20,000 nt of DNA from Gemmatimonadota bacterium (lineage in GTDB: Bacteria; JBHIER01; G020348925): assembly GCA_020348925.1 (NCBI GenBank), contig CP070758.1, forward strand, positions 543,481 to 563,480, given 5' to 3'. Position 1 is the first letter of the stretch. Every line of letters starts with the position of its first letter. The position numbers were made by a program, and so were the translations under genes. The notes beneath the pieces were generated by a model. That model was not told the origin of the DNA and searched no databases. It was given only the letters and a program-made list of their open reading frames with translations. Shown here in pieces: positions 1-20,000 of the stretch.

Positions 1-788
1 TCGAAACCGTGTTGGATGTGCTGTGTCAGCATTTTAGGATCATCAGGGTGCAGGAAGTTTCTCAGGAAGTTCATCCCGATGAGGCCTTTGCGGCGGATAA
101 TCTCCGTGGCTATCTCATCGGAGAGATTGCGATCGTGATCGTACACGGCCCTGAAATTGGAGTGGCTGGCGATGACGGGGATGTTCAGACCTTTCCTGTC
201 GATGTAGTCGAGTATGTCGTGGGCCAGGGTGGTGCTGGTATGGGACAGGTCCACGGCGATACGCCTGCCATCGAGATAATCCATCAGAACTTTGCCGTCG
301 TCTTTGAGGCCGGACTTCGAACTATTGCCACCGCCGAAGCGATTTTCACCATGATGCGTGAGTGAGAGATACAACAGGCGTTCGGTTTTCTGAAGTATCT
401 GCTCCAATCGAGTGAAGGTCTGTTCCAATGGCTCGTCTTCCTCGCAGAGCCCGGAAACATTCTCAATGGCGGCGAGGATTCCGGTTTTTTTCGAACCAAG
501 AGCTCCGTGCAATTGCTTTGGGCCGGCAAGAGGTGTGAAGAACTGGTTCTCATCCCGGAGCAGTTGTCGGAATATCTCGGCTTGTTTTCTGGCCAGGTCC
601 GCACTCCCCTTTTCTGTAGATGTATATATGGCCAAAACTTGCAGCTTGACGTTGCCCTCCTGCAGGTGGGGAATGGCACAGCCGATATCCTCTTTGTTCG
701 CAGGATGAGCGCCTTTGACGCTGGCGAGGTAGACAAGCAGGTCGCAGTGCATGTCGAAAATCGGATGAGCGTCTCTATCGGGGATCAT
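1..788 (-). CDS. Membrane dipeptidase (peptidase M19, amidohydrolase fold), 3' end runs off the window
   Basis: Not in the ORF track. Manual translation from ATG 788 gives MIPDRDAHPIFDMHCDLL...AIENVSG...SLTHHGENRFGGG...VDLSHTS...IASHSNFRAV..HDRNLSDE, which matches M19 metal-ligand motifs. ATGA overlap with the upstream stop at 785-788. Confidence 0.9.
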   Translation of the reverse strand, partial: MIPDRDAHPIFDMHCDLLVYLASVKGAHPANKEDIGCAIPHLQEGNVKLQVLAIYTSTEKGSADLARKQAEIFRQLLRDENQFFTPLAGPKQLHGALGSKKTGILAAIENVSGLCEEDEPLEQTFTRLEQILQKTERLLYLSLTHHGENRFGGGNSSKSGLKDDGKVLMDYLDGRRIAVDLSHTSTTLAHDILDYIDRKGLNIPVIASHSNFRAVYDHDRNLSDEIATEIIRRKGLIGMNFLRNFLHPDDPKMLTQHIQHGF

Positions 789-1417
789 TTACTTGACTCC
801 ATAGTCTCAATGACTTTCTTACCCGCCACCCGGGCACTGTCAAGGACGTCGGGATAGTTTCGCACGTCTCCGGGTTTGTGAGCTCCCGGGGCAACGACGG
901 TGGCGAAGAGTTCCATCTTGAGCCAATCGAGTGCACCCTGGAACATCCCTGTGGTGTGACGGGCAGAGGTCTGCTTCGTATCCTCCAACGGTATTGCGAG
1001 GATGGCCCGTTTCCCCTTGAATGACACAATACCTCCGTGGTGGGCTCCGTACCAACGGTCGAGGAAGGTTTTGAACTGGGCTGTGGGACCGTAGTAGTAA
1101 ATCGGTGTGCCCAGAACCCAGACCTGGCTGTGCTGCATCTTCTCAAAGAGAACCTGCATGTCGTCCTGCTGCACGCAATCGCCGATTTCGTAGCAGGCAT
1201 CGCAACCCTGACAGGGCGCAATAGCGAGCTCGGTCAGGATAATCTTCTCCACCACTGCGCCCCCTTCCGCCGCCCCGGAGAGGACCTCATCCACGAGGAT
1301 TTCCGTATTCCCCCCGCGGCGCGGACTTCCCACGATACCCAAAACTCGGGTACGATCTTTGTCGCCGTTCATCAGTATCTCCTTTATTGGAGTGATAAGA
1401 TTTTCGTCGTTTGCCAT
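785..1417 (-). CDS. Flavodoxin-fold iron-sulfur flavoprotein / NADPH-dependent FMN reductase family
   Basis: GSPRRGGNT FMN-binding loop, CQGCDACYEIGDC (Cx2Cx2Cx5C) cluster motif, GTPIYY and K.FLDR motifs. Confidence 0.9.
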   Translation of the reverse strand: MANDENLITPIKEILMNGDKDRTRVLGIVGSPRRGGNTEILVDEVLSGAAEGGAVVEKIILTELAIAPCQGCDACYEIGDCVQQDDMQVLFEKMQHSQVWVLGTPIYYYGPTAQFKTFLDRWYGAHHGGIVSFKGKRAILAIPLEDTKQTSARHTTGMFQGALDWLKMELFATVVAPGAHKPGDVRNYPDVLDSARVAGKKVIETMESSK

Positions 1418-1430
1418 TCAAAAAAAATTC

Positions 1431-2204
1431 TTATTTGAGTAAAAGTAAAGTCGAGGCAAGTGTTGATGCAAGAATCAAAATTCGGTATGGCTTATCGGGG
1501 ATGGCCCGAACAATCCGGATCCCAAAATAAAAACCGCCCACAATGGCCGGTGCCATAAGGAGATCGAACGCCATGGTTTTCAGGGTTACGGTCTTCCAGA
1601 AAATGACATGCAGGGGTATTTTCGATAGGCCGACCAGAACGAAAAGGCAGGATGCAGTACCTATAAGGTTATACTTCGGAAGGCGCATGGCCAGCAGGTA
1701 GAGCCACATGAGTGGACCTCCGACATTTCCGACCATCGTAGCAAATCCTCCCGAGATACCCAACACCATAGGAAACCACCAGCCTTCGGGGACTGTGACA
1801 CTTTGCTCCCCTATATCCTGCCGTGTCATGACGGCAATTCCGGCGAATACAGTTCCAGCCAGGATTTTCTTGAAGAGATCATCGGAGATGAAATTCCCTA
1901 CGAGGAGTCCCGCCATGATCCCCAATAGAATCCACGGCATGAAGCGCACGACGTACTTCCAACGCGCATGATGGTTGTAATAATGAACGGCCAAAATATC
2001 CGCAATGATGTTTATGGGTAAGACAACCCCTGTTGATGCTCTTCCTCCAAAGAGGTTCGCCATAATGAGTACGACAAGCGAATTGAGACCCATCAATCCC
2101 GCTTTCGTAATGCCGGCAAGCATTCCACATGCGAGTGAAAAAATCCATGTCAGAGGCGAGAGATTGGACCATTCAAATGACACGGTCATCACCATTTTTG
2201 ACAC
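1431..2204 (-). CDS. Sulfite exporter TauE/SafE family membrane protein
   Basis: Multi-TM protein with G.TKAG..G, STGVVLP..I.AD and GGFATMVGNVGGP motifs. The exact start (GTG 2204 or a nearby ATG) is uncertain. Confidence 0.85.
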   Translation of the reverse strand: MSKMVMTVSFEWSNLSPLTWIFSLACGMLAGITKAGLMGLNSLVVLIMANLFGGRASTGVVLPINIIADILAVHYYNHHARWKYVVRFMPWILLGIMAGLLVGNFISDDLFKKILAGTVFAGIAVMTRQDIGEQSVTVPEGWWFPMVLGISGGFATMVGNVGGPLMWLYLLAMRLPKYNLIGTASCLFVLVGLSKIPLHVIFWKTVTLKTMAFDLLMAPAIVGGFYFGIRIVRAIPDKPYRILILASTLASTLLLLK

Positions 2205-2298
2205 CTGAATACATTATCGAAAAAACTGCCATACCTGTCCCTGCTAAAGTTCTGAAACGATTCCGGAAGGCATTTCGTCTTCCATTTACCTTGGCTCA

Positions 2299-2670
2299 CT
2301 ATTTTTCGGTTGAGCCCTTCCTTTTCGTTTTATCCAATTCATCCAAAACTTTGAAGACATAGCGAGCGGACCAGTCTATTACATTGCCGCCTAACGCCAA
2401 AGCGACAGCGGTCGCTTCCAATATCTCCTTTCGATCGACGCCAAGGTCAACAGCACTGTTGACGTGATACTCTATTCAGCCATAACATCCGTTGCTGATA
2501 CTTATTCCCAGAGCGATCAGCTCTTTGTATTTTTGTTTAAGAGCTCCATCCTTCAAAGCGTTCTCTTCGATCTGTGCCAGTTCACGAAATGTGCTTACAC
2601 CGCTGAGGTACATCTTGGCATTGTACTTTTTTCTTAACTGCTGAATGTCATGAATATCGTCGAACATCAT
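2299..2670 (-). CDS. Carboxymuconolactone decarboxylase/AhpD-like protein, predicted selenoprotein (Sec65 at in-frame TGA 2476-2478), 123 aa
   Basis: AAGGAGG RBS. Translation DGALKQKYKELIALGISISNGCYG-TGA-IEYHVNSAVDLGVDRKEILEATAVALALGG... stays in frame to TAG at 2299-2301. The TGA falls at the second Cys of the CxxCIxxH motif. Confidence 0.88.
2446..2463 (-). promoter_or_regulatory. Candidate bacterial SECIS hairpin
   Basis: mRNA reads UGA-AUAGAGUAUCAC-GUCAACA-GUGC-UGUUGAC: a perfect 7-bp stem starting 12 nt after the UGA, with an apical loop beginning in G. Confidence 0.75.
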
Positions 2671-2807
2671 AGCCTCCTTTCCTTGGCTCCGGCAAGAGTT
2701 GCCCCTTCATAAAGAATACCGACACGCCTGTTAAGACTCTTACCTCGATTCTCTTCAGTTTCTTTAGACAAACATAACGATTTTCATGTCACCATAATAA
2801 CCTCCTC

Positions 2808-5120
2808 TCACATTTGAAACAGATATTGCAGCTTGACGAAAAACTGCCGCGAGGTCAAACGGGTCGAGCATTCGGTTCCATCAATCCCCAGACCGTTATA
2901 TTTACAGTAGTCGTACGTCGTTCCAAAGTAGAAAAGAGAGAAAGGACTCAACCGGTAGGTCAACAGCGGGTCAACATCCCAGGTTTCATAGAAGTCGTTG
3001 TACTGTATGACCCAGCGTAATGACAGTTCCCTTGTAATTTGATAATACAGCCGTGTCCTGAAAATGGATCCTTCGAAGAGACTCTCGTCGGACTCGAGAT
3101 CGTTACTGGTCGCATATGTAAAAGAGGGTTCGAGGAGTAACCTGCGGGTCGGTCTGATGTAACCGTAGAGATCAATTTGGCTTTCCTTTCCCATGACCGG
3201 AGGGTTTTCCAGACGGGCGATCCGATGGCCGTAGTCCATTGAAAATTCCAGGGAGAGCATTTCGCTGAAATTCCTGGATGCATAGAGATTTCCATTCCAT
3301 ATGTTTTGAAACCGTATTCCTTTCAACCGCTCTGCTCTTCGTGCATATGAACAAGAGACGGTCACCTGACCTTTGAGCTGAACAGCGATCTCGCCTTTGA
3401 TCACTTCTATCTTCGGCGTGCCGTTGAAATTCCATCGTTTTCCAAAGTAGGCATTCGGCTTGATACGCTCGACGGCACTGTTCTCAAAGTAAAAAGTGTA
3501 TGTCGTCGTGAGCTCTGTCTGTCGCCAATTGTTGCTGGGGCGATAACCGAGATCGGCGCGGTACGTGGGGCTGAATTCCCAGTAGGTGGCGTCGAAATCG
3601 AGATGGCGGGAGCGCTCTTCGAGGTTGATTGTGAGAGCGTGTCCTGCGAAAGATTCACCGTCAAAAGCGGCCGTATGCGAGCCACCGTCGAAGGTGGAAT
3701 CGATCACATCATCTTGGATAAGTTCTTCGATATCCTCTGAGAGCTTCTCGTCCTCCGGCTCCATCGTGTAACTGCCAATCACCTGGCCCTGCAATCGAAA
3801 GTTCTTGTGCAGGTATATCTGACTGTCAAAGCTCGCAAGCGTACCTGAGCCGCCTCCGTCCAGGCGGCGATCGGTCACCAGAAGTCCGGCGTGAGAATCC
3901 GTGCCGAAAGTCCTTTTCATCCTGAGAACGTTTGAACAGCTTTTTCCGGCTGAAAGAAGCCCGCTGCTCTCCTCAAAGGGCAGTACTATTGGCGAGTCCT
4001 CATCGCGCGCCACCACATAGGCGTAACTCGTCTTATTCATTCGCCCCGTCATCTTCGCCGCCAACCGGGGATTGTTGATTGTCCGGGTGTAAAAGGTAAT
4101 GATCCACGTATTGAACAGGTCGCTGCCCTCCTGGAAAAAAGGCCGTCGCTCCGGGTAAAACAGGGCGAAGGTGGTATTGACGTCTATCTGGTCGGCGTCC
4201 GCTTCGACCTGACTGAAATCCGGATTCACGGTCGCTTCAACGGCGATATTAGAGGTCGGCTCGAAGGTGGCACTCATTGAAAGCTCCCCCTCGGGGTCGC
4301 CATTCTCAAATCTGAAGGGCGAATCGGCGGTTCCGCCTCCGTTCAGGGCGCCTGACTGGTAACTGATGAGGCTCGGCAGGATTTCGACACCTTTTCCCGG
4401 CTCTATGTTCCGGATCCCCTCAATGGTTCCCCACTGACACGGCCGGCAGGGCTCGTTTCGGTCGTAAGCCGCCCAGGAATATTCGCGCCAGCTCTGGCGC
4501 GGGTGAATGCGATAAAAGTCGACCTTCCAGACCTGCTCCTGCTGATTGGGAAAACGGAGGCTGGAGAAGGGGACGGCGATCTCCACCTGGTAGCCGAAAT
4601 CCGTGATCTCCCCCGCCGACTCCCAGATCACGTCGTACCCGATGTCCCAACCGCCGCTGCGCGACCACAGCCAGTCGCACTGGATCCCGTAGGGATTGGC
4701 CATAAGCTCATAGGCCCACGCGGCGTCGCCGTAGGTATCGATCAAAAGCTCGACAACGTCGTTGCCCCGCAGTTGATCCCGGTCACAGTATGTGGCCCGA
4801 ACCGCTGCCGGATCGTCGTAACAGAGAAAGGCGACGTACAGATGTTGATCGTCATAGGTTATGAGGGCTTTTGTCTCCACCGGAGGTTTCGTTTGATCAC
4901 CGGGCTCGTGTTCGGCAAAATTGTCCGCCACAGCGGCCCCATGCCAGCCGGGATCGTCCAGCCGTCCGTCGATCTTTACGATCCCAGCAGCCGGCTTTAC
5001 TTCGAGCGTGGGATTGAATACAGGAGTGAAGGTGTCACTGTTTTCAGAACTTGAGGTGAGTGACACCGTTGCTAAGAGAAACAAGGCTGCCATTACTGGA
5101 GAGATGCTTTTGCGTTTCAT
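2808..5120 (-). CDS. Secreted/outer-membrane protein with CBM9-like (DOMON) and DUF5916 domains
   Basis: Probable start MKRKSISP at 5120 behind AGGAGGAG, followed by a signal peptide. Contains IDGRLDDPGW, YDDQHLYVAF, WESAG...VEIAVPFSSLRF and ATVNPDFSQVEAD...FALFYPERRPFFQEG motifs, and a beta-barrel-like C-terminus (FFVKLQYLFQM). Confidence 0.85.
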   Translation of the reverse strand: MKRKSISPVMAALFLLATVSLTSSSENSDTFTPVFNPTLEVKPAAGIVKIDGRLDDPGWHGAAVADNFAEHEPGDQTKPPVETKALITYDDQHLYVAFLCYDDPAAVRATYCDRDQLRGNDVVELLIDTYGDAAWAYELMANPYGIQCDWLWSRSGGWDIGYDVIWESAGEITDFGYQVEIAVPFSSLRFPNQQEQVWKVDFYRIHPRQSWREYSWAAYDRNEPCRPCQWGTIEGIRNIEPGKGVEILPSLISYQSGALNGGGTADSPFRFENGDPEGELSMSATFEPTSNIAVEATVNPDFSQVEADADQIDVNTTFALFYPERRPFFQEGSDLFNTWIITFYTRTINNPRLAAKMTGRMNKTSYAYVVARDEDSPIVLPFEESSGLLSAGKSCSNVLRMKRTFGTDSHAGLLVTDRRLDGGGSGTLASFDSQIYLHKNFRLQGQVIGSYTMEPEDEKLSEDIEELIQDDVIDSTFDGGSHTAAFDGESFAGHALTINLEERSRHLDFDATYWEFSPTYRADLGYRPSNNWRQTELTTTYTFYFENSAVERIKPNAYFGKRWNFNGTPKIEVIKGEIAVQLKGQVTVSCSYARRAERLKGIRFQNIWNGNLYASRNFSEMLSLEFSMDYGHRIARLENPPVMGKESQIDLYGYIRPTRRLLLEPSFTYATSNDLESDESLFEGSIFRTRLYYQITRELSLRWVIQYNDFYETWDVDPLLTYRLSPFSLFYFGTTYDYCKYNGLGIDGTECSTRLTSRQFFVKLQYLFQM

Positions 5121-5275
5121 TTGTCTCCTCCTTGTTCTTCGGGCTTTGTTTGTCAGGCGATATACATTCGAATTTTTACGGTTCATATTGTTGCAAGTTG
5201 CAACTATTTTATTGCTTTTCACGGCAGCCGCAGTGTTGTGGCGTTGTACAGTCCTGTTGAGCTGGATATGAATTC

Positions 5276-5644
5276 TCAGTCGCCCAGGGGATGTACCTGG
5301 CTGTCTTCGACCATCAGCATGACGGCGCCCTCGGGAGCCCGTGTCCGATGTTCAACTCCCTTCGGCACTGTATACCCTTGATGAGGATTGAGCTCGACCG
5401 TGTCACCTTCCACATCGAGCACAAGCCTCCCCTTCAAGACAAAGAAAAACTCATCGGTCTGTTCGTGCTTATGCCAGTGGAACTCACCCCGGACGATGCC
5501 CAGTCGAACAACGCAATCGTTGACCTGGCACAGCGTCTGATTGAACCATTCTTCCCTGCACGAGGTCACTATGCTCGGGACGTCAATCAGTTCGGAATAC
5601 CCGTACTTCGTATTCAGGTCAATTTTGCAATTTTGTGATTTCAT
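5276..5644 (-). CDS. Cupin domain protein
   Basis: GEFHWHKHEQTDEFFFVLKG...VPKGVEHRT cupin motifs. AAGGAGG RBS. Confidence 0.9.
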   Translation of the reverse strand: MKSQNCKIDLNTKYGYSELIDVPSIVTSCREEWFNQTLCQVNDCVVRLGIVRGEFHWHKHEQTDEFFFVLKGRLVLDVEGDTVELNPHQGYTVPKGVEHRTRAPEGAVMLMVEDSQVHPLGD

Positions 5645-5702
5645 GAAACCTCCTTTTTTGTTAATTCATTCTTACTGCTTTAAAGAGGCGTTCGATACGA
5701 CG

Positions 5703-6368
5703 TCAATACCCCAGTTCTTCGCCGACCAAGACGACGGTGATGCGATCTGGAGACATGCTCGATTCGATGACGACGAGCTGGCTGCAGATCCTGTTGGGAG
5801 GGGTGCAGTGGGGGTCCTTGCAGAAACCGAACCGTGAGCAGGGCGTTTCGACATTTACGCGAATTGAGTCCAGGGGCGCGGCGGTCGTTTTTATTCTGGC
5901 AACGGCATCTTCGACAGTCGATACGACTTTGTTCATGCCCACCATGAGGATCACCCTCTTGGGTCCGAAGATCATACAGGCCACACGATTCCCAATGCCG
6001 TCCTGATTGACCAGTTGTCCGTCAGCCGTGATGGCGTTGCTGCTAGCAATAAAGACATCGGACAGCAGCCCCGTCCGCCGCATTTCATTGACCTCATCAC
6101 GGGTAACGCCGTCCTTGTACCGGTCGAGAAGCCTGATGTTCATCTTTCTGAGCGCGTCCACCAGACCCGACTCGATGATGGTTTCCGAACCGCCCAGGCC
6201 GACCAGCGCACCGTCCGGAATTTTCGCGCAAATTTCCCGAACGGCGATTTCGCTGTTCTCACAGTATATCCCTGTCATGTTTCTTCTCTTGAGGTTTTTG
6301 ATGATCTGCTCCGCCTGATTTTTGTAGATCGTCTCCTTGGGATTCGAGAATGCGTCTTTCGTCTCCAT
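5703..6368 (-). CDS. LUD-domain (lactate utilization protein C/YkgG-like) protein
   Basis: VGLGGSET, SSNAITADGQLVNQDGIGNRVA...GPKRV...GMNKVV, TPC...G.C.D..C.PPNRIC and LVGEELGY motifs. Start chosen at METKD (AAGGAG RBS). An in-frame ATG at 6476 also has a GGAGG RBS. Confidence 0.85.
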   Translation of the reverse strand: METKDAFSNPKETIYKNQAEQIIKNLKRRNMTGIYCENSEIAVREICAKIPDGALVGLGGSETIIESGLVDALRKMNIRLLDRYKDGVTRDEVNEMRRTGLLSDVFIASSNAITADGQLVNQDGIGNRVACMIFGPKRVILMVGMNKVVSTVEDAVARIKTTAAPLDSIRVNVETPCSRFGFCKDPHCTPPNRICSQLVVIESSMSPDRITVVLVGEELGY

Positions 6369-6504
6369 TATTACGGCTCCTTTCGAAAACGAGGTTTTGT
6401 GATCAATGATTTTACTCACTCCATGAGGTTGATCCTGTTCTCCGACCCCTTTCGTATGGCAGCAATTGATCTTCATGAGTAACACCTCCAAACGTATCGC
6501 AGAG

Positions 6505-7401
6505 TTAACAATTCTGTCGACGATTCGTGAACCAGATTCCGGAGAGGATCAGGATCGTTCCTGCAATTAGGGACCAATCCAATCCTTCTCCTAAAAAGAT
6601 GATACCGAGGCTCACTCCTATGACGGGAATGAGATACGTAATTGTGGAAGCACGGGTCGGGCCGAGGGAATGAATCAAGTGATAGAAGATTATCCAGCCC
6701 AGACCTGAGCTGAGTGCTCCCAGCCAGAGGATGGCCGTCCACGTTATTGTTCTTGCCGGTAACGTGAAAGGGATTTCAATCGAGAGGGTAATTGGCCACA
6801 TCACGATATTGGCCAGGAGCATGGTATAAAACGTCAGAAGGATCGGCGGGATGCCGCGAAACTTCGCCCGGGCGTACACATTTGAGGCACCATAGAAGGC
6901 CGACGACAATAGCAATGCACCGTGGCCCAGCAGCATCAGGCACAGTGCTTCTCTGGCTATACTGAAAGATGAGATGAGTTCATCGTGGACGAGCACGATG
7001 ACACCGAAAAATCCTAAGAGCAAACCCTGGACCCGCCGGACCGTCATCCGATCGTCGTCCAGGAAAACGTGGGCCACGAGAATCGTGAACAAGGGAACCG
7101 TGGCGTTGAGCACCGTAGCCACCGTCGAATCGATGTGCTGCTCCGCCCAGAAGATGAGGATCCAGGGAATCGCCATCGCGATCAGTCCCTGGATGAGCAG
7201 GTGTGAGCACATCTTCAAACTGCTGGGTGTTTCCGGTTTGCCACGTACGAAGAATACGAACGTCGCCAACAGCCCCGTCAGAAGCCGAAGCGTCACGACA
7301 GTCAGGGGGCTGCTCTCCTGAACGGCGATCTTTATCCAGAGAAACGATGACCCCCAGAGACAGGCGAGCGTTATAAAGACTGACCACTGTTTAGCGTTCA
7401 T
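6505..7401 (-). CDS. DMT/EamA family transporter
   Basis: LWGSSFLWIKIA start, about 10 TM segments, GPTRASTITYLIPV.GV.LG..FLGE. Confidence 0.92.
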   Translation of the reverse strand: MNAKQWSVFITLACLWGSSFLWIKIAVQESSPLTVVTLRLLTGLLATFVFFVRGKPETPSSLKMCSHLLIQGLIAMAIPWILIFWAEQHIDSTVATVLNATVPLFTILVAHVFLDDDRMTVRRVQGLLLGFFGVIVLVHDELISSFSIAREALCLMLLGHGALLLSSAFYGASNVYARAKFRGIPPILLTFYTMLLANIVMWPITLSIEIPFTLPARTITWTAILWLGALSSGLGWIIFYHLIHSLGPTRASTITYLIPVIGVSLGIIFLGEGLDWSLIAGTILILSGIWFTNRRQNC

Positions 7402-7631
7402 AGGAACTCGATCGTTTCGTGTTCGACAGACACAAGCTGCACTTTCCTCCGAGACGGGATCGCACAGGATACGTACCCTGTGCGGAAAAATGGAAGGGGA
7501 TATATATCCCTATCCCAATTATCGGCCGGCGTACACATACCGGGCGATCAAGGTTTTTCCGCACCTCTGCTCCCGCTTCGATGACCTTGATGGGATAACT
7601 CGAAGCGGATGGCACGGACTCCTAAGACATG

Positions 7632-8411
7632 TCACAGCAGCGCCGGCACGTGGCCGCCATCGATGACGATACTTTGACCGGTGATGTAGCCTGCCTGACG
7701 TGAACACAAGAAGGCACACAACGCACCGAACTCCTCGATAGTACCCAGCCGCTTCATTGGTCCTCTCTCGGCGTAACGCTGGACGGCCTCATCCGGAGGG
7801 AGATCCCCACGCCCGATGACATGCGGCGCGAATCGCCGCAAGAGGTCCGTGTCGAATGGTCCCGGTAAAATGGAGTTTACCGTAACTCCCGCTGCCCCCA
7901 CCTCACGAGCGCGTGTTCCAAGTGCGCCCAGCAGACCGGGCTTTATACCGTTCGATAGCGGAGTACCGGTAGTGATCTCCTTCGCAGAAATCGAGCTGAT
8001 GTTGACTATACGACCGTATCCCTCTTCGATCATGTCAGGCAGACACCGCTGGACCAGGTCCAGCGCGGACAGCATAACGAGCTCGAAGGCCGCACGCCAG
8101 TCCTTTTTGCTCTTGCTCATGAATGTCCCTGGCGGCGGTCCGTCGATGTTGGTGACCAGTATCGATATCGTCCCGAGGCGGGCTCGTGCTTCCTTGAATA
8201 GGCGCGCGCGCTCTACGGCCCGGCTTACGTCGGCCTGCACGAAATGTGCCTTTTCCCCCAGTTTTGATTCCGCGTCGAGGCCTCGTTCCGTATTGCGACC
8301 GTTTATGACGACACGCACTCCTTCGGCTGCCAACGCCGCGGCGCATCCGAATCCGAGTCCCCGCGTACTCGACATCAAGAGCGCTGTCTTTTCCGCAATT
8401 CCAAAGTCCAT
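7632..8411 (-). CDS. SDR family oxidoreductase (3-oxoacyl-ACP reductase-like)
   Basis: SSTRGLGFG nucleotide-binding loop, GPPPG, GRIVNISS, VTVNSILPGPFDT and YITGQSIVIDGG motifs. Confidence 0.9.
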   Translation of the reverse strand: MDFGIAEKTALLMSSTRGLGFGCAAALAAEGVRVVINGRNTERGLDAESKLGEKAHFVQADVSRAVERARLFKEARARLGTISILVTNIDGPPPGTFMSKSKKDWRAAFELVMLSALDLVQRCLPDMIEEGYGRIVNISSISAKEITTGTPLSNGIKPGLLGALGTRAREVGAAGVTVNSILPGPFDTDLLRRFAPHVIGRGDLPPDEAVQRYAERGPMKRLGTIEEFGALCAFLCSRQAGYITGQSIVIDGGHVPALL

Positions 8412-8584
8412 GGGGCAACCTCCGAAATCTTGCCAAGCAGATGATTGTGTCTCACCTCTTGAACCCTAACTTGTTCTTCTGATATTGTCGTCGTTGTATT
8501 CACGACCTTCAGGTCCGTAAGCGTAGCCCTATTATGATGCATAATGGTTCGTAAAAGTTACCTGATTGTGATGCGTACTCTGCA

Positions 8585-9472
8585 TCAGCCCCACCGCCCT
8601 TCCGCAATGGGGACGACCTTACCGCCGACAAAGATCTCGAGACCTTCATCCCGTCCCTGTGCCCGGAGAGAAATGTGCGACGGCCTTCCGATCTCATATC
8701 CCTGACCCGTGGCCAGATCGATTCTGTCAGATTTGAGATAACGATTTTTTACAAGGTAGGCGGCCAAGCATCCGTTGCCGCTGCCTGTTGCCGGATCTTC
8801 GGAAATCCCGAGACAGATGGGAAAGACACGGACGCCGAATTCTTGCCCTTCCGAATACCCTTCCGGGCAGAAGGTCAGTATGATTTTGGCCCATGACTCC
8901 CTGATGAGCTCATCGTAGAGCTCCCTCCTTATCGAGACCCGTTTTAATGCGTCGAGAGACGTCAGGGGGACGACAATAAAGGGTAAACCGGTGGATACTT
9001 CTTCGATGGGCCAGCGGACGTCGATGTCGTCTTCCTTCAGACTCAGAACTTTTGCCATGGGCTCGACATCCATGATTTTACCGAAGGTCGGCTCGGCCTG
9101 CTTCATCCAGAGCGTCCCGTCTCCGTTCCCCTCCGGAAATTCAACCGGAACCTGGCCCACCTTGAGATTCAATACGACTCTGTTCACTGGTTGTTGCATG
9201 ATGTGTTTCCGGATGATGTAGGCGGTTCCCAGGGTCGGATGACCGGCAAAATCGATCTCGGCCATCGGCGTGAAGATGCGCACATTATATCCGCCATCCT
9301 GCGGCTCGTCGGACAGGATAAAGGTCGTCTCCGAGAAATTGATCTCGCGAGCTATGCGCTGCATCTCCTCATCCGACAGAGAGGCGCAATGGGTGAAGGT
9401 CGCCAGTTGATTGCCGGAATACTTCCCCTGACTGAAAACGTCGGTAAAGAAAAATTTTGGTTGAGAATTCAT
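8585..9472 (-). CDS. PhzF family phenazine biosynthesis-like isomerase/epimerase
   Basis: DVFS..YSGNQLA, INFSETTF, RIFTP..EIDFAGHPTLG, EDPATGSGNG and QGYEIGRPS motifs. Confidence 0.93.
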   Translation of the reverse strand: MNSQPKFFFTDVFSQGKYSGNQLATFTHCASLSDEEMQRIAREINFSETTFILSDEPQDGGYNVRIFTPMAEIDFAGHPTLGTAYIIRKHIMQQPVNRVVLNLKVGQVPVEFPEGNGDGTLWMKQAEPTFGKIMDVEPMAKVLSLKEDDIDVRWPIEEVSTGLPFIVVPLTSLDALKRVSIRRELYDELIRESWAKIILTFCPEGYSEGQEFGVRVFPICLGISEDPATGSGNGCLAAYLVKNRYLKSDRIDLATGQGYEIGRPSHISLRAQGRDEGLEIFVGGKVVPIAEGRWG

Positions 9473-9572
9473 CCGTCTCCTCCTTTTTTATTTTTCTGTT
9501 GCAATGATATATTTTTTTCATTAATATTGCAAATATTGTTTTAGTATCGGATTAATACCCTGGAGGTATAAG

Positions 9573-10454
9573 ATGGAACTACGGCATTTGCGGTATTTTT
9601 TGACCTTGGCGGACGAGTTGCATTTCGGAAGAGCCGCCGAAAAATTGTTCATGGCCCAACCTCCCTTGAGCCGGCAGATCAAACTGCTGGAGGAGGAACT
9701 GGGCGTTGAGCTGTTCAACAGGACGAAAAAGAGCGTTCAGTTAACACCCTACGGTAAATACCTGAGGGAGGAGGCCGTCAAAATATTCCGACAAATGGAA
9801 ATAATGAAAAATCGGTTGGATTTGCTGAAAGAGGGCGTTATCGGTCAGATAAAAATCGGCTACGTGGGATCGGCCATGCATTCCCTGCTGCCGGAAGTGC
9901 TCTCATTATTGAATCGAAAATATTCGGAGATTGATACCTTTCTATCGGAATTGGACAACGATGGCCAGATCGAGGCTTTGAGAAACGGCAATATCGATGT
10001 GGGCTTTGTCAGGCCTCCCATCAAAGCCGACGACATCTCTATAAAACCGATCTGTTCGGAAACCTTCTCCGTGATCGTGCCTTTTTCGCATCCGTTGGCC
10101 AAATCGAAAAAAATACATCTGGAGCAATTGGCGGACGAGCCCTTCGTCAGCTTCTGCCGTCAGTGCGGTCCCTCGTTGTTCGACAAGACGGTCAGTATCT
10201 GCAACAGGGTTGGATTTTTCCCGAAGATCGTTCACGAAACGAGCCAGATCAATTCTCTGGTCAGGCTTGTCGAGAGCAACATGGGCTACTCCATTGTTCC
10301 CACAGGCGTGAAATCGGGGTATAATCTACGGGTAAAATTTTATGAACTCGATCAATTCCCCGAACGGGCCGAGCTGGCCTTGGCTTACAATCCCAATCAT
10401 CTCACGGCCACAACCGAAAAAGTGATCGACTTGATTTCGAACTTTTGTTCTTAG
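9573..10454 (+). CDS. LysR family transcriptional regulator, divergent from the PhzF-like gene
   Basis: MELRHLRYF...ELHFGRAAEKLFMAQPPLSRQIKLLEEELG HTH plus substrate-binding domain. GGAGG RBS. Confidence 0.95.
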   Translation: MELRHLRYFLTLADELHFGRAAEKLFMAQPPLSRQIKLLEEELGVELFNRTKKSVQLTPYGKYLREEAVKIFRQMEIMKNRLDLLKEGVIGQIKIGYVGSAMHSLLPEVLSLLNRKYSEIDTFLSELDNDGQIEALRNGNIDVGFVRPPIKADDISIKPICSETFSVIVPFSHPLAKSKKIHLEQLADEPFVSFCRQCGPSLFDKTVSICNRVGFFPKIVHETSQINSLVRLVESNMGYSIVPTGVKSGYNLRVKFYELDQFPERAELALAYNPNHLTATTEKVIDLISNFCS

Positions 10455-10814
10455 AATTCGTTAGCGATTCCAATACCATTCATTAGAGATAGCCGCAGCT
10501 TGATCGTCTTCAGTCGTTTTGGCCCCGTCAGGTCTTAAATGGACGGTGGTACAGAAAGCGATTTAAAATACCATAATTTAGAAAGAAAAGATGTGATTTT
10601 GATGGTTTGATCCTGAAGGCAACTGGCCAGTTTTCAAGTGCCCACTGACAGAAAACTTAATTTTGAAAGGTTGACCCTGAATAATTTCTGTCACAGTCAA
10701 CCATCTTAAGGTGTCAAAGGATTGAAGTGAAAGAGGCGCATGTATTGAGAGAACCTTTTGAACCGGCAATGATTAGAAACGCGGTTTTCAATTACATGGA
10801 AGGAGACGTGCGAG

Positions 10815-11816
10815 ATGAAAGTAAGAAAAATCAGTTGCTTGCTTCTTCAATCACTCGTAATTCTATTCACTGTGTTCTCCGGGATTACCATCTTGTATGG
10901 TCAGTCATTTCATTTTGACTTTGAAGATGGTTACCAGGAATGGAAAGCGGATTTCGCTGATTATCCCGTTGGGGACAGTGCACATTGGAACCTCAACCAT
11001 TTTCATCAGGCGATGCCCGATATTGTCCCTGTTCAGAATGGACTCAGAATGGTGGGAGACAATTTTTCCGATGATCTCTTTTTCTTTATGAAAAGAAAGA
11101 TCGAAGGGTTACATCCAAACACTAAATTTCAAATCATTTTTTCGATAGACGTAGTTACGAATATGCCGCCGAACGCAATAGGTGGTTCAGATCTCATGCT
11201 GAAAGCCGGGGCCACGATCATTGAACCCAAAAAAATTGTTGTTGACGAGGATGGAATCCAGTATTACAGAATGAATATTAACAAAGATAGCCAGTCGCAG
11301 CCCGGTACGGACATGGATACGTTGGGACATGTACACCATGACGTGACAGACAACTTCGATTATCATATAGCCAACTATCAAAATGGAATGGAACCATTTG
11401 AAATCACATCGGATTCAAACGGTGAATTGTGGGTGATAATCGGGGCAGAGAGTCAATTTGAAGGTCCGGCTGAATTCTTGATAGCACATACTGAATGTAC
11501 TTTAGAGAATAGAACTTCGATAGAAGACCATGAAAAACATAAAGAAATACCTGCAGATTTTGAACTTTTCCAGAACCATCCAAATCCTTTCAATCCGCAT
11601 ACAGAGATTGCGTTCGGGTTGCCCGAAGATACTCCGATTCGATTGGTTGTTTACAATACCTTGGGACAGGAAGTGGACATACTGGTACATTCGGTCATGG
11701 AGGCCGGTCATCAAAAGGTGATGTGGGATGCTTCCAACTATGCCAGCGGGATCTATTTTTATAGACTTTTAGCTGGTGATTTTACATTCATCAGGAAAAT
11801 GATTTTGCTCAAGTGA
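10815..11816 (+). CDS. Secreted protein with C-terminal T9SS type A/FlgD-like sorting domain
   Basis: Signal peptide, N-terminal domain of unknown function (WKADFADYP, NFSDDLFFFMKRKI), C-terminal QNHPNPFNP.T.I.F.LP...YNTLGQEV...WDAS..ASGIYFYRL...KMILLK. Confidence 0.8.
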   Translation: MKVRKISCLLLQSLVILFTVFSGITILYGQSFHFDFEDGYQEWKADFADYPVGDSAHWNLNHFHQAMPDIVPVQNGLRMVGDNFSDDLFFFMKRKIEGLHPNTKFQIIFSIDVVTNMPPNAIGGSDLMLKAGATIIEPKKIVVDEDGIQYYRMNINKDSQSQPGTDMDTLGHVHHDVTDNFDYHIANYQNGMEPFEITSDSNGELWVIIGAESQFEGPAEFLIAHTECTLENRTSIEDHEKHKEIPADFELFQNHPNPFNPHTEIAFGLPEDTPIRLVVYNTLGQEVDILVHSVMEAGHQKVMWDASNYASGIYFYRLLAGDFTFIRKMILLK

Positions 11817-12013
11817 TTTCTTTCAAAATCGATTGAAACAGTATCGTTAATAATATTCCTTTTCAAGGGAAGATGTTGAATAAGGTTCGAAAAATGCTAC
11901 GATTGTATTTAGAAACAACGCTTTTCGCATAAGCATCCGGCTCCATATCTTCGGGAATCTTCTCAGGGAGATAACAACACAAATCGCTTCTGCGCAATGA
12001 GAGGAGATGTGCT

Positions 12014-13117
12014 ATGAAAAAGTGTTATATAATTGCAGGGACGATCGTTTTGTTGTTTTGTCTGAGATTTTTTGTCTCGGCACAACTGTTTGATAACGAC
12101 AGAACGAAAGGGGATGTCAATGGAGATGGCGTCGTAAATATCCTGGATGCGATACGCAGCGTGGAAATTGTCTTGGGGATCCAGTCTCCACCCAGCCAAG
12201 ATGAGCTTTGGGCTGCTGATTGCAATGGAGATGAACAGATCAATGTTCTTGATGTATTAGGCGTTGTCAATGTCGCTTTAGAGATAGGAACATGCCTTTC
12301 CTCGTGCGAGGAACTCGATTGTGACGATGGCAATCCATGTACTGAGGACTACTGTGATTCTTTACTCATTCGGTGTGTGCACAATTCGTTGCCCTCTGGA
12401 ATGTCTTGCGATGATGGTGATCCCTGTACTGAGAATGACATATGCCAGAATGGAATCTGTGTAGGAACGCCCACGGACTGCATCGATAGAGACGGGATTA
12501 CCTATCAGACGGTCATGATCGGCGATCAATGTTGGATGGCTGAAAACTTGAAGGTGACACACTACCGGAACGGCGATCCCATACCCAATGTCACTGTTGA
12601 TACAGAGTGGGCGAATTTGACAAGCGGGGCTTACTGCGATTATGACAATAATGCTGATAATGTGTCTGTGTATGGGCGACTGTACAACTGGTACGCAGTG
12701 GACGACAACCGCAATATCGCCCCCGAAGGCTGGCATGTGCCCAGCGATGATGAGTGGAAGCAGCTGGAGCTGTATCTGGGGATGAGCCAGTCGGAGGCTG
12801 ATGATACAGGATATCGTGGGACAGACCAGGGTGGCAAATTAAAGGCGACGGGGACGATTGAAGAGGGGACAGGGCAGTGGCATGCTCCAAACGCTGGAGC
12901 TACAAATGAAACCGATTTTTCCGCGATGCCTGGTGGGGCCTGTTACAGCGAGGATGGGACCTTTAATAATCTGGGTTTCCACGCCCCCTTCTGGTCTTCG
13001 ACAAAGGGCGGGAGTAACACTGCCTGGGGCCGGAGCCTGGGTTGCGTCAGTGCAGAGGTTTGCCGCAACAACGTCGATATGCAGTATGGTTTTTCCGTGC
13101 GTTGTGTGAGGGATTGA
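12014..13117 (+). CDS. Secreted protein: dockerin-I-like pair + Cys-rich CDDG.PCT repeats + Fibrobacter succinogenes major paralogous (Fib_succ_major) domain
   Basis: GDVNGDGVVNILD and ADCNGDEQINVLDV; CDDGNPCTEDYC and CDDGDPCTENDIC; YQTVMIGDQCWMAENL, YGRLYNWYAV, PEGWHVPSDDEW, FWSST and GFSVRCVRD. Confidence 0.88.
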   Translation: MKKCYIIAGTIVLLFCLRFFVSAQLFDNDRTKGDVNGDGVVNILDAIRSVEIVLGIQSPPSQDELWAADCNGDEQINVLDVLGVVNVALEIGTCLSSCEELDCDDGNPCTEDYCDSLLIRCVHNSLPSGMSCDDGDPCTENDICQNGICVGTPTDCIDRDGITYQTVMIGDQCWMAENLKVTHYRNGDPIPNVTVDTEWANLTSGAYCDYDNNADNVSVYGRLYNWYAVDDNRNIAPEGWHVPSDDEWKQLELYLGMSQSEADDTGYRGTDQGGKLKATGTIEEGTGQWHAPNAGATNETDFSAMPGGACYSEDGTFNNLGFHAPFWSSTKGGSNTAWGRSLGCVSAEVCRNNVDMQYGFSVRCVRD

Positions 13118-13156
13118 CTATTTGCCATTTGACTATTTTATCCCCCGAATTGGGAT
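13114..13156 (+). repeat. TTGACTATTT direct repeat plus short hairpin at the end of the Fib_succ_major gene
   Basis: TTGACTATTT at 13114-13123 and 13129-13138, then ATCCC-ccgaatt-GGGAT at 13140-13156. Confidence 0.6.
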
Positions 13157-13662
13157 CGAAAATTTTTAGGACTCTGTCTAAATGAGATGAATTGCCCGTG
13201 TGCAAGGTAAATCATGATTTGTTGTTGGGGATTTTCCTTTGAAGTTTGATTTCTGTAATTCTTGGGAAAATCTAATAGTATCGTTCAATATCTAGCATTG
13301 AATATTAGTTTTGAAAATCTTCACTTTCAAGAATTTTTTCAGATCCGTTCCCCAAAAGTGTTTGTTATCAAAGAAAAACCTTACTTTTGATTTATTGAGG
13401 GCGATAAATGTTTCTGACGAGAATTACAGAATTCACGAAGAGATATTTATCAGGTACCTATCGGCCACGTTCACCCGGCAGGCCATTCCTGCACTGTTGA
13501 AAGAAAGAAGCTTGGGTGGCAGTTGAGCCATTTTGAAAACGCAAGGATATGAATCCACGGTTTTCGCCTTTCTCAATTTCCCACCTTCTAATCACTTTAC
13601 ATGCCTTATTGTACAGCCTGTCTTGTAAAACCCCACGAGCTCTTAGATATTTAAAAAAGTAC

Positions 13663-13691
13663 TTGACAACAAATTTAGAATATCTTAATCT
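13663..13691 (+). promoter_or_regulatory. Putative sigma70 promoter for the 13915 gene
   Basis: TTGACA (13663-13668), 17-bp spacer, TAATCT (13686-13691), with an A-rich upstream tract. Confidence 0.6.
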
Positions 13692-13914
13692 TACCTTTCT
13701 AAAAAGGTCCTTGTCAGGCAAAAAGATGAAATTCTGGGTTCATGCTGAACCTATAGATAATATACAATAAACCTGTCAGTTGCATAGATGTCAACCCGGA
13801 AGTGATGGATATACGAACAGAACCAATTAAACAGATTGAACTCACGACGCTGTCGAGGTACACACTTCACCCTCTAATCCTCGATTTTATCGGGAATCAG
13901 AAAGGAGGAAGCAA

Positions 13915-15806
13915 ATGACTAAGCACCATATAGTCCTTTGCATCGTCATCGCCCTGACACTGGCGATGGCACTTGCTTCCCTGGCTGATGTGCCGCAGCT
14001 TATCAGTTTTCAGGGCAAACTGAGTGACAATGTCGGCAATCCATTAAACGGTCACTACGAAATCACTTTTCGCATCTATAATGTCCAATCGGGAGGAACA
14101 CCCCTCTGGTCGGAGACACTGAATGTGCAGTGCGAGGATGGACTGTACAGTGTTATTCTTGGAAAGATCAGCCTCATCGCTCTCGACTTCGCCGGTCAGT
14201 ATTGGCTGGGTGTCCAGATCACAGGTGAGGGTGAGCTCTCGCCCAGGTACGAGTTAACCTCTGTTCCAGGAGCCTTCAGGGCCGCTGTGGCCGACTCTGC
14301 GGTAACATCCGCCTCAGCGGTTAACGCAGATAAAGTGGACAATAGAGATGCCGATGATTTTGCTGTCTCTGATCATCAGCACGACGATCGCTACTACACT
14401 GAGATGGAATTGAATACATCAGATGGCAACCCGCCCAATGAGGGTTCCAACCGAATGAGCTGGGATAACCTGACCGACGTACCCGCAGGTTTTGCAGATG
14501 GTACTGACGAAGTTGGTGAACCTGGTCAAAGTCTGTCTCAGGTAAGTGCAGGTACCGGCATCAACGTAACTGACCCAACGGGTCCGACAGCAACTGTGGC
14601 CCACGCGACCGATGCGTCAGCCCTGCCTAATGCCCACCACACCAAGACCACCTCTGCCTCTGAATTGAATTCGGGAACTTTGGATAACGCCCGTTTTTCG
14701 GCTTACAGCGATCTGGGTGCCGAAGGGAAGATTGGGACCGGTTCTGACCAAGTGTCAACTGGCGATCACAACCACGACGCTGATTATGTGAACGCTGGCC
14801 AGGATAATTCCATCACCAGTGGGATGATCGTAAATGGTACGATACAGCAGGCAGATGTTTCTTTCTCTATAGGAGATGGCCACTCGCTTGATGCGGCCGA
14901 CGGAGATCCGACGGATGTAGTGTATGTGGATAATACTGGGAAAGTTGGCATCGGGATAACGAATCCGTCAGAGAAATTGGATGTTGAAGGAAGTATTCGT
15001 GCAAGCGGTACTGTCAGCAGCGGAAATTCGGTGACTATTGACGGGTCAAATCACCGCATCAATTCTTCCGACACATTTGAACTATATGTGAATGGGGATC
15101 GTGCTCTTCGCATTGAATCCCAATCTGAATTTCCGACTATCATAGGGGGATTCAGTGAGAATGTCGTCAAGACAGGTGTGTGGGGTGCTGTTATTGCTGG
15201 GGGCGGAGAAATAGACAGAATCAATCAGGTAACTGATAGATATGGCACAGTGGGGGGGGGCTCCGGAAATCAGGCTGGCGACAACGAGGGAACGATAACC
15301 GACGCCATCTACGCCACCGTTGGTGGGGGCACTATCAATACAGCCAGCGGGAGTAATGCCACAGTCAGCGGGGGCAAATACAATACAGCCAGCGGGAGTG
15401 GTGCCACAGTCAGCGGGGGCGCATTCAATACAGCGGGCGGAGTTAACGCCACTGTCAGCGGGGGGCAAAGCAACATCGCCAGTAGCTACAGGGCCACGGT
15501 CGGCGGGGGAGAAAACAACGAAGCCAGCGGTTCCAGAGGCACCATTAGCGGAGGCGGTGGCAACGAAGCTGGTGGCGGTTTTTCCACCGTTGGCGGGGGT
15601 TACCACAATACAGCGAGCGGAGATTACGCTACTGTCAGTGGGGGGGATGGCAACATCGCCAGTGGCCACAGTGCCAACATCGGCGGGGGAGCAAACAACG
15701 AAGCCAGTGGTTACACCGCAACTGTTCCAGGAGGGCGAGATAACTCCGCCGTTAGGTCTTACAGTTTTGCCGCCGGCCGGCGGGCTAAGGCCAATCATGA
15801 AGGAAC
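13915..15806 (+). CDS. Large secreted fibre/adhesin-like protein with Gly-rich beta-roll repeats, truncated by the scaffold gap
   Basis: AAGGAGG RBS, signal peptide, VPQLISFQGKL...G..LWSET N-domain, H.HD.RY and GKVGIG..NP..KLDV.G motifs typical of tail-fibre-like proteins, then 15-aa repeats. The frame is open up to the Ns. Confidence 0.75.
15313..15762 (+). repeat. Ten tandem 45-bp (15-aa) coding repeats, consensus ATVSGGxxNxASGxx
   Basis: Units counted directly from ATVGGGTINTASGSN to ATVPGGRDNSAVRSY. Confidence 0.9.
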
Positions 15807-15906
15807 NNNNNNNNNNNNNNNNNNNNNNNNNNNNNNNNNNNNNNNNNNNNNNNNNNNNNNNNNNNNNNNNNNNNNNNNNNNNNNNNNNNNNNNNNNNNNN
15901 NNNNNN
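15807..15906. other. Assembly gap (100 N)
   Basis: Run of exactly 100 Ns. Confidence 1.
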
Positions 15907-17882
15907 CCTTCAAAGAGAGGAAAGCTCACATTGAGTCCCACGCTCCAATCCGTATCGTCTCTCTCTGGCAATGAGGGGATCAGGCTCAACCCGCTCTCCG
16001 AGCCGACTCCACTTCGAGAAAAAATATGATCGACTTCACCCTGGAGAGCAACAGTCGGAGCCCAAAAGCTGTTTGTGGCGGAACTCACAACACGCTGCTG
16101 AGCAGCAATGGCCGCATCCAGTGACAGGAGCTCAGGGGAATTGAGAAAACCCTCCTCAACAGCGAAGGCCCGGAACACCCGAAAGGACTGGGGGTCTCCC
16201 AAATATCGGATTAATCGCTCTTCGGCCGATAGTAAACCCGGTGCTTCAAAATCCGCCTCTTTAGTCCGGAAGGCCTCTTCGGCTGGACGGTGGAGCAGTC
16301 TATTCAAATCTATTTCTGTTAGGTTGCGCTGCGAATTGGACTCGATGACCTTTTTTCTGTTCGTAGCAATCTCGCTCTCCCATCGATAGACTTCGGCAGG
16401 CCCTGCGCTGCCAACCATCTCTCGAACCCTGGCCAACTCCAGATGAGAACGCGTCTGTTTTAAATTCTCCTTCTGGATTTGCTCAATAGTCTTCGCTTTC
16501 AAAACATTTAAATAGGCAGTAGCCGCCGACTGGATGATGTCGAGACGAAGTTGCTCCAGTTGCTGCTCTCTGGTTCTCTGCAGATTTTTTTGAATCGATA
16601 CATTGGCCCAGGCCGACTCCGAGAAAATGACTTGAGTCGCTGTGACAGATCCTGAAAGCGTCCGCTCGGCCTGCTGCCCGAAACTCGCTTCAGCTCTATC
16701 TTTGTCAATAACCAATCCTAATCCTGACACATCCACCTGGGGTAGAAGATTAGCCCAGGCACTCTTCACTTCTTGTTCTCCTGCAGCCACAACGTGTTTC
16801 TGGACCGCGAGATCGAGGTTCGCAGCAATAGCCTCCTGAACTGCTTTGTACATGTCCAGCTCTCGTTCGATTTCCACCCTCTCCTCCTTGATGACATCCG
16901 CTTCTGTTAAAACAGCCCATGGAGGGTCAACGCCGATGGCGCGAGATGTCGCTCTATTGATCGTCAGTCTCGATCGTGGGGCAAAGGACACAGGAATAGA
17001 ACCCGGCTCTTCACCGAGAAGTATTCTTTGGGTGTTGAGGGCGACCCTGCGGGCAATCTTGGGAAGTATCTCGGATTTGAGACCGGCCATAATACCCCGC
17101 TCAACCTCACTTCTGCCCAGGAAGGAAAAACTCGGAAGCTTCCGTTCGATCAAACCTGCGACCAATTTGTCAAACTCTCTTGAAGGGAGATGAGTCATTG
17201 GAATAACATAAACGGCTTCAGCGTCTTGAGGTATACTCGAAAGCGCCTGATCAACAGTCTTATCGACAGAGACAGTTTCGTATTCCAGGCTCAATGCTTC
17301 CATAACACGAGGAACATTCTTACGCGGCGCTTCTATGGCCTCATAGTACGGCCGGCTGATGAGTATGACCAACTTTCTGAAAGGAACAATCTCCAAGAAC
17401 GCTTCAATGTCTGTCTTGATCGTTGACGGTAAGGATACGTAGTTAAGATTCGTGATCCCACTCGCCCCATCCTTGAGAAGGATATCCTGAAGTTCGCGGT
17501 CGATAACAAATGGCGCGATGACCGGTTTTGGTAATTCCCCGCGACGACAGACGTCATCGGAAGCGATGACTCCCAGAGCAAGGATCAGGTCAACTTCAGA
17601 ATCGGTGAGCAATCTTTCAATAGCCTCTTGCACGCCCGCGGCTGTCCAGTCCGCCTCGAGCCGTTTTTCGCCTGGAAATCTGACATCGAATTCCCGGCGT
17701 GTCAGTTCGAGAATCTCCCTCTGGAAAAGCGTCCTGATCTCATCGTTCCGTTCCCACGGTCCGTCGATAACTACACCAATATTCACAACGGGCAAGTCCG
17801 CCAGGGTTTGCGTGTAAGGTAAAAGAACGGAACTCAACATTAAAAAGAATTTAAGTACATTTCGTCTATTCGTCATGATCAT
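15907..17882 (-). CDS. TolC-family outer membrane efflux protein with N-terminal ABC-type substrate-binding-like domain, 3' end lost in the gap
   Basis: Signal peptide. N-domain IGVVIDGPW...DLILALG...RRVALN.QRILLGE...LTIN..T.RAIG. OEP-type C-domain AVQEAIAANLDL...LLPQV...AYLNVLKA...NSPEL...WSVGLNVSFPLFE. Confidence 0.85.
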
Positions 17883-18090
17883 CCCTCCCGATCCTTTAGG
17901 AAAACGTCCAACGCGTCAAAATGGATTATTTTCAACAGGATTCTCGTAAGACCTACAAGTATACCGGCAAAAAGTGGGCAGCATCAGAGGACAATGCAAA
18001 TACTGTAATTTTTCAAAAACAGATAGTTAAATTAGCAATCCTGTGCCCGCTTTGTCAAGGTCTTTTTCAGGAAAACTCTGTAAAAAAGAC

Positions 18091-18136
18091 TTGACTCAGA
18101 AATATTGGATCTTACATTATTATGAGCATATGCTCA
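18091..18136 (+). promoter_or_regulatory. Putative sigma70 promoter with adjacent perfect palindromic operator TGAGCATATGCTCA
   Basis: TTGACT (18091-18096), 16-bp spacer, TACATT (18113-18118), and a 14-bp palindrome at 18123-18136 near the predicted +1. Confidence 0.7.
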
Positions 18137-18171
18137 AAAACCTGAAACGCGAACGAAGGAGCTCTTCTCCT

Positions 18172-18630
18172 ATGCCGAGACCGAGACGATGTCGTTGGGT
18201 TGGTTCGGAACCGAATTCGAGGTACTTCAAACCGAGGGGGATACCCCTGACACAATTGGAGGAGACGGTTCTGACCGTCGATGAGATGGAAGCGATTCGC
18301 CTGGCTGACCTGGAGGGGCTCTATCAGGAGGTGGCGGCAAAACGTATGAATGTATCACGTCAGACCTTCGGAAGGATCATCTCTTCGGCCCGGAGAAAGA
18401 TGGCCGATGCGATCATTCATGCCAAAGCCATCAAAATTGAAGGGGGCAACTACGTAATGGCCCAGCGGACATTTCGATGTTCCGACTGCGAGCACACCTG
18501 GAAGATGCCCCATGGCACGGATCGACCCAGCGCATGCCCCACCTGTGACAGTGTAAACATCCACCGTCCTGAAAAAGAGAGAGAACATGCGCGGAGAGGA
18601 GGGCCTGGGAGAGAATCCTGCGGTTCGTGA
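18172..18630 (+). CDS. DUF134 family DNA-binding protein with C-terminal zinc-ribbon-like extension
   Basis: Start MPRPRRCR at 18172 (AAGGAG RBS). FKPRGIP...L..DE.EAIRLADLEGLYQE.AA..M.VSRQTFGRI...AR.K.ADA motif, then CSDC...CPTC. Confidence 0.9.
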   Translation: MPRPRRCRWVGSEPNSRYFKPRGIPLTQLEETVLTVDEMEAIRLADLEGLYQEVAAKRMNVSRQTFGRIISSARRKMADAIIHAKAIKIEGGNYVMAQRTFRCSDCEHTWKMPHGTDRPSACPTCDSVNIHRPEKEREHARRGGPGRESCGS

Positions 18631-18660
18631 GGACTTGGAGATTTCAAAAAGGAGGTGACT

Positions 18661-19242
18661 ATGGACTGTGCCCGTTGCGGAAACAAGGAGTGTTATCGAG
18701 GGAAAGACTGCACCGACGTCACTCAAAAGGTTTTGATCCTCTACAAAGAGAATCCACACCATCTGAAGATGGCCAGTGTATCGGCCGAACTTGAGGGCAA
18801 CTACTATATGCAATTGACGCGATTGGAGGAATTGATTTCCTTCTGCCGCCTGATGGATTTCAAACAACTCGGCATCGCCTTCTGCGTTGGGCTCTCGGAG
18901 GAAGTTGAAAAACTGCATAAAATACTGACGAAGCATTTCAAAGTCTCATCGGTATTTTGTAAGATATGCGGGATTGAAAAGGACTACTTCGACCTTACGA
19001 AAATCGAAAAGGATAGGATCGAGGTGATGTGCAATCCCAGCGGGCAGGTAACGATTTTGAACAACGAGGGAACGGACCTCAACATCATCTTCGGTCTGTG
19101 CATCGGGCATGATATTCTCTTTACGAAACAATCACAGGCTCCGGTAACGACTCTGGTGGTGAAAGACCGGGTTTTGGCCCATAATCCAATCGGTGCGATC
19201 TATTCGGGCTATTACAGGAAGAAGAAATTCAATGAAAAGTAA
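18661..19242 (+). CDS. DUF1847 family Cys-rich putative metal-binding protein
   Basis: AGGAGG RBS. MDCARC...C..G.DC, TRLEELI.F, GIAFCVGL, CKICG, MCNP.GQ, GLCIGHD and TTLVVKDRVLAHNP motifs. Confidence 0.9.
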   Translation: MDCARCGNKECYRGKDCTDVTQKVLILYKENPHHLKMASVSAELEGNYYMQLTRLEELISFCRLMDFKQLGIAFCVGLSEEVEKLHKILTKHFKVSSVFCKICGIEKDYFDLTKIEKDRIEVMCNPSGQVTILNNEGTDLNIIFGLCIGHDILFTKQSQAPVTTLVVKDRVLAHNPIGAIYSGYYRKKKFNEK

Positions 19243-19249
19243 ATGAACC

Positions 19250-19690
19250 ATGATTACAATAAATATACCCGGAAGAGAACCGTACCGCATACATCATCTC
19301 GTTCTTGACGTGAACGGTACGATCGCCTGTGACGGACGATTGATCATGGGGGTTGCGGATCGCCTCCGTCGACTTTCACATCAGGTGAAAATTCATTTGC
19401 TCACCGCGGATACTCACGGCAAGCAGGAGGACATCGACAAAGAATTAGGCGTAACAGCGCACCGCATCCGGCTAAAAAATGAAGCGGAGGAGAAGGCGCA
19501 GTACATTATGCAACTCGGAGCTGAGTCTGTTGCGGCTATGGGCAATGGTTCCAATGACGCTGAACTTTTGGCTCAAGCGGAGTTGGGTCTGGCTGTCCTT
19601 GGTCCCGAAGGAGCTTCTCCGGAAGCGTTAAACGCAGCGGTTGTGATTGTCACCAACAGTGTAGGTCGTCAAAGCAAGTCGGAAGTTTAA
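19250..19690 (+). pseudogene. HAD-family (soluble P-type ATPase-like) hydrolase, C-terminus apparently replaced by an IS insertion at about 19660
   Basis: DVNGT motif I, LLTADTHG, K, and GNGSNDA..L..A.LG motifs. After AAVVIVTN the frame runs into the IS end (SVGRQSKSEV*). Confidence 0.75.
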
Positions 19691-20000
19691 TACCACATAT
19701 TAAGAGACGCTTTCAGCAAAATCAAGCGATTTCTTAGTTCTTCGAATCACCCCCTTTCCTAAATTCTCAAATCGTCTCAGTTTCAGCGTTTTCTCCTTGA
19801 TGTAATCCCGCATCCTCAGGATCTTCTGTTCCCTCCAATGATACACATCGGCAGGCGTGAGATTGTCCAATGACTCATGATAACGGTGGTTGTTGTAATA
19901 CTCCACATACTCTCCGATGGCGAGTTTCAGATCACCTGGAAAGTAGTAATTATCGAGGGTCACCACATTCTTCATCGACCGGTGATACCGTTCGATCTTC
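19660..20000 (-). mobile_element. IS481/IS3-superfamily insertion sequence, right end
   Basis: Terminus TGTAGGTCGTCAAA starting at 19660 (5'-TGT end as in IS481), 40 bp beyond the transposase stop. Confidence 0.75.
19700..20000 (-). CDS. DDE transposase (integrase core) C-terminal part
   Basis: KIERYHRSMK...YVEYYNNHRYHESLDNLTPADVY. The frame is open to the window edge. Confidence 0.9.
   Translation of the reverse strand, partial: KIERYHRSMKNVVTLDNYYFPGDLKLAIGEYVEYYNNHRYHESLDNLTPADVYHWREQKILRMRDYIKEKTLKLRRFENLGKGVIRRTKKSLDFAESVS

Follow-up and report, generated by a model that had tools for sequence, protein, structure and literature searches.

The 20,000-nucleotide stretch of DNA analyzed here, referred to as the window, carries on its minus strand a gene that, judged by its conservation among relatives, is almost certainly a genuine selenocysteine (Sec)-decoding gene with a functional SECIS element. 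Conventional translation with table 11 yields an ORF of 64 amino acids (2476..2670, minus strand) with the C-terminus ...ISISNGCYG; past the TGA, 58 further codons, IEYHVNSAVDLG...STEK, follow in frame up to TAG 2301-2299. When TGA is read as U, the product comprises 123 residues from ATG 2670 or 122 residues from ATG 2667 and contains a single Sec. Because the Shine–Dalgarno motif is spaced 5 nt from ATG 2667 and only 2 nt from ATG 2670, and because homologs begin with MF..., the true start is probably ATG 2667; residue numbers below nevertheless count from ATG 2670. An earlier note on this DNA had proposed such a hidden frame, composed of the 64-aa ORF and 58 additional codons around the motif CYG-U-IEYH, and every item it listed is present on the minus strand. 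The practical value of recognizing the frame lies in annotation: the gene is otherwise truncated to 64 amino acids or flagged as a pseudogene. Its elements are the following:

2299..2670, minus strand: predicted selenoprotein gene, complete, ending with TAG 2301-2299; the start is ATG 2667 or, less likely, ATG 2670; single CMD/AhpD domain
2673..2678, minus strand: Shine–Dalgarno motif AGGAGG, with a gap of 2 nt to ATG 2670 and of 5 nt to ATG 2667
2521..2523, minus strand: Glu50 codon GAG, 12 residues ahead of Cys62, which is the Glu118–Cys130 spacing of M. tuberculosis AhpD; invariant in the homolog alignment
2485..2487, minus strand: Cys62 codon TGT, first residue of the CxxU motif and presumed resolving thiol; near-invariant in the homolog alignment
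2476..2478, minus strand: UGA, predicted Sec codon, codon 65 from ATG 2670 and residue 64 of 122 from ATG 2667
2464..2466, minus strand: His69 codon CAC, four residues past Sec, which is the Cys133–His137 spacing of M. tuberculosis AhpD
2446..2463, minus strand: putative SECIS hairpin with 5' arm GTCAACA (2463-2457), loop GTGC (2456-2453) and 3' arm TGTTGAC (2452-2446)

The read-through product belongs to the CMD fold family. Pfam CMD (PF02627) matches its residues 29-96 with 58.6 bits against a cut-off of 23, so the CMD domain spans the TGA, and TIGR00778 (ahpD_dom) reaches 45.2 bits, above its cut-off of 27.8; the proposal that the codons beyond the TGA complete a CMD fold is thereby borne out. 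In the PDB, the family profile matched seven solved CMD/AhpD chains, with its positions 6-116 lying on 1vke/1p8c, and in the alignments with 5dik, 1vke and 1p8c, which were identified by the depositors' molecule names, the CxxCxxxH column is in register. The active-site motif of the gene reads E50...C62-Y-G-U65-I-E-Y-H69: the Glu...CxxC...His relay is found at AhpD spacing in four of five positions, the fifth being a Gly. More specific models score below their cut-offs. The product reaches 24.2 of the required 191.95 bits with TIGR00777, the model of true AhpD, and has no ahpC neighbor; with 25.8 bits against 110 it is not a member of the GSU3128 family equivalog NF041047, and it falls equally outside the ArsM/AhpD fusion NF041537 (51 versus 510 bits) and MduS NF045649 (32.7 versus 380 bits). 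The matches to the latter three models cover the AhpD part only, the protein consisting of one domain. The arsenosugar-associated peroxidase-like model TIGR04169 gives a weak match (32 bits, cut-off 120), and none of the NCBIfam selenoprotein models reaches its cut-off on the gene product. As to a possible function as γ-carboxymuconolactone decarboxylase, the Pfam scan revealed no pca-type neighbors in the window, and redox chemistry rather than decarboxylation is what the CxxU..H motif suggests.

The encoded protein is most likely a thiol/selenol oxidoreductase that carries Sec at the position of an attacking cysteine. This reading leans on M. tuberculosis AhpD, for which a relay formed by Glu118, Cys130, His132, Cys133 and His137 is described, the equivalent of His132 in PA0269 being Tyr50, in the part of the literature available to us (PMC3141380); Cys133 of the same enzyme is reported, in the accessible part of a second study, to be exposed and to cross-link to Cys61 of AhpC (PMC6626918). 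By analogy, Sec65 would take the position of Cys133 and C62 that of Cys130. The UGA would be decoded as Sec by the SelA, SelB, SelD and tRNA-Sec of the genome, with the 7-bp hairpin (loop GUGC, 12 nt past the UGA) recruiting SelB together with Sec-tRNA(Sec), and the product would be a stand-alone CMD/AhpD-fold protein of about 122 amino acids. Catalysis could then start with an attack of the Sec65 selenolate on an oxidized partner, that is, a peroxiredoxin sulfenate or a disulfide, or directly on a hydroperoxide. The resulting adduct would be resolved by C62 under formation of an intramolecular selenenylsulfide, and the pair would finally be regenerated by a cellular thiol reductant. Since the AhpD of B. 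thailandensis is reported, in the portion of the source at hand, to rely more strongly on its first Cys (PMC6626918), the attacking residue may differ among family members. We are far less confident of a specific AhpD-like partner chemistry than of the Sec-decoding nature of the gene, and a role as AhpC reductase is only an analogy because neither ahpC nor any other conserved partner lies near the gene. On the same minus strand, the Pfam scan identified the following genes in its surroundings:

5222..2808, minus strand: DUF5916 protein
2204..1431, minus strand: TauE/SafE permease
1417..785, minus strand: FMN reductase-like flavoprotein (FMN_red)
788..3, minus strand: M19 dipeptidase

Six window neighbors were looked for beside the gene in the loci of 80 relatives and are absent there, with the exception of a cupin near one locus from Latescibacterota (L028); among the 41 loci with a TGA, no informative common neighbor emerged. 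The gene thus looks stand-alone. Elsewhere in the window, two adjoining genes for secreted proteins (10815-13117, plus strand) encode, respectively, a Por_Secre_tail sorting domain of type IX secretion and a dockerin together with a Fibrobacter succinogenes major domain. A 704-aa ORF at 13915-16029 (plus strand) has no Pfam family at E <= 1e-5, and its end overlaps an oppositely oriented OEP/ABC_sub_bind ORF of 695 aa (15795-17882).

These surroundings bear on a competing view of the function, to which we give slightly less than an even chance: the gene may encode a genuine selenoprotein that is not a peroxiredoxin reductase of the AhpD type and instead works alone or on another substrate, be it as a hydroperoxidase, as a reductase of disulfides or persulfides, or as a protein for the handling of metalloids. 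The missing ahpC-like neighbor and the lack of conserved synteny speak for it, as do the low TIGR00777 score, the weak TIGR04169 match and the fact that the closest structures, 1vke/1p8c and 5dik, are small stand-alone CMD proteins. The four relay positions kept at AhpD spacing, however, favor the AhpD-like role, and possible partners exist at a distance: nine AhpC-TSA matches occur in other parts of the genome, two of which contain an in-frame TGA and are candidate Sec peroxiredoxins (G000:C1 denotes the contig of the window's genome):

G000:C1:1520766-1521077, minus strand: TGA-containing AhpC-TSA match, possible partner
G000:C1:2673015-2673368, plus strand: TGA-containing AhpC-TSA match, possible partner

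Both views of the function presuppose that the UGA is translated, for which the codon at this column in relatives provides a first line of evidence. The genome comparison comprises 80 loci kept from 294 relatives, 41 with TGA and 39 with a Cys codon at this position. Among the 43 closest loci, 41, from several phyla, share the TGA and two (L042 and L069) have Cys; the 37 more distant ones have, without exception, a Cys embedded in CxxCxxxH. In metagenomes, the motif is present in 73 of 80 loci, 50 of them with TGA and 23 with Cys. Some metagenome and genome records are probably a single contig recorded twice, such as the metagenome locus L170 and the Latescibacterota genome locus L028, whose contigs are of equal length, and therefore the two sets are not fully independent. 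A Cys opposite the TGA, which the earlier note had suggested looking for in homologs, is consequently a regular feature of both sets. One of the metagenome Cys forms (L173) reads W-Y-G-C: its first Cys is replaced by a Trp encoded by TGG, not TGA, so that it keeps only the residue at the Sec position. Of 58 related database proteins, 12 terminate exactly at ...CYG. The alignment comprised 29 of the 58, all 12 short ones plus 17 out of 46 longer ones; in these 17 full-length proteins the column is occupied by C in 14 and by W in three. The W probably stems from a TGA translated under another code, for example code 4. Truncation by standard annotation, as predicted from the window alone, has hence befallen relatives of the gene as well.

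A quick tree was built from 77 rows, which represent the window and 76 of the 80 genome loci (the remaining four yielded fewer than 90 residues and were left out). It groups the 42 Sec forms with one Cys form (L042) at an SH-aLRT of 90, and two Cys forms from Acidobacteriota flank this group. Thermodesulfobacteriota MAGs supply the majority of the Sec forms; the rows nearest to the window are L028, L036 and L042, with weak support, and the tree is taken to indicate neither a donor nor a direction of transfer.

The frame downstream of the TGA behaves like coding sequence. Between the window and the Sec loci, the median dN/dS amounts to 0.08 downstream of the TGA (13 of 40 pairs usable) and 0.15 upstream (17 of 40), most of the 40 pairs being dS-saturated. 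In codons +11 to +30, the amino acids are conserved while synonymous sites vary freely, from which it follows that the region past the UGA is translated. It is thus highly improbable that the gene is a pseudogene in which a Cys codon, TGC or TGT, mutated to TGA and left behind a dead gene or, at most, a 64-aa fragment. TGA is indeed one base away from either Cys codon, gene callers do truncate here and in the 12 short relatives, and one Sec-form genome locus (L058) has, five codons ahead of its TGA, a further in-frame stop (...GISIS*ACYG*IEYH), which could be an assembly error or the mark of a decaying copy. A dead gene, however, is hard to reconcile with a TGA shared by 41 of the 43 close genome loci and 50 of the 73 metagenome loci, with an open downstream frame under purifying selection, and with the two findings described next, a hairpin with frozen synonymous sites after the TGA and the fact that the Sec machinery is present.

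The hairpin that follows the UGA is a perfect 7-bp helix closed by a 4-nt loop. It begins after a gap of 12 nt (2475-2464), and its loop starts 19 nt after the UGA with a G, just as the earlier note had described. Taken by itself, the folding energy is uninformative: the 66-nt region folds with -12.3 kcal/mol, which corresponds to z = 0.20 relative to shuffled sequences. Moreover, no Rfam family matched within 2200-2800 at E <= 10. Comparison between relatives is far more telling. RNAalifold, applied to 42 Sec-form segments, returned exactly the 7-bp helix as the consensus, and 98.5% of the cells are paired in the register of the hairpin, as opposed to 15-37% in most slid registers and 83% in the -3 register. 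RNA folding, which had been proposed as a check, thus backs the hairpin at the level of the consensus, whereas the single-sequence energy is not unusual. Hairpins of at least 6 bp with a loop that starts 14-25 nt past the codon are present in 41 of 42 Sec forms and in none of 39 Cys forms; the counts for distinct metagenome segments are 31 of 32 Sec forms and one of 14 Cys forms, the latter including L173, L184 and L187 with similar local amino acids. Because the Cys forms in this comparison are mostly remote in sequence, the loss of the hairpin in them is partly due to amino acid differences.

The strongest evidence for a SECIS element comes from codon usage. In a set of 41 distinct Sec-form sequences, made up of the window and 40 loci with L070 excluded, the codon entropy at hairpin codons +5 to +8 is 0.00, 0.00, 0.00 and 0.17 bits (0.04 overall), while 47 other conserved codons average 1.39 bits and none of them lies at or below 0.17. 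Where the helix does vary, pairing is kept: one pair occurs as G-C, G-U or A-U and another as U-A or U-G, and the metagenome set adds a C-G at the U-A/U-G pair (L180) as well as the wobble variants L136 and L137. In a shuffle test for covariation, the observed score is attained in 288 of 500 shuffles; the 42-sequence set contains no two-sided changes, and the test is not significant because the changes are one-sided. In the SECIS of the E. coli fdhF type, the stem-loop starts some 11-12 nt past the UGA, with a G (and U) opening a small apical loop. The hairpin described here resembles it in distance and loop start and differs from it in having neither a bulged U nor sequence similarity. With a hairpin that is conserved in Sec forms, missing from Cys forms and frozen at synonymous sites, the SECIS-like role once suggested for it would seem well founded.

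The same codon choices argue against a sequencing or assembly error at 2476-2478 that conceals a true Cys codon, an explanation we consider even less probable than a pseudogene: in the window, the hairpin codons are those typical of Sec forms and not of Cys forms, and independently assembled orthologs share both TGA and hairpin. Such an error would find some room in the fact that the only contig across the whole stretch (X1) comes from the probable source sample and is thus not independent. This contig is identical to the window in 2200-2800. Of the remaining contigs, X3 spans only 2279-2429, X5 has no match in 2200-2800, and X6, from another study, contributes a 49-nt piece over 2444-2488 that covers the TGA site and has four differences whose places are not given.

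The machinery for Sec incorporation is complete in the genome, a single contig of 5.04 Mb with 96.3% completeness. The profile scores of selA (598.8 bits), selB (396.5 bits) and selD (372 bits) all exceed the cut-offs, and the three genes lie together on one strand:

G000:C1:2516704-2521550 (2.5167-2.5216 Mb), minus strand: selD, selB, selA cluster

The selD gene carries one in-frame TGA of its own, and a tRNA-Sec scores 65.8 bits and is called tRNA-SeC with anticodon UCA by ARAGORN. Hence the search for selA, selB, selC and selD that had been proposed found selA, selB and selD as well as the tRNA-Sec, and selenium is probably inserted at this codon. A genome-wide reassignment of TGA to Trp or Gly (NCBI codes 4 or 25), for which one might invoke the W at the column in three database relatives, is as improbable as a sequencing error, given that TGA is the stop of 10 of the 15 Pfam-supported ORFs in the window and occurs in frame in none of the other 14, that selABD and tRNA-Sec are complete, and that relatives have Cys at this column, as is characteristic of Sec but not of Trp or Gly. 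The phylum of the genome is represented by two species genomes in the GTDB-232 set. In the other one (G001, 87% complete), selA is present and one CMD match is found, a Cys form; a search with this gene as the query found no ortholog there. As far as sequence can tell, this two-genome lineage would run an active Sec system, in which CMD-type selenoproteins would number at least four, alongside a Sec-containing SelD and two TGA-bearing peroxiredoxin-domain matches.

The four CMD-type genes are found among nine CMD matches in the genome: four of these, including the gene in the window, carry a TGA, in all cases at the CxxU column. In the three genes outside the window, a hairpin of 6-7 bp follows 9-14 nt past the TGA, and its loop opens with a G:

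L188:1273-2526 (G000:C1, approximately 15.27-16.53 kb), minus strand: soluble histidine kinase of 417 aa, 2x CMD + HisKA + HATPase_c
L188:785-1189, minus strand: CMD gene with the motif GCEY-U-ITVH, adjoining the kinase; TIGR01926 81.1 bits, just below the cut-off of 81.8
L189 (G000:C1:4158000-4158206), minus strand: CMD gene with the motif GCYP-U-MEHY, TGA at the CxxU column and hairpin after it

The histidine kinase has its in-frame TGA at residue 24 (GCKP-U-IDHH), and the hairpin lies 9 nt downstream. Of 107 relatives, 91 have CKPC at the TGA column and about 13 begin just past it; the gene call in the source genome likewise begins just past the column. Such starts would be expected of mis-called Sec forms, and the protein is possibly a Sec-containing redox-sensing kinase. 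The available excerpts of the 2022 and 2026 selenoproteome reviews (PMC9312934, PMC13188914) make no mention of a histidine kinase, and a full-text literature search returned nothing relevant. In 201 genomes of Latescibacterota, the phylum of L028, no Sec form of the CMD-histidine-kinase was found, the two matches both being Cys forms, and three single genomes searched for it gave kinase-domain matches only.

Taken together, these observations allow a wider reading, which we offer tentatively and regard as rather less likely than not to hold as a whole: the clade of about 120 aa with CYGU-IEYH may be a distinct selenoprotein subfamily that lies outside all models, is systematically mis-called, and spread horizontally from sulfate-reducing Thermodesulfobacteriota to other sediment phyla. 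In the present genome, it might form one arm of a four-gene CxxU CMD selenoproteome that includes a Sec sensor histidine kinase and uses selenol chemistry for redox sensing and defense.

At the level of the type, the gene fits the known CxxU AhpD/CMD selenoproteins and leaves existing knowledge of selenoproteins unaltered: it is a further case of a described type, because AhpD-like and CMD-like selenoproteins with CxxU have been published since 2005. The Sargasso Sea study of that year, in the part available, reports CxxU selenoproteins that are AhpD-like (COG2128) or contain a CMD domain (PMC1088965), and Table 2 of the GOS study from 2008 counts 299 sequences of AhpD-like 1 and 70 of AhpD-like 2 (pfam02627, CxxU) (PMC2398784). 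The type had been called known but rare in the earlier note; the first half of this statement stands, but with 299 AhpD-like 1 sequences in that GOS table the type is not rare in metagenomes. The excerpts of the two reviews list a "Distant AhpD homolog", an "AhpD-like protein", a "CMD-like protein (PF02627, CxxU)", an "AhpD-related protein" and ArsM/AhpD fusions (PMC9312934, PMC13188914). With the CMD-like or "AhpD-like 2" selenoproteins, as outlined in these excerpts, the gene has in common PF02627, a CxxU motif with Sec in second place, Cys homologs and a hairpin directly after the UGA, and the definition of a CMD-like selenoprotein, PF02627 plus a CxxU whose final residue is Sec, applies to it. 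The CYGU-IEYH clade was matched to this category by the definition given there and not by comparison in sequence with the exemplar MBW1767730.1. The GSU3128 family or "Distant AhpD homolog" (NF041047; COG0599 YurZ; CxxU) is also a small CMD-fold CxxU protein, and truncated relatives of our gene have been named "YurZ" by JGI.

Among enzymes with Cys in place of Sec, M. tuberculosis AhpD (TIGR00777), as far as it is described in the accessible text, shows the same Glu-12-Cys-x-x-Cys/Sec-x-x-x-His spacing, which puts Sec opposite Cys133; the gene product differs from it by its length of about 122 amino acids, by a Gly at the position of His132 and by the lack of an adjacent ahpC. The AhpD of 121 amino acids in 5dik and the Thermotoga maritima proteins 1vke/1p8c fall into the same length class as our protein, but carry Cys where the latter is predicted to carry Sec.
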